DNA from: Pontiella sp.
GTDB lineage: Bacteria; Verrucomicrobiota; Kiritimatiellia; Kiritimatiellales; Pontiellaceae
NCBI GenBank assembly: GCA_050290185.1
Contig: JBNKHE010000003.1
Coordinates: 1 to 64,000, forward strand
Length of the DNA stretch: 64,000 nt
Direction: 5' to 3'
Each line of letters opens with the position of its first letter. The stretch's first letter is position 1. Below are positions 1 to 64,000 of this stretch, one piece after another. The position numbers and the translations under genes were made by a program. The notes beneath the pieces were generated by a model. That model saw only the letters and a list, made by a program, of their open reading frames with translations, searched no databases and was not told the DNA's origin.

Positions 1-405
1 TTTTAGAGTATTGAGTAACGCATCAATAAATTCATCCTCAAGAGATGAGTCTGAATACATCAGAAATCGTTTTCCGACCATTGAGATCGGTAGAGTCGAC
101 TCGTGGGAGATTATATAAATGATTGGCTTACCTAGTGTACCTGCAACACCAGTAAAGTAGGTGACGTTTGGGTTGCTAGCTGTAACATCGCACAGAAAAA
201 GATCATATTCTTTTAACTTGTTTATGGATGCAGTTTCATCGTTCTCAAAAAGGTCATAGATGAAAGATATCTCTATGGAGTCCAGATTCTCCTGAATTTG
301 GTTGGTTAAAAACTGGGTTGTTGTTTTGAACTCAAACAACTTTTCACTATTTTTGTTGAATGAATCGTGTTGGGGGCTTTTAGGGGTGATGTAGAGTAGC
401 TTCAT
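1..405 (-). CDS. Cassette protein, partial (runs off window); nucleoside 2-deoxyribosyltransferase-like Rossmannoid domain
   Basis: Manual translation from ATG 405 (AGGAG upstream): MKLLYITPKS...YDLFLCDVTASNPNVTYFTGVAGTLGKPIIYI..., open to base 1; matches the D-x-T-x2-NPNV-x-Y-x2-G-x-A-x3-KP pattern. Confidence 0.7.
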   Translation of the reverse strand, partial: MKLLYITPKSPQHDSFNKNSEKLFEFKTTTQFLTNQIQENLDSIEISFIYDLFENDETASINKLKEYDLFLCDVTASNPNVTYFTGVAGTLGKPIIYIISHESTLPISMVGKRFLMYSDSSLEDEFIDALLNTLK

Positions 406-418
406 TATTTGTTCTCCT

Positions 419-508
419 GCCTAACGTTACGTGTGACCTGCGCGGGATATATGCGTTAGGCATGAAAATTGTGCGATTTACCGCGTAAGGTCCACGCGCT
501 GGTTCGGC
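419..508 (-). repeat. attC-like site 1
   Basis: Minus strand GCCGAAC-CAGCGCGTGGACCTTACGCGG...CCGCGCAGGTCACACGTAAC-GTTAGGC. Confidence 0.9.
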
Positions 509-933
509 CAGCTCTTGTAGTGCTCTATTTGTTGTTTTAGTTGTTCAAATTTTGTCTTCGAAATATTCTTTTTGTCGAATCGATCTTTTAGTCCATCAAG
601 CATGTCTTTTTCGTTCAGGTTGCACCAATCCCAAACCATCATTTCATAATTTAACCAACCAGCTGTTTCCCATGCGATGATACGCATGTTCATAATATCT
701 TCTGACGAATAGCCACGATTGATTAATTCATTCACAAATCTGAGGTATCCTTCTGGTTCATGATCTGTATCGAGAACCTCTTCGAGAACGCATTCCCATG
801 AACTCAACTTTGGCAACTTGGGAAGTTTCGCTTTTTCCGAATCAGATAATTTTTCGTACAAGCTTAGGGCTTCGACAAGACGTCCTTTCTTGGAGATCCT
901 CTTCAGAAATCTATTTGTGATGAATGTCGCCAT
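478..933 (-). CDS. Cassette hypothetical protein
   Basis: ORF from ATG 933 (MATFITNRF...); the upstream in-frame extension lies inside attC; stop codon is inside attC 1. Confidence 0.8.
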   Translation of the reverse strand: MATFITNRFLKRISKKGRLVEALSLYEKLSDSEKAKLPKLPKLSSWECVLEEVLDTDHEPEGYLRFVNELINRGYSSEDIMNMRIIAWETAGWLNYEMMVWDWCNLNEKDMLDGLKDRFDKKNISKTKFEQLKQQIEHYKSWPNQRVDLTR

Positions 934-942
934 ATTTCTAGT

Positions 943-1032
943 GCCGAACGTTTGGTGTGACCCGCCCGGGAATAAACCGTCAGGCATGAAAATTGTGCGT
1001 TTTACCGGGTAGGGTCCATGCCCTGGTTCGGC
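943..1032 (-). repeat. attC-like site 2
   Basis: Plus strand GCCGAAC(943)...GTTCGGC(1032) with internal GTGTGACCCGCCCGG / CCGGGTAGGGTCCATGC arms. Confidence 0.9.
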
Positions 1033-1379
1033 TTTAGTTGTTTTGCTTGTTCAAGTAATTGCTCCGGTAATGCTTCGCATGATTCCGCTACGTCTGGTGC
1101 ACCAAACGTGTCATGTAGTGCTCCTGCCATGTTCACAATCAAATCATGATAATCATCGGGTAGTGATGTTGCCAACCATGTGTCATTCAACATTGCATGG
1201 TCATTTAATGAATTGCAGTTCTGGTTTGTTCGCCCTGTGGATGAACAGAGATATTTCAACATCGAGATGAACTGTGCTTTTAGGCAAATGAGGTCAATTG
1301 GTCGGATCGCTAAGTATGAGTCAATAATCTCAACGTGTTTGCTTAGGATATCGTCTTGGTTCTTCATTTTATTCTTCAT
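1002..1379 (-). CDS. Cassette hypothetical protein
   Basis: 125 aa ORF filling the cassette; ATG directly follows the core site; ends inside attC 2. Confidence 0.8.
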   Translation of the reverse strand: MKNKMKNQDDILSKHVEIIDSYLAIRPIDLICLKAQFISMLKYLCSSTGRTNQNCNSLNDHAMLNDTWLATSLPDDYHDLIVNMAGALHDTFGAPDVAESCEALPEQLLEQAKQLKPNQGMDPTR

Positions 1380-1467
1380 GCCGAACGTTTGGTGTGACTT
1401 TCCGGGGAATCAAACTTTGACCTACTCAACTGGCGTTTTCCCGGTAAAGTCCATGCCCTGGTTGGGG
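1380..1467 (-). repeat. attC-like site 3
   Basis: GCCGAAC(1380)...GTTGGGG(1467) with GACTTTCCGGG / CCCGGTAAAGTC arms. Confidence 0.88.
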
Positions 1468-1821
1468 ATTTATTACTTCAGTTAATTCAAACTGTGTGCC
1501 TATAAATTCAAAATCATCATCAGGATTGTCAAAAAAATCTACATGGTCTTCTCTGAATTCTTCGGCACAATCGTTAGTTTCACCTCTCCATAACCACTCT
1601 GGAATATCGCTCCATTTGCAGAGTTCATTTTTTAGAATTCGGATTTTACATCTAGCAATTTTGTTGGAGTCATACACCGTGAGTATCTCTCCAACGTCTA
1701 ATCCGGTATCCCATTCGTCTATATAACCCTGTTCCTCGATTCGGTCAGCCGTCGCAGTTTTACGTTTTTCAATGATTTGATCAATCAACCGATCAAATGT
1801 GAAGGATGCGCGTTTTTCCAT
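1426..1821 (-). CDS. Cassette ASCH (PUA-like) domain protein
   Basis: ATG 1821 with AAGGAG; LIDQIIEKRKTATA...VGEILTVYDS...CKIRI...GE...EEFREDHVDFF resembles ASCH family motifs. Confidence 0.7.
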   Translation of the reverse strand: MEKRASFTFDRLIDQIIEKRKTATADRIEEQGYIDEWDTGLDVGEILTVYDSNKIARCKIRILKNELCKWSDIPEWLWRGETNDCAEEFREDHVDFFDNPDDDFEFIGTQFELTEVINPQPGHGLYRENAS

Positions 1822-1831
1822 ATTTCTCCTT

Positions 1832-1920
1832 CCCCAACGTTTGGTGTGACCTGCGCGGGGCATAAACTTTGACACGAAGATTGTGCGTTTTTCCGCGTAA
1901 GGTCCATGCCCTGGTTGGGC
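1832..1920 (-). repeat. attC-like site 4
   Basis: CCCCAAC(1832)...GTTGGGC(1920), same arms as the other copies. Confidence 0.9.
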
Positions 1921-2369
1921 TACTTATCAGTATTTTCTCTGTTGGTTACGGCATAAATAATAAACATCACTAATAGGGCAATGGATATGAAGAGGAGGGT
2001 TTTGGTTGAAAATAATGCCGAAACTATCAACAGGATGATTGATAAGACATAAGCCACCTCCATCAATAAATCTTTTACTCGGTCATGAGTGTCGGGTCCC
2101 ATATGACCCTCTGCACCTTCACCAAAATTGGCTAGGAGATTAAATATTGGAGCGAAAAAGGACGCAAAAATGTCGCTGAACTTTGATCCAAAAATTGGGA
2201 GAGCTAAAAAAAGCACTGCATAAACCAACCCAATATTTCCTATCTTCCAGCTCATCAACCTCAGGCATGTGCTGGTTGCGAATATAATAAGCAGCGCTAA
2301 AGTCAGGCCACCGATAAATCCTGAAACTCGTTCAAATAATCTACCGATTTTTTGGAGGATTGTTTTCAT
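1920..2369 (-). CDS. Cassette integral membrane protein (about 4 TM)
   Basis: 149 aa with several hydrophobic stretches; stop overlaps the attC edge. Confidence 0.8.
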   Translation of the reverse strand: MKTILQKIGRLFERVSGFIGGLTLALLIIFATSTCLRLMSWKIGNIGLVYAVLFLALPIFGSKFSDIFASFFAPIFNLLANFGEGAEGHMGPDTHDRVKDLLMEVAYVLSIILLIVSALFSTKTLLFISIALLVMFIIYAVTNRENTDK

Positions 2370-2380
2370 ATTTTATGTAT

Positions 2381-2471
2381 GCCCAACGTTTGGTGTGAGC
2401 CGCCTCGCGCTTAATCTTCAGGCACGACAGATTGTGCGTTGGCCGAGGTAGGCTCCATGCCCTGGTTAGCT
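2381..2471 (-). repeat. attC-like site 5
   Basis: GCCCAAC(2381)...GTTAGCT(2471) with GAGCCGCCTCG / CGAGGTAGGCTC compensated arms. Confidence 0.88.
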
Positions 2472-2860
2472 GTTTTTGTAATTGGTATGTTCTTCAATTT
2501 AAGGCTTATATGGCCCGAGTCAGCCGGCCAGATCCGCAACTCGGTATGTTCTAAGGCTTCTTGAGAAATATCGAGACAGTATACACGTTTGTTGTCATTT
2601 CCATGCCCTGCGATAAAACAGGAGGCAATGATTTTATGCTCTTCAGGATCCTCAAGGGTCATCTGTACAACTTTTTGTTTTGCGGATTTATTAATGGTTA
2701 TTCTGATATGGAAATCCGACCACCCACCTTCTTCCATTACACAGTGGATTCCTTCATAATTTGTAGACCCATCGGCATTAACAACCAATTCTGGAAACCC
2801 AATGAAATGGGCAAAAACGTGAGTGGAGAGAAGCATCAAGATAAAGAGTATTTTTTTCAT
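2411..2860 (-). CDS. Cassette exported hypothetical protein
   Basis: Signal peptide MKKILFILMLLSTHVFA; reads into attC 5. Confidence 0.8.
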   Translation of the reverse strand: MKKILFILMLLSTHVFAHFIGFPELVVNADGSTNYEGIHCVMEEGGWSDFHIRITINKSAKQKVVQMTLEDPEEHKIIASCFIAGHGNDNKRVYCLDISQEALEHTELRIWPADSGHISLKLKNIPITKTANQGMEPTSANAQSVVPED

Positions 2861-2870
2861 TTTCTTTCCT

Positions 2871-2960
2871 AGCTAACGTTTCGTGTGACCTGCGCGGGGC
2901 TTATGCGTTGGGCATGAAAATTGTGCGTTTTACCGCGTAAGGTCCACGCGCTGGTTCTGC
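2871..2960 (-). repeat. attC-like site 6
   Basis: AGCTAAC(2871)...GTTCTGC(2960); 2882-2956 identical to 4190-4264. Confidence 0.9.
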
Positions 2961-3442
2961 TATTTTTTATAAGGCAACTTGAATATTTCGTGGTGGAGCA
3001 TTTCCGACTTGAGCAACATCAGCTGTCCTCCTTTGTATTCAAACGTATTGCGAATATTATATACACCGAAACCACGATTTTCCTCTGTGGTAATGACTTC
3101 AATCATCTCAGATTCGACAACAACTTTGTTCCCTTCCTGGGTAATGCTCTGAGGAGTTGATGATGTGTGATACTGACCGGATTTTCTTAATTTCATCATC
3201 GATGGAGTGCGATCGAGATATTGTTTCTTTGTGCACCGAATTTCTTTCGGGTCATCTACAGTTTGGTCGATTATCACAAATCCTTCTTCAGGGATGTACG
3301 CTTCAACCAGTTTCGGGTTTCCCTCAGCGCTTATCTTGGAATCTAGGTAAAAATACTTGAGTACGTCAGCTTCTACATCACGTCCTTGGCATGCATTAGT
3401 CAGCGGGAGCAAAATCAAAAATATGGCTATGAGTTTATTCAT
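2960..3442 (-). CDS. Cassette putative lipoprotein, possibly NTF2-like fold
   Basis: MNKLIAIFLILLPLTNAC lipobox-like; the helix-then-strand pattern only suggests an NTF2 fold. Confidence 0.7.
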   Translation of the reverse strand: MNKLIAIFLILLPLTNACQGRDVEADVLKYFYLDSKISAEGNPKLVEAYIPEEGFVIIDQTVDDPKEIRCTKKQYLDRTPSMMKLRKSGQYHTSSTPQSITQEGNKVVVESEMIEVITTEENRGFGVYNIRNTFEYKGGQLMLLKSEMLHHEIFKLPYKK

Positions 3443-3453
3443 TATTTCTCCAT

Positions 3454-3541
3454 GCAGAACGTTACGTGTGACCCGCCGTGCACATAAACTTCGACCTAAT
3501 CAATTGGCGTTTTCACGGTAGGGTCCATGCGCTGGTTAGCT
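3454..3541 (-). repeat. attC-like site 7
   Basis: GCAGAAC(3454)...GTTAGCT(3541). Confidence 0.88.
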
Positions 3542-4150
3542 TGATTTTTTTACCCTTTTAATCTGGATCTTCAATTCAGTTGGAGTTTCGATTCCGATCC
3601 AGCTACCATCAGGTTGTAGAATTAGATCAGCGTAATAATCTTTCCCTACGTCCTGCAAAATTACCCTGAGCACATGATTTTTTAATTTTAATCGTATTTT
3701 TCGAGGACCGACCCATCTCCCATCTTTTATTTCAAACAGTATTGGTGCGCCGCTCCCGTTCCAGACCCATTCACCGTCCAGGTCTTTTTTTGATTTTGGA
3801 ATTGTTAACTTCTTCAAATCTACCTTCTTTAGCACAACAGTAGATCCCGAAGGGAATTCCACACCCTTCCACGACCCGTCGGCTTGCATAGCTAGGTCAA
3901 CATAGGAGACATCTGAATTTTTTTCATGTAAAATTTCGCCATCAAGTTTGAAAGTAATAGGAAGGTTATCAACTTTTCCGTTTTTTAGAATAAACGCGGT
4001 TTTTCCTGTTCCCCAATCCCATGTCCAAGCCCCATCCAATTCCTTAATTGACTTAGGTATGTTTATTGAATGTTCATTGATCTGGCAGAATGAATTATTT
4101 GTAATTATGAGAATAGAGAAGATTGTTGTGACAATTCTTATATCAACCAT
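3536..4150 (-). CDS. Cassette exported protein with internal tandem duplication
   Basis: Signal-like N-terminus; two copies of IPKS-x-K-[ED]-LDG-x-W-x-W...Y-x-DL-x2-Q-x-DGSW-x-G-x-E-x-P. Confidence 0.8.
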   Translation of the reverse strand: MVDIRIVTTIFSILIITNNSFCQINEHSINIPKSIKELDGAWTWDWGTGKTAFILKNGKVDNLPITFKLDGEILHEKNSDVSYVDLAMQADGSWKGVEFPSGSTVVLKKVDLKKLTIPKSKKDLDGEWVWNGSGAPILFEIKDGRWVGPRKIRLKLKNHVLRVILQDVGKDYYADLILQPDGSWIGIETPTELKIQIKRVKKSS

Positions 4151-4178
4151 TGTTGTGCTCCTTGCTTTTTGTTTTTTC

Positions 4179-4268
4179 TGCTAACGTTACGTGTGACCTG
4201 CGCGGGGCTTATGCGTTGGGCATGAAAATTGTGCGTTTTACCGCGTAAGGTCCACGCGCTGGTTAGCC
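4179..4268 (-). repeat. attC-like site 8
   Basis: TGCTAAC(4179)...GTTAGCC(4268). Confidence 0.9.
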
Positions 4269-4681
4269 ACATTTAGTCTTTCGCTATAAAATCTATCAAT
4301 GATGTCCACATGACCGGCACCATATTTGCCTGGGGTAGCTTGAATGTCTACGGATACTGGTGCCCAGTAGTGCTTAAGAGTAACTCCGGTCGCTCTGATC
4401 GCAGAGATAATATTATCGCTCGTCTCAGGCACACATTTGACCGATGCATACAGTTCGAAGACCTCTCCGGGATGTTTCTTCTGATATTTCGTTAACGCTT
4501 TAGACAACTCATCTAGATCAATACATTCAATGTCTGTACCAACGAACTCAAATGTACGCTCAGATGTGTACTTAATAGTCATCACGCTCTCGGATGAGTG
4601 TGTGTTGCTCTGTCTGTCCTGATTGATCGTACAGCCACTAAAGCAAGATAAAATCAATAAACTGACCAATGTACTCTTCAT
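4238..4681 (-). CDS. Cassette putative lipoprotein, ExbD/TolR-periplasmic-domain-like
   Basis: LLILSCFSGC lipobox; IDLDELSKALTKYQKKHPGEVFELYAS...IISAIRATGV resembles the ExbD C-terminal domain pattern. Confidence 0.65.
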   Translation of the reverse strand: MKSTLVSLLILSCFSGCTINQDRQSNTHSSESVMTIKYTSERTFEFVGTDIECIDLDELSKALTKYQKKHPGEVFELYASVKCVPETSDNIISAIRATGVTLKHYWAPVSVDIQATPGKYGAGHVDIIDRFYSERLNVANQRVDLTR

Positions 4682-4692
4682 AATTTTTCTCT

Positions 4693-4779
4693 GGCTAACG
4701 TTACGAGTGACCCGCTTGGGAATCAGACTCTGACCTAAAAACAGGCGTTGTCCAAGTAGGGTCTACTCGCTGGTTAGGA
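4693..4779 (-). repeat. attC-like site 9
   Basis: GGCTAAC(4693)...GTTAGGA(4779) with CGAGTGACCCGCTTGG / CCAAGTAGGGTCTACTCG compensated arms. Confidence 0.88.
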
Positions 4780-4780
4780 C

Positions 4781-5347
4781 TTATTTAATTAAAGGTGAAA
4801 AAATAGGGTCATTGCTTCCAAATTTATAGCCGTCTGGCATCAGAGCAGGGTAATCCTTCTGAGTTTGTTGGATCGATGATTCTATATAATCCTTAGGTGT
4901 GCATTTAAGTGTTGCATAGAACATAAAATCCCGAATGCGTTGTTGGACTTCGGGAGGTTGTTTCGTCATTACTTCACAGAAATCAACCTGCCCGCCTTCT
5001 CCCCAATTAAGGAACCCGCTGAAAATGATCTGGCCATAGCTTCTGGCATTCTGATCCAACGATGTGAAATGGAGAGATAATGCGAACACACTGCCCAATG
5101 CATTTGTATCTCCGGTTTCATAAATCTTTGTCATCGCTGATTCAAAGTCATACCCATGGCTTTCAGCGAAAGTGATCAAATTCGTAATATCCTGATCCGA
5201 AATCTCACCAAACGGCATTCCATCTGAAAATGGTGTGTCATCGTCTAGTTTGATATTTGCGTTATTAAAGGTCGTGTTCACCTTGGTGCGTGGGGCACAG
5301 CTGACAACGAACAGTGTTAATAGACATGCTAAGAGTAAATTCTTCAT
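4781..5347 (-). CDS. Cassette putative lipoprotein
   Basis: MKNLLLACLLTLFVVSC lipobox; 188 aa. Confidence 0.8.
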   Translation of the reverse strand: MKNLLLACLLTLFVVSCAPRTKVNTTFNNANIKLDDDTPFSDGMPFGEISDQDITNLITFAESHGYDFESAMTKIYETGDTNALGSVFALSLHFTSLDQNARSYGQIIFSGFLNWGEGGQVDFCEVMTKQPPEVQQRIRDFMFYATLKCTPKDYIESSIQQTQKDYPALMPDGYKFGSNDPIFSPLIK

Positions 5348-5354
5348 TATTTGG

Positions 5355-5444
5355 TCCTAACGTTACGTGTGACCTGCGCGGGACTTATGCGTTAGGCATG
5401 AAAACTGTGCGTTTTACCGCGTAAGGTCCACGCGCTGGTTGGAC
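5355..5444 (-). repeat. attC-like site 10
   Basis: TCCTAAC(5355)...GTTGGAC(5444), near-identical to sites 1, 6 and 8. Confidence 0.9.
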
Positions 5445-5453
5445 AAAATTTTA

Positions 5454-5873
5454 TTATGATCCCTTTGGTGATTCTAAGTAATAGGCTTTTTTAGGATCCG
5501 AATCTCCCCAGCATTTATTAAGTCTAGAATCGATGCTGGATTTAAAAACTATGCTATAACCAGAAACCTCATCGTTACACAGTTCAATATCTGCGTTCCA
5601 TATACCTTCATTATTCTGAATACATCCGCTGTATAATGAGTTAAGCAGTAAATCCCCCGAAGGTGAGTATCTTCTCTTTTCTTCGATCTTTGGAAGAAGG
5701 TCAGATAAATACGCTAAATCATAATTCGGATGGCCTAGCGTAAGATCAGAAAGCTCAGGAGGTAACGTAGGATAACCATGTTGAGATATCGCCCTGCGAT
5801 ATTGCCAAAGAATATATGTCGGCATGACAATGAATAAGATCAGGCAGGCAATGATTATGATGGCTAGTATCAT
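5454..5873 (-). CDS. First cassette: membrane-anchored hypothetical protein
   Basis: N-terminal TM helix, 139 aa. Confidence 0.8.
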   Translation of the reverse strand: MILAIIIIACLILFIVMPTYILWQYRRAISQHGYPTLPPELSDLTLGHPNYDLAYLSDLLPKIEEKRRYSPSGDLLLNSLYSGCIQNNEGIWNADIELCNDEVSGYSIVFKSSIDSRLNKCWGDSDPKKAYYLESPKGS

Positions 5874-5882
5874 TTTCTTTCA

Positions 5883-5921
5883 GTCCAACAGTTGATTAGG
5901 CAGAAACGGATTCTGCCTATT
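5883..5921 (-). other. Putative attI-like primary recombination site
   Basis: Core GTTGGAC (minus, 5889-5883) is complementary to the first cassette's own R'' and is not embedded in an attC; adjacent inverted repeat TAGGCAGAA-N5-TTCTGCCTA. Confidence 0.55.
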
Positions 5922-6251
5922 TCATGGTTGCTCTTATGGGTTAGATAGAAAACATTCACAATAAAATTAATCAAGGGAAATGGGTTTTGAACGGGAAAAG
6001 GAGTGTCTTTGTAAGGTATTAATGAAAAATATTTCTGCCTAGCATCGGTTTCTCCGGACGGATTAGGTGGAAAAGCAATCCGGAGCGGATTGTTTCAATG
6101 GTCAGATCGCTGTTCTTTTTTTGTTCTTTTGCATTTTCCAGCTTGCCGCGGTTTTGCCGTTTAAGTACATAGTCTATCAAGTGGGCCCAAAGCCGGCACG
6201 GGGCTGGTAGGGGGCGTCCCATGAAGCATACGATCCAATAGGAGATACAAG

Positions 6252-6542
6252 ATGGCAGTAACAAAAACGCAGATCATCGCCAAGATCGCCGATGATGCCG
6301 ATATCACCAAGGTTCAGGCAAAGGCCGCTTTGGAATCCCTCGTAGCGCAGGCGTACAAGGGTGCGAAGTCCAAGGATGGATTCACCATTCCCGGTATCGG
6401 CAAGCTGATCAAGGTTCGCCGCAAGGCTCGCATGGGTCGCAATCCGGCCACCGGTGAACAGATCAAGATTGCTGCCAAGACAGTTCTCAAGTTCCGTATT
6501 GCCAAGGCGGCCAAAGATGCCGTGGTTCCGCCGAAGAAATAG
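6252..6542 (+). CDS. hup: HU family DNA-binding protein
   Basis: MAVTKTQII...FTIPGIGKL...RKARMGRNPATGEQIKIAAKTVLKFR; AGGAG RBS. Confidence 0.95.
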   Translation: MAVTKTQIIAKIADDADITKVQAKAALESLVAQAYKGAKSKDGFTIPGIGKLIKVRRKARMGRNPATGEQIKIAAKTVLKFRIAKAAKDAVVPPKK

Positions 6543-6561
6543 AGTTTTCCGGTAGTCCAAC

Positions 6562-6593
6562 AAAAAGGGAGGTCATGCGGCCTCCCTTTTTTT
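6562..6593 (+). terminator. Rho-independent terminator (bidirectional shape)
   Basis: AAAAAGGGAGGTC-ATGC-GGCCTCCC-TTTTTTT after hup. Confidence 0.85.
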
Positions 6594-6732
6594 GTGTACA
6601 TCCGGTGCGCACATCCTCCCTGTTGTTTCAATTTGTATATTTCCCGAATGGTATCGGTTATCGATCCGGGTGTCCTGTTGATGGCAATATGCCGGTTTAT
6701 GGATTTCGTGAAGCGGGATGAAAGGAATATCT

Positions 6733-9081
6733 ATGATGAAGGTGCGATACATTATTTTCTCCATGATGCTATTGTCGGTTGCCTCGCCGGCGCGGCAAAT
6801 CATTTCCTTGGATTCCGCCTGGCGGTTTTTCCAGGGGGATAATTCGAGCGCAAAATCCATGGCTTTTAATGATTCCGGTTGGGAGCAGGTGGATGTGCCG
6901 CACGATTGGGCTATTGCGGGACCGTTTGACGAGGATGCAGAAACTACGGGTTCAGGTGGATGGTTGCCTTCGGGAGTGGCCTGGTACCGGAAAGGCATCG
7001 ACCTGCCGAAGTCGGCAGAGGGGACGCGCGTTTGGATCGAATTCGACGGTGTGATGGCCAATAGCGAAGTCTGGATGAATGGAAAGCTGTTGGGAGAGCG
7101 TCCAAATGGGTACACGAGTTTCCGGTATGATGTTACCGATGTCATGAAACCCGGGATGGAAAATATTCTGGTGGTGAAATCCGATACCTCGGATCAGCCC
7201 GCATCGCGCTGGTATACCGGTGCGGGTATTTACCGGCATGTCAGAATGGTCATTGCCGAGCCGGTTCACATCAGTCCATGGGGAGTATTTGTGACGACTC
7301 CGGAAGTCAGCCCTGAATCCGCCGAGGTCCTTGTTCAGGTGGCAATAGCCAATTCGACGGTTACAGCCGGCAAGGCCGTAGTCCGGTGCTCCTTGGAAGG
7401 TCCAAATGGAGAGTTGGAGGCGACCATCGCCACTGAAATTTTCTTGTCCGCGAAATCCGAAAGCGATGTGACCCAAAGAATCAAGGTCCCGAATCCTCAG
7501 CTGTGGGATTTGGATTCCCCCAATCTCTATACATTGGTCACTCAGGTGATGAATGGGGGTCAGGTGATTGATGAGGTTCGCACGCCCTTTGGTATCCGCT
7601 CTGCGGAGTTTAAGTCGGAAACCGGTTTCTGGCTCAATGGGAAGAACTTCAAGATCAAAGGAGTCTGCCTCCATCATTGTGGGGGTGCCGTCGGTGCCGC
7701 GGTTCCGCTAGGCGTGTGGGAGCGCCGCCTGAAGATTTTGCGAAGCCTGGGCGTGAACGCGATCCGTACGGCCCACAATCCTCCTGCACCCGAGTTTCTC
7801 GATCTGTGCGACCGCATGGGCTTTCTGGTGATGGACGAGTTCTTCGATTGCTGGACCGAGGGGAAGAACGAGCATGATTACCACAAGTTTTTCGAAGAGT
7901 GGTCCCATACCGATCTGCGCGACGGCATCCTGCGCGATCGCAACCATCCCTCTGTGATCCTCTATAGTGTTGGCAACGAAATTCATGACACGCCGCACGA
8001 GGAATTGGCGAAAAAGATTTTGCGAGGTCTTGTGGATGTCTGTCACGAAACCGATCCTTCGCGTCCGGTAACGCAGGCATTGTTTCGTCCGAATGTGTCG
8101 CACGACTACGACAACGGCTTGGCCGACATGCTGGACGTGATCGGCACCAACTACCGGGATGCGGAACTGCTTCAGGCTTGGAAGGACAAGACCGGCCGCA
8201 AGATCATCGGGACCGAACAGGGCCAAAACCGCTCGACCTGGTTGGCTTGCCGGGATAATCCACAGCATGCTGGCCAGTTTCTTTGGGTAGGGATCGATTA
8301 TCTCGGCGAATCCCGCAGCTGGCCGCTGACGGTATACAATGTGGGTTTACTGGATCGCTGCGGTTTTGTCCAGCCACGGGGGCGCGAGCGTCAAAGCTGG
8401 TGGAGCGACACTCCAATGGTCAGCGCTTTCCGCCGTGTCGCCAAAACGGAAGAGACGCCCACGGACCCTGGCTACGAGGTAATCGAATGGAAGCGGCGGC
8501 AGGTGCTGTTTCCCGACTGGAATCCTATTTCCTCCGAACCGCATACCGAAAACGTTGAAGTCTACAGCAATGCCGATGAGGTTGAACTGTTTCTCAACAA
8601 CATGTCGCTGGGGAAAAGGAAAACCCGCGCGGATGACGGGGCGTTGAACTGGGATGTGCCGTTTGAACCGGGCGTACTTGAGGCTGTGGTGTATCAGGCA
8701 GGGGAAGAGGTTGCGCGCGATACGCTCCGTACCGCCGGCGCGCCGGCCAAATTGACACTGGTGCCCGATCAGGAGCGCGTTGGACTGACATTTGATGACG
8801 TGGTAACGGTCGAGGTCCGGATTCTGGATGAACATGGAACACTTGTTCCAACGGCTGACGATCTCGTAAAATTCGAAGTGTCCGGTCCAGGGAAGCTTAT
8901 CGCCGTCGACAGCGGAAATGTGGTCAGCACTGAACCGTTCCATGCATCTGAGCGCAAAGCATACCAAGGGCGTTGTATCGCCGTTCTGCGTGCAACCGGT
9001 GCGGGAACCATAAAGCTATCGGCAACCGTTGAGGGGCTTCCGGTTGCTTCCGTGGAGGTCGCCGCCGGGGAGAATAAATAG
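6733..9081 (+). CDS. GH2 glycoside hydrolase (beta-galactosidase-like)
   Basis: VDVPHDWAI, IEFDGVM, RWYTGAGIYR, GVCLHH, NAIRTAHNPP, DRNHPSVILYSVGNE; signal peptide. Confidence 0.93.
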   Translation: MMKVRYIIFSMMLLSVASPARQIISLDSAWRFFQGDNSSAKSMAFNDSGWEQVDVPHDWAIAGPFDEDAETTGSGGWLPSGVAWYRKGIDLPKSAEGTRVWIEFDGVMANSEVWMNGKLLGERPNGYTSFRYDVTDVMKPGMENILVVKSDTSDQPASRWYTGAGIYRHVRMVIAEPVHISPWGVFVTTPEVSPESAEVLVQVAIANSTVTAGKAVVRCSLEGPNGELEATIATEIFLSAKSESDVTQRIKVPNPQLWDLDSPNLYTLVTQVMNGGQVIDEVRTPFGIRSAEFKSETGFWLNGKNFKIKGVCLHHCGGAVGAAVPLGVWERRLKILRSLGVNAIRTAHNPPAPEFLDLCDRMGFLVMDEFFDCWTEGKNEHDYHKFFEEWSHTDLRDGILRDRNHPSVILYSVGNEIHDTPHEELAKKILRGLVDVCHETDPSRPVTQALFRPNVSHDYDNGLADMLDVIGTNYRDAELLQAWKDKTGRKIIGTEQGQNRSTWLACRDNPQHAGQFLWVGIDYLGESRSWPLTVYNVGLLDRCGFVQPRGRERQSWWSDTPMVSAFRRVAKTEETPTDPGYEVIEWKRRQVLFPDWNPISSEPHTENVEVYSNADEVELFLNNMSLGKRKTRADDGALNWDVPFEPGVLEAVVYQAGEEVARDTLRTAGAPAKLTLVPDQERVGLTFDDVVTVEVRILDEHGTLVPTADDLVKFEVSGPGKLIAVDSGNVVSTEPFHASERKAYQGRCIAVLRATGAGTIKLSATVEGLPVASVEVAAGENK

Positions 9082-9293
9082 TTGCTCAAATCCTAAATTC
9101 AATTCTTCCTTAGTAGGTATGATAAAAGGTTCATGACCCATTCCAGGGGCTTTCCAATGAATGTTGTAGCGAGGGAATCGCTGCATGCAGAGCGCGCGTA
9201 AATTCCCTCAAGAATACGCGGCCTTTACATTCGTAAAGAACCACGTCCTACACCGACTAACGCCCTCTCCCGGAAATGGGTCATGAACCTAAT

Positions 9294-9332
9294 AAAAACG
9301 GTTCCGTCGCAGGACGGGACCGTTCTCTTTTT
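9294..9332 (-). terminator. Terminator hairpin between convergent genes
   Basis: AACGGTTCCGTC-GCAG-GACGGGACCGTT with A- and T-rich flanks. Confidence 0.75.
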
Positions 9333-9346
9333 CAGTCAACCTTTTG

Positions 9347-12004
9347 TTACGGATAGACCAGCTTGTAGAATATGTTTTCTGCGGGAAGTCCGGAGAACGG
9401 GGTTTCAAAAGCATTGGTCGCAGCGCTGCCGGAAACTTCGATCCACGTGTTGGTCATCAGATTGGTGTTGTACATCAACCGCCATCCCGTGTTGTTGCTC
9501 GGCCATACGAGGTTCAACATGCCGTTCGTGATCAAAAGATCCATGTTGGGCGGAATGGAGGAAATGGTTGGCGGGGTCCCGTTGGTTTCTTCGGTTTCGT
9601 TGTCATCGCCGTCGCCATCCGGGTCGTCTGTTCCTATCTGGTCGAGATTGCCGAAGTTTGCCATTTCCCAGACATCCTCCAGTCCGTCATCGTCCGAGTC
9701 GGCGATTTCATCGACGCTTAGGACTCTTGCATAGAGACGAACCTGGTCGATCGCGCCATTGAAAAACCCGCTTCCACTCTGCAGGCTGCCGATGCGGAGC
9801 GCCGGCGGATAGGACCGCGAACCCGTCGCGCCGGTTCCGGTTGTTTCGAGCGCACCGTCCACGTAGATCTTGACGGTCCCCGATGCGTTGTCGCGGGTCG
9901 CGGCAACATGATGCCAAACTCCGTCGTTGATGGTCGACGCGGAAAAGAAGGTGGTATCCGGGGATCCAATTCCTAGAGCGACTTTTCCGTTCAAGAGAGC
10001 CATGCCCCAATCGGGATAAGATCCAGCGACTTCACCATCGATCAACCCCTTGCCTTGCCACCACTGGGTGCCGGTTCCTCCGGTGGCGGTCGTTTTTACC
10101 CAGCAGGAAACCGTGAAGTTATCCTGAATGCACCGGGGAATTCCGACATAGGAGGATGAACCGTTGAAATGGGCGCTTTGACCATTTACCCCATCCGCCG
10201 CATAGGAGACTGCGGTGGCGGTTCCGTTGTTGCCGTTTCCTGTGCTGTCGGCGGCATTGCCTTCGAAGGTATAGAGCGCTTCCGGTAGCATGGAAGCCGG
10301 CTGGCCATTGGGATCGTAGAAGTCGATGCAGTCGAGGCTGTAGCCGGCACTGAGATAGCCGGACAGTCCGGATCCGCTGATCGGGTAGATGTGGAGGGTA
10401 TTGACTCCCACCTGTAGAGCACTGGCCGGAATGTTGAAGGTGTACATGGTGTTGTTCCCTCGGTAGGAACCGACGGTCAGGGAGCGGGTGCTCGGCTGGG
10501 AGGATATTGCGGTGTACACGCCGTCGTTCCAACCGTTGATGTCGAAATCCGGGCGGCCGCCGGAGTAGGCGACGGTTATGCCGATACGTAGCACGCTGTC
10601 GACGATCTGGTCGGCCGTGAGCGTAAACTGGATGGTCTTGCTCCCGCCGGCAATATCCTTCCACTGATAGCAGGGCATGTCGGTCGCCGGCGACGAGCTT
10701 CCGACCACATAGGTGCCGGTATTCCAGTTGGCCATGCGGACATCCGAAGGGTGCATGGTCGTTATCTTATCGCCATTGAGAAGCTCGGTCGGTGTGCCGT
10801 CCCAGTCGCCGATCCGCCAGACGGGAACCTTTTCGCTGGGATCATCGGCAATGGTGATTGGATCCATGACCGTATCGTTGCCGGCGGAAAGTGTCACCGT
10901 ATCGGTATAGACCTCGAGTTCGTTTTTATACACGGTCAGATCATACGTTCCCGGCAGGACGTTTGTGACGCTGAAGGAGCCGTCGATGGACGAGGCTTCA
11001 GCCCAGAACTGGGCATTGGCATTGGCAAGCCCGACCGTGTAGGTATAGGTAGTGTCGCGGCCCGAAATACCACTGCCGCTGACGCTGCCGCGCCCGGACG
11101 ACGGCACATAGCCGAGCAATCCCATGCCACCAAACCAGGAGGTATCCAACGGCGCAGGTTCCGACCCATCGTTGAAGACCAGAGTGTAGTAGTTCAGGAT
11201 ATGCGTTCGGAAGGCTTCAGTTTGAACCTCTCCATAGTTGACGATGTAGGTCAACTCCTGGTCGCCGCTGCCCTGCTGTATCAGGCAACGGTAGAAGGGT
11301 CCGCCGGATCCGCCTTCATTGTTGTCGCGCACCATCCACGCCCCGACACCGGAACCGGTTGCTCCAAAATAGGACCAGTCGTTCAATCGCATGTTGGAAT
11401 AATGCTTTGAGCGGGTTTGGCCGCGAAGCGAGACGATCGAATTGGACGGGCTGTATCCAAAAATGTCTCCCGACTCGACCGTCATGTCGGTGTCGCCGAT
11501 TTCCGCCGGTTCGGAGCCGTTGGGGAGTTTGTAGTGGGGGATGCGGACGATGTAGCGGACCAGTCCGTGGATGTCCGGTTCCGTGGTGAAGTATGTGGCC
11601 ATGTAGATGTGTGGATCGCCGTTGCGCGCCATGTAGTAATGGGTGAGGTTGCCCGCCTGGACGGTAATCTTAACATATTCATTTGAGATGGTCTGGGCGC
11701 TGACCGTTACAGCCGATGTGCTGGAGTAGAGATAGTCGAATCCTGAAGTGACCTGCGATCCCCTTGACTGATCCTGATATTCCACGCCGTTGTAGACCAT
11801 GCTGCGGATGTCGCCGATGGAGACCGTGTTGGGATTTACTCCCGATTCCTCAACCCGTCGCACCTTGAAGACAAGACCCGCACCGGTATCCACCTGGTAG
11901 TAGTCGGTCGTGGTGGTGAGGCCAAAGGCGGCAAACGTAGCGGTTGGGAGAACCGCGCATGCACCGATAAGATAAAATAGCAGGAAAGTTTTTAATTGTT
12001 TCAT
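9347..12004 (-). CDS. Rhamnogalacturonan lyase (PL4, RhgB-like) + LamG + acidic TSP3-like repeat + C-terminal domain
   Basis: FGLTTT..YQVDTGAGLVFKV, GQTRSKHYSN, SGGPFYR, WRIGDWDGTP, MHPSDVRM, GSYRGNN; LamG motifs DGVWHHVAAT and IDQVRLY. Confidence 0.9.
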   Translation of the reverse strand: MKQLKTFLLFYLIGACAVLPTATFAAFGLTTTTDYYQVDTGAGLVFKVRRVEESGVNPNTVSIGDIRSMVYNGVEYQDQSRGSQVTSGFDYLYSSTSAVTVSAQTISNEYVKITVQAGNLTHYYMARNGDPHIYMATYFTTEPDIHGLVRYIVRIPHYKLPNGSEPAEIGDTDMTVESGDIFGYSPSNSIVSLRGQTRSKHYSNMRLNDWSYFGATGSGVGAWMVRDNNEGGSGGPFYRCLIQQGSGDQELTYIVNYGEVQTEAFRTHILNYYTLVFNDGSEPAPLDTSWFGGMGLLGYVPSSGRGSVSGSGISGRDTTYTYTVGLANANAQFWAEASSIDGSFSVTNVLPGTYDLTVYKNELEVYTDTVTLSAGNDTVMDPITIADDPSEKVPVWRIGDWDGTPTELLNGDKITTMHPSDVRMANWNTGTYVVGSSSPATDMPCYQWKDIAGGSKTIQFTLTADQIVDSVLRIGITVAYSGGRPDFDINGWNDGVYTAISSQPSTRSLTVGSYRGNNTMYTFNIPASALQVGVNTLHIYPISGSGLSGYLSAGYSLDCIDFYDPNGQPASMLPEALYTFEGNAADSTGNGNNGTATAVSYAADGVNGQSAHFNGSSSYVGIPRCIQDNFTVSCWVKTTATGGTGTQWWQGKGLIDGEVAGSYPDWGMALLNGKVALGIGSPDTTFFSASTINDGVWHHVAATRDNASGTVKIYVDGALETTGTGATGSRSYPPALRIGSLQSGSGFFNGAIDQVRLYARVLSVDEIADSDDDGLEDVWEMANFGNLDQIGTDDPDGDGDDNETEETNGTPPTISSIPPNMDLLITNGMLNLVWPSNNTGWRLMYNTNLMTNTWIEVSGSAATNAFETPFSGLPAENIFYKLVYP

Positions 12005-12521
12005 AATGTATAGAAGAGTCGGGGTTGTGGTTTATCATGCTCATGGCTGTGGACAATTCGAAAAAATAACATGGGAGAACGCGCTGGGAAAGGGGGAGTA
12101 ACGAATCTTAATTATACAATATTAAACATGTCATTGTCATTTCGAGGCGTTGTTATGCACGGTCCGATTAGCGATATAATCATTTTCGGAGCCTTGAGCA
12201 TGAATTCCCATTCGGTTTTGATGTCTCAAGTCTGTTGGGTAATAGATGTCGTCTCTTTTAGATACGATCTCTATGAGATGCCAGTTCTCATGGTGTTTTC
12301 TATTCCTGTTGATCGTGCATATGGTTGAATATGTATAATAGTGGGTTGATGCTTTTTCTATGAAATGGAGCTCTTGCGAGGGCAAGATACAACGGTTTAG
12401 GGATAATGTGTCCGATTTACGGCCACTAATGGGCTCATAAGCGATCTCCTGAGTCACAAACTTTGCTCGGCGAGCCAGTTCTCTATACGGACATCCGAGT
12501 AATTAAAAAAGGCGACATTCA

Positions 12522-15500
12522 ATGAAATTCAAAACGATGAGTGCGGTTGTCGGTCTTCTATTCATGGGTACTGTGGCTTGGGCGCAGATTCCCGCGTTCC
12601 CAGGAGCCGAAGGATTCGGGGCCTATGCCTCCGGTGGCCGTGGCGGCGATGTGTATACCGTAACCAGCCTGAACAACAGTGGGGCGGGAACACTGCGGGA
12701 AGCTCTTGATACCGCTCCGGCTGGCGGACGAACCATTGTTTTTGCGGTCAGCGGCTATATTCCAGTCGTTTCGGATACCAATTTCCAGGTGCCGGCCAAC
12801 GTGACGATTGCCGGCCAGACGGCACCGGGCGACGGTGTGGGGCTCAAGGGCGGCAGGATGCTGATCAAGGGCAACAACACCATCATGCGCCACTTCCGTA
12901 TCCGGCACGGAAAATACGGCACCGGTGGCGACTGTCTGAACATCGACTACGGTATTGATGAAACCATGATCGATCATGTTTCGATGATGTTCAGCACCGA
13001 CGAAAATTTTTCCTTCTTCGGGACCGCTCCCGACAATTTTACCATGCAGTATTCCACGAGCACCTGGGGCATGGAGCGCCACAATGCCGGCGGATTGTGG
13101 GACCTCGACCACGGCACCTGCCATCATTCCCTCTGGGCGCATCATCGCACGCGTAATCCGAAGGCGCGTCCCACCATGCTCGAATGGATCAACAACGTGA
13201 CCTTCCATTGGCGTAACGAAGGCTTCATCATGGGCGACTCGGAGACGCCGGCCAACTGGAAGGCCAATGTGCGCGGTTGCTATTACATTTCCATTGATGA
13301 TGCGGATGATGGGTCCACGGTTCATAGTACGGGTCTGACGAAGGCCTGGGTTTCTTCGGCCGGCGTACCCAACTTCAGTCTCTATCTCGATGACACCCTG
13401 TACGACTACAATGACAATGGGGTCTTGGATGGGACCGATCGCAGCTATGCCATCGTCGATGGTTCCGAGTTCACGCCGGGTGATCCCCAAGGAGCGAATC
13501 GCTACTACAAATCTGCGACTCCATTCACAGGTGCGCCGGCCGCGGTTTCCATCGATGATCCGCTGACGGCGTACAAGAAAGTGGTTTCGTCCGTCGGCCC
13601 CTTGCGTCTCGATGCAAGCGCGGTCTCGCTACGTGACGAGCTGGATAGTCTGTTGATTGATACCGTGACCAACCAGTACAGCATCCTGGTCCAGAAGGAT
13701 GGAAAAACGACAGGGGAGGACCCCGCCCGAACGAACAACGGAGAACAGCTCCTGGCCGATCAATATGGCATTTCCAACAACGGGTTCGGCACGCTCAACA
13801 CGGCTCCCGCACGGGCGGATTCCGACGGCGACGGCATGCCGGATGACTGGGAGCTGGCGCTGGGCTCGAACGTGGCGAGCCAGGATCACAACACCGTCTT
13901 TGCCAATAACGGATCGATCATTACGGCATCGACCTTTTTCCCGTCCAACACCGAAGCCGGCTACACGTATCTGGAGGAATATCTCCATTTCTGCGCAATA
14001 CCGCACGCTTGGATGGCTAAAAATACAGTGGAGCAGCCGACGTCTCTTACGGTCGATCTGAGCCGATACACCGATGGGTTCATGGATGCGCCGGTCTTCA
14101 CCATTAGCAACGTGGTAGGCGGCTCCGTTAATCAGACCGGGTCGGTTGTTGAGTTTACGCCGACGCAGGATTCCTCCGGCCGCGCCGGGTTTGACTTTAA
14201 CGTTACCGATGCGGACGGCAGCAGCTGGACCCAGCAGTTTGCCATCCTAGTAACTGTATCGGCCGAGCCGCGCGAACTGGTGTGGGTCGGCGGTAACAAC
14301 GGAAATGTATGGGACACCGCAACCGTCAACTGGGAGACGAGCGGGGCTTCCCCGACAACTTTCGGCATGGGCGACATCGTGCTCTTCGACAATAGCGGCA
14401 ATAATTCCACCATTTCCGTCAGCAGCAATCTCACTGCGCAATCCATGACGGTGAGCGGCACCCAGAACTACAGTTTTTCCGGTCCCGGCGCACTCAGTGT
14501 CGTTGATGGCTTTACGAATTCTTCCAGTGGAACACTCACGTTGAATACAAGCATCAGCACCGGAAGCGGGACGTTGCTTGATGGCGGCGAAACCGTCATC
14601 AACTCCGGCGGAAGCCTTTCCGGCGGCGAGATTGAACTGGCCGGCGGAGCGACCGTAACCGACGGAACCGGAGGCAGCCAGCTGCTGCTCTCCCCGAACC
14701 TCCAGGTTTCTTCGGGAGAGACCGGAACCCTCGACCTGTCGACGTGGGCGGACGTGAATGGGAATTTGTCGGGTGGTGGAACGCTCAGCATTGACGTCAA
14801 CTCGACGGGAGATTATTTCGCCGGCGACTGGTCGGCATTTACCGGTCAGATCAACGTGACCGCCAACTCCGGCTCCGACGAATTTAAAATCAACCGGGGC
14901 TACGAAAGCGGTCTTCAGCTGGCCTCCGGCAGGCTTCACCTAGGCGACGGCGTTGTGATGCATCAGGTGGTAAATGGCCCCAACGATACCGTTGGGACTC
15001 CGCACAATATTGGGGAACTCTCCGGAACCTCCGGTGCGGTTATCGGTGCCCAGCCGATTGGCGGTCGTTATGCCGAGTGGATCATCGGTGCACTCAACAC
15101 AGACTCAACCTTTGCAGGTGTCATCCGCGACAGCGATTATGCCGATCCGTGGGGAGGGTATGGAACGTCGAAACTCTCCAAGGTAGGGTCGGGCAAGCTT
15201 ACCCTGTCAGGAAACAACACCTATTCCGGAAACACGGCCATCTGGGACGGCGAACTAAACGTCACAGGGTCGCTTGGCGGTACCGATGTCTATGTCGGTT
15301 CCGGGTCGAAGTTGTCGGGCAGCGGGGCCGTCGGCAACCTGCTCACGCTGCTATCGGGCGGTGAGATCGATGTCGGGGATACACCCGGTACCGTTGGAAC
15401 CATGATGACATCCGGCGGAATCACCCTAAAGGCCGGCATCTTGTATTTTGACCTTTCGTCCAACCCGGCATCCGGCAACGACCAGATTCTGAACAGTGCC

Positions 15501-16844
15501 GGTACGCTCACGTTTGACGGCTCGGAAGGGGCTGCGCATTTTGTTATTCATCAGACGGACGGCTATCTGTCCGAAGGGACCTATAACCTGATCCTTGGCG
15601 GAGTCGGCTCGTCGGCGCCCTACAGTCCTTCTTTCACGCTTAATCTGACCGATACACTGTACAAGAGCTATTCACTTCAACGTTCGGGAGGGGGAAGTAC
15701 TGATGCTTTTGTTCGGCTGGTCGTGACCGATCTGGATCCGGGAACCATTGATCCGGCAGATCCCGTGGCCTGGTACCGCTTTGAGGAAGGAACGGCAGGC
15801 ACGGCGGTTCCCTATGGGGGCAACCAGATTGTTGATTCAGCCGGCGGTGATGATAACCTGAATGCCTACGCGGCGAACACCGCTCCTGATTACAGTGACT
15901 CGGTGCCTGTGGCAACGATTCCGCAGACCGGCGCAACCAATACCTTGAGCACGCATTTCGATGGGAGCGACGACCTATACACCGCCGTTACGAGTGGCCC
16001 GCTGGTTACCACGATCTACTCTAACTTTACGCTGGAGGCCTATGTCAACTTTGACTCACTCACCGGATTCCAGACGATTGTGGGCCGCGATGATGATTTC
16101 GGCGATGCAGCGGGCGGCGTGAGTGGCGATGCCCGTGCACTTCTATACCTGTCGAAGCATGTGGATGGACATTTTCGTATTGAGGCCTGTACGGCCGGCA
16201 GTGACTATGTAAGCGTTGAGGGCTCTCTCAGCCCGGTTCAGAATACATGGTATCATATTGCAGCGGTTGGCGACGCGGCCGCCGGAACTCTTACCCTGTA
16301 TGTCGATGGTCAGAATGTGGGATCTTCCACGGGATTTGACGGGCTCTACCCTTCGACCACGCATCCATGGAGCGTCGGTCGGGGAATGTACAATGGCGCT
16401 GCTGTGGATCAGCTTTCCGGCATGATCGACGAAGTGCGAATTACCGATGCGGCGTTGTCGCCGGTCCAGTTCCTGAATTTTTCGAATCCGGACACCGACT
16501 ATGACGGGTTGGACGATGCTTGGGAAATGGCGCAGTTCGGTAACCTGGACCAATCCGGTACAGACGATCCGGACGGCGACGGCGATGACAACGAAACGGA
16601 AGAATCGAACGGAACCGATCCGACTGTCTCCTCCATTCCGCCGGTAATCGGTATGGCCATGAACGCCGGAGCGCTCAACCTGAACTGGTCCAGCAACCAT
16701 ACGGGATGGCGTTTATTGTACAATACCAACCTGACGGGTGGTACGTGGGCTGAAGTCTTTGGTAGTGACACCACCAACATTTATACAGTTCCCCTAGGTG
16801 ACCTTCCTCCAACCACTACGTTCTACAAGATGATCTATCCATAA
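12522..16844 (+). CDS. Pectate lyase (PL1-like) + autotransporter-associated beta-strand repeat region + LamG + C-terminal domain
   Basis: PAFPGAEGFGAYASGGRGGDVYTVTSL, VTIAGQTAPGDG, IDHVS, RNPK, DSDGDGMPDDWE, KVGSGKLTLSGNNTYSG. Confidence 0.9.
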   Translation: MKFKTMSAVVGLLFMGTVAWAQIPAFPGAEGFGAYASGGRGGDVYTVTSLNNSGAGTLREALDTAPAGGRTIVFAVSGYIPVVSDTNFQVPANVTIAGQTAPGDGVGLKGGRMLIKGNNTIMRHFRIRHGKYGTGGDCLNIDYGIDETMIDHVSMMFSTDENFSFFGTAPDNFTMQYSTSTWGMERHNAGGLWDLDHGTCHHSLWAHHRTRNPKARPTMLEWINNVTFHWRNEGFIMGDSETPANWKANVRGCYYISIDDADDGSTVHSTGLTKAWVSSAGVPNFSLYLDDTLYDYNDNGVLDGTDRSYAIVDGSEFTPGDPQGANRYYKSATPFTGAPAAVSIDDPLTAYKKVVSSVGPLRLDASAVSLRDELDSLLIDTVTNQYSILVQKDGKTTGEDPARTNNGEQLLADQYGISNNGFGTLNTAPARADSDGDGMPDDWELALGSNVASQDHNTVFANNGSIITASTFFPSNTEAGYTYLEEYLHFCAIPHAWMAKNTVEQPTSLTVDLSRYTDGFMDAPVFTISNVVGGSVNQTGSVVEFTPTQDSSGRAGFDFNVTDADGSSWTQQFAILVTVSAEPRELVWVGGNNGNVWDTATVNWETSGASPTTFGMGDIVLFDNSGNNSTISVSSNLTAQSMTVSGTQNYSFSGPGALSVVDGFTNSSSGTLTLNTSISTGSGTLLDGGETVINSGGSLSGGEIELAGGATVTDGTGGSQLLLSPNLQVSSGETGTLDLSTWADVNGNLSGGGTLSIDVNSTGDYFAGDWSAFTGQINVTANSGSDEFKINRGYESGLQLASGRLHLGDGVVMHQVVNGPNDTVGTPHNIGELSGTSGAVIGAQPIGGRYAEWIIGALNTDSTFAGVIRDSDYADPWGGYGTSKLSKVGSGKLTLSGNNTYSGNTAIWDGELNVTGSLGGTDVYVGSGSKLSGSGAVGNLLTLLSGGEIDVGDTPGTVGTMMTSGGITLKAGILYFDLSSNPASGNDQILNSAGTLTFDGSEGAAHFVIHQTDGYLSEGTYNLILGGVGSSAPYSPSFTLNLTDTLYKSYSLQRSGGGSTDAFVRLVVTDLDPGTIDPADPVAWYRFEEGTAGTAVPYGGNQIVDSAGGDDNLNAYAANTAPDYSDSVPVATIPQTGATNTLSTHFDGSDDLYTAVTSGPLVTTIYSNFTLEAYVNFDSLTGFQTIVGRDDDFGDAAGGVSGDARALLYLSKHVDGHFRIEACTAGSDYVSVEGSLSPVQNTWYHIAAVGDAAAGTLTLYVDGQNVGSSTGFDGLYPSTTHPWSVGRGMYNGAAVDQLSGMIDEVRITDAALSPVQFLNFSNPDTDYDGLDDAWEMAQFGNLDQSGTDDPDGDGDDNETEESNGTDPTVSSIPPVIGMAMNAGALNLNWSSNHTGWRLLYNTNLTGGTWAEVFGSDTTNIYTVPLGDLPPTTTFYKMIYP

Positions 16845-16901
16845 GCGGGGCAAGCGGACTTTTTGTGTCGGAATCGAGAGGCAGATGAGTAAAGTACACC
16901 T

Positions 16902-18212
16902 ATGGTGACACGGCTAACACTAGTGACATGGATTGCAGCACTTAATGTGCTGGCGGCTGTGGACTATCCGTCCCGTCCGCCTAGGCAGAATATCGATGCG
17001 CACGATCCGGCTGTGCTGAAGGACGATAATTATTTCTACGTATATGGAACACACAACATGCCGGTTTGGAGATCGAAGGATCTGATCGACTTTGATCGCG
17101 TGGAAGACCGTCTGTTGCGGCGCGTGCCCGATGAGGCGGAAGATCATGTCGGCGAAGGCGGTCACTCGCTTTGGGCGCCGGACATGGTCAAGGTGGGGAG
17201 CGAATACCGGCTGTACTATTGCTTGTCCCGCTTCGGCTCCAGCCAGTCCTACATCGGCTTCCTCGTCGGAAAGTCACCGACCGGCACCTTCAAGGATGGA
17301 GGCGGTGTCATTCGTTCCAGCGATCCTATGGACGAGCAGGGTTGGCCGAACGCGTTGGATCCGGCCATTCTGACCGATGCCGATGACCGGCAATGGATGG
17401 TCTACGGCTCCTTTTTCGGAGGCATCTACGTGTTGCGCCTCGATGAGGACGGGGAGGCCCGAAGCAAGGGATCGGTCGGCGAGCGGATTGCCTATCGGCA
17501 AGGGACCGCACTCGAAGGGCCATACGCCATCTATAATCCGAAGCTGAAGGAATACTTTCTGTTTGTTTCCTACGACAAGCTGGACTCCACCTACAACGTC
17601 CGCGTGGGTCGCGCCAAGCGGCCCGATGGCCCGTACAAGGATTTCAACAAAAAGGACATGGCTGGCGGGGAAGACAATCTACCCAAGATTCTTAACAGTT
17701 ATGCCTTTGAAAACCATACGGGCTGGTTTGGTCCGGGACACAACAGCGTGGTGCGCGACGGCGACAATTATTTCATGGTTCATCATGCGCGCGAAGAGGT
17801 TGATGGACGCAAGATCGTGCATACGCATGTGCGCAAAATGGTCTTCACCGACGATGGCTGGCCGGTGGTTTCGCCCGAACGCTATGCCGGAGAGAAGGAA
17901 CAACCCATTCCGGATAAGGAAATGTTCGGTACGTGGGAATGGTTGCCGATAGACCCCGGCAACAATGGCTTGCAGCGGGCGAAACCGGGACTCGTATTTG
18001 AGGAAGGTGGCGTTGTGCAGTTCGGGGACGAGGAGGGTAAATGGCAGATCAAACCACCTAACGTTTTGCGGTTCAAACTGGGGAACGATTCGATGGTCAG
18101 TGCCAAGATCCTGCCGGCGTGGGATTGGGAAAACGATGAGGAAACCCTGGTGTTCACCGGTCTTGATAAGGACGGAACGGCCGTATGGGGAAAGAAAAAA
18201 GATTCCGATTAA
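16902..18212 (+). CDS. GH43 endo-1,5-alpha-L-arabinanase with C-terminal beta domain
   Basis: AHDPAV, LWAPD, NALDP, YGSFFGGIY, EGPY, GPGHNS, DGWPVVSPERYAGE. Confidence 0.9.
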   Translation: MVTRLTLVTWIAALNVLAAVDYPSRPPRQNIDAHDPAVLKDDNYFYVYGTHNMPVWRSKDLIDFDRVEDRLLRRVPDEAEDHVGEGGHSLWAPDMVKVGSEYRLYYCLSRFGSSQSYIGFLVGKSPTGTFKDGGGVIRSSDPMDEQGWPNALDPAILTDADDRQWMVYGSFFGGIYVLRLDEDGEARSKGSVGERIAYRQGTALEGPYAIYNPKLKEYFLFVSYDKLDSTYNVRVGRAKRPDGPYKDFNKKDMAGGEDNLPKILNSYAFENHTGWFGPGHNSVVRDGDNYFMVHHAREEVDGRKIVHTHVRKMVFTDDGWPVVSPERYAGEKEQPIPDKEMFGTWEWLPIDPGNNGLQRAKPGLVFEEGGVVQFGDEEGKWQIKPPNVLRFKLGNDSMVSAKILPAWDWENDEETLVFTGLDKDGTAVWGKKKDSD

Positions 18213-19225
18213 TGAAGATATTTGTTCATCTATTCGTCATGGGATTACTTGTGCTGTCTGCATCGGGGCGGACGCGGGACTACCTGAAAAAGCCGGACAG
18301 CTGGTTCGATGACGACGAGGCAGAAGAGATTGCGGAAAACATCCTGAGCTGGCAGTCGGAGCTAGGTGGCTGGCCCAAGAATGTGGATGTGGCCGGCAAG
18401 CCATACGAAGGTGACCGCGCTGAGTTAAAACCCACTTTTGACAACAGTGCTACGACTGACGAGCTACGCTTTCTGGCCCGAATCTATGACGAGACGCACG
18501 ATAAGGCATACAAGGACGCTTTCGAACGCGGGTTCGACTATATCATCGATGCCCAGTATCCAACCGGAGGATGGCCGCAGTACTATCCGCCGAGCAGTCA
18601 TTACCACCGCTATATCACGTTCAATGACGGTGCCATGGTGCGGTTGATGGTTTTCCTGAAAGAGGTGGTTGAGAACGAGGACTACTACGGTTTTCTGGAT
18701 AGCCATCGCGAAAATGCAGCCAAGGAAGCCTTCAAGGATGGCATTCAATGCATCCTGAAATGCCAGATCAAGGTCGACGGCAAGCTGACGGCCTGGTGCG
18801 CGCAGCACGATGAGAAAAACTATGAACCCCGTCCGGGCCGTGCGTTCGAACTGGTGTCGATCAGTGGTTCGGAATCGGTGGGCATTGTTGAAATGCTCAT
18901 GGACCTCGAGGATCCCGGCGATGAGGTGATTGAGGCGGTGGATGCGGCCGTCGCCTGGTTCAAGGAGGTGCAGATCAAAGGTATTCGTATCGAAGTGCGC
19001 GACGGCAACAAAGTGGTGGTTGAAGATGCGGGTGCGCCGCCGTTATGGGCGCGCTTTTACGAGATCGGCTCCAACCGGCCCTTTTTCTGCGGCCGCGACG
19101 GGATCAAGAAATACGATATATTGGAGATCGAGAGCGAGCGGCGCAACGGGTATCGCTGGTATGGCAACTGGCCGCAACGCCTGATCGAGAAGGACTATCC
19201 AGCGTGGAAGAAACGAGTCGATTAA
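18212..19225 (+). CDS. Pectate lyase PL10 (PelA/Pel-15E type)
   Basis: GGWPKN, TFDNSAT, QYPTGGWPQYYP, ITFNDGAM, WCAQHDE, ERRNGYRWY. Confidence 0.93.
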   Translation: MKIFVHLFVMGLLVLSASGRTRDYLKKPDSWFDDDEAEEIAENILSWQSELGGWPKNVDVAGKPYEGDRAELKPTFDNSATTDELRFLARIYDETHDKAYKDAFERGFDYIIDAQYPTGGWPQYYPPSSHYHRYITFNDGAMVRLMVFLKEVVENEDYYGFLDSHRENAAKEAFKDGIQCILKCQIKVDGKLTAWCAQHDEKNYEPRPGRAFELVSISGSESVGIVEMLMDLEDPGDEVIEAVDAAVAWFKEVQIKGIRIEVRDGNKVVVEDAGAPPLWARFYEIGSNRPFFCGRDGIKKYDILEIESERRNGYRWYGNWPQRLIEKDYPAWKKRVD

Positions 19226-19238
19226 CAGGAGATGTACA

Positions 19239-19922
19239 GTGTTGTCTGATCGCGTAAATAAACCGAATCACTTGCTCGAGCCCGTGTGCCTTGAGGAGGT
19301 CGTCTTCGACTGGAAGACGGAAACCTGGATGGGGCGTCATGAAGCCATCTGCAAAGCCGTGCAGGAAGGCGATCCCGAAGTGATTTTTATCGGCGACTCC
19401 ATCACCCACCATTGGGAACGAGATGGCGTTGAATCCTGGGTCGCCAACTATGCAAAATATCGTCCGGTCAACATGGGTTTTGGCGGCGACCGCATCCAGC
19501 ATCTGCTATGGCGCCTGCAGCATGGGGAGCTGGAAAACATATCGCCCAAACTGGCCGTTCTGCTGATCGGAACCAACAACTCGGCGGATAATACGGCGGA
19601 AGAGATCTCCGAGGGGATTGAGGCGGTCTGTTCGCTAATCCGCGAAAAGCTGCCGCAAACCAAAATCCTGTTGCATGCCGTTTTCCCACGCGATACGCCG
19701 GACGGCGCACGACGTAAGGTCAACGATCAGGTTAATCAAATGATCTGCAAGCTCGACGATGGCGAGTGGATCCATTTCCGCGATATGGGCAGATTCCTTG
19801 TGGATGAGCAGGGCGTCATCAAGAAGGAATTGATGGAGGACCTGTTGCATCCAACTGCGGCCGGCTATGCGGAATGGGCGAAAATACAGGAACCCGTAAT
19901 CGAAGAGCTGCTGAAGGGATAA
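19239..19922 (+). CDS. SGNH/GDSL acetylesterase (PAF-AH-like)
   Basis: FIGDSIT, NMGFGGD, LIGTNN, DLLHP. Confidence 0.9.
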   Translation: MLSDRVNKPNHLLEPVCLEEVVFDWKTETWMGRHEAICKAVQEGDPEVIFIGDSITHHWERDGVESWVANYAKYRPVNMGFGGDRIQHLLWRLQHGELENISPKLAVLLIGTNNSADNTAEEISEGIEAVCSLIREKLPQTKILLHAVFPRDTPDGARRKVNDQVNQMICKLDDGEWIHFRDMGRFLVDEQGVIKKELMEDLLHPTAAGYAEWAKIQEPVIEELLKG

Positions 19923-19923
19923 G

Positions 19924-22584
19924 GTGATGAGAAAACGATTTGGAATGGTATGTCTTGGGATGATGGCGGCCGGTGCATGCCTGGCTACCGAACCGGTGGA
20001 GCTGCATTGGCTGTCGGGCAAGGTTCCTGCGGTGGAACAGGGGATTGCATGGGGTGTTCCATGGCCGGCAGGGGCCTGTACCGCGGATCAGTCGTTTGTC
20101 TTGAATACGTCCGACGGGACGTCGATTCCCGTTGAGAGCTGGCCGTTGGCCTACTGGCCCGACGGATCGCTTAAATGGAGCGGACACGCAGCGTTGGCAA
20201 CGCCCGGTCTGTCGGATCGGCTTGTGCTGTCGGCCGGTGAACCTGCGCTTCCGGTCAATCCGATCACCGCAACCGATCTGGACTCCCAGATCAAGATTGA
20301 TACCGGCAATCTTTCCTGCGTGCTGGAAAAATCGGGACCGGTGCTGATCCAAAGCCTGATGATCGACGGCCGGGAAGTTGGCAGAGGTCTGCATCCGGTG
20401 GGATATGTGCAAAACGCGCCATCGGATTCCATCACCAATATTCAGGTCAAGACCCTGGGCGGTCGGATTGCCTCGGCCGTGCTCGAACAGAGCAGTCCCG
20501 TCCGGGCCGTGGTGAAAGTCGACGGGGAATATAACGGCGGATTTTCGAAGGATGGAATCGTTCCGTTTTCAGCGCGACTCTATTTCTATGCGGGATCGCC
20601 ATCGATCCGCATCGTCTACACGATCCGCTACGAGGGCGACGAGAAGCAGGATTATATTCGCGGTCTTGGATTGAAAATGGATATTCCGTTGCGGGAAGGA
20701 ACGCTGAACCGGCATGTGCTGTTGGCCGGAGAGGGCGATGGGGTTTGGCACGAGCCGACCCGCATGTTTGCAGCCCGCACCACGCGATTGGATCCGGACA
20801 AGGATGAGATCCTGAAAAACCAGCTAGCCGGTAAGCCGTTGCTGGAACCGTCCGAATACGGCGAGAAGCGTGAAAAGATCATTGCGGATATTGCGGAATG
20901 GGACGGGGTAAAGCTAATGCAGCTGTCGCCGGATTCCTTTGCCGTATTCAAGCGCACAGGGGCGGAAAGCTGCTGGCTCAAGAGTGATTGGGGCGGCCGT
21001 TCGCGAGGAAGCGCATTTGCCGGCGATACCTCGGGCGGCATCCAGTGGAGTCTTCGAGACTTCTGGGAGAGTTATCCGTCCACTTTCGAGATCACGGGAA
21101 TGACCACACATACGGCGAGCATGACACTGTGGCTGTGGCCGCCGGACAGTCCTGCCATGGATCTGCGGCATTACGATACCAAGGGACACGGATTGAGCGC
21201 GGCCTATGAGGACTACGAGGAAGGACATTCCACACCCTATGGGGTGGCACGGACGTTCGAAATGACCTTGCGGGCTGAGCCGGCGGTTACTTCGAACGAA
21301 ACCTTCAGCTCGGTCGCCACTTCCGATACGACGCCGGCGCGGTTGATCTGCTCGCCTGAATACTATCATTCCGTTCCCGTGTTTGGGCGCTGGAGCCTTC
21401 CGGACACTTCGACGCCTTCGAAAAAATGGGTGGAGGACCGGCTGGCTATCCTTCTGGATTATCTGAAGGGGGAAATTGAGAACCGCCATTGGTACGGGTT
21501 CTGGGACTACGGCGATGTGATGCACCAGTACGATACGATCCGGCATCAATGGAAATACGACATCGGCGGATTTGCCTGGGCGAATACAGAGCTTGCTCCC
21601 AATCTGTGGCTATGGACGAGTTTTCTGCGCACCGGCGATCCGGACGTTTTCCGCATGGCGGAAGCCATGACCCGCCACACCTCAGAGGTGGACATGTACC
21701 ATTCCGGTCCGATGATGGGGCTGGGATCCCGGCACAACGTGCGCCATTGGGGCGGGGGAGCAAAAGAGGTCCGTATCAGCCAGGCGCTGTTTCATCGTCC
21801 CTACTACTACCTGACGGCCGACGAACGCGTAGGCGATATCATGACGTCGGTGGCCGACAACGAGCAGGCGCTGCTGCGGGTGAATCCCCTGCGCAAGGTG
21901 GCGCCCAAGACCGACTGGCCGACGCAGGCGCGCATCGGACCGGACTGGTTTGCGTTGGCCGGCGACTGGTACACGGCGTGGGAACGCACCGGCGACATCC
22001 ACTACCGCGATAAGATTCTGACGGGCATGAACAGTATTGTGTCGTTGCCGTACCAACTCTTTACAGGACCCTATATGAACTACGATCCGGCGACGGGCAA
22101 ATTCGGTTTGATCAACAACGAAGCCACCGCCGAAGCATCGCACATGGAGTCGATTTTTGGTGGCGCGGAACTAATGTTCGAATTGCATGGCCAGTTGGAT
22201 AATCCGGCGTGGGACCAGGCTTGGCTCGAGTTCTGCGAACGGTATGTCTGGGATGCGGACGAATGGGAGGCGCATGGATTGACGCCGCCGAAAATCGGCG
22301 CCTATCCCGGATGGCATGCCCGCTTGACCGCATTCGCCGCCGAGCAGAAGAACGACCCTTCGATGGGCGTGCGCGCATGGAACGTCTTCCTGTCAGCGGA
22401 CGATCCGGGCGGCTATCCGGCGGTGCCCATGGAATACGGCGGACCGGCGACTCTCAATCCAGGGCGGCAAATGGGGTGGGGATCCATCAACCACATGTCC
22501 CAATGGAGCTTGAATGCGATCGAAGTTCTAGAGTTTGCTGGTAAACCCATTCCGGATAATGTATTTAAAAGGTTGGCAAAGTAG
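19924..22584 (+). CDS. Exo-rhamnogalacturonan lyase (PL26, YetA-like)
   Basis: WGVPWPAG, WPLAYWPDGSLKWSGHA, MDLRHYD, WYGFWDYGDVMH, YDIGGFAWANTEL, LGSRHNVRHWG. Confidence 0.88.
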   Translation: MMRKRFGMVCLGMMAAGACLATEPVELHWLSGKVPAVEQGIAWGVPWPAGACTADQSFVLNTSDGTSIPVESWPLAYWPDGSLKWSGHAALATPGLSDRLVLSAGEPALPVNPITATDLDSQIKIDTGNLSCVLEKSGPVLIQSLMIDGREVGRGLHPVGYVQNAPSDSITNIQVKTLGGRIASAVLEQSSPVRAVVKVDGEYNGGFSKDGIVPFSARLYFYAGSPSIRIVYTIRYEGDEKQDYIRGLGLKMDIPLREGTLNRHVLLAGEGDGVWHEPTRMFAARTTRLDPDKDEILKNQLAGKPLLEPSEYGEKREKIIADIAEWDGVKLMQLSPDSFAVFKRTGAESCWLKSDWGGRSRGSAFAGDTSGGIQWSLRDFWESYPSTFEITGMTTHTASMTLWLWPPDSPAMDLRHYDTKGHGLSAAYEDYEEGHSTPYGVARTFEMTLRAEPAVTSNETFSSVATSDTTPARLICSPEYYHSVPVFGRWSLPDTSTPSKKWVEDRLAILLDYLKGEIENRHWYGFWDYGDVMHQYDTIRHQWKYDIGGFAWANTELAPNLWLWTSFLRTGDPDVFRMAEAMTRHTSEVDMYHSGPMMGLGSRHNVRHWGGGAKEVRISQALFHRPYYYLTADERVGDIMTSVADNEQALLRVNPLRKVAPKTDWPTQARIGPDWFALAGDWYTAWERTGDIHYRDKILTGMNSIVSLPYQLFTGPYMNYDPATGKFGLINNEATAEASHMESIFGGAELMFELHGQLDNPAWDQAWLEFCERYVWDADEWEAHGLTPPKIGAYPGWHARLTAFAAEQKNDPSMGVRAWNVFLSADDPGGYPAVPMEYGGPATLNPGRQMGWGSINHMSQWSLNAIEVLEFAGKPIPDNVFKRLAK

Positions 22585-22618
22585 GGGTTGTTTACGACCC
22601 AAAGAGGAGAGCAAGACT

Positions 22619-23431
22619 ATGGTGCGTTACTTGGCATGCGGATATCGCGACTTCAAGAAACACCCGGTTCCGGTTGACGAGCGGTTGAACTGGGAAGTCT
22701 ATGTAGTGGCCGATGGGCAAATGGCTCCGGTTTTTCCGGATCGCCCGGATATTCCATTGAAGAGCGAATATGTTTGGGTGATTCCTCCGGGCCTTTCTTA
22801 TGGCTGGAAAAGCGGAAGGAAAGCGCCCAAGCGCTATGTTGTGCATTTGACATCTGTGCCGGACGCCCTCAAGCAGGCGGCCGATGAACGCGGCTATTTC
22901 GGACGGCAAATCACTCCGGCTGAAATCCAGCAGATCGATAAACTCTACCAGCGCTTTAACCAGCACCGCATGTCCTTTTCACCACTCAGTGGATTAAAAG
23001 TCGAAAAAGCGGTCATTGACTTAGCGTTACTTCTACTCAAGGACGTAAAGCTTGTTAGCAAGGTGCCGTTGGATCAGGTGGATGAACAACGGGTGGAATC
23101 GGTACTGGTCTGGTATCGTGAACACATGAACGAGTCGCCGACCATCGATGCCGCAGCCTCGGCGGTTCACATATCGGCCGGGCATCTCCGCAGAATATTC
23201 CAGCGGGCCAGGGGGTGCTCTCCGCACGATGCCTTCATTGCCATGCGTTTGGCCCATGCCAAGGAGCTTCTCAGTTCGACATCCCATGATTTAGTGGAGG
23301 TTGGTCGTCAATGCGGATTTGGAAGTGACAGTGATTTTTGTCGTGTCTTTTCAAAGCATGTGGGCGTGTCTCCTCATAAATGGCGGACCAATATCAATAT
23401 GCAGGAAGCCGGATCTCCATCGGTCGCATGA
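22619..23431 (+). CDS. AraC family transcriptional regulator
   Basis: Cupin-like N-terminus; C-terminal HLRRIF...AKELL...CGFGSDSDFCRVFSKHVGVSPHKWR; GAGGAG RBS. Confidence 0.93.
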   Translation: MVRYLACGYRDFKKHPVPVDERLNWEVYVVADGQMAPVFPDRPDIPLKSEYVWVIPPGLSYGWKSGRKAPKRYVVHLTSVPDALKQAADERGYFGRQITPAEIQQIDKLYQRFNQHRMSFSPLSGLKVEKAVIDLALLLLKDVKLVSKVPLDQVDEQRVESVLVWYREHMNESPTIDAAASAVHISAGHLRRIFQRARGCSPHDAFIAMRLAHAKELLSSTSHDLVEVGRQCGFGSDSDFCRVFSKHVGVSPHKWRTNINMQEAGSPSVA

Positions 23432-23472
23432 CCACGGTATGTACAGGAATTGGTGACTAACAAGGATTTAGC

Positions 23473-24621
23473 ATGAAACGGATTAACACAAAGCCCCGCA
23501 AGGTTAACAAAGGTGCACCCAGCGGATTGGTGGTCAGCTTGGCAGTACATGCGGTCGCTTTTTTCGTGGCGGGCCTGTTTGTGGTTTTCAAGGTGCTCCC
23601 GGAACCGGAGCCGGATTTCAAGCCGCCGCCACCGGTTGAGCGTCCGAAGATGAAGCTCAAGAAGCCGAAGGTGAAGGTCAAGAAAAGCTCTAATCCAAAG
23701 CCTTCCTCGCGTATCGTGGCCAAGGTGAAGTCCAAGCAGATGCCTGAAATCCAGCTCCCCGACCTGATGGGAACAGGAGACGGTCTGATGGGCGGAACGG
23801 GACTGGGCGGCGAATTTCTGGACCTTCCGGAAATTTCACAGGTGAGCATCATGGGGACCCAGGAAACGGTCGGCAGCGATCTGGTGGGTACGTTTTATGA
23901 CTTCAAGCGCTATCCCAATGGAAAATTCAATGGTGTTTCGGAAGACGATCGGTCGTTCATACCGATCTGGCTGGGTGACGTGAACCAGTTCATCACCCAC
24001 GGCTTCGATCCGGCGACCCTAAATAATAAATATTACCACTCATCGAAAAAGTTGTATGCCAGTTGCCTGGTGGTCTCACCAACGTGGACCTCGATTGCCC
24101 CGAGTGCGTTCGATACGCCCGACAGCGGCGGAGGTTACTGGATGGTGCACTACAAGGGAAAGCTGGTGAACAAGGACGGGATTACCTTCCGGTTCGTGTG
24201 CCAGGCGGACTATTTCATTGTCATTGCCGTGGATGGCGAGATTGTTTGGGCCGGGGTTTGGAATACCCCGGACCGCTACAATGATTTCATGGATTTGATC
24301 GGCACGAAGTACAACCCCCGTTTCGACACCCGGAGGAAGTTCATTGGCAACGATCGTTGCATGGCGGGCGAATGGATTACCCTGCAGCCCGGGGTGGAAA
24401 AGGATATAGACATCGTCATTGGCGATGAGAACGGGGAGTGTGGCTTTATCATCGCCGTCGAGGAGAAGGACGCGGAATATGAAAAAAATGAGTATGGCGA
24501 ACCGATCTACCCCATCTTCCGGACGGGAGAGCTGTCGCACGACATGTTGGACCAGATCTACAAGGATCTGCCCGTGGGTGAGGTTTGCTGCACGAACGGA
24601 CCGATATTCAATGATTTCTAG
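23473..24621 (+). CDS. Membrane-anchored protein: TonB-like TM (SLAVH) + Pro/Lys linker + PA14-like domain
   Basis: Single TM, then PEPEPDFKPPPPVERPKMKLKKPK; LVGTFYD...WMVHYKGKL...FRFVCQADYFIVIAVDGEIV is PA14-like. Confidence 0.65.
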   Translation: MKRINTKPRKVNKGAPSGLVVSLAVHAVAFFVAGLFVVFKVLPEPEPDFKPPPPVERPKMKLKKPKVKVKKSSNPKPSSRIVAKVKSKQMPEIQLPDLMGTGDGLMGGTGLGGEFLDLPEISQVSIMGTQETVGSDLVGTFYDFKRYPNGKFNGVSEDDRSFIPIWLGDVNQFITHGFDPATLNNKYYHSSKKLYASCLVVSPTWTSIAPSAFDTPDSGGGYWMVHYKGKLVNKDGITFRFVCQADYFIVIAVDGEIVWAGVWNTPDRYNDFMDLIGTKYNPRFDTRRKFIGNDRCMAGEWITLQPGVEKDIDIVIGDENGECGFIIAVEEKDAEYEKNEYGEPIYPIFRTGELSHDMLDQIYKDLPVGEVCCTNGPIFNDF

Positions 24622-24642
24622 TCCAGCACGGAGGACCGATCA

Positions 24643-25443
24643 ATGCGAGAGAATAGAACAGGCACTGGGATGACGGACTCAGTAAAGAGGGTAATGATGT
24701 TTTTAGCCGTTTGTGGATTGTGCTCGGGTGCATTCGCAGGCGAAATGCGGACGTGGCATTTATCTGATGGCAGGACAATAGAGGCGGAGTTTGTACGGAT
24801 CCTGTTCGATAAGCTGGTGCTCAAGGATGCCGAGGGCAAGGAAGTGAATATTCCTAGAGACTCCTTCAAGCTTTCCGATGATGACCTCGAATATCTGGAA
24901 CTGGCGGAAGCTCCCGTACTGGATCTTCTTTTCAGGAAGTCCATCGAGAGGAAAAACTTCTCCAAAATAAAAGGGGCGGAAAATCGTCCGCCGGAACAGG
25001 TCGCGAACTTCGGCGTCAAGGTGGTCCAGAAAAGTACGGGAGAGTACAATCATCCGCTTACCATTGAGTTGTTTGCCATTGGACAGGAGATCAAAGGCGA
25101 CCGATATATTCTTCTCGATCGCATGACCAAGACTTTTACTCTCACCAAGGCGAACAAGCGTTCGGTTGAGGTCTTCAGCAAACGGACCGTTCGCATGACC
25201 GATCTATGGGACGGCAGCGAAAACTATTCGCGGCGGGGTGAGCAGTACTACGGCTTCATTGTCGTGGTCCGGGATAAGCGCGGCAAGCTGATCGCGGTGA
25301 ATGCATCGAACGAGTGGCTGGCGGATCATCTTGAAAATCTGGAAAAGCTAAAGGTCTTCAATTACATGGACGAGACCTGCGTCAGGACCTATCCCTCGCG
25401 GCCAAAGAGCTACGTCGCGAATATTGCAGCAGGTCGTGGCTAA
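24643..25443 (+). CDS. Exported protein with SHD1 (SLA1 homology domain 1)-like N-terminus
   Basis: Signal peptide, then MRTWHLSDGRTIEAEFV...LVLKDAEGKEVNIP..LSDDDLEYL. Confidence 0.75.
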   Translation: MRENRTGTGMTDSVKRVMMFLAVCGLCSGAFAGEMRTWHLSDGRTIEAEFVRILFDKLVLKDAEGKEVNIPRDSFKLSDDDLEYLELAEAPVLDLLFRKSIERKNFSKIKGAENRPPEQVANFGVKVVQKSTGEYNHPLTIELFAIGQEIKGDRYILLDRMTKTFTLTKANKRSVEVFSKRTVRMTDLWDGSENYSRRGEQYYGFIVVVRDKRGKLIAVNASNEWLADHLENLEKLKVFNYMDETCVRTYPSRPKSYVANIAAGRG

Positions 25444-25832
25444 CCATGCCTCTTGCCGGTGGGTTGATTAACCACGTCGATAGCCACAAGAAACTTCGTT
25501 CTGGAAACTATCTGGATCAGGAGCACAAGCGCCGTTTCCCCTTCCGTCCGGTATCCTTGCGGAATCTGTCTTTTTAGGCGTTGCTGGAGATGCTCCCGGT
25601 CGTGATTGGATTGTTTTTATGGCGTGGTTTCTGTGTATTTCGAGTCTGAATGCAATTCTTGATCGAGTAAATGTACGGATTTGTATAATTCTGGATTGCC
25701 TCTATTCATCAATAAATATTGCCACTAAACGACCTGCCGATTATCAACTATGGGTTACGCAGATGAATCGATGAGCGTGATTTATGCTGAACGCATCATC
25801 ACTGCATGGGCAAGCTGTTTTGGAGTATTGTT

Positions 25833-27182
25833 ATGAAAAAGAAGAAGGGGTTCTTTCGCAGTCATTCAAAATCGAGTGCCGCTCTGGTTAGTCTCGCAAT
25901 TCACGCCATATTGATCCTGGCAGCCTTTTTCTTTGTGGCCGTGTCAGTCGTCAAAAAAGATGATGTAGATTTCGCGGCGAAGCCGGTGTCCCGGCCCAAA
26001 ATGAATCTGCGAAGGTTGCAGGTTCCCGTAAATACAAAGACGCCGCCGAAGCAGCCAAGACTGCGTAAACAGATCATGGTTAAGCCGATAAACAAGGTGG
26101 CCCCCGATATTAAGATGCCGGAAATCGTTGGCGTAATAGGTGGTTTGGGATCGGCCGGAAGCAGTTTGGGCGGCGGGCCCTCCCTGGGATTCTCCCTTCC
26201 GGAAATCAACTTTTTCGGGGTCAAAGGAACGTCCGAGAAGATTCTTCTGATCCTGAATGGCGATGAGGAAATGTCGTCCGATAATCTTGGCGGGGCCTAT
26301 GGATTTGAAGTGATCAAGAAAGAGTGCCTGAATCTGATTGACGGTTTGCCCTTCTCGGCCGTGTTCAACATCGTTGTTTATGATGGCAGAACTGCAATAC
26401 AGTTGTTCGAGAGTATGGCGCCGGCTTCTGATGGGAATGTGCAGAAAGCCAAGGATTGGTTGATGCCGTTAAACCAGGTGATCGGTGCGAAGACCAAGTA
26501 CGGTTTGGGCACCCTGGGATCTGGCGGGACAAAAGTGGACCGTGACTTCCCGTTTGGAAAATTCAAAGAGGATGTTTTCGAGCCAAGATCCTGGAACGTG
26601 CCGGTGCTGCAAGCCATGAAGCAGCAGGCCGATACCGTTTTTCTGCTGACGAACAGCTGGGGCTCATGGATGTATATCGATCCCGAAGAACAAAAGGCGC
26701 TCCATGAGAAATGGTTTCAAACCGCGGAAGGACAGTTATTCAAGAAAAAAGCGGCAGAAGGGCGAAAGTTGCTTGATGAAGACAACAAGAAGAGAAAGGC
26801 CGCTGGTGAACCACCGAATGCACTCAACCGCAACAGTGATCGCGCCATTGTACGCTACTTTTTCGATGGCGTCGTCGAGCCGCCGAACGCGCCCCATCAG
26901 GATCTGGGCGTAAAGGACTTCATTAAAGCGTTTAAAGCAGCGTACAAAGCCTATTCCAAAGATGCGCCTAAGCTGGGGATTAAGAAAAAGAAATCCAAGT
27001 TTGCCCTGAACGTGATCTATTTCAAGCAGGAGGAGTTCAAGGATGAGAAAAGCCAGCGATACTCGGATCTGCACGAAGGCCAATTTTCGGCCTTGGCCAA
27101 GGCCCTCGACGGCGAGTGCCGCTCGATTGCCGGTCTCTCGGCCATCAAGAGCTATGTCGATGCTTCCTCGCTAGAGAACTAA
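25833..27182 (+). CDS. Membrane-anchored protein: TonB-like TM (SLAIH) + linker + vWA-like domain
   Basis: INFFGVKGTSEKILLILNGDEEM...FNIVVY...ADTVFLLTN...LNVIYF...LAKALDG follows a vWA-like strand order. Confidence 0.65.
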   Translation: MKKKKGFFRSHSKSSAALVSLAIHAILILAAFFFVAVSVVKKDDVDFAAKPVSRPKMNLRRLQVPVNTKTPPKQPRLRKQIMVKPINKVAPDIKMPEIVGVIGGLGSAGSSLGGGPSLGFSLPEINFFGVKGTSEKILLILNGDEEMSSDNLGGAYGFEVIKKECLNLIDGLPFSAVFNIVVYDGRTAIQLFESMAPASDGNVQKAKDWLMPLNQVIGAKTKYGLGTLGSGGTKVDRDFPFGKFKEDVFEPRSWNVPVLQAMKQQADTVFLLTNSWGSWMYIDPEEQKALHEKWFQTAEGQLFKKKAAEGRKLLDEDNKKRKAAGEPPNALNRNSDRAIVRYFFDGVVEPPNAPHQDLGVKDFIKAFKAAYKAYSKDAPKLGIKKKKSKFALNVIYFKQEEFKDEKSQRYSDLHEGQFSALAKALDGECRSIAGLSAIKSYVDASSLEN

Positions 27183-27253
27183 ATACGTCTGCGCTGCCAG
27201 AAGGGTTTTCCGCTCTATCCGGAAAAGAAACTCCAAAAGCTGTCGCCTACGAC

Positions 27254-27560
27254 TTACGGCGTTTCTGTGATTTGGAATGATCCGTTCAGGCGGATATCTT
27301 CGGATGACGCGCCAATACCGCTGTTGAGCATACCCGGCTCGAGCACCCGTTTGCGGGAGCGGTCGATCCAGTTGATGCTTGCGGGACGGTCGGAGAGCAG
27401 CACGACCACTGCCGACTTTCCGGTAGCCTGCAATGCGCGCACGAGTTTGTGCTGCGGAAGATCCAGACTGGACCGTGAGCGGCTTTCTCCGGTCATGGAA
27501 CCATTGTCGTACGGCAGCAACACGATCGCAGTCGCGGGCGGCGTCCACAGCCGCATCGAT
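27254..27560 (-). pseudogene. GH3 beta-glucosidase/xylosidase C-terminal-domain remnant
   Basis: IDAAVDAARDCD in one frame, then MTGESRSRSSLDLPQHKLVRALQATGKSAVVVLLSDRPASINW in another; no N-terminal domain. Confidence 0.75.
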
Positions 27561-27887
27561 TCTCAGGTTCTATCCATCGGGTACGCAGATGGTTGAGACC
27601 CAAAAGGCGCGCTTGCGCTTTCCGCATATGGGCCGAATAGGGCGTTCCGGAAAAAAAAGATTACCTGCTGAAGGGATAGATGGGTCTCTACGCCTTCTAA
27701 TCCCCGCGGAAAATGCAAGGCATCGTTTATGCGGAGCTTCACGAGATTTCCCGCAGATGAAGGAGGTGCGTGGGTTTCGCAAATGGGCCGTGAAGTGAAG
27801 TAGGAACCGTTTCGAGAAAATGTGTTTCGATGAGAATCCGTGGACATGCTCGGGGGCATGGATATATGGATGAATCCGTCAAAAAAG

Positions 27888-27925
27888 AGGTTGTATATGT
27901 AAATACGTAGGTTGCATATGTCAAT
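27888..27925 (+). promoter_or_regulatory. 17-bp direct repeat with 4-bp spacer, candidate AraC-family operator
   Basis: AGGTTGTATATGTAAAT-ACGT-AGGTTGCATATGTCAAT. Confidence 0.45.
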
Positions 27926-28177
27926 TTAAATGATGTGGATTATAAGGCAATAAGCCAGGAATTGGTAAAAATAACGAATAAACCCGATGCCCTAAAAGCT
28001 GATGGAAGATCTCTAAGAATTTCAGTGGTTGAAATTGTATAATTGATGGTTGTTGTGGGTAGTTGTAAAAAAAATGGTCATCAACCAGATTATACCCTGA
28101 CAATTGGAATAGGTGTACCGTGCTGGCAGCGTGCCGAGGGATGCCTGCCAGCGATAGAGAATATAAAGGAGATAAAA

Positions 28178-30844
28178 ATGAAGAGGATATTAATAGCTGC
28201 CGTGGTTGCAACGTTGTGTGTGTCGGCAGCGCATGCGATAGATATACTCAGGTTGCCGGGTTCGACTGATTTGACGGACACCAACTATTGGGACGGGGGT
28301 GCGCTTCCCGGAGGCGATAACGTGGCGCTCTTTGACGCGAACACGCTTCTGGATACGAACAGCGTTACCTTTACCGGTGCGGGAAACAGCGCGGAAGGCG
28401 GTGCTGGAGCTGCAACATGGGGATTCGGTGGTTATAAATTTCTGAATACCATCGGGCCGATTAACTTTTCCACGGCCAACGTTCAGTATATCTATGGGCT
28501 CGGCGTGACGGTATCGAATGCCGCCTATGATGTTACCTTCGAAAATATCCGGTGCAACAGAAGCCAGATGTCCGACGATTGGTATATTCACACCAACAGT
28601 GTGTTGAGAGCGAATTATATCAGTGCCGGCGGCGGCAGAAGCTATTACACGATTCCGATTAAAGGTGGCGGAACAGTCCTGGTCAACGGATCGGCAGCGG
28701 TCGGCTCCGGTACCCGTCTGTCGTTCGATGTATCCGGTGTAGGCACGACCATCGGCGGCAACGGCACCTGGCAACCGAACACCTGCGACACCACGTATGG
28801 CATGGTCGTCGGAGCTGACTCAGTCATCGCTCCGGGTGAGATTACTGTAAGTAATGAAGTGGGCACCTTGACGATTGATAGCGCCTTCGACGGCGTACCC
28901 TGCCTGTACCTCAGCAACTCCATTGTCAAGTTTGATCTCGGATCAGGCGTGGGGTCTACATATGCTCTGCCCAGCAGTGACTCGGACCAGGTACTTCTGA
29001 CCAGCATGGCTGCTGGGGATGTTGTGGTAACGAATGTCGTTATCGACCTGCAAAACTCCGACAGTGACGGTGTATTCAGACTGTTCGATACCGATGGCGG
29101 CTCCAACACCTGGGTTGGTCTCACCCTTTCCGGGCAGGAAATTACCGGCGGGTTCTCCCTGATTAATGTGGCGAGTGCTCAATACTCGCTGGTTATGGGT
29201 GATGGAACCACCGGTGAAGATGGTGACATCTATCTGGTGATCGGTACTCTTGGTGAACAATATGTCCCGGCCAATGTGACCTGGACTGCGGGAACCGGCG
29301 ACTGGGATATCGACACCTCCCTCAATTGGGACAATGGTTCCGGTGCCTCGGTATATTTTGAAGCGGGTGGCATCGGTGACGCTGTTATTTTCGATGACAC
29401 GGCCGTTGGTGGAACCATTACATTGAATACCAATGTTTACCCATCGGCGGTGACCATTGATTCAACATATGACTACACCATCACCGGTACGGGCGCCATT
29501 CTTGGAAGTACAGCGCTGACCAAAACTGGCAGCGGCACATTCACTACGGGACTATCCGATTCCTATAGTGGTGGTACAAGCATCGGAGGTGGCACGGTTG
29601 AATTAAGCAGCACGGGCGCCACCTTGGGAAGTGGTGCAGTAACCCTCACGAACGACGCGCTTTTGATAAGGTATCGTGGCAACACCTCTGACGGCGGATA
29701 TTCGGAAACAGCCAGCACGTTTGCCAATGAGCTGATCATTCCTGCCGGCGCTACCGGCACGGTCTGGAACACGCCACGCGGAACCTGGTCCGGAGCGCTC
29801 ACGGGGTCCGGAACATTCAACCTGCGGATCAATGCGACGCGGGGTGATTTTACGGGTGATTGGTCGGCATTTACCGGTCAGATCAATGTTGCCAGCCGGA
29901 CCGGTGCTGATGATTTCCGCATCGCATTGGGCTATGGAAGCGGCCTTCAGTTGGCATCTGGCAAGCTCAACCTCACAGATGGTGTCTACATGTACCAGAC
30001 GGTGAACGCAAACTCCGGCAGCGACGGGACGCCGCATAACATCGGTGAACTTTCCGGAACGTCTGGGGCAATCATCGGAGGAAACCCGATTGGCGGTCGT
30101 TATGCCAATTGGGTCGTCGGCGCACTCAATACCGACTCAACCTTTGCCGGAACGATTCAGGACAATCCTGTAGCAGATCCGTGGGGTGGATATGGCGCGG
30201 CGAAACTCACCAAAGTAGGCACGGGTATGCTGACGCTCAGCGGGACCAACACCTACTCCGGCGCCACGACCGTCAATGGCGGAACACTGTACATTTCCGG
30301 GGCGATCGGCGCTGCCACCACTGTAGCCAGTGTCACGGTCAATACGAACGCGGCTATTGGTGGTAGCGGTGCGATTGATGGCAACCTTACGATGAATGAT
30401 GGTGCACTGTTCGCCTTCGCCGCGGGTGACACCCTGTCGGTATCGAGCAGCCTGAACTTCACCACCAACACCTTTGGTGCCGATGATGTTGTTGGCATCG
30501 CAAGCAACACGGTGGAAGCAACCTACACCTTGATCGACGGGTTTACCAATACCCTGTCGGGAATCGATACGGCCGCGTACATCGTCAACGGACATTCGTG
30601 CAATTTGCAAGTCGCCGCCGGCAGTCTCCAGCTGGTCGTTGGCACGGGAGTGATTCCGGATATCAGCGGCATCTCCATCTCGGGTGGCTTTGCAACCCTG
30701 TACTGGGAGTCCGGCGCCTATAACGTCTATACCAACAGAAACCTGGGCAATGCGGGTGGATGGGGCATAGCGACGAACGCCGCCACGCCGGTTTCCATTC
30801 CGGTCGGTAACGGAAGCGAGTTGTTCTTCAGATTGGGCAATTAG
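28178..30844 (+). CDS. Secreted G/T/S-rich beta-helix protein with autotransporter-associated beta-strand repeats and C-terminal domain (no beta-barrel)
   Basis: AAGGAG RBS, signal MKRILIAAVVATLCVSAAHA; LTKTGSGTFT...SYSGGT and LTKVGTGMLTLSGTNTYSG. Confidence 0.85.
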   Translation: MKRILIAAVVATLCVSAAHAIDILRLPGSTDLTDTNYWDGGALPGGDNVALFDANTLLDTNSVTFTGAGNSAEGGAGAATWGFGGYKFLNTIGPINFSTANVQYIYGLGVTVSNAAYDVTFENIRCNRSQMSDDWYIHTNSVLRANYISAGGGRSYYTIPIKGGGTVLVNGSAAVGSGTRLSFDVSGVGTTIGGNGTWQPNTCDTTYGMVVGADSVIAPGEITVSNEVGTLTIDSAFDGVPCLYLSNSIVKFDLGSGVGSTYALPSSDSDQVLLTSMAAGDVVVTNVVIDLQNSDSDGVFRLFDTDGGSNTWVGLTLSGQEITGGFSLINVASAQYSLVMGDGTTGEDGDIYLVIGTLGEQYVPANVTWTAGTGDWDIDTSLNWDNGSGASVYFEAGGIGDAVIFDDTAVGGTITLNTNVYPSAVTIDSTYDYTITGTGAILGSTALTKTGSGTFTTGLSDSYSGGTSIGGGTVELSSTGATLGSGAVTLTNDALLIRYRGNTSDGGYSETASTFANELIIPAGATGTVWNTPRGTWSGALTGSGTFNLRINATRGDFTGDWSAFTGQINVASRTGADDFRIALGYGSGLQLASGKLNLTDGVYMYQTVNANSGSDGTPHNIGELSGTSGAIIGGNPIGGRYANWVVGALNTDSTFAGTIQDNPVADPWGGYGAAKLTKVGTGMLTLSGTNTYSGATTVNGGTLYISGAIGAATTVASVTVNTNAAIGGSGAIDGNLTMNDGALFAFAAGDTLSVSSSLNFTTNTFGADDVVGIASNTVEATYTLIDGFTNTLSGIDTAAYIVNGHSCNLQVAAGSLQLVVGTGVIPDISGISISGGFATLYWESGAYNVYTNRNLGNAGGWGIATNAATPVSIPVGNGSELFFRLGN

Positions 30845-31058
30845 GGTAATGAACCTGCAGGAAGCTCGTCCCGCTTTTCCGGCGGGACGGTATTCCTGCC
30901 TTTGAACCAGGAGCAGAACCCGCATGCGCGTGGGATTTCATGAATGAGGTTCGCTCCTGCTGTTTGAAATCAATTTTTCTTGAATGCTAAATCGCATGGT
31001 TCAAATGAGAAAAATCGTTCCGGTTGGAGTAATCGGGATAAAACATAAAAGGAGAAAA

Positions 31059-31784
31059 ATGAAAATGAAGAAGCTAGTAATTGCAGGCGCTTGCCTGGCA
31101 ATGGGGATGGCGGCACATGCCGATGTGTTTTCTGTCACTACGGCTGATGGGGGTGGCCTTGACGGCACACTTATTGAGAACGACGGCGCATACAATGGTG
31201 CTTTCGATACGACTGGTGGCCTGACTGATTATCAGTATACTGGTATTCGGCACTATACGCCGGTCTTAAAATGGGACCTGAGCGGTTTCACGGGGAACAG
31301 CGCCGACATTACGAACGCGTATATTGTTCTTACGGCTGCGGGCGGGGGGTACACCCGGACGTACAACTTCATGGAATACAACGGTGCAGATTCGGACATC
31401 ACGACGTCCCTCCTGTACGATGCCGCCAATCCATTCATCGACAACGCGTATGTTCCGGAAACCGATGTTGACGATGATTTTGTCAATCTCACTACGGTGT
31501 TCGCAGGAAACATTACCGGCACCGCCGGCCTCGCAAACACGGTGGGAAGCGGTGATGCGGCGCTTCTTTCTTCCCTCCAGTCTGCGATCAACGACGATGG
31601 GTATGTCACATTTGTGATGAGTGGAAACAATCGGCCGCTTTACATGTACAGCGCCGAATCGGGAACCGGACTGGGTTATGAGCCGACCTTGGTTCTGGAG
31701 ACTGTTCCGGAACCGGGCACGCTGACGCTGGTTGGTTTCTTTGGCGCGGGGGTATTGTTTATCCGTCGTTGCTTCAGGATCTAA
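31059..31784 (+). CDS. PEP-CTERM sorting domain protein
   Basis: Signal peptide; C-terminus VPEPGTLTLVGFFGAGVLFIRRCFRI. Confidence 0.92.
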   Translation: MKMKKLVIAGACLAMGMAAHADVFSVTTADGGGLDGTLIENDGAYNGAFDTTGGLTDYQYTGIRHYTPVLKWDLSGFTGNSADITNAYIVLTAAGGGYTRTYNFMEYNGADSDITTSLLYDAANPFIDNAYVPETDVDDDFVNLTTVFAGNITGTAGLANTVGSGDAALLSSLQSAINDDGYVTFVMSGNNRPLYMYSAESGTGLGYEPTLVLETVPEPGTLTLVGFFGAGVLFIRRCFRI

Positions 31785-31814
31785 TTATAAGCAATCAGGT
31801 TTTATGATTCCCGG

Positions 31815-31870
31815 GGCCGCCGAGGTTCTTTTTCCGAACAGGATCGGAAGGAAATTCGGCGGCTCTTTTT
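31815..31870 (+). terminator. Hairpin with T tail after the PEP-CTERM gene
   Basis: GCCGCCGA...TCGGCGGC-TCTTTTT. Confidence 0.55.
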
Positions 31871-31889
31871 ACATAAGGAGCAAGACTAC

Positions 31890-33956
31890 ATGAGAAAGAT
31901 CCTCCCAGCCGGCATGCGATTGGAATTCGAGCCAAAACAGATTTCATCCCTGTGGCTAAGTGCCGTTCTTTTCTTGTGTCTGGTCGCTCGGCCGACGCAG
32001 GTGCATGCGGTCAATGTCGCTTGTGTAGGCGACAGTATCACCTACGGCTACACGATTCCTAGTCAGAGCTATCCCACTCAATTGCAGGCCCTTTTCAATG
32101 CACGTGACGGGGCGGGGGCGTACAGTGTCGGAAATTTCGGCATCAGCGCCCGTACACTGAGAGACGATGGCGATCGCCCTTATACGGCGGAAAACATCTA
32201 CGCCGCATCCCTGGCCTCGAATCCGGATGTCGTAGTCATTATGCTGGGCGCGAACGATGCGAAAGTGGGCGTGAACTGGAACGTGGCGGCCAAGGACGGC
32301 ACCAACACCTCGATCAATATCTACAACGACGATTATGCCGCTCTTATTGAAAGCTACCGGACACTTCCTTCAGCGCCTAAAATATTGATCTGCTCCCTCG
32401 TTCCCGTGCGAACCGTGGGCTCGGGGACCGACTACGGCATTTCCGCGACGGTGATCGACAACGAAATGTGCCCGTCCATCCGCACGACCCTATCAGCTCC
32501 GGCTGATGTCGGCATGATCGAGCTGAACGCGATCTTCCCGCATGATAATACGGCCTACTACATCTCCGACTTGATTCATCCGAGCGCAACGGGCTACGCT
32601 TTTATCGCGGACAAGATTTACAATGCCATCCGCACCACGTTCGATCCGGACTGGAACACCTTTCCTCTGGATGGCGATCCCTACGTCGAGGAGCCGTCGA
32701 TCAGCTGGTCGCCGAACCCGGAGGCGGTTGAATACAATGTATACTTCGGTACAAACGAGTCGGCCGTCGCGTCTGCCACGTCGGCTTCGCCCGAATACAG
32801 ACAAACCACAACCTCACTTTCCTATGCGACCGGGATGGACAGCCAGTCCGACTATTTCTGGCGCATCGATACCGTTACGGTCCTGACAACCAACCAAGGG
32901 CCGGTGCGGTCGTTTACCACCGGATTGCTTTCGGGATCGGGCCGCAGCATTTCGTTTAATTTTAGGAACGCCTCCGATGAAGGCTTTGCGGGCGGGCAGC
33001 TGATCGGTCCATTGGCGACGGACAGCGCAACCTGGAATGCCGGGACCGGCGCATCCGGCGTCCTGGCCGGTCTGATCGATGACCACGGCACGGCGACCGG
33101 GGCCTCGATACAGTGGGCGACCGACCACACCTGGGTCAACGGAGATGGCATTGCCGACGACGAGCATCGTTTGTCGACGGGCTATCTGGACGATAATCTG
33201 GGTGGTTATCCCATCGTAACCGTCAGCAATATTCCATACACCGCATATACCGTATACGGATTGTTTGCCTCGGATCAGGCACAACCCTGCGGCATGGTGA
33301 ACTATCAGGTGAACGGCACATGGACGCTGGGCGGCAGTGCTGTGACCGTGGCATCGGCCTGGGGCACCATTGACGAAAACCTTGCCGACCACGGCGAAAA
33401 TTGGACGAAAGTCGTTTCTGGTTCGGTCCAGGGAAACTATTGGAGTGTGGAAACCACCGGCAGCGTCTGCCACATCGAAGGCCAATCCAAAAACGGCGGC
33501 AACCGGGGATGCCTGACCGGCCTGATCATTGAGGAACTTCCCGATACGGATGGCGACGGCATCCCGAACAGGGATGATTCCGATGATGACGGCGACGGAA
33601 TGCCCGATCGGTGGGAGGCGACCCATGCCCTGAATCCGCTTATGAACGACGGCGCCGGAAATCCCGATTCCGATGCCTACGACAACCATGCTGAATATGT
33701 AGCCGATACCGATCCGCAGGACGGATATTCCTGGCAATCCTTTTCGATGGAAATGGATGCGGGTACCGCGGAGCGGATGTTGCATTTCAGCACATCATCC
33801 AACCGGCAGTATGCCGTGGAATACAGCAACGATCTGGTTTCAGGCAACTGGCAGCCCCTCGAACCAGCCGCCGAGGGAACGGGATCGGAAAGGACCATAA
33901 CCGATGCCACAACGTCCAGTAACCGTTATTACCGACTCTGGTTGGCGGTGCCATGA
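31890..33956 (+). CDS. Secreted SGNH/GDSL esterase + accessory domains + TSP3-like repeats + C-terminal domain
   Basis: VACVGDSITYG, NFGIS, MLGANDAK, DLIHP; DTDGDGIPNRDDSDDDGDGMPDRWE. Confidence 0.88.
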   Translation: MRKILPAGMRLEFEPKQISSLWLSAVLFLCLVARPTQVHAVNVACVGDSITYGYTIPSQSYPTQLQALFNARDGAGAYSVGNFGISARTLRDDGDRPYTAENIYAASLASNPDVVVIMLGANDAKVGVNWNVAAKDGTNTSINIYNDDYAALIESYRTLPSAPKILICSLVPVRTVGSGTDYGISATVIDNEMCPSIRTTLSAPADVGMIELNAIFPHDNTAYYISDLIHPSATGYAFIADKIYNAIRTTFDPDWNTFPLDGDPYVEEPSISWSPNPEAVEYNVYFGTNESAVASATSASPEYRQTTTSLSYATGMDSQSDYFWRIDTVTVLTTNQGPVRSFTTGLLSGSGRSISFNFRNASDEGFAGGQLIGPLATDSATWNAGTGASGVLAGLIDDHGTATGASIQWATDHTWVNGDGIADDEHRLSTGYLDDNLGGYPIVTVSNIPYTAYTVYGLFASDQAQPCGMVNYQVNGTWTLGGSAVTVASAWGTIDENLADHGENWTKVVSGSVQGNYWSVETTGSVCHIEGQSKNGGNRGCLTGLIIEELPDTDGDGIPNRDDSDDDGDGMPDRWEATHALNPLMNDGAGNPDSDAYDNHAEYVADTDPQDGYSWQSFSMEMDAGTAERMLHFSTSSNRQYAVEYSNDLVSGNWQPLEPAAEGTGSERTITDATTSSNRYYRLWLAVP

Positions 33957-34290
33957 TGGAAGTGTGCGGTATCCGGTTCGATCCACCTGACGGGGGACGT
34001 CAGCAGCAGTACTGTTTTTTTGTTTGGTGGTTCCGGGTTCTACCGGGTGAACGGGGAGTAGCACGAGGGGGGGATACGCTGTAGATTTCGCGTTATTCAG
34101 GGAAGTGGTCCGGCCCTTTGGGTTATGTCTGCACAAGCATAATGGATGTGAAAGATGGTTTGAATCTCTTCTGGATGCCCATCCGCAAATATCAAGTAGG
34201 TTCAGATTTGTATATTTGTGGGCTGTTCTGCTTTATTGTTATATCATCATGGCTTGGTAAAGTGCCTGATCTTTAAGTCATGTTGTTGCG

Positions 34291-36477
34291 GTGGCAACCA
34301 TGAGTACGTGTGTGTCCGGAAAAGTGGGGATTTGTATGTTATCAAAAATGTTCAGGCGCGGATTATTGTTTGCCGTGGTCCCGATGTGCGTGCTGGCCGG
34401 TGCTGCTAGTGGAGCCGAGACTGCGGGCGATTTTTTCAGGTTTTCAGCTGAACCTCCGGCGCTTGCAGAATACGAATCGGCCATTCAAAGCAAGGGGGTG
34501 GTTGAGGCGGCAGACCGCTCGTTTGTGGCCGGCGGGACCTATGGACCGAAGCTTTTCAGCCGGGATGCTGCCGATCCGGATGCTGCATGGGCCCCCTGTT
34601 CGGAGCCCCCGGCAAGCCTTGGCGAGTCCCCCGTCATTGCCGTTCAGGGGGGAAAGCTTTACGTCACAGGTGCGGGCACGGATGGTACGCTTTCCTTTGA
34701 GTACAATCCGCTGAATAACCGCTGGAAAACGATCATGCCGGCCGATCAGGACATGCGCGGTTATGTCGGAACGTCGTGTGGCAACGATCATATTCTCTAC
34801 TTTAACGGGAACAAGGCCGATGACCGGATTATTGCCTATCACCGGATCACCGATGAGTGGTTTGAAATCGGTCTTCTGCCCCGGGCCATTCAGGCAACGG
34901 GTGCCGTTTCGGAAGGGGATGCATTCATCGTCTTTTCACCGTCCACGGCGATAGCGGGCAAAGCGGTTTTGCAGCCCACGGCCTATCACTGGGTCAACCA
35001 TCTGGTCGTCGCGGCACTGCTGCTGGCCATTATCGGGATCGGAGCCGTGATGTCGCGCAGGGAAAAGTCGGCCGGCGACTATTTCCGCGCCGGCAACCGT
35101 ATTCCATGGTGGGCGGCCGGATTGAGTATGTTTGCGGCTCTGGCCAGTGCCATCAGCCTGATGTCGATGCCAGGGAAGGGATATTCGACCAACTGGATCT
35201 ATTTCTCGATCTCTATTTTTACCGTACTGATCCAACTGCCGATCCTCCTGATCTATTATGTGCCGTTGGCCCGGCGCCTGAAGGTTTCCACGGCCAATGA
35301 ATATCTGGAGCGCCGTTTTGGGCTGCCCGCCCGCATGCTCGGCTTTACCTTTTTCACGCTGAACCAGGTACTGATCCGTGTGGGGGCGATCCTCCTGCTT
35401 CCATCGATGGCGTTGAATTCGATTTTTGGTCTTCCGCTTTCGACCTGCATCCTGATCATGGGCGGAGTGACGATTCTGTTTGTGACCATGGGCGGGCTGG
35501 AAGCCGTGGTTTGGGCCGATGTGCTGCAGGCGGTGGTGATGGTCAGTGCCATTGTGATCTGTATGCTGTGGGCGCTCTTCTCGCTGCATCTGGTTCCCTC
35601 CGAAGCGATGGAAATTCTGCACCATCAGGACAAGTTGAAGTTGTTTGATTTCCGCATGGACTTCTCTTCTCCGGTGGCGGTGGTGCTGGCGGCCAACATC
35701 CTGGCATTTGCGCTGGGGATGATTGGAGACCAGAACTTTATCCAGCGCGTTCAGTGCACCCACAACGAAAACGATTCGCGCAAGGCCATGATCACCCAGC
35801 TGGCTATCGCTGTGCCCCTGAACCTGATCCTGTTCGTGTTGGGCACGCTGCTGTTCCTCTACTACAAAACCCGGCCGGAAGTGCTTAACCCGGCCCTTAA
35901 ACCGGAAGGGGTCTTCCCGCTCTTTGCTGCTCAGAATCTGCCGGTTGGACTGCCCGGCGTGGTCGTTGCCGCGCTGCTGGCGGCTACCATGTCGACGGTG
36001 GCCGGTGCGCTCAACAGCGTGGCCAATCTCGGTGTTGAAGATGTATACCGCCGGTTTAATCCCAATGCCAGCGATCACAAATGCCTGATTCTCGGCCGAA
36101 TTCTGACGGTTGGCTTCGGACTTATCGGCACCGGCTTTGCGTTATGGATCGGATCCACCAACCGGCTGGACTCGGTCTGGGACCTCTCCTTTATTCTGAT
36201 GGGATATGTGCTGGCTCCATTGACCGGAATCTATGTGCTGGGTGTTTTTACAAAACGCGCAAATTCAATGGGTGCATGGGTGGGTGCCTTCGCCGGTGTG
36301 GTTTCCTGTTTTCTGGCCAAGAAGTATCTGCACCTCAACTCGCTGGCCTATCTGCCGTTCGTCATGTTTACCTGCATTATCGTGGGATATCTGGCAAGTC
36401 TCGTGCTGCCGGGCCGCAAGGTCGATCTGACCGGTCTGACGGCGTTCACGTTGCTGGAAAAGGACAATGACGGTTAG
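34291..36477 (+). CDS. Sodium:solute symporter with N-terminal Kelch-like domain (start may be downstream, e.g. 34348)
   Basis: DYFRAGNRIPWWAAGLS, EYLERRFG, GGLEAVVWAD, DQNFIQR, AATMST; N-terminal GKLYVTG...YNPLNNRW. Confidence 0.9.
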   Translation: MATMSTCVSGKVGICMLSKMFRRGLLFAVVPMCVLAGAASGAETAGDFFRFSAEPPALAEYESAIQSKGVVEAADRSFVAGGTYGPKLFSRDAADPDAAWAPCSEPPASLGESPVIAVQGGKLYVTGAGTDGTLSFEYNPLNNRWKTIMPADQDMRGYVGTSCGNDHILYFNGNKADDRIIAYHRITDEWFEIGLLPRAIQATGAVSEGDAFIVFSPSTAIAGKAVLQPTAYHWVNHLVVAALLLAIIGIGAVMSRREKSAGDYFRAGNRIPWWAAGLSMFAALASAISLMSMPGKGYSTNWIYFSISIFTVLIQLPILLIYYVPLARRLKVSTANEYLERRFGLPARMLGFTFFTLNQVLIRVGAILLLPSMALNSIFGLPLSTCILIMGGVTILFVTMGGLEAVVWADVLQAVVMVSAIVICMLWALFSLHLVPSEAMEILHHQDKLKLFDFRMDFSSPVAVVLAANILAFALGMIGDQNFIQRVQCTHNENDSRKAMITQLAIAVPLNLILFVLGTLLFLYYKTRPEVLNPALKPEGVFPLFAAQNLPVGLPGVVVAALLAATMSTVAGALNSVANLGVEDVYRRFNPNASDHKCLILGRILTVGFGLIGTGFALWIGSTNRLDSVWDLSFILMGYVLAPLTGIYVLGVFTKRANSMGAWVGAFAGVVSCFLAKKYLHLNSLAYLPFVMFTCIIVGYLASLVLPGRKVDLTGLTAFTLLEKDNDG

Positions 36478-38515
36478 CATGAAGCGCGCGGTTCGAGTGT
36501 TTTGTTCCTGGGTAGCCGTGTCGGCCGCCGTTGCCAATGCCACATCCTACTATGTGTCGACATCCGGATCCGATGCCAATGACGGGACCATCGACCGGCC
36601 ATTCGCGACGCTTCAGTACGCAAACGAGACCGTGGTGCCTGGCGATGCAGTCTATATCCGCGGCGGCACCTATCAGATTGCCGAAAAGCAGATCGGCCGG
36701 ATCGAAGGCGTTTTCGCTCGGGTGATCTGTCTCGACACAAGTGGAGAACCCGGCAGGCCCATCAACTACTTCGCCTATCAAGACGAACGCCCGGTATTCG
36801 ATTTTTCGGACGTAAAGCCCGACGGCTATCGCGTGTATGCCATTTCGGTTCCAGCGTCATGGATCCATCTCAAGGGGATCGATGTGGTGGGCGTGCAGGT
36901 GACGATCAAGGAGCACACGCAATCCATCTGCGTGGAGAATAACGGCAGTCACAATATCTTCGAGCAACTGCGCATGCACGACAGCCAGGCCATCGGTTTC
37001 TACAGCACGAAAGGGTCGGACAATCTCATCCTCAACTGCGATGCCTACAACAACTGGGACTACACCTCGGAAAACGGCCGCGGCGGGGACAGCGACGGAT
37101 TTGGCTACCATCCCGACAAAGGCGCCACGGGCAATGTGTTCCGGGGATGCCGGGCCTGGTTCAACAGCGACGACGGCCTTGATCTGATTCATTCCATGGA
37201 GCCCGTCGTGATCGAAAACTGCTGGGCGTTCGACAATGGCTATTCGACATCGTTTGAACGGCTCGGGGATGGCAACGGGTTCAAGGGCGGAGGATATGGA
37301 AGTACCCCGGTGGATCGGCTCCCTGATCCGGTTCCCCGCCACACGATTCGCAACTGCCTCGCCGTGAATAACCGCGCCAGCGGCTTCTACGCCAACCATC
37401 ATATCGGCGGCAACGACTGGATCGGAAACACCGCCTATGGAAACTCCAGGAATTTCAACATGCTTGGCCGCCCGTCGGACAATGGTGCCGACGTGCCGGG
37501 CTATGGACACAAGCTGCACAACAACCTGGCCTATGGACGTGGCCCGGCGATTTGCAACAGCGATAGCGAGCAATGCGACCTTGCCGGCAACATATTCGGC
37601 GATGGCCCGAACCTGACCGATGCGGATTTTCAAAGTCTGGATGAACAACAGCTTTTCCGACCGCGCCAGCCGAACGGCGATTTGCCTGTTATCACATTCA
37701 TGAAGCCGGTCAATGGCAGTGCTGCGGAGGGCCATGGCTACCGGCAGGAATTACCGCATCCGGCACAAGGGGAGAACGACATGCAGCAATTCCAACAAAT
37801 CAGTGAAGCCAGATGGCAAGAGGTCTTCAATGATCCCTGTACGGGCGACTGGACGGAACGCTGGATGTTGGACGGGCTCAAGGCTTCGGTCAAAAACGGG
37901 CCCACTGGAATGGAGCTTTCCGCCGGACTGGTGCAGGGCGACGACTCCTGCCATGCCGTGCTGTGGACGAAGCAACGCTTCGAGGGCGACATCCGCATCG
38001 ACTATGAATTCACCAAGCTCGACGACTCGATCCATAATGTGATTATTCTCTATGTGCTGGCCACTGGTAGCGGAGCTGAGGGATTCGACTCCGACATTAT
38101 GAAGTGGAACAATCTGCGTGAAATTCCGTCGATGCGCACCTATTTCAACCACATGAACACCTACCACATCAGCTACTCCGCGTTTGATCAGGACAACGCC
38201 GATCCCCAAGGCGACTATATCCGTGCCCGCCGCTACCTGCCCGAAACGGGGCAGGGGCTGGAAGGGACGGCACTCATTCCCGACTATTCACGGACCGGAC
38301 TGTTTGAAACGGGGGTGCCGTATCGGATCACGGTTATCAAGAAGGACGATGATCTCTTCATGCATATCCGCGGCAACGGAAAGGAAAAACTGTGCCACTG
38401 GAAAACCGATGACTTCCCGCCGATCACCGAAGGGCGCGTTGGCCTGCGGCACATGTATACCCGCAGCGCCCGCTACCGGGATTTTCGTATCTCTAGGCAT
38501 AACCAGTCTTTGTAG
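36467..38515 (+). CDS. PL9-like lyase fused to a YesU/DUF1961-like domain
   Basis: YYVSTSGSDANDGTIDRPF, YIRGGTY, FRGCRAWFNSDDGLDL, GDGNGFKGGG; C-part HAVLWTKQRFEGDIRIDYEF...YHISY...GRVGLRHM. Confidence 0.85.
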   Translation: MTVSMKRAVRVFCSWVAVSAAVANATSYYVSTSGSDANDGTIDRPFATLQYANETVVPGDAVYIRGGTYQIAEKQIGRIEGVFARVICLDTSGEPGRPINYFAYQDERPVFDFSDVKPDGYRVYAISVPASWIHLKGIDVVGVQVTIKEHTQSICVENNGSHNIFEQLRMHDSQAIGFYSTKGSDNLILNCDAYNNWDYTSENGRGGDSDGFGYHPDKGATGNVFRGCRAWFNSDDGLDLIHSMEPVVIENCWAFDNGYSTSFERLGDGNGFKGGGYGSTPVDRLPDPVPRHTIRNCLAVNNRASGFYANHHIGGNDWIGNTAYGNSRNFNMLGRPSDNGADVPGYGHKLHNNLAYGRGPAICNSDSEQCDLAGNIFGDGPNLTDADFQSLDEQQLFRPRQPNGDLPVITFMKPVNGSAAEGHGYRQELPHPAQGENDMQQFQQISEARWQEVFNDPCTGDWTERWMLDGLKASVKNGPTGMELSAGLVQGDDSCHAVLWTKQRFEGDIRIDYEFTKLDDSIHNVIILYVLATGSGAEGFDSDIMKWNNLREIPSMRTYFNHMNTYHISYSAFDQDNADPQGDYIRARRYLPETGQGLEGTALIPDYSRTGLFETGVPYRITVIKKDDDLFMHIRGNGKEKLCHWKTDDFPPITEGRVGLRHMYTRSARYRDFRISRHNQSL

Positions 38516-38624
38516 GTTTAATGATTCTTCCATCTGGGAAGAATTTACTGGCAACATATGAAGCAAAGTTTTACATGTGGGACTGTTGGTTTTATAGCGC
38601 AATGATGCTATCACATGACGCTGT

Positions 38625-38826
38625 TCCCAAGAGTGGACCGATCATTAAAGAGGACTACTTTGTCTACCACTGCGGCATGGTGCAGTTCGACCAGCCTGCC
38701 GGAGAGGAGAAGAATGGGGGCGGTAGCTTTCTGCGTTCCGTCTGCATCGACTATCTATACTACAACGAAGAGGGAACGATAAAGCGCGTCGTGCAGATGT
38801 CCGAAGAAGTCGTTCCGGCGAAATAA
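38625..38826 (+). pseudogene. GH43 (xylosidase-type) C-terminal remnant
   Basis: YFVYH...GGGSFLRSVCIDYLYYNEEGTIKRVVQ is a GH43 last-blade motif; the upstream catalytic blades are absent. Confidence 0.7.
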
Positions 38827-38943
38827 CAAGCCATTGTTCTGAAATGGATTACAAAAAAGCATGTCTAATAGAAAAATCGGTGTATGTAGACTGAAGTTTG
38901 CAGGAATAAATGATTTCAATTGATCCGCCGGCAGGGAGAAGCA

Positions 38944-41900
38944 ATGAAAATGAGTTGGACCATGAACACAATAAGATGGGGTTTCGCGATCTCGCTGATT
39001 ACGGCTGTCTGGGGAATTCCATCGGCAACTATAGCCTCCACCTCGGCGACGGTGGAGATTCAGGTCAATCAGCCGGGGACGGTCATCAGTTCCAATCTGT
39101 TCGGGATTTTCTTCGAGGAGATCAATTTTGCCGGCGATGGCGGGATCTACGCCGAAATGGTCCGCAACCGATCGCTTCAGCAGTCATCGACCCCGGACGG
39201 ATGGACGGTGGTCACGGATGGTTCGGCCAACGGGTCCATTTCCGTGGATTATGCGGAGTCGTTGAATACGAACATCATCAGTTCCCTGCAACTGACGCAC
39301 ACGGGCGGCACCGGTAGCGTGGGAGCGGGCAATAGTGGATATTTCGGGGGCATGTCGATCGAGTCTGGCAGCAGCTACAATCTGAGTCTTTACGCCAAGG
39401 ATAATGGCAGTTTTTCCGGCTCGATCAGCGCCCGGTTGGAGAATTCCAACGGCAGTACGGTATATGATCAGGTGACGATGGGGAGTCCTTCTTCCGGATG
39501 GCAGAAGCTTACCAACACGCTGACGTCCAGCGTGACGGACACCAATGCCCGTCTGGTGGTGAGTATTGAACAGTCTGGCACGGTCTGGCTGTCGATGGTT
39601 TCTTTGTTTCCCGAAACCTTTGCGGGTCGTGCTAACGGGCTTCGCCTGGATCTGGCCAACAAGCTGAATGCGATGGAGCCCTCTTTCCTCCGGTTTCCCG
39701 GCGGTAACTTCATCGAGAGTCCGGACGTCGACCATGCGGTGCGCTGGAAGAAAAGCATTGGTCCAATCGAGGAGCGCCCCGGCCACCTGAACAATTCCTG
39801 GAACTGGAACAACGGGGGCCTGGATTACTGGTCGACCGATGGTCTGGGGGCGGACGAATTCTTCCGCTGGTGCGAAGACATGAACATGGAACCGCTCTAT
39901 GACATCAATGCCGGCTTGATGCTTGGATACAACGGCGATCCCAACAACACCGTGCCGCTTTCAGAAATGGGGCCGTGGGTGCAGGATGCGCTGGATCTGA
40001 TTGAATACGCCAACGGCGATACCAACACGACCTGGGGGGCGGTGCGCGCCGCCAACGGCCATCCCGAGCCGTTTAATATGAAGTACCTCGAGATCGGCAA
40101 CGAAAACGGTGGAACCTATCTCGATGAGCGCTATACGCTGTTCTACGATGCCATCAAACCCGTGTATCCCGATATCCACCTCATCACGCCCGGCAACTGG
40201 GCCGGTGGCCGGCCCTGGAGTCGTCCGGTGGAAATCATGGACGAACACTATTATGCCAATCCATCCACCTTCATTTCCTATGCGGATAAATACGACAACT
40301 ACGACCGCAACGGGCCGAAGGTCTTCGTGGGCGAATATGCCGTCACGTCCGGCTATGGAACCTACGGCAATCTGGCCGCCGCATTGGGAGAAGCCGCATT
40401 CATGACCGGTATCGAACGTAATTCCGATATTGTCGAGCTGGCTGCTTATGCCCCGCTGTTTGCCCATGTGGATGGCATCCAGTGGCATCCTGATTTGATC
40501 TACTACGACAATTCAAGCTGCTTTGGCACGCCGGCCTATTATGTGCAAAAGATGTTCTCGCGCAACCGCGGCGACTATGTGCTGCCCACGACCGTTGATG
40601 TGGTATCGACGGCAACCAATCCGCCTCCGCACGGATCTATCGGATTGGGATCGTGGAATACGGCGGTTGAGTACGACTTTGTCGGAGTGACCAGCAACGG
40701 AGTGACGCTCTATACCAATGATTTTTCCAGCTCGGCAACCGGATGGAACGTTTTTAACGGTACGTGGGGGTTGAGTGGCGGCACCTACCAGCAGACCTCC
40801 GACACGACCACTGATTGCCGCTCCACCACGGGCGATACCGCATGGGCCGATTACACCCTTTCTCTTCGCGCCCGCAAGCTCAGCGGCAGTGAAGGTTTCC
40901 TGATCCTGTTCAACTGGCAGGACGACAACAACTGGACCTGGCTGAACCTCGGCGGTTGGAACAATACGCAGCATGGTGTGGAGCAGAGCATTAACGGCGC
41001 TAAAATGGAACTTAGTCCGCGCACATCGGGGAGTATCAACACGGGGCAGTGGTACGATATCGATATCGTCATTAATGGATATCACGTCCAGTGCTTTCTT
41101 GACGGCAGTCTGGTTCAGGACTTCACCTATTCCAGCTCGTCTTCGGCCGGACTGCATGCGACAACCTCTTTCAACGAGGCGGCTGGTCAGATTGTGATCA
41201 AGGCGGTCAATCCATATGACACGGCAATTGATACAACCTTCAGCCTTTCCGGCGTCGGCGCCGTCTCCCCCGATGCAACCGTCATTCAATTGACTTCGGG
41301 CAGTCCGGCGGATGAAAACTCACTGGCATCACCGACCTATGTTTCGCCGGTCACCAACACGATTGCCAACGCCGACACCAACTTTACCATAACCCTGCCG
41401 GCCAATTCCTTCTCCATCCTTCGGTTGGATGCGAGCGCGATCGACAACTATACGGATTTGATGCTGGATATTCCTTCACCACTGATCAGCGGACAGCAGG
41501 TGGCCGGCACCCTCTGGGGGTTGCAGTCCAGCGGGTGGGTCAATTTGACCACAAACTCCGGCTATGCGATCACCTACGAGTCGCAAAATACGGGTATCGC
41601 AACCGTGGATCATAACGGAAACGTGACCGGTGTGGCGTCGGGCACGACCGGCATCATTGCTTCCTACGGTGCACTCGGCTTATCCGTTACCCAGTCGGTT
41701 CAGGTGGTCGCCGCCCCGGTCATTCTGACCCATCGATATAGTTTCGACGAAACGGGCGGAAGCACGGTTCACGATGTGGTAGGCGGTGCGTCATGGGATG
41801 GAACACTGCCCAATGGCGGTGGTTTCGGCGGCGGAGAGGTCGCCTTGTCCGCCGCGACGTCGGACTATGTCGAGTTGCCTCCTTATATCCTGGGTAGCTC

Positions 41901-42582
41901 CGACGCCGTCACCATCGAGGCCTGGGCGACCTTCCCCGCCCAGCTCCCGAACGCCTGCTTCCTGTTCGGTTTTGGAGATATCAGTGGTTCGTCGGGCTAT
42001 GACTATATATTCTGCCAGCCGCAGAATGGGCGGATCTCCATCACGGATGATAGCTATGGCAGCGAGGAAACCGCATACGGCTACACCGACTTCAGTTTCA
42101 GAACCAACCTGCATATTACCGCGGTATTCAATCCCCCTGGCGGCTATCTGGCCCTCTACATTGACGGCGAACAGGTCGGTATCAACAATGCCGTCACCAT
42201 CCCGATGAGTTCGGTGACCAATGCGTTCAGCTACATCGGACGCTCGCTGTTTTCTGGCGACTCGTATTTTGATTTCAGCCTGGACGAGTTCCGGATCTAC
42301 AGCGGCGCTTTGAGCGCCAGCGAAATCGCGGCGACCCAAGCGCTGGGACCCGATCAACTGTTGAGTACGAACAGTCCTGTTCTCAACGTTTCCGCATCCT
42401 CGAGCAATACCGTCATAAACTGGCCGGTGGGTTCGGCGGGCTATGCCGTGCAGTCACGGATCAATCTGGTTGACGGGCAATGGGTGGACGATCCCGATGC
42501 CGCACCTGCTGTGGTCGGGGATCAATGGGAAGCGACGCTTCCTGTCGTTGAAAGCAACAAGTTCTTTCGATTGCGGCGTTAA
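38944..42582 (+). CDS. GH51 alpha-L-arabinofuranosidase + Ig-like + LamG + C-terminal domain
   Basis: FGIFFEEINFAGDGGIYAEMVRNRS, FLRFPGGNFIE, LEIGNEN, DEHYY, VFVGEYA, ERNSDIV...YAPLF. Confidence 0.93.
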   Translation: MKMSWTMNTIRWGFAISLITAVWGIPSATIASTSATVEIQVNQPGTVISSNLFGIFFEEINFAGDGGIYAEMVRNRSLQQSSTPDGWTVVTDGSANGSISVDYAESLNTNIISSLQLTHTGGTGSVGAGNSGYFGGMSIESGSSYNLSLYAKDNGSFSGSISARLENSNGSTVYDQVTMGSPSSGWQKLTNTLTSSVTDTNARLVVSIEQSGTVWLSMVSLFPETFAGRANGLRLDLANKLNAMEPSFLRFPGGNFIESPDVDHAVRWKKSIGPIEERPGHLNNSWNWNNGGLDYWSTDGLGADEFFRWCEDMNMEPLYDINAGLMLGYNGDPNNTVPLSEMGPWVQDALDLIEYANGDTNTTWGAVRAANGHPEPFNMKYLEIGNENGGTYLDERYTLFYDAIKPVYPDIHLITPGNWAGGRPWSRPVEIMDEHYYANPSTFISYADKYDNYDRNGPKVFVGEYAVTSGYGTYGNLAAALGEAAFMTGIERNSDIVELAAYAPLFAHVDGIQWHPDLIYYDNSSCFGTPAYYVQKMFSRNRGDYVLPTTVDVVSTATNPPPHGSIGLGSWNTAVEYDFVGVTSNGVTLYTNDFSSSATGWNVFNGTWGLSGGTYQQTSDTTTDCRSTTGDTAWADYTLSLRARKLSGSEGFLILFNWQDDNNWTWLNLGGWNNTQHGVEQSINGAKMELSPRTSGSINTGQWYDIDIVINGYHVQCFLDGSLVQDFTYSSSSSAGLHATTSFNEAAGQIVIKAVNPYDTAIDTTFSLSGVGAVSPDATVIQLTSGSPADENSLASPTYVSPVTNTIANADTNFTITLPANSFSILRLDASAIDNYTDLMLDIPSPLISGQQVAGTLWGLQSSGWVNLTTNSGYAITYESQNTGIATVDHNGNVTGVASGTTGIIASYGALGLSVTQSVQVVAAPVILTHRYSFDETGGSTVHDVVGGASWDGTLPNGGGFGGGEVALSAATSDYVELPPYILGSSDAVTIEAWATFPAQLPNACFLFGFGDISGSSGYDYIFCQPQNGRISITDDSYGSEETAYGYTDFSFRTNLHITAVFNPPGGYLALYIDGEQVGINNAVTIPMSSVTNAFSYIGRSLFSGDSYFDFSLDEFRIYSGALSASEIAATQALGPDQLLSTNSPVLNVSASSSNTVINWPVGSAGYAVQSRINLVDGQWVDDPDAAPAVVGDQWEATLPVVESNKFFRLRR

Positions 42583-42931
42583 TCGTCTCGAATGATCCAA
42601 AGCGGCTGCATAGTAGAGATATGAACTGCGCAATTAGACGCAAGCGCGCCTTCTTGGCCCCAATGCGCAAAACTGATTCCCAAGGCCGGTTTCGTGTGTT
42701 TCATGGTTAAACACCGGGTGTCGTAGCGGTTTAAGCACAGGTTCCTAAAAACGCCGCGAAGCAGGGTTTCCGGAAGAAAATAGCCGGAAGCACGGTTTGA
42801 AAGGTGAGGACTGCCGGGAACTCAGTAGGTTCATTTCCCGTGTCGTTTGTATACGGGCCTCATTGCTTTCCCGTTGCCGCCGGCAAACCTTTTTGGTTTA
42901 GTCCTGCGGTTTTTTGGGATACCGTCTTTCG

Positions 42932-44248
42932 ATGCTTTGGTTTTTATACAATCTCCTGTTCCCGGTAGTGTTCATCTGCATGCTTCCTAAATTTATTTCC
43001 CGCATGCTCCGGCGCGGGGGATACGGACAGCATTTCGAACAGCGGATCGGGCATTTTGGCAGTAATACCAAGGCCCGTTTGCGCGAGCAACGCCGCGTTT
43101 GGGTACATGCTGTAAGTGTTGGCGAAATCTATGTGGCCTTACGTTTCATCAAAGCCTACCGAGCCGCATATCCCGACACGCTTTTCGCGTTGAGCACCAC
43201 GACTTCAACGGGGCATGCCATTGCGCTCAGGGAGATTGATTCTCGGGACGTGGTTTTCTATTTTCCCGTGGACCTCCCGATAATTATCCGAAAAGTGCTG
43301 CGGATCGTAAATCCGTTGAGAATTGTGCTGGTGGAAGGGGAGTTCTGGCCCAACCTGATCCGGCTGGCCGATGAGCAAGGGATTCCGATATCATTGATCA
43401 ACGGGCGCATGTCCGAGTCCTCGTATAAAGGCTATCGCAAACTCAAGCCGCTTACAGCTGATGTGCTTCGGCGAATCAATCCGATCTGTGTGCAGGGAAG
43501 GATCGATGCCGGGCGTCTGATCGGTATTGGCGCGCCGGAGGAAAACATCCACGAGATGGGTACAGTAAAATTCGATGTCGCGGAGCGTGATCCCGCCGGT
43601 GAAAAAACGGCGCGGGAGATCATGCGAAAAATACATGTTCCGAAGGATGCCGCTGTGTTGCTTGGCGGGTCTACCTGGCCGGGCGAAGAGTCGGAACTTT
43701 GCTCTATCTACCGTCAGCTTCGCGAGAGCAACCCCGATCTGTTTCTGGTCATGGTGCCGCGCCACGTCGAGCGTGCAGATGAGGTGGTGAGGGTTTTCGA
43801 GGAACAGGGATTGTCCTATGTGCGGCGAAGCCGGATCGATGCATTTGAGGAGGCCAGCCGTCCGGATGTATTGTTCATTGATACCACGGGGGAGCTGCGT
43901 AACTTTTACTCCGTTTCCGACATCATTTTTATTGGGAAAAGCCTGACGCAGCATGGCGGGCAGAATCCGATCGAGCCGGCCATGTATGGCAAGGCCATCG
44001 TCATGGGCCCCAACATGGAAAACTTTCCGGCGGTTATGGAGGCGTTCCTGCAAAAGCAGGCGGTTAAGCAGGTCGATTCGGCCTCCGCACTTGCTGCGGC
44101 CATTGCGCGATTGCTGGCCTCGCCGGCGGAACGGAAGGATCTCGGATTGCGCGCGGGGCAGGTCGTCGACGAAAACCGCGGAGTCATTGACCGGACCGTG
44201 GAACTATTGGGGGGAAATAGGGTTGTGCGCAACCCGGCCCTCGGCTAA
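42932..44248 (+). CDS. waaA: 3-deoxy-D-manno-octulosonic acid (Kdo) transferase
   Basis: VWVHAVSVGE, STTTSTG, EFWPN, INGRMS, VPRHVER, DTTGEL, GGQNPIEPA, GPNMENF. Confidence 0.95.
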   Translation: MLWFLYNLLFPVVFICMLPKFISRMLRRGGYGQHFEQRIGHFGSNTKARLREQRRVWVHAVSVGEIYVALRFIKAYRAAYPDTLFALSTTTSTGHAIALREIDSRDVVFYFPVDLPIIIRKVLRIVNPLRIVLVEGEFWPNLIRLADEQGIPISLINGRMSESSYKGYRKLKPLTADVLRRINPICVQGRIDAGRLIGIGAPEENIHEMGTVKFDVAERDPAGEKTAREIMRKIHVPKDAAVLLGGSTWPGEESELCSIYRQLRESNPDLFLVMVPRHVERADEVVRVFEEQGLSYVRRSRIDAFEEASRPDVLFIDTTGELRNFYSVSDIIFIGKSLTQHGGQNPIEPAMYGKAIVMGPNMENFPAVMEAFLQKQAVKQVDSASALAAAIARLLASPAERKDLGLRAGQVVDENRGVIDRTVELLGGNRVVRNPALG

Positions 44249-44273
44249 CTTATGGCATCTTTAGCAGAACGGA

Positions 44274-44633
44274 ATGCATATGTCTGACATTTACAAGCAG
44301 CGGGAGCCCATGCCTTACGGCAATCGCAGTCCCAAGCGCTCAGGCCGCCGCCGGCGCTCATCCGGGCCAAAACAACCTTTCGATGACCATTCACGCAAAC
44401 GCCGGAGCACGAATTCGGGCTTGCGACGCTTGCTTCATCTTTACCGGAAAAAGGAAAACGAAAAGGTTTTTTGGTGGAGTGTGCTGGGAACCGTCGTGGT
44501 GGTGGTTGGATTGCTGGCGATATGGCAGTTCGGGATCCGCGAATACCAGATTCGCAAGCAGAACAATCGGGACGACTATATCCAGCACCAGCAACCGATC
44601 GCAGGCGAGGGTCAATCCTCAGCGGCGGAATAG
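44274..44633 (+). CDS. Small membrane protein, basic N-terminus
   Basis: 119 aa ORF following waaA, with one TM helix. Confidence 0.65.
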   Translation: MHMSDIYKQREPMPYGNRSPKRSGRRRRSSGPKQPFDDHSRKRRSTNSGLRRLLHLYRKKENEKVFWWSVLGTVVVVVGLLAIWQFGIREYQIRKQNNRDDYIQHQQPIAGEGQSSAAE

Positions 44634-45407
44634 CTTGCGGAGTTTTTCCATCACCGTCCCGCTTTGGCCGCCGGTGGCATAGGGAGGCGGGCTCACTTCG
44701 ACGTTGATATTGCTATCACTGAACCCGCTGAAGGGTTGAGCCTGATGTTCCAGTAAAACCTGCCGATATTCAACCTGTCCTGCGCGATAGATGTAGAATC
44801 CGATGAAGGCCAGGATATAGTTATGTTCAAAGGGGCCGATCAGGCCCAAAATTCGGGTGCGCAGTCCGAAAATCCCGATCACTACAAACAGGATGCAGAA
44901 ATACTTTCCGACGGTTGCCGCGATGCGCGTCGCATTGACCCGCCCTTTTTTAATGGTTAAAGCGGCTCGAAGCACACGGCCTCCGTCCATGGGAAATACG
45001 GGAAGTATGTTGAACAGGAAAAGCATCATGTTGAGGTACCCAAGAAAGTAGAGCAGTTCGATCTGGCGAAATACCAGCGCCAGAAGCAGGCTGACGGCGG
45101 GGCCGGCCAGGGCCACCATGATTTCATCCCATGGACGCTTCGGGATGTTGGAAATCTTGGCCGCGCCGCCGAACGGGTAGAGCACGATCTCATGGATATA
45201 GCCCCCTTTTGCCCGGGCAACGACGGAGTGACCCAACTCATGCAATGCCACGCTACCGAAAACCCCTAGCGCGAGAATAAGCGCGATCAGCAGGTTGCTG
45301 CCCGGTAGCAGTGCAATAAAACCTATCGCGATCAGGAGCGAAAGATGCAGTCGGATCGGTATACCGAGCACCGAGCCGATTAATAATGCGTTTTTTTCAA
45401 ATTTCAT
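44619..45407 (-). CDS. Site-2 protease (peptidase M50)
   Basis: GIPIRLH, LHELGHS, LYPFGG, ALAGPAVS, FNILPVFPMDGGRVL. Confidence 0.93.
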   Translation of the reverse strand: MKFEKNALLIGSVLGIPIRLHLSLLIAIGFIALLPGSNLLIALILALGVFGSVALHELGHSVVARAKGGYIHEIVLYPFGGAAKISNIPKRPWDEIMVALAGPAVSLLLALVFRQIELLYFLGYLNMMLFLFNILPVFPMDGGRVLRAALTIKKGRVNATRIAATVGKYFCILFVVIGIFGLRTRILGLIGPFEHNYILAFIGFYIYRAGQVEYRQVLLEHQAQPFSGFSDSNINVEVSPPPYATGGQSGTVMEKLRKLFRR

Positions 45408-45497
45408 CGTAAATACTTTCTTCTGTGAAATTGAAGACACGTTCACTGCGGATGCATTCAAAAACAAGTGGAAATGGTCGTTTTTGTTCTATCTGCG

Positions 45498-45542
45498 TTG
45501 ACAGCAAAGGGTAAATGTCCTTTTATCCGGAAATTCGGATAT
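45498..45542 (+). promoter_or_regulatory. sigma70 promoter with overlapping SahR-type operator
   Basis: TTGACA-17-TTTTAT; palindrome TTATCCGGAAATTCGGATAT at 45523-45542. Confidence 0.65.
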
Positions 45543-45549
45543 ATGAATA

Positions 45550-46473
45550 ATGAGTGGGATTCTAGATATTTTCAAGGCGTTGGCGGATGAGGGTCGTCTC
45601 CGTATATTGCGCGCGGTCGACCAAATCGAGCTTTCCGTTGCCGAGTTGGTTCAAGCGCTGGAGATGCCGCAATCGACGGTGAGCCGTCATCTAAAACCGA
45701 TGCGGGAGGCGGGTTTGGTTGCATCGCGCCGCGATGGCACCTCGGTCTACTATAACCGCGGTCCGTTGTTTGATGATGCGGCCTTTGCGCAGATTCTGAC
45801 GGAGCGTTTGCAGGAGTTGTCGGTAGCTCATCGTGACGCGGCATCTGTGGAACGCGTGGTGGAACTTCGGCGAAAAAAGAGCCGTGAATTTTTCGACGAA
45901 ATCGCGGGACGCTACGGCACGCTTACGGAGCCGGGCGGCGGTTGGCAGGCGCTGGCCGCGGGGCTTGCGGCGGGGTTTGCCGGAAAGACCGTGGCTGATT
46001 TGGGGTGTGGCGAAGGGGTGTTAACCCTGCTGCTGGCACGCTTCGCCGATAAAGTGGTGGCGTTCGACCAGTCGGAAAAGATGCTGGCTCTGGTTGCGGA
46101 AAAGGCCCATGAACAAAAGGTGGGCGAGAGTCTCGACCTGCGGGTCGGCAATCTGGAGGATCTGGATCTGTCCGGCGAAGCATTCGATGCGTTGTTCCTG
46201 AGCCAGGCCTTGCACCATACATCCAATCCCGAGAAAGTGATCCGGTCTGCGGCACAGGGACTCAAGGCGGGGGGGCAGATGGTTATCCTCGATCTGGTTC
46301 GTCACGAACATGAATGGGCGCGGGAAGAGTGGGCGGACCAATGGCTCGGATTCGACCCGCTGGAAACCCGCGAATGGCTGGCCGGAGCCGGGTTGAAAAC
46401 GCTCATGCTCGATGCGCTTCCGGGGGCCACGCCTGACCTTGCGGTATTATTCGTTGTGGGCGTGAAGCAATAG
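45550..46473 (+). CDS. sahR: ArsR HTH + SAM-methyltransferase-fold regulator (SahR-like)
   Basis: FKALADEGRLRIL...QSTVSRHLK; VADLGCGEG; directly upstream of ahcY. Confidence 0.85.
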   Translation: MSGILDIFKALADEGRLRILRAVDQIELSVAELVQALEMPQSTVSRHLKPMREAGLVASRRDGTSVYYNRGPLFDDAAFAQILTERLQELSVAHRDAASVERVVELRRKKSREFFDEIAGRYGTLTEPGGGWQALAAGLAAGFAGKTVADLGCGEGVLTLLLARFADKVVAFDQSEKMLALVAEKAHEQKVGESLDLRVGNLEDLDLSGEAFDALFLSQALHHTSNPEKVIRSAAQGLKAGGQMVILDLVRHEHEWAREEWADQWLGFDPLETREWLAGAGLKTLMLDALPGATPDLAVLFVVGVKQ

Positions 46474-46476
46474 GCA

Positions 46477-46552
46477 TTTAAACAGAAGGACGCAAGGGCC
46501 GCAGAGCTCGCGAATTTATTCTTCGCGATCTTTGCGCTCTGGGTGTTGAAAA
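46477..46552. repeat. Hairpin built from 9-nt periodic repeats
   Basis: CGCAAGGGC-CGCAGAGCT-CGCGAA ... TTCGCGAT-CTTTGCGCT-CT. Confidence 0.6.
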
Positions 46553-46575
46553 CTTAACTAAGCAGGAGAGAAGCA

Positions 46576-48000
46576 ATGGCTGCAAAGAAGAAAACAGCAA
46601 AGAAAAAAGCAGATTACGTAATTACCGATCTTTCACTGGCCGGATTTGGCCGCAAGGAAATGGAATTGGCGGAATATGAAATGCCGGGCCTGATGGCGTT
46701 GCGTGAAAAGTACGGCAATGAAAAGCCGCTCAAGGGCGCGCGCATTACCGGTTCGCTGCATATGACCATCCAGACCGCGATGTTGATTGAAACCCTGCAG
46801 GAACTGGGAGCCAAGGTACGTTGGGCCAGCTGCAATATTTTTTCCACGCAGGATCATGCCGCTGCGGCGATCGCGGCGACGGGGACCCCGGTATTTGCCA
46901 AGAAGGGCGAGTCGCTGGAGGAATATTGGGAATACACCGACCGGATTCTCGACTGGGGCAACGGCAAGGGGCCGAATGTGATTCTGGACGATGGCGGCGA
47001 CGCAACCATGTTTGTGCAGCTCGGATACAAGGCCGAAACCGATTCCTCAATTCTGGACAAGAAGCCGGGCAGTCCCGAGGAAGCCATTCTGTACGCCCAG
47101 CTTAAAAAGGCGCTCAAGAAGGATCCCAACCGCTTTTCACGTATCGCCAAGGATATCCTCGGGGTCTCCGAAGAAACCACCACAGGCGTACACCGCCTCT
47201 ACCAGCTGGCCGCCAAGGGCGAGTTGCTCTTCCCGGCGTTCAACGTGAACGACTCCGTAACCAAGTCCAAGTTCGACAACCTCTACGGCTGCCGCCACTC
47301 GCTCGTCGACAGCATCATGCGCGCGACCGATGTGATGCTCTCCGGCAAGATTGCCGTCGTGGCGGGCTATGGCGATGTGGGCAAGGGCTGTGCGCAGTCG
47401 TTGAAGGGGCAGGGGGCCCGTGTTGTGATCACCGAGATTGATCCGATCTGTGCGTTGCAGGCGGCCATGGAAGGCTTCGAAGTGATGAACATGAGCGAAG
47501 CGTGTTTGATCGGCGATGTGTTTGTGACGACCACCGGATGTTGCGACGTCATCACAGAACAGCACATGAAGAAAATGAAGGACATGGCGATTGTCTGCAA
47601 TATCGGCCACTTCGATTCCGAAATCCAGGTTGAGAAGATGAAGAAATACAAATGGACCAACATCAAGCCGCAGGTAGACAAGATCACCATGCCCAAGGGG
47701 CACAGCATCATTCTGCTGGCCGAAGGTCGTCTGGTGAACCTCGGTTGCGCCACCGGCCATCCGAGTTTTGTGATGAGCAACAGCTTTACCAACCAGGTGC
47801 TGGCCCAGATGGAGCTATACTGCAATCCGGGCAAATATCCGGTCGGGGTCTACACGTTGCCGAAGCTGCTCGACGAAGAGGTAGCGCGACTGCATCTGGA
47901 AAAGATCGGCGTCAAGCTCGATCACCTCACCCGAAATCAGGCTAAATATCTGGGCATACCGAAGGATGGGCCGTTCAAGCCGGACCATTATCGCTACTAG
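46576..48000 (+). CDS. ahcY: Adenosylhomocysteinase
   Basis: [61 protein letters not shown]. Confidence 0.99.
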
Positions 48001-48056
48001 TGTTTGAATCGGCTGCTTAGGGGCGGCCGGTACCGGATCCCGATGGGATCGCCTGG

Positions 48057-48092
48057 GGAAGGGCTGTTGCCAAGCAGCCCTTCCTTTTTTTT
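48057..48092 (+). terminator. Rho-independent terminator
   Basis: GGAAGGGCTG-TTGCCAAG-CAGCCCTTCC-TTTTTTTT. Confidence 0.9.
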
Positions 48093-48134
48093 GCTAGGCA
48101 AGAAACCCTGCTAAAGGGTTGTATTGGTCCGGTT

Positions 48135-48154
48135 TGTTCAGTATATTTTGAACA
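48135..48154. promoter_or_regulatory. Palindromic operator candidate
   Basis: TGTTCA-GTATATTT-TGAACA immediately before the regulator ATG. Confidence 0.55.
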
Positions 48155-48156
48155 TC

Positions 48157-48654
48157 ATGGAGAGTGCACCGGATAGAACAGGCTCGTTGAGCGAGCTGGA
48201 ACGCGAAGTTATTGCTTTGTTTGTGCGCATGGCCGATGTGCTGAACCTGCCGCGCTCCGTCGGGGAAATCTATGGTATTCTGTTCATTTCCATGAAACCG
48301 CTTTGTCTCGACGATTGCCGGTTGCGCCTGAATATCAGTAAAGGTTCCACCAGCCAGGGATTAAAGATTCTCAGGTCATTCGGGGCGATTCGCATTGTTT
48401 ACGTGCCGGGTGACCGCAAAGACTACTATGTTGCGGAAACCTCCTTGCGCAAAATTGCTTCGGGGTTTGCCAGCGAGCAAATCCAGCCGCATGTCGCCAG
48501 CGGGAAAGATCGGATAGAGCGCATTCGGGATCTGCTGGCGGAATATGAGGGCGACCATCGGGATGAGTTGCTGGACAAAATCGATTTGCTGGAGAATTGG
48601 CAAAAACGCGCGGGCAAGGCGCTTCCCTTGATCTTGAAGTTGATTGGAACCTGA
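48157..48654 (+). CDS. GbsR/MarR family transcriptional regulator
   Basis: LPRSVGEIYGILFIS..PL.LDD....LNISKGSTSQGLK.L...GDRKDYYVAE. Confidence 0.88.
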   Translation: MESAPDRTGSLSELEREVIALFVRMADVLNLPRSVGEIYGILFISMKPLCLDDCRLRLNISKGSTSQGLKILRSFGAIRIVYVPGDRKDYYVAETSLRKIASGFASEQIQPHVASGKDRIERIRDLLAEYEGDHRDELLDKIDLLENWQKRAGKALPLILKLIGT

Positions 48655-48657
48655 AAC

Positions 48658-49209
48658 GTGGTATCGCAGCGACAATTTGAATCGGGCGAGCATTGGTATT
48701 GTGTGCGGACCAAACCCAAAAAGGAGCGTGTGGCGGCCGCAAATGTAGCCTCCATGCTAGGGCTGGAGGTGTTCTGTCCCCAGATCCGTTTCCGCCGTAA
48801 AACGGTGCGCGGGCCGGTTTGGTTCCAGGAGGCTATGTTTCCCGGATACCTTTTTGTCCGCTTCGACATGTTTGAGATGATGCGCGCCGTTTCCCATGCT
48901 CCGGGTGTGATGAATATCCCGGTGTTCAATAATAGGTACGTATCCATTCCCAAAACGGTTATTGAGTCGCTCCGGAAGGATTTGGATGAAAACGGTTCGG
49001 TGGATGCCAGCCTGCCCCTTGAGGTTGGAGAGGAAACCACCGTTTTGGAAGGCTCGATGCGCGGGTTGAAGGTCAAGGTCATCAAGGTGATGCCGGCCGA
49101 GGGGCGGGTGGCCGTGCTGCTGGAAATGCTCGGCACGCTGGTCGAAGCGGAGTTTCCAATGGCTGTGCTGGAGCAACGCAACCGGCATCGCGCAGAGGCC
49201 GAAGACTGA
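48658..49209 (+). CDS. NusG paralog antiterminator (RfaH/UpxY-like)
   Basis: WYCVRTKPKKE, MFPGYLFVRF, KOW-like VGEETTVLEGSMRGL...RVAVLLEMLG. Confidence 0.9.
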   Translation: MVSQRQFESGEHWYCVRTKPKKERVAAANVASMLGLEVFCPQIRFRRKTVRGPVWFQEAMFPGYLFVRFDMFEMMRAVSHAPGVMNIPVFNNRYVSIPKTVIESLRKDLDENGSVDASLPLEVGEETTVLEGSMRGLKVKVIKVMPAEGRVAVLLEMLGTLVEAEFPMAVLEQRNRHRAEAED

Positions 49210-49267
49210 TTTTCGCAATGCATTAATATCCATGATTGGGTATTTCGACAGTTTAGCAAAGAACGTA

Positions 49268-49308
49268 TGGTTTCCGCCAAAGGCAGAATAACCAAGGGCG
49301 GCAGCCTG
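49268..49308 (+). promoter_or_regulatory. JUMPstart/ops-like leader element
   Basis: Hairpin TGGTT...GCC-AAA-GGC...AACCA followed by GGCGGCAGCCTG (49297-49308); the E. coli ops is GGCGGTAGnnTG. Confidence 0.55.
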
Positions 49309-49327
49309 TAAAAACGAGGTAGAAACG

Positions 49328-51166
49328 ATGTGTGGTATTGTTGGATATTTTGGAAAACGCAAGGCGGCAGACATTCTGGTGGACGGCCTGCGGCGGATGG
49401 AATACCGCGGCTACGATTCGGCCGGAATCGCCTGTCTTTATGATCATCAGATCGGGGTGGTCAAGAATCCGGGAAAGATTCGTGCGCTGCGCGAAAAAGT
49501 GGATGCCTCGACACTCGTTTCATTACAGGCGTCGACCCTTGGGATCGGGCATACACGTTGGGCAACACACGGGCCGCCAACTGAAGTCAATGCCCATCCG
49601 CATCTCGATGCTTCCGGCCATTTTGCCATGGTGCACAACGGGATCATCGAAAATTACAAGTCCATCCGCAACGGTCTGGCTCAGCATGGAGTTGAATGTG
49701 TTTCCGACACAGACTCCGAGGTCCTGATCCAGTTGATCGCCTACTGCTACAAGGGGAATCTCGAAGAGGCTGTGAGCGAAGCGCTGAAGAAGGTCAAGGG
49801 AACCTACGGTATCGTGGTCATGACCGATAAAGAACCGGGCAAGCTGATTGCCGCGCGTTGCGGAAGCCCGATCGTGCTGGGGCTTGGCAAGGATGAAACC
49901 ATCATCGCCAGTGACGCGGCAGCGATCATTCCCCATACCCGCGATGCGGTCTACCTTGAAGATTTCGACATGGCGGTGATTACCGAATCCGGCATGCAGA
50001 TGTTCGATCTGCAGCGGGCACCGGTGAATCGCGAAATCACGGCGATGGACTGGGATGCCGGTGCGGCCGAAAAAGGCGAATTTGCCCATTTTATGCTCAA
50101 GGAAATGTTCGAACAGCCCGATGCCATCCGCAATGCCATCCGCGGACGGCTTGATTTTGAAATGGGTACGGCGGTGTTGTCCGGCCTTGACTTTTCTCCG
50201 CGCGACGCGGCCATGATCAACCGGGTGCTGGTGGTCGGATGCGGCACGTCCATGCATGCCGGGATGGTCGGCGAATATGCCATTGAGGAGATGGCGGGCA
50301 TTTTGGCCGAGGTGGAACAGGCGGCGGAATTCCGTTATCGAAATCCAATCATCACGCCATCCGATCTGGTGGTGGCGATCAGCCAGTCGGGGGAAACCGC
50401 CGATACGCTGGCGGCCGTGCGCGAGGCCAAGAACAAGGGGGCCGTGGTAGCCGGTATCTGCAATGTGGTCGGATCGACGATTGCGCGCGAAACCGGTCGC
50501 GGGGTTTATCTGCATGCCGGGCCGGAAATCGGCGTGGCCTCCACCAAGGCCTTCACCTGCCAGGTCTCGGTCATGTTGATGATGGCGCTCAAGCTTGCCC
50601 GGACCCGTCGCATGCCGCGAAACGAAGGCGAGGAAATGTGCCGCTGGATTGAACGCCTGCCGGAACTCGTGGAAAAGGTGCTGGAACAGAACGAAGCGAT
50701 CAAAGCCGTTGCGCAGAAATATGCCGGGTGCGAAAACGCCTTCTTCATTGGCCGCGGCTATCTCTATCCGGTGGCGTTGGAAGGGGCGCTGAAGCTCAAG
50801 GAAATCAGTTATGTGCATGCCGAGGGCTATCATGCCGCTGAACTCAAGCACGGTCCTATCGCGCTGTTGCAGGAAAATACGCCGATCGTGGCGTTGCTCA
50901 ACAATGTGCCCGGCAAGGACAAATCCCTGGGGAATGCCGAGGAGTGCAAGGCGCGCAAGGCTCCGGTGATTGCCGTGGTAAGCGAAGGGGATGAAGACGT
51001 CGCCGAAGGCTTTAACGATGTGATCGTGGTGCCCGATTGTCCTCCGTGCATTGCGGCGGTTCCGACTGCGGTTGCCCTGCAGTTGCTTGCCTATCACATT
51101 GCCGCTGCCCGCGGTTGTGAAATCGATCAACCCCGAAATCTCGCCAAGTCGGTTACCGTCGAGTAG
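49328..51166 (+). CDS. glmS: Glutamine-fructose-6-phosphate aminotransferase
   Basis: MCGIVG, EYRGYDSAG, GHTRWATHG, SQSGETADT, PRNLAKSVTVE. Confidence 0.99.
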   Translation: MCGIVGYFGKRKAADILVDGLRRMEYRGYDSAGIACLYDHQIGVVKNPGKIRALREKVDASTLVSLQASTLGIGHTRWATHGPPTEVNAHPHLDASGHFAMVHNGIIENYKSIRNGLAQHGVECVSDTDSEVLIQLIAYCYKGNLEEAVSEALKKVKGTYGIVVMTDKEPGKLIAARCGSPIVLGLGKDETIIASDAAAIIPHTRDAVYLEDFDMAVITESGMQMFDLQRAPVNREITAMDWDAGAAEKGEFAHFMLKEMFEQPDAIRNAIRGRLDFEMGTAVLSGLDFSPRDAAMINRVLVVGCGTSMHAGMVGEYAIEEMAGILAEVEQAAEFRYRNPIITPSDLVVAISQSGETADTLAAVREAKNKGAVVAGICNVVGSTIARETGRGVYLHAGPEIGVASTKAFTCQVSVMLMMALKLARTRRMPRNEGEEMCRWIERLPELVEKVLEQNEAIKAVAQKYAGCENAFFIGRGYLYPVALEGALKLKEISYVHAEGYHAAELKHGPIALLQENTPIVALLNNVPGKDKSLGNAEECKARKAPVIAVVSEGDEDVAEGFNDVIVVPDCPPCIAAVPTAVALQLLAYHIAAARGCEIDQPRNLAKSVTVE

Positions 51167-51207
51167 TTCCGTTGCGTGACGGGAAGACATTTTTTGCGGG
51201 TTAAAAT

Positions 51208-52992
51208 ATGGGGTTTGCTGAACTAGGGTGGGATGCCTGGCTGACGATCGGTGTCGTCATCGCGTTGCTGGCCTTGCTGGTGTTTACCCGGCTATCGGCC
51301 GACTTTGTTTTTGTGGGCGCTTTGACCGTCCTGCTGGTCAGCGGAGTGCTGGATGTAAGCGGCGCATTGTCCGGATTCAGTGCACCGGGCATGATTACGG
51401 TCGGCGTTCTTTATGTGGTGGTGGCCGGATTGCAGGAGACCGGTGGACTGGCATGGATTTCGCATCATGTGCTGGGTTTCCCGAAAGGGGCGCGTCGAGC
51501 CCAGTTGCGGATGCTTATGCCGGTGATTCCGCTGAGTGCATTTCTGAACAATACGCCGGTGGTGGCCATGTTCATTCCCGTAGTTTCCGAATGGTGCCGC
51601 CGCCTGCGGATCTCGCCGTCGCGAATGCTGATCCCGTTGAGTTATGCCTCCATCTTCGGCGGAACGTGCACCCTGATCGGCACCAGTACGAATCTGGTCG
51701 TCAACACGATGTACCAGACCCGCTATCACAATGACGGGTTGGGCATGTTTGAAATCACGAAGCTCGGCCTGCCGTGTGCGATCGTCGGGGTGGTGTATCT
51801 GATTCTCTTCAGCCATCGCCTGCTGCCCGGACGCAAGACGATGGAAGAGGTTTTTGAGAATCCCCGTGAATACACGCTGGAACTGGAAGTCTCTCCCAGA
51901 AGTCAGATGGCGGGAAGCTCGATCGAAAAGTCCGGTCTGCGCAATCTGCCGGGGGCGTATCTGGCCGAACTGATTCGCGACGGTCAGATTGTTTCCGCGG
52001 TTTCCCCGTCGGAGATTCTGGAGGAAGGGGATCGGCTGGTGTTCGTCGGCAACATCGATTCCATGCGATCGCTGTACAGCCAGCAGGGACTGCAGCCTGC
52101 GCCGGAGCAGCTCTTCAAACTCGATACGCCCCGGCATCAGCGCTGCCTGGTGGAAGCGGTGGTATCCCACACGTGCCCCTTGGTCGGGAAGACGATCCGC
52201 GAAGGCCGCTTTCGCAACGTCTACAATGCCGTGGTCATCGCCGTGGCGCGCAACGGAGAACGCCTGCATGGCAAACTCGGGGATGTACGAATCCGGGCCG
52301 GCGATCTGCTGCTGATCGAATCCCATGCCGGTTTCATCCCGCGGCAAAAGGATTCGCACGATTTCTATTTGGTCAGCGGCGTTGAAAATTCGACGCCGCG
52401 ACGCTTTGAAAAGGCACCGTGGGCCTTTGCGATTCTCGGGGGGATGGTGCTCACGGCGGCCATGGGCTGGCTGGGTATGCTGGAGGCCGCACTGCTTGCC
52501 GCCGGGGCGATGCTGATGTTGCGATGCTGTACCATGACTCAGGCCCGGCGCAGCATAGAATGGAATGTTCTGATCGTTATCGCCGCCGCCTTGGGATTGG
52601 GTGTTGCCCTGCAGCAAACCGGAGCGGCCTCCGCGATTGCGGGATTGATGCTTGGGATCGTGAAGGATCAGCCCCATCTGGCACTGGTCATGGTTTATCT
52701 CGCAACGACGTTTTTTACCGAGATCATTACGAACAACGCCGCCGCTGCGATCGTCTTTCCAATTGCCATGAGTTCGGCGGAACGGCTTGGGGTGAGTCCC
52801 TTGCCGTTTGTTACCTGCATTATGGTAGCCGCGTCGGCCAGCTTTGCCACGCCAATCGGATACCAGACCAATCTAATGGTGTATGGCCCTGGCGGATATC
52901 GTTTCAGCGATTATCTGCGTATCGGTATACCCCTCAATATTCTGTTCGGTGTGATTGCCATTCTACTCGCACCATTAATCTGGCCGTTCTGA
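51208..52992 (+). CDS. SLC13-family permease with TrkA-C domains (probable sulfate transporter)
   Basis: SAFLNNTPVVA, GGTCTLIGTSTNL, TEIITNNAAA, FATPIGYQTNLMVYGPGGYRF; upstream of cysQ-cysD-cysNC. Confidence 0.88.
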   Translation: MGFAELGWDAWLTIGVVIALLALLVFTRLSADFVFVGALTVLLVSGVLDVSGALSGFSAPGMITVGVLYVVVAGLQETGGLAWISHHVLGFPKGARRAQLRMLMPVIPLSAFLNNTPVVAMFIPVVSEWCRRLRISPSRMLIPLSYASIFGGTCTLIGTSTNLVVNTMYQTRYHNDGLGMFEITKLGLPCAIVGVVYLILFSHRLLPGRKTMEEVFENPREYTLELEVSPRSQMAGSSIEKSGLRNLPGAYLAELIRDGQIVSAVSPSEILEEGDRLVFVGNIDSMRSLYSQQGLQPAPEQLFKLDTPRHQRCLVEAVVSHTCPLVGKTIREGRFRNVYNAVVIAVARNGERLHGKLGDVRIRAGDLLLIESHAGFIPRQKDSHDFYLVSGVENSTPRRFEKAPWAFAILGGMVLTAAMGWLGMLEAALLAAGAMLMLRCCTMTQARRSIEWNVLIVIAAALGLGVALQQTGAASAIAGLMLGIVKDQPHLALVMVYLATTFFTEIITNNAAAAIVFPIAMSSAERLGVSPLPFVTCIMVAASASFATPIGYQTNLMVYGPGGYRFSDYLRIGIPLNILFGVIAILLAPLIWPF

Positions 52993-53026
52993 TGGAACGG
53001 CTCACTTGGGAAAGGACATATAGACC

Positions 53027-53896
53027 ATGATTAGACTCGCCATTCAAGCCGCGCTGGACGCGGGGGAAGCCATTCTTGATATCTATGAACAGGATTTCGA
53101 AGTGGAATTCAAAGCCGATGAATCACCGCTGACGACAGCCGACAAGGCCGCGCACAACATCATCGTTCAGGTGCTGGAAAAGACACCGCATCCGGTGCTC
53201 TCCGAGGAAAGTGCGAAAGTCGCATACGGTGAACGTAAGGATTGGGGAACATACTGGCTGGTTGATCCGCTTGACGGAACCAAGGAGTTCATCAAGAAAA
53301 ACGGCGAATTCACGGTCAATATCGCCTTGATTGAAAATGGGCAACCGGTTGCCGGGGTGGTGTATGTGCCGGTAAGCCACACCCTCTACGTGGGTTCTGC
53401 GCAGAGCGCATGGGGTATGGAGCAGGGTGCCTGGAAGGCGGAGGAATGCGCTGGAAAATCCGTTGAAGAAATTTTGGCATCGGCCGGAAAATGCTCTGTG
53501 TCCGGTGCGCCCGGCACACCGCTTAAGATTGTGGCGTCGAAATCGCACTGCAACGATGAAACCCGGCAGTTTATTGCCGACTTGGAAGCCATGCATGGGA
53601 AGGCGGAACTGGTTTCAAAGGGCAGCTCCTTGAAGCTGTGCATGGTCGCCGAGGGCGTGGCCGACATCTATCCACGCATCGCGCCAACCATGGAGTGGGA
53701 TACCGCTGCGGCCCATGCGGTTGTGGTTGCGGCAGGAGGGGCGGTTTATCAATACGATAAAAACCTTGCGGTTTCGGCCTATAATGGTTGTGGCGAAAAT
53801 GACGATCCCGCCACGCGCCAGGCGCCAAGCCCATTGAGCTACAACAAGGAAAACCTACTAAACCCTTACTTTGTGGTAAGTGGATTGCATGAATAA
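53027..53896 (+). CDS. cysQ: 3'(2'),5'-bisphosphate nucleotidase
   Basis: KADESPLTTAD, LSEES, WLVDPLDGTKEF, GSSLKLC, EWDTAAAHA. Confidence 0.96.
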   Translation: MIRLAIQAALDAGEAILDIYEQDFEVEFKADESPLTTADKAAHNIIVQVLEKTPHPVLSEESAKVAYGERKDWGTYWLVDPLDGTKEFIKKNGEFTVNIALIENGQPVAGVVYVPVSHTLYVGSAQSAWGMEQGAWKAEECAGKSVEEILASAGKCSVSGAPGTPLKIVASKSHCNDETRQFIADLEAMHGKAELVSKGSSLKLCMVAEGVADIYPRIAPTMEWDTAAAHAVVVAAGGAVYQYDKNLAVSAYNGCGENDDPATRQAPSPLSYNKENLLNPYFVVSGLHE

Positions 53897-53980
53897 ATGG
53901 TGTATATATTATAGACAATATAGCTGAGACGTTATAGGAATACTAACCTTTATCGAAATACGACGAATTCGGAGGGAAAT

Positions 53981-54883
53981 ATGAATAGTTACAATTTATC
54001 ACATTTGAAGCAGTTGGAGGCGGAAAGCATCCACATTATCCGGGAGGTGGCGGCCGAATTCGATAATCCGGTCATGCTCTATTCCATTGGCAAAGACTCT
54101 TCGGTAATGCTGCATCTGGCCCATAAGGCTTTTGCGCCCGGTAAGATTCCGTTTCCGCTGATGCACGTCGATACCCAGTGGAAGTTTCAGGAAATGTACA
54201 AGTTCCGTACGTTGATGGCTGAAAAGTACGAGGTGGATATCAAGGTCTGGATCAACCCGGAGGGCAAGGATCAGGTCGGTCCGTTTTCCCATGGATCTGA
54301 GAAGCACACCCAGATCATGAAGACCGATGCACTCAAGCAGGCGTTGGATCACTATAAGTTCGATGCCGCCTTCGGTGGTGCTCGCCGCGATGAGGAAAAG
54401 AGTCGCGCCAAGGAGCGCGTCTACAGCTTCCGCAACGAATATCATCAGTGGGATCCGAAAAACCAGCGCCCCGAGCTTTGGAACCTCTACAACGCCAAAA
54501 TAAACAAGGGCGAATCCATCCGCGTCTTTCCGCTCTCGAACTGGACCGAGCTCGACATCTGGCTCTATCTGCTGCGCGAAGATATTCCGATCGTTCCGCT
54601 GTACTATGCAGCCGAACGCCCGGTGGTGGAGCGCGATGGCGTGTTGATCATGCTCGACGACGACCGCATGCAGCTCAAGGAGGGGGAAACTCCCATGCAG
54701 AAAAAGGTGCGCTTCCGCACCTTGGGATGCTATCCGCTGACCGGCGCCGTCGAATCCAATGCCGAAACCGTCGAGGAAATCGTGCAGGAAATGTTGCTTA
54801 CCACCACCTCTGAACGCCAGGGCCGCGTGATCGATGGCGACAACTCCTCGATGGAAGATAAGAAGAAGGATGGCTACTTTTAG
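53981..54883 (+). CDS. cysD: Sulfate adenylyltransferase subunit 2
   Basis: [43 protein letters not shown]. Confidence 0.99.
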
Positions 54884-54903
54884 CCGCCGGCTAAAAAGTA
54901 GCC

Positions 54904-54940
54904 GCGTTGAAGCGTTTAAACCGTTAAAGGTTGAAGTCGT
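54904..54940. repeat. Upstream 8-9-nt periodic repeats (CGTTNAA-type)
   Basis: GCGTTGAA-GCGTTTAAA-CCGTTAAA-GGTTGAA-GTCGT; inverse of the 55371-55460 units. Confidence 0.75.
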
Positions 54941-54949
54941 GGGTTTGTC

Positions 54950-55375
54950 ATGAAAGTGGAGCGGTTTGAGGAATTGGATGCATGGAAGGTAGCGCGTGAA
55001 TTGTCCAACTTGGTTTATGCGCTTGGTGGGGACTCCGGAATTTCAAGAGACTATGGGTTCAAGGACCAGATTCAACGGGCAGCGGTTTCTGTAATGAACA
55101 ATATTTCCGAGGGATTTGAGCGCGGGAGTAACAAAGATTATGCAAAGTTTTTATTTATTGCCCGAGGTTCTGTCGGAGAGGTTCGAAGCATGCTTTACCT
55201 TGCTCTGGACCAGAAATATATAACCCATGAGCAATTCAATGAGGCTTATAATCTGTGTGTTCGGGAGTCGCAGCTTTGCTGGGGCTTGATCAAGCACCTG
55301 CAGAAAACGAGTAATTGGAAGACGGGGGCGCAAGTAGTACTCATGATGCTGGTTCCTCTCCTCATGCGGGTTTAA
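54950..55375 (+). CDS. Four-helix-bundle protein (23S rRNA IVP / bAvd-like family)
   Basis: FEELDAWK.A...DQIQRAAVSVMNNISEGFER...FLFIARGSVGEVRSML. Confidence 0.93.
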   Translation: MKVERFEELDAWKVARELSNLVYALGGDSGISRDYGFKDQIQRAAVSVMNNISEGFERGSNKDYAKFLFIARGSVGEVRSMLYLALDQKYITHEQFNEAYNLCVRESQLCWGLIKHLQKTSNWKTGAQVVLMMLVPLLMRV

Positions 55376-55460
55376 CGCATTCAACGATTTCAACGACTTT
55401 AACGAGCAACGCGATTTAACGGTTTTAACGAGCAAAGCGATTTAACGATTTAAACGGAGC
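55371..55460. repeat. Downstream 9-nt periodic repeats (TTYAACGNN)
   Basis: TTTAACGCA TTCAACGAT TTCAACGAC TTTAACGAG ... TTTAACGGT TTTAACGAG ... TTTAACGAT TTAAACGGA. Confidence 0.85.
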
Positions 55461-55467
55461 GAATAGA

Positions 55468-57435
55468 ATGAGTGACAACACCTACAAAATCCAAGAAGAA
55501 GAGCTGATCCGTTCGGATATCAGCGAATACCTCAATCGGCATGAAACGAAGGACCTGCTGCGGCTGTTGACCTGCGGTTCCGTGGACGATGGAAAGTCGA
55601 CCTTGATCGGTCGCCTGTTGTACGACACCCACATGATCTACGAAGATCAGCTGGAAAAAGTCGCCAAGGATTCCAAGGTCTATGGCACCACCGGCGAGGA
55701 TTTCGATCCGGCCCTTTTGACCGACGGTTTGAAGGCCGAACGCGAACAGGGCATCACCATTGATGTGGCCTACCGCTATTTCTCGACCGATAAGCGCAAG
55801 TTCATCATTGCCGACTGTCCCGGCCACGAGCAGTACACCCGCAATATGGCCACCGGCGCATCGACCTGCAATCTGGCGGTTATCCTGATCGACGCGCGCT
55901 ACGGCGTGATCACCCAGACCAAGCGGCACAGCTTCATCTGCTCACTGCTGGGGATCAAGCACGTGGTGGTGGCCGTCAACAAGATGGATCTGGTCGACTG
56001 GTCCGAAGAGGTCTACGACAAAATCAAGGAAGACTACAACGCGTTTGTCTCCCGACTGAACTTTTCCGACATCCACTTTATCCCGATGTCCGCCCTCAAG
56101 GGCGACAACGTGGTTACGCACAGCGAAAATCTGGCGTGGTACGATGGGCCGACCTTCCTCCACCATATGGAAAGCGTGAACATTTCCACTGATCGCAACC
56201 TGATCGATATGCGCCTGCCGGTGCAGTATGTCCTGCGCCCGAATCTAGATTTCCGCGGGTTCAGCGGAACGCTGGCCTCCGGTGTGATCCGCAAGGGCGA
56301 CGAGGTGGCCAGCCTGCCATCGCGCCAGCAGTCGAAAATCAAGGCGATTTATGGCCCCGACGGCGAAATCGAAGAGGCGTTCGCGCCGCAGGCGATCACC
56401 GTCACCCTCGAAGATGAAATCGATGTTTCGCGCGGCAACATGCTTGTGCCCGTAAATAACATTCCGCACATTGGCAACGAGTTTGAAGCCATGGTGGTCT
56501 GGATGCACGAAGACGCCGCGCAGTCGGGTAGAAGCTACCTCGTCAAGCACACCTCCTCGATGGTGCCGGGCGTGCTGACAGACGTTCGCTACCGCGTCGA
56601 TGTCAATACCATGAAGCGCGACAAGAATACGCTGGAAACGGAAAAGGTCGATGCCTTGCAGCTCAATGAAATCGGACGCTGCCACATTACGTTGCACCGG
56701 CCAATCGCCTTCGATCCCTACGAACGCAACCGCGCAACGGGAGCGTTCATTATCGTGGACCGGTTGAGCAATATTACGGTGGGCGCCGGCATGATCGTTG
56801 ACCGTATTGTTTCCAAGCCCGGACATAAAAAGGCTCCGGTGAGCCAGAATATTGTCAGGAGCGACAGTCTGGTCAGCGCCGAAGACCGGCAGAACCTTCT
56901 CGGACAGAAGGGGTCCACGATCTGGCTGACCGGGTTGAGTGGATCCGGCAAGTCAACCATTGCCCAGAAGCTGGAAAAAGAGCTGATCGCGCAGGGGCAT
57001 CTCTGCTACATCCTTGATGGCGATAATGTGCGCCACGGCTTGAACCGCGATCTCGGATTCTCCATGGAGGACCGCAAGGAAAACATCCGTCGAATCGCCG
57101 AAGTCGCGGCGCTGATGAATGACGCCGGTGTGATTGTGATCACGTCCTTTATTTCCCCCTATATCTCCGATCGTTCCGCGGCGCGTGAAGTCATTGGCGA
57201 TGATTCTTTCATCGAGGTGTTTGTCGATACGCCGATCGAGGTCTGCGAGCAGCGCGATCCGAAGGGGCTATACAAAAAAGCCCGTTCCGGCGAGATCCAG
57301 CAGTTTACCGGTGTGAGTGATCCGTACGAAGCGCCGCAGGATGCTGAAATCGTTCTCCAGACAGAAAATGTCGCACCGGAAGAGGCCGCCGGCATGATCA
57401 TCGACGACCTCAAGGACCGTGGCATTGTTTCTTAG
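55468..57435 (+). CDS. cysNC: Bifunctional sulfate adenylyltransferase subunit 1 / APS kinase
   Basis: TCGSVDDGKSTLIGRLL, EQGITIDVAYRYF; WLTGLSGSGKST, LDGDNVRHGL, RDPKGLYKKA. Confidence 0.98.
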   Translation: MSDNTYKIQEEELIRSDISEYLNRHETKDLLRLLTCGSVDDGKSTLIGRLLYDTHMIYEDQLEKVAKDSKVYGTTGEDFDPALLTDGLKAEREQGITIDVAYRYFSTDKRKFIIADCPGHEQYTRNMATGASTCNLAVILIDARYGVITQTKRHSFICSLLGIKHVVVAVNKMDLVDWSEEVYDKIKEDYNAFVSRLNFSDIHFIPMSALKGDNVVTHSENLAWYDGPTFLHHMESVNISTDRNLIDMRLPVQYVLRPNLDFRGFSGTLASGVIRKGDEVASLPSRQQSKIKAIYGPDGEIEEAFAPQAITVTLEDEIDVSRGNMLVPVNNIPHIGNEFEAMVVWMHEDAAQSGRSYLVKHTSSMVPGVLTDVRYRVDVNTMKRDKNTLETEKVDALQLNEIGRCHITLHRPIAFDPYERNRATGAFIIVDRLSNITVGAGMIVDRIVSKPGHKKAPVSQNIVRSDSLVSAEDRQNLLGQKGSTIWLTGLSGSGKSTIAQKLEKELIAQGHLCYILDGDNVRHGLNRDLGFSMEDRKENIRRIAEVAALMNDAGVIVITSFISPYISDRSAAREVIGDDSFIEVFVDTPIEVCEQRDPKGLYKKARSGEIQQFTGVSDPYEAPQDAEIVLQTENVAPEEAAGMIIDDLKDRGIVS

Positions 57436-57650
57436 TGCCTAGGACCTGGGGCTAGTGCGTAGTCCTTTGTCCGTAGTTATATATCCAGTGCATGGAACCG
57501 GTGCTGGAATGCATGAAGATAGCGTGCTTCAAGGATATGGGAGGTTGGGAAACGGGGTGCGGACCTACTCGGCAGTATAGCTTATACACGCCGGGCCGAA
57601 TTCGTTAGGCACTCCGGATCAGGCACCAGGAACGAAACGCTAGGCACAGC
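57433..57650. repeat. Inverted 7-nt periodic repeats around a ~125 bp spacer
   Basis: TAGTGCC TAGGACC .. TAGTGCG TAGTCCT TTGTCCG on the left; TAGGCAC, CAGGCAC, CAGGAAC, TAGGCAC on the right. Confidence 0.6.
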
Positions 57651-57652
57651 AG

Positions 57653-58849
57653 ATGAAAAAGATCATCGTAACAGGCGGGGCCGGTTTTATCGGGACGGCG
57701 ATATGCCTTCATTTGGTGCGTACCCTTGAATATCAGGTACTGAATGTTGACAAGCTGACCTATGCCGGCGTGCCGGAGTCTTTGAAGGAAATCGAAGACA
57801 ACCCGCTTTATCGCTTTGAAAAGGCAGATGTGTGCGACAAAGCGACGATCGGTGAGCTGTTTTCCGATTTTAAGCCGGATGCTGTGATGCACCTTGCTGC
57901 GGAGTCGCACGTTGACCGGTCGATCGACGGCCCCGCCGCTTTCATCGAAACCAATATCGTCGGCACCTACACCCTGCTGGAATGTGCGCGACAGTATTGG
58001 AACAGCCTGCCGGGAAAAGTAGCAGACTCCAAACTCCAAACCCCAAACCGCGAAGACTTCCGCTTCCTCCACATCTCGACGGATGAGGTTTATGGTTCGC
58101 TCGGCGCCGAAGGATTATTCAAGGAAACTACGGCTTACGCTCCGCGTTCCCCTTATTCGGCGAGCAAGGCTGCGAGTGATCATCTGGTGATGGCATGGTA
58201 CCACACCTACGGTTTACCTGTAATTATCACGAACTGCTCGAATAACTATGGTCCGCGCCAGTTTCCGGAAAAACTGATTCCTCTCGTCATTCTGAATGCG
58301 CTGGACGGGAAGCCGCTGCCTGTTTACGGCAAGGGCGATAACATCCGCGACTGGCTCTATGTCGAAGATCACGCCCGTGCTCTGGTTGAGGTGATGGAAA
58401 AGGGGCGGCCGGGTGAGACCTACAACATCGGCGGCCGCAATGAACGCACCAATCTCGAAATCGTTGAAACCATCTGCGATGTATTGGACGAGCTCCGGCC
58501 GTTAACGCCCGGGAATGATGAGTGTGCGTTGTCAAATGATGGGAGAATACCAAATCAACCATCAACCAACAACCATCAACCAAAGAAACAGATCAAATCC
58601 TATAAGGATTTGATCTGTTTCGTCGCCGACCGCCCGGGACACGACAAGCGTTACGCCATCGACGCCACGAAAATTGAAACGGAACTGGGCTGGAAGGCTC
58701 ATGAAACATTTGACGCAGGTATACGCCGGACCATCGAGTGGTACCTGGAAAACGAATCATGGTGGAAGCCCATACGGGAAGGCCGGTCTGCCGGCGAACG
58801 GCTGGGATATGGAAAATGCCGCGGCGCATCATGCGGTGATGGAGCTTGA
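57653..58849 (+). CDS. rfbB: dTDP-glucose 4,6-dehydratase
   Basis: [54 protein letters not shown]. Confidence 0.97.
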
Positions 58850-58876
58850 ACTCTTAATCGGAATGAAGGAGCGACA

Positions 58877-59929
58877 ATGAAAAAAGCATTGATTACAGGC
58901 ATTACGGGACAGGACGGTTCCTATTTGACGGAATTGTTGTTGGAGAAGGGCTACGAAGTGCACGGCATTATCCGGCGTGCGAGTTCGTTCAACACGGATC
59001 GCATCGATCACCTCTACAAGGACCGGCACGAGAGCGGCGTCAAGATGTTCCTGCACTATGGAGACCTGACCGATTCGAGCAATCTGAATCGCCTGGTGGA
59101 AAAGATCCAGCCAGCGGAAATCTACAACCTGGCCGCGCAGTCGCATGTGCAGGTTTCTTTCGAGGTGCCGGAATACACCGCCGAAGCCGATGCCATCGGC
59201 GTGTTGCGTCTGCTCGATGCCATTCGGGAAACCGGCATTGACAGCCGCTTCTATCAGGCCTCCACCTCCGAACTGTACGGCAAGGTGATGGAAGTTCCGC
59301 AAACCGAAACCACGCCGTTCTATCCGCGCTCGCCCTATGCCGTCGCCAAGCAATACGGTTTCTGGATCGTCAAAAACTACCGCGAGTCCTACGGCCTTCA
59401 TGCCAGCAACGGCATTCTCTTCAACCACGAATCCCCGCGCCGCGGCGAAACCTTTGTAACCCGCAAGATTACCATGGCCGTCGCCCGTATTTCGCGCGGC
59501 CTGCAGCAATGTCTCTACATGGGTAACATCAACGCCCTGCGCGACTGGGGTTTCGCCCCGGACTATGTCGAAATGATGTGGATGATGCTTCAGCAGGACA
59601 CGCCCGACGACTATGTGGTCGCCACGAACGAAATGCATACCGTCCGCGAGTTCATCGAAAAATCCTTCGGACACGTCGGGATCGAAATCGCGTGGGAAGG
59701 AGAGGGCGTTGATGAGGTCGGAAAAAACAAGGCCACCGGCGATATTGTCGTTCGCATGGATGAACGCTACTACCGCCCCTGCGAAGTCGAACAGCTCCTC
59801 GGCAACCCCGCCAAAGCCAAGCGCCAACTCGGCTGGGAGCCCAAGGTCAAGTTCGAGCAGCTCGTCCAGATCATGACCGACGGCGATCTGCGCCTGCTGG
59901 ATGGCGAATCCTACGAGGTAGGATTCTAG
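58877..59929 (+). CDS. gmd: GDP-mannose 4,6-dehydratase
   Basis: [49 protein letters not shown]. Confidence 0.99.
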
Positions 59930-59967
59930 TTGCTCGTTGTTTTGTTGATAGTTGATAGGGGGTTGCT
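59927..59967. repeat. Upstream 7-nt periodic repeats (NNGTTGN)
   Basis: TAGTTGC TCGTTGT ..TGTTGA TAGTTGA TAG.. GGGTTGC. Confidence 0.75.
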
Positions 59968-59969
59968 CC

Positions 59970-60350
59970 ATGAAAACCTTTGAAGAACTGGAGTGCTACA
60001 AGCAGGCAAGGCAACTCCGCAAGGATGTGTCTCGATTCTGCAAAACCCTTCCTCGCGCAGAGGAGTACCGCTTGAAGGACCAGATTGTCCGGTCATCCCG
60101 TTCAGTAAGCGCGAACATTGCAGAAGGTTATGGTCGCCATCACCATCAAGAAAACATTCAGTTCTGCAGAACAGCACGTGGTTCGCTGACTGAAACACTG
60201 GATCATCTGAATGCTGCGTTGGATGAGGATTATTTATCTCAGGATGAATACACGGAAATGAGGGGACTACTGGAGAATGTTTGGAAAGTTCTCAACGGCT
60301 ACATTGCCTATCTTAAACGTTGCGCTTCCGAAGGTGTGCCGAACGCATAA
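59970..60350 (+). CDS. Four-helix-bundle protein (23S rRNA IVP / bAvd-like family)
   Basis: MKTFEELECYKQA...LPRAEEYRLKDQIVRSSRSVSANIAEGYGR...ARGSLTET. Confidence 0.94.
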   Translation: MKTFEELECYKQARQLRKDVSRFCKTLPRAEEYRLKDQIVRSSRSVSANIAEGYGRHHHQENIQFCRTARGSLTETLDHLNAALDEDYLSQDEYTEMRGLLENVWKVLNGYIAYLKRCASEGVPNA

Positions 60351-60353
60351 TCC

Positions 60354-60430
60354 CAACAACCAGCAACTTTCACCCTGACAACAAGGAGCTTTCAAGTGGA
60401 TTCAGCAACCAGCAATCAACAACCAACAAC
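60354..60430. repeat. Downstream 7-nt periodic repeats (CARCAAY)
   Basis: CAACAAC CAGCAAC (60354-60367); CAGCAAC CAGCAAT CAACAAC CAACAAC (60403-60430). Confidence 0.8.
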
Positions 60431-61613
60431 TCCAGGCGCTCCGCGCCTGCCGCGCAATGCGCGGATCTACATCGCTGGTCACCGGGGCTTGGTCGGGTCC
60501 GGCATCTGGCGCGCGCTCGAGCGGCATGGCTACACCAACCTGATCGGCCGGTCGCGTGACGAACTGGATCTGACCAACCAGCAGGCGGTTGATGATTTTT
60601 TCGCGGCCGAAAAGCCGGAATATGTCGTCCTCGTTGCAGCCAAGGTGGGGGGTATTGTGGCCAACAGCACCTACCGCGCGCAGTTTCTCTATGAAAACCT
60701 GATGATCGAGGCCAATGTGATCCACGCGGCCTACAAACACGGCGTAAAGAAACTGCTGTTCCTCGGCTCCAGTTGCATCTATCCCAAGCTGGCGCCGCAG
60801 CCGCTGAAGGAGGAGCACCTGCTTACCGGGCCGTTGGAGCCGACCAACGAGCCGTACGCCATCGCCAAGATTGCCGGCATCCGGCTCTGCGATGCCTACA
60901 ACCGCCAGTACGGTACCAACTTCATCTCCGCCATGCCCACCAACATGTACGGCCCCGGCGACAACTACCACCCCCGAAACTCCCACGTCCTGCCCGCCTT
61001 CATCCGCCGGATGCATCTGGCCAAGGCACTTGAACAAGCAGACTTCGCCGAGCTCGCCCGCATCTACAAGCGCGAGTTGTTGAATGGCAGTTGTCCGTTG
61101 TCGGGGGAGGAAGGATCGTCAATCCAGCAACCCGGCAATCAACAACTTATCGATTGGCTAATCCAATCGGGCGTGACCCAAACAATCATCAACCAGCACT
61201 TGTCCGCCGGAGCCTTGGCGAAGGAGGAACCATCAACGAATCTCACCTGCTGGGGCAGCGGTTCACCGCTTCGGGAATTCCTCTACAGCGACGACCTCGC
61301 CGAAGCCTGCGTCTTTTTGCTCGAAAGCGTGGACTATTCCGATATGGCCTTCGAGGATGAATCCGGCACGGTACAGGCGCACGTCAATGTGGGTTCCGGC
61401 AGGGAAATCACCATCAAGGAATTGGCTGAAACCGTTCAGGAGGTCGTTGGTTACGAGGGCGAAATCGAATGGGACGCCTCCAAGCCTGATGGCACGCCCC
61501 GCAAGCTGATGGACTCCTCCCGCCTGATGGCGATGGGCTGGAAGCCGCAGGTCGATATGCGCGAAGGGATTGCCCGTGCCTACCAGGATTTCCTCGCCCG
61601 CTACACGACATAA
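60396..61613 (+). CDS. fcl: GDP-L-fucose synthase
   Basis: [56 protein letters not shown] start after AAGGAG. Confidence 0.97.
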
Positions 61614-61639
61614 CGCCTCCATTATTGGAAATATGCAAA

Positions 61640-61678
61640 GGCTTCCCGATTAATCTCGGGAAGCTTTTTTTTTTTTTT
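61640..61678 (+). terminator. Rho-independent terminator
   Basis: GCTTCCCGA-TTAATC-TCGGGAAGC followed by 14 T. Confidence 0.92.
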
Positions 61679-62087
61679 GATCATGGCGCATCTCAGGTGC
61701 GCCTTTAACGTAGACGCAAAACGACGCGCATTCCAGCCGGGGCCCTCGTCGCTTTATTCAGACGGAAAGGATTCTTTTACCATCGCTCCGCTTTGAGGGA
61801 CCGGCTTCGCAGCAGGAAGGAGATAGAGCGTTTTTGTTAAAGAATAAACGGTGCTGTTCATGAACAGCCGCCCTTGCTCTAAGGAAACTTTGCGACTGGT
61901 TGTGAAAATGATCGCCTCCTGCCTTATCGCTTTGTTGTCCTCGGGAGGTTAATGTATGTGAAAAAAGTAATCATATAATCAAAGCATGGTAAAAAATACT
62001 AAAATAAGAGTAAGTATGTAATAAAAAACACAAGAAGGCTCTGCTAACCTCTTTAATGTTTCACCAATAAAATATCAAGGGAGGTAG

Positions 62088-62978
62088 ATGATGAAAAAGG
62101 TGCGACATGTAGTGGGTTGTATGTTTGCCGCGGCAGGTCTGGCGGGCAATGTGGAGGGAGTGGTTGTGGCCGGTTGGGATGTGGCAGGTGTTGATGTAGC
62201 GGCGGGGATAGGCATTGAGACCAATGGGGCCCCGTACACCTTCAGCGCTACGACATCCGGCGTTTCCCATGTAGACGCCGCGCTCGCTCTGGGCCCCGGA
62301 GTGACTCCAAGCACGACTGTCGGGCAATACGGATTCAAGATTCCCGGAGCCGGGGAGACCAACTCCTTGGACGGAGCCCTGGCAGCAGAACACTATCTCG
62401 AATTTTCCATCACCGTTGACCGGGGTTATCAACTCAACCTGGAGTCGGTCGAGATGGTGGGGCAGGGAACCGCTGGCGGTTGCTCGAACATCGTCCTCAT
62501 GACCAGTCTCGATGGATTTTCAGCCGGCGAGGAAATTGCATCTGCATACCCGGCCAACGATACGGGCGGATTCGATACCGACGAAAGCGGTTTTGGAGGA
62601 CCCATTGACCTTTCGGCGTCAACGTATCAAAATCTGAGCGGCAGCATAACGTTCCGTATCTACGGCTGGAACAGCACCTCCGGCAGCAGTCCGACTTATA
62701 TTCGCAATCTGACCGGTGATGACCTGATGGTATATGGAAACGTTGTCGCCGTATCGGGAACAGGCATACCCGTGCTTTCGGTGGAACATACGAATGGGAT
62801 GGCTTCGCTTATGGTCGAATTCGATGGAGCATCAACCACCAACTATGTGTTGCAGCGTATTGGGAGTCTGGCCGATTCCAATGGCTGGGCCGCTATATCG
62901 TCGCCGTTTTCATCCAGTACAAACTGGACCGTTGAAATCACCAATGCCGCCGCGTTTTACCGCGTGGTGCCGGAGTAG
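62088..62978 (+). CDS. Exported protein, paralog of the next gene, with FYRV-type C-terminal domain
   Basis: GGAGG RBS, signal peptide; core shared with 62988-63722; ends NYVLQRIGSLADSNGW...AAFYRVVPE. Confidence 0.85.
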   Translation: MMKKVRHVVGCMFAAAGLAGNVEGVVVAGWDVAGVDVAAGIGIETNGAPYTFSATTSGVSHVDAALALGPGVTPSTTVGQYGFKIPGAGETNSLDGALAAEHYLEFSITVDRGYQLNLESVEMVGQGTAGGCSNIVLMTSLDGFSAGEEIASAYPANDTGGFDTDESGFGGPIDLSASTYQNLSGSITFRIYGWNSTSGSSPTYIRNLTGDDLMVYGNVVAVSGTGIPVLSVEHTNGMASLMVEFDGASTTNYVLQRIGSLADSNGWAAISSPFSSSTNWTVEITNAAAFYRVVPE

Positions 62979-62987
62979 GGGGTAGGA

Positions 62988-63722
62988 ATGCTTGGTAAAC
63001 GGATTTTTCTCGCTGTTATTCTGTTGGTGGCATTGCTTTCGTCACCGGTGCTGTATGCGGACCTCCTCGCGGGTTGGGACGTGAATGGAGTCGATGTGTC
63101 CGGCGGTTCCGGAATTGATGACGCGGCCTTTCCCTATACGAAAAATGCAACGGAGCTAGGCGTAAATATCTCGGGCGGTGCGCTGGCGCTGGGCTTCGAT
63201 GGGCCCTCATCCACGGCCAATACGTATGGATTCAGGTTTTTGGCAGGCACGCACCAGACCTCGCTCGGCGATGCCATTGTTTCCAGCCACTACATCGAAT
63301 TCACCGTTGCGGCTTCGGCCGGATACCAGTTCGATTTGGCCTCCATCGAAATGAACGGGGAATCGGGTGACAGCGGGCCGGACAACATTGCACTCATGTC
63401 CGACGTGGATGGATTTCTGGCGGGGAATGAGATTGCGTCTTTAACCGGTTTGCAGGGCGTCACGGGTGGATGGGATACCGATGCAAGCGGGTGGGGCGCT
63501 CCCATCGATTTGAGTGGATCGCAATACCAGGGTCTCGCGGCGGTCACCTTCCGGATCTATGGCTGGAACAGCAGCGGGGCGACATCCTCCGGCATCCGCA
63601 ATCTCTCGGGAAATGATTTGGTCGTCAACGGAACGGTGAAAGCCATCCCCGAACCCGCCGTCATCGCGCTTATCAGCATGTTCGGTGTCGGTGTTTTGAT
63701 TACTCGGAGGGTAAAGAAATAG
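62988..63722 (+). CDS. PEP-CTERM sorting domain protein
   Basis: Signal peptide; ends IPEPAVIALISMFGVGVLITRRVKK. Confidence 0.92.
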   Translation: MLGKRIFLAVILLVALLSSPVLYADLLAGWDVNGVDVSGGSGIDDAAFPYTKNATELGVNISGGALALGFDGPSSTANTYGFRFLAGTHQTSLGDAIVSSHYIEFTVAASAGYQFDLASIEMNGESGDSGPDNIALMSDVDGFLAGNEIASLTGLQGVTGGWDTDASGWGAPIDLSGSQYQGLAAVTFRIYGWNSSGATSSGIRNLSGNDLVVNGTVKAIPEPAVIALISMFGVGVLITRRVKK

Positions 63723-63725
63723 ACA

Positions 63726-63951
63726 TCTCGCAGAGCCACCCGAGCCAGCCTCACTTCGTGTCTCTGTTTTCTCTCGTTCGAGTCTGAGCCTGATGGCTCT
63801 TCCCTCAGAGTCGAAGACTGTGTGAGATAAAAATACGGAAGAAAGGTTCACGCAGAGCCAGCAGAGTCAGCCGAGAAGAAGACCTCTGTTATCTCTGTTG
63901 ACTCTGTGTGAGATAAAAAACGGAAGAAGAGTTCACGCAGAGCCAGCAGAG
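63726..63951. repeat. Tandem hairpin units made of 9-nt repeats
   Basis: ~48-bp direct repeat at 63818-63866 and 63904-63951; hairpin TCACGCAGAG CCAGCAGAG TCAGCCGAG ... CTCTGTTAT CTCTGTTGA CTCTGTGTGA. Confidence 0.8.
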
Positions 63952-64000
63952 AAGGGAAGTAACTAAAATGATATGTCGAGAAATTGAAATTGAAGATGAA

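Follow-up and report, generated by a model that had tools for sequence, protein, structure and literature searches.

Between cysD and cysNC of a Pontiella sp. operon lies a gene for a predicted four-helix-bundle protein, enclosed by inverted arrays of a short word. In relatives, the same junction occurs in empty, filled, swapped and decayed states. The window, that is, the whole stretch of 64,000 nucleotides analysed here, was followed up together with related genomes, from which the anatomy of the locus, its allelic states, recurrence at several sites, selection on the protein, a grammar of words and spacers, and gene-less doublets of the same word are described directly. The reading that we favour, with somewhat less than even confidence, is a selfish cassette: a REPIN-like doublet of word arrays whose loop contains the gene, the product being predicted to form a ring and to bind nucleic acid. 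In most relatives, the junction it occupies is either empty or taken by a different cassette.

The features of the locus are collected in the table below. The cassette junction lies within an operon that opens with a NusG/RfaH-like gene, continues with glmS and cysQ, and extends to rfbB, gmd and fcl. The NusG/RfaH-like gene (PF02357, 48658-49209) heads this sulfation/polysaccharide operon, where such cassettes collect.

Features of the cassette at the cysD-cysN junction and of two further cassettes in the same operon (window coordinates)
Feature	Position	Strand	Remarks
cysD, upstream host gene	53981-54883	+	PF01507; hairpin 5' arm made up of its last 3 codons plus the stop
Hairpin over the cysD stop TAG (54881-54883)	54872-54903	+	14 bp, one bulged A, 3-nt loop
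Left arm	54905-54940	+	four words of the CGTTRAA type, complementary in reverse to TTYAACG
Likely ribosome-binding region of the cassette gene	54934-54952	+	prediction
Four-helix-bundle gene (PF05635/TIGR02436)	54950-55375	+	141 aa
Right arm	55371-55456	+	eight words of the TTYAACG type with a 9-nt period, most of them separated by 2 nt
Spacer A-[GC-AAC-GC]-GA	55405-55414	+	minimal A-hairpin-G form
Spacer A-[GC-AAA-GC]-GA	55431-55440	+	minimal A-hairpin-G form
GGAG within the insert, Shine-Dalgarno-like for cysN	55456-55459	+	inferred from position, 8 nt before ATG
cysNC, downstream host gene	55468-57435	+
Gutted cassette, cysNC-rfbB junction	57433-57650	+	other word type (TAGTGC / GCAC)
Second PF05635 cassette of the operon, gmd-fcl junction	59927-60430	+	gene ~59970-60350; own GTTG/CAAC words

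An earlier note, made from the letters alone, had described an IVP-like four-helix gene between the two host genes, and profile searches bear this out, with scores well above the cut-offs for both PF05635 (E 2.7e-31; 108.3 bits against 33.8) and TIGR02436 (97.6 against 24). The flanking words are mutually reverse-complementary, as the note had also recognized. Those of the left arm are CGTTGAA at 54905, CGTTTAAA at 54913, CGTTAAA at 54922 and GGTTGAA at 54929, while those of the right arm start at 55371, 55380, 55389, 55398, 55415, 55424, 55441 and 55449, the last one being TTTAAACG. The 9-nt periodicity ascribed to both arms holds for most of the right arm only; the left-arm words are spaced by 7-9 nt, so this arm is not strictly 9-periodic. 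The right-arm density, with eight words in 90 nt, has a Poisson chance of about 2e-19 given the genome's own word rate, and the stop codon TAA of the four-helix gene falls within the first right-arm word. Interruptions of the form GAGCAA(C/A)GCGA were found at 55404 and 55430, as noted before, and correspond to the 2-bp form of the A-[hairpin]-G spacer described below. No transposase or reverse transcriptase was matched with Pfam among the 48 window proteins scanned (the main ORFs, with a few short ones excluded), in line with the first reading of the region.

Pairing of the arms in multiple registers is likewise predicted. The arm-arm duplex reaches -36.6 kcal/mol (z -3.1, equalled by 1 of 500 shuffles) with bulges and several near-equal registers, and the left arm is paired to the right arm at a predicted P of 0.79. 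Including the right arm raises the predicted pairing of the first 12 nt of the ribosome-binding region from 0.49 to 0.89. Arm pairing is also the starting point of an explanation in line with that of the earlier note, an mRNA intervening sequence: the arms would pair, RNase III would cut the cassette out of the transcript, and the hairpin over the stop would protect the freed 3' end of cysD. This explanation is compatible with a selfish cassette, and it has a precedent in the Coxiella intervening sequence, for which PMC4990558 describes a terminal stem of 28 bp, heptamer repeats ahead of the S23p ORF and excision by RNase III; an RNase III gene is also present in our genome. We nevertheless consider it rather unlikely, as the fold of the whole region (631 nt) barely beats shuffles (z -1.7), the longest contiguous match between the arms is 16 nt at 94%, and the expected in-register co-variation is not seen: the arms of a given cassette pair no better with each other than with swapped arms (p=0.57 for 10 type-A and p=0.15 for 9 type-B cassettes). 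Processing would also leave the spread of the cassette unexplained.

The swap comparison indicates that base-by-base complementarity is not what is kept in the arms. Their conserved feature is instead the word together with a grammar of spacers. The spacers between words are 2 nt long in 47 of 88 cases and otherwise take the form A-[stem, 3-4-nt loop]-GN, in which the stem sequences are diverse yet complementary; among stems of at least 4 bp, 15 of 17 leave exactly 3 unpaired flanking bases. The A-hairpin-G rule also applies to gene-less loci that were not used for its derivation, where 14 of 38 distinct long spacers fit, compared to a mean of 0.3 and a maximum of 4 after shuffling, and many of the non-fitting long spacers are degenerate words. 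The presence of this grammar on both arms, in inverted orientation, suggests that what is recognized is a single strand, which may be DNA.

The earlier note had proposed looking for empty sites in relatives. A survey of 46 distinct close junctions between cysD and cysN found 22 that are empty, 17 with a cassette and 7 with short spacers, which shows that a normally adjacent gene pair is indeed split and that the four-helix gene is not stably inherited. The empty alleles are nearly uniform, with a TAATG overlap in 20 cases and a single case each of TAAAATG and TGATG. The cassettes belong to four word types: six are of type A (TTYAACG), nine of type B, which encodes a different IVP (about 30% identical) and uses the word GCGCCATG, one is a GTGGGAT remnant (type C) and one is an IVP with TAGC words. 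A stop, a frameshift or a deletion has broken 7 of the 17. Duplicated loci (L173=L069, L149=L068=L214, L148=L213) were counted once in the junction and site tallies, and L174, where the end of cysD was not found, was left out.

Junction states are scattered across the trees of cysD (37 rows) and cysN (36 rows, without the short L010). On the 37-row cysD tree, the empty label requires 10 changes, 7 of which are forced by starred branches, and filled and empty alleles occur as starred sister pairs, e.g., that of this genome and G019 (L007/L008, at 100/99). Only the final 12 nt of cysD and the initial ~30 nt of cysN show a link between flank sequence and state, with no long co-conversion tracts, in a comparison of 27 rows (10 of the 37 being set aside as divergent or short-spacer rows). 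The near-uniform TAA overlap in empty alleles, as opposed to the mixed stops of filled ones, seems to favor gains or junction-sized replacement rather than repeated exact loss, and the scattered states may also reflect an old polymorphism eroded by recombination. The synonymous divergence of the cassette genes is about that of cysD, and no recent jump is visible (synonymous counts of L018, which has a frameshift, and cysD counts of L069, which has an offset, were not used). No target-site duplication is evident relative to the empty alleles, the nearest of which is diverged. The only joint found across the cassette, from 54873 to 55495 (run X2), lies on a contig with 29/197 and 69/489 mismatches and is, given these mismatches, the empty allele of another species; no excised form of this organism's own allele was found in the contigs of four DNA runs from one study, contigs being prone to drop rare forms. 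In a distant cysD clade (L035, L179, L180, L181), gene-less inverted arms of the words ATTGCCGATT and AATGAAGAATG start from the cysD stop.

Cassette genes as old as cysD, and a flank linkage short enough to fit an old, recombination-eroded polymorphism, would suit a second explanation, which we regard as fairly unlikely. Here, the doublets are moved by another enzyme (RAYT/HUH or a PD-(D/E)XK nuclease) or expand by slippage, and the four-helix gene, caught as cargo in the loop, is retained for some unrelated function and exchanged between alleles by ordinary homologous recombination. Further observations that bear on this passenger role of the gene come from the other sites and the gene-less copies.

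The perfect palindrome TTTTAGCCG-C-CGGCTAAAA (54878-54896), reported earlier to overlap the cysD stop TAG, is the core of the longer hairpin listed in the table. A stop hairpin of -11 kcal/mol or lower is present in 14 of the 17 cassette alleles and in none of the 22 empty ones. Its 3' arm tracks the synonymous codons and the stop type of cysD, with 50 of 57 Watson-Crick cells compared to 31 on permutation and no value as high in 10,000 permutations; this result is based on 19 alleles and three variable positions, the alleles being related and the partners fitted by a script. Both the co-variation and the link to filled alleles count in favor of an excised intervening sequence. The hairpin is common to different cassette types, is absent from the distant cysD clade, and occurs without a cassette, but with a T-rich tail, in L021, L168 and, in a weaker form, L026. 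Pairing probability alone separates the alleles poorly, as the empty L167 scores 0.94 at just -5.6 kcal/mol.

Across the wider set of loci, the palindrome is no general part of the element, as only 1 of 66 cassettes with an upstream gene (of 80) passes the same hairpin test, which is passed by 0 of 300 control genes (of 383), and the cassette-free occurrence in L021 and L168 speaks against it as well. A looser post-hoc test, passed by 3 of 16 kin cassettes, by none of 514 controls and by none of 62 from other phyla, was not counted, since similar pairing at the gmd end is also present in empty alleles. In the window itself, the last gmd codons form a perfect 9-bp triloop hairpin (59906-59926) immediately upstream of the stop codon ahead of the second IVP cassette, with weaker pairing in empty alleles. 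As a candidate intrinsic terminator in this allele, the cysD stop hairpin was rejected, none being called here on the + strand and only a weak 5-bp site on the minus strand. From these comparisons, we infer that the hairpin is a host-side structure of uncoupled cysD alleles, specific to this site, rather than an end signal of the element. Its role is probably protection or attenuation at the end of the cysD mRNA, and it may be kept perfect by selection or by template switching. It offers a separate lead on how a translationally coupled pair tolerates an insertion.

The cassette protein was modelled with AF2 from a 27-row alignment (pLDDT 92). The model displays four long helices and an extra C-terminal hydrophobic helix (residues 126-139), which is common to the type-A relatives aligned. 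It closely resembles Xcc0516 (2GSC; TM 0.91, target-normalised; phmmer E 2e-14), and similarity extends to BT_0352 (2RLD) and to Avd (4DWL). By analogy with 2GSC and Avd, the protein may form a homopentamer. The nearest named relatives of the protein come from Pontiellaceae/Kiritimatiellales and Verrucomicrobiota assemblies. L099 and L155, which have short flanks, were left out of the protein tree. Seven type-A genes are under purifying selection, with dN of 0.08-0.22 and dS of at least 1.6 or saturated. All five PF05635 genes above the cut-off in this genome are flanked by their own mirror-image words, as identified by eye, and the arm-duplex z of the other four loci ranges from -1.2 to -4.2 in windows chosen by hand.

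Four of these five genes are clustered in one operon region, behind the NusG/RfaH-like gene. This clustering, together with purifying selection and in-frame word arrays in the same cluster, raises the alternative of a host regulator, in which the ring protein would bind the word along the polysaccharide/sulfation operon mRNA, in the manner of TRAP or Hfq, and tune stability, termination or translation, the words being selected sites. We find this improbable in view of the many broken cassettes and empty junctions, the free swapping of types, and the gene-less copies, which in genomes lacking the protein lie beside or inside a wide range of unrelated genes. In the window, arrays of 7-nt words are translated in frame within rfbB and fcl (58026-58048, 58554-58582 and 60402-60430).

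The mobile-element reading of the earlier note gains from the recurrence of the cassette at other sites. A type-A protein (70-83% identity) with the same word is present at four distinct gmd-fcl loci and at three further sites; exceptions among the type-A loci are L072, with direct words on both sides, and L151, which is devoid of the left part. Of 30 gmd junctions, 19 contain IVP genes of at least 4 types, 2 another repeat-flanked gene and 7 a short spacer; in one, another gene then follows, and one is truncated. At the gmd-fcl junction of L203, the gene is that of a PF13366 PD-(D/E)XK nuclease with its own repeats, which indicates that the repeat layout is not tied to the four-helix protein and suits the passenger explanation, as a nuclease gene occupies the same kind of junction. 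Within the window, CACGCAGAG / CTCTGTGTG repeats at 63730-63950 are similar to those around the PF13366 genes of L203 and L218. The cassette type that is gutted at the cysNC-rfbB junction here has an intact gene at the same junction in L156.

Extending the comparison to 103 IVP loci, a significant inverted word was detected in 68; in 72 loci the stronger word is in inverted orientation and in 20 it is in direct orientation. Word similarity tracks protein similarity (Mantel r 0.56 for 75 of the 103 loci, and 0.47 for the 21 loci of kin). Words are shared by proteins of different phyla that are 60-70% identical (cosine 0.42), whereas same-phylum pairs below 50% do not share them (0.03-0.06), with phylum labels that split the CPR groups. 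The word thus seems to follow the protein rather than the host, and simple linkage alone could also give this pattern. The constancy of the word within each protein clade, at different sites and in different phyla, argues against the gene being mere cargo.

The type-A word is also found without any gene. TTYAACG word pairs are present in 36 of 54 family genomes, with 162 matches compared to 19 for a reversed control. The richest genomes, G010, G011 and G059, have 30, 34 and 28 word pairs, whereas genomes with the type-A protein have just 0-7 each, and no close type-A protein was found in the three rich assemblies, which are 78-92% complete. The 27 inspected gene-less loci contain 13 CGTT-then-TTNAACG doublets, no reversed doublet, 15 one-sided arrays and 1 mixed one, with no IVP gene in any of the 27. 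These copies sit at gene junctions or in frame inside genes, and their inverted doublets make up a REPIN-like repeat family. TTYAACG-type arrays also lie in frame in a gyrB-like gene, named from its translation, in three genomes (L271, L277, L246).

High-copy genomes without the cognate protein again argue for a passenger gene. An enzyme of the RAYT kind is not apparent next to the word, however: TTYAACG arrays were found at none of the 4 Y1_Tnp loci of this genome and at none of 30 inspected (of 48) in 5 relatives, making 0 of 34 in all. The Y1_Tnp genes of this genome lie on contigs C2, C10 and C58, and reverse transcriptase fragments on C64 and C159, all off the window contig. Likewise, TTYAACG words bracket none of 30 inspected IVP loci (of 37) in five genomes. 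The genome also contains one inverted TTYAACG doublet in frame in a glycosyltransferase loop (L220, G000:C3:79942-81051). Efficient cleavage would be costly there, which weighs against RNA excision by arm pairing. In homologues of this loop (L221-L230), mostly other repeat-word families are in frame, over 13-74 aa, and the filling of one loop by different word families in different relatives is in turn more easily reconciled with a passenger gene.

Returning to the selfish cassette, a possible mechanism can be outlined. The ring protein, a putative homopentamer like Xcc0516 and Avd, would read its own word-plus-hairpin in single-stranded DNA or RNA. By analogy with Avd and the DGR reverse transcriptase, it may be a non-catalytic adaptor, which would pass the cassette to a putative enzyme encoded elsewhere. 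In the folding model, the right arm would fold back over the ribosome site of the cassette's own gene. Tolerance of the cassette would be explained by its position behind the upstream stop, by the new ribosome site that it provides for cysN and by its folding over its own. Several observations count against the selfish cassette, namely the word-pair-rich genomes without a close type-A protein, the lack of a bracketed IVP or Y1_Tnp locus among those inspected, the stronger direct orientation of the word in 20 of 103 loci, the lack of a visible recent jump, and the fact that linkage suffices for the match between word and protein.

A more general proposal, which we hold as possible although on balance doubtful, is that PF05635 genes with word arrays make up an undescribed class of mobile elements. 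A non-catalytic ring protein would read a family-specific word-plus-hairpin code in single strands and recruit a shared enzyme to operon junctions; gene-less doublets would be non-autonomous copies, and the rRNA intervening sequences and DGR Avd special cases. According to PMC4990558, PF05635 is a large family of unknown function with solved structures. If each clade recognizes its own short word, the family would gain a testable ligand and a link to dispersed short-repeat families, and the filling of polysaccharide-operon junctions and enzyme loops with such words would be explained. The present locus is a good test case, as a single junction is known here in its empty, filled, swapped and gutted forms and the predicted ligand is explicit, TTYAACG-A-hairpin-G. 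No description of repeat-armed PF05635 cassettes in operons was found in the literature searched (mostly open-access, main texts without supplements), and PMC5524665, in the part consulted, merely lists the gene in tables.

Among known systems, the intervening sequences of 23S rRNA, such as that in helix 45 of Coxiella burnetii with S23p, have in common with the cassette a protein of the same family in the loop of terminal inverted repeats, short tandem words beside the ORF and reductive ORF evolution, as far as described in PMC4990558. The cassette differs in that it lies in a protein-coding operon junction, between cysD and cysNC, rather than in an rRNA gene, and that its arms are arrays of words whose predicted pairing is bulged and spread over several registers rather than set in one long stem, its types swap at one site and gene-less copies exist; a search of Rfam gave no match except one chance miRNA at E 0.66. 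REPINs and RAYTs, as presented in PMC3116915 and 10.1101/279083, share inverted doublets that are dispersed over gene junctions with a fixed polarity, a short conserved word with adjoining GC-rich mini-hairpins, and a gene flanked by the repeats. Contrary to a REPIN, the repeat of the cassette is an array of 9-nt words and not a single palindrome, and contrary to a RAYT, the enclosed gene encodes a four-helix bundle without an HUH/Y1 match, no word-flanked RAYT having been found among the inspected Y1_Tnp loci. The Avd pentamer binds an RNA stem-loop via flipped-out bases and serves a separate catalytic partner (10.1101/2023.10.23.563531). DGR Avd (PDB 4DWL) shares the fold (TM 0.80 at 13% identity); unlike in a DGR, none of the scanned window proteins is a reverse transcriptase, and the cassette protein has the extra hydrophobic C-terminal helix.

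An insertion sequence was rejected in the absence of a transposase domain and of an evident duplication relative to the (diverged) empty alleles, and PADLOC defence models returned 0 families. Integron cassettes share a promoterless ORF, a stop in RYYYAAC (GTTTAAC, 55370) and GTT words upstream. The attC consensus is RYYYAAC ... GTTRRRY, and the interval 54851-55700 contains four RYYYAAC but no GTTRRRY, so there is no attC; other PF05635 cassette types, moreover, use unrelated words. Elsewhere in the window, at 400-6600, small minus-strand ORFs without Pfam matches alternate with attC-like repeats, forming an integron-type cassette array (400-3000 read). Taken together, family membership holds for the PF05635/TIGR02436 protein only, and the rRNA intervening sequences, REPIN/RAYT, DGRs, integron cassettes and insertion sequences each have a defining feature that sets them apart from this cassette.
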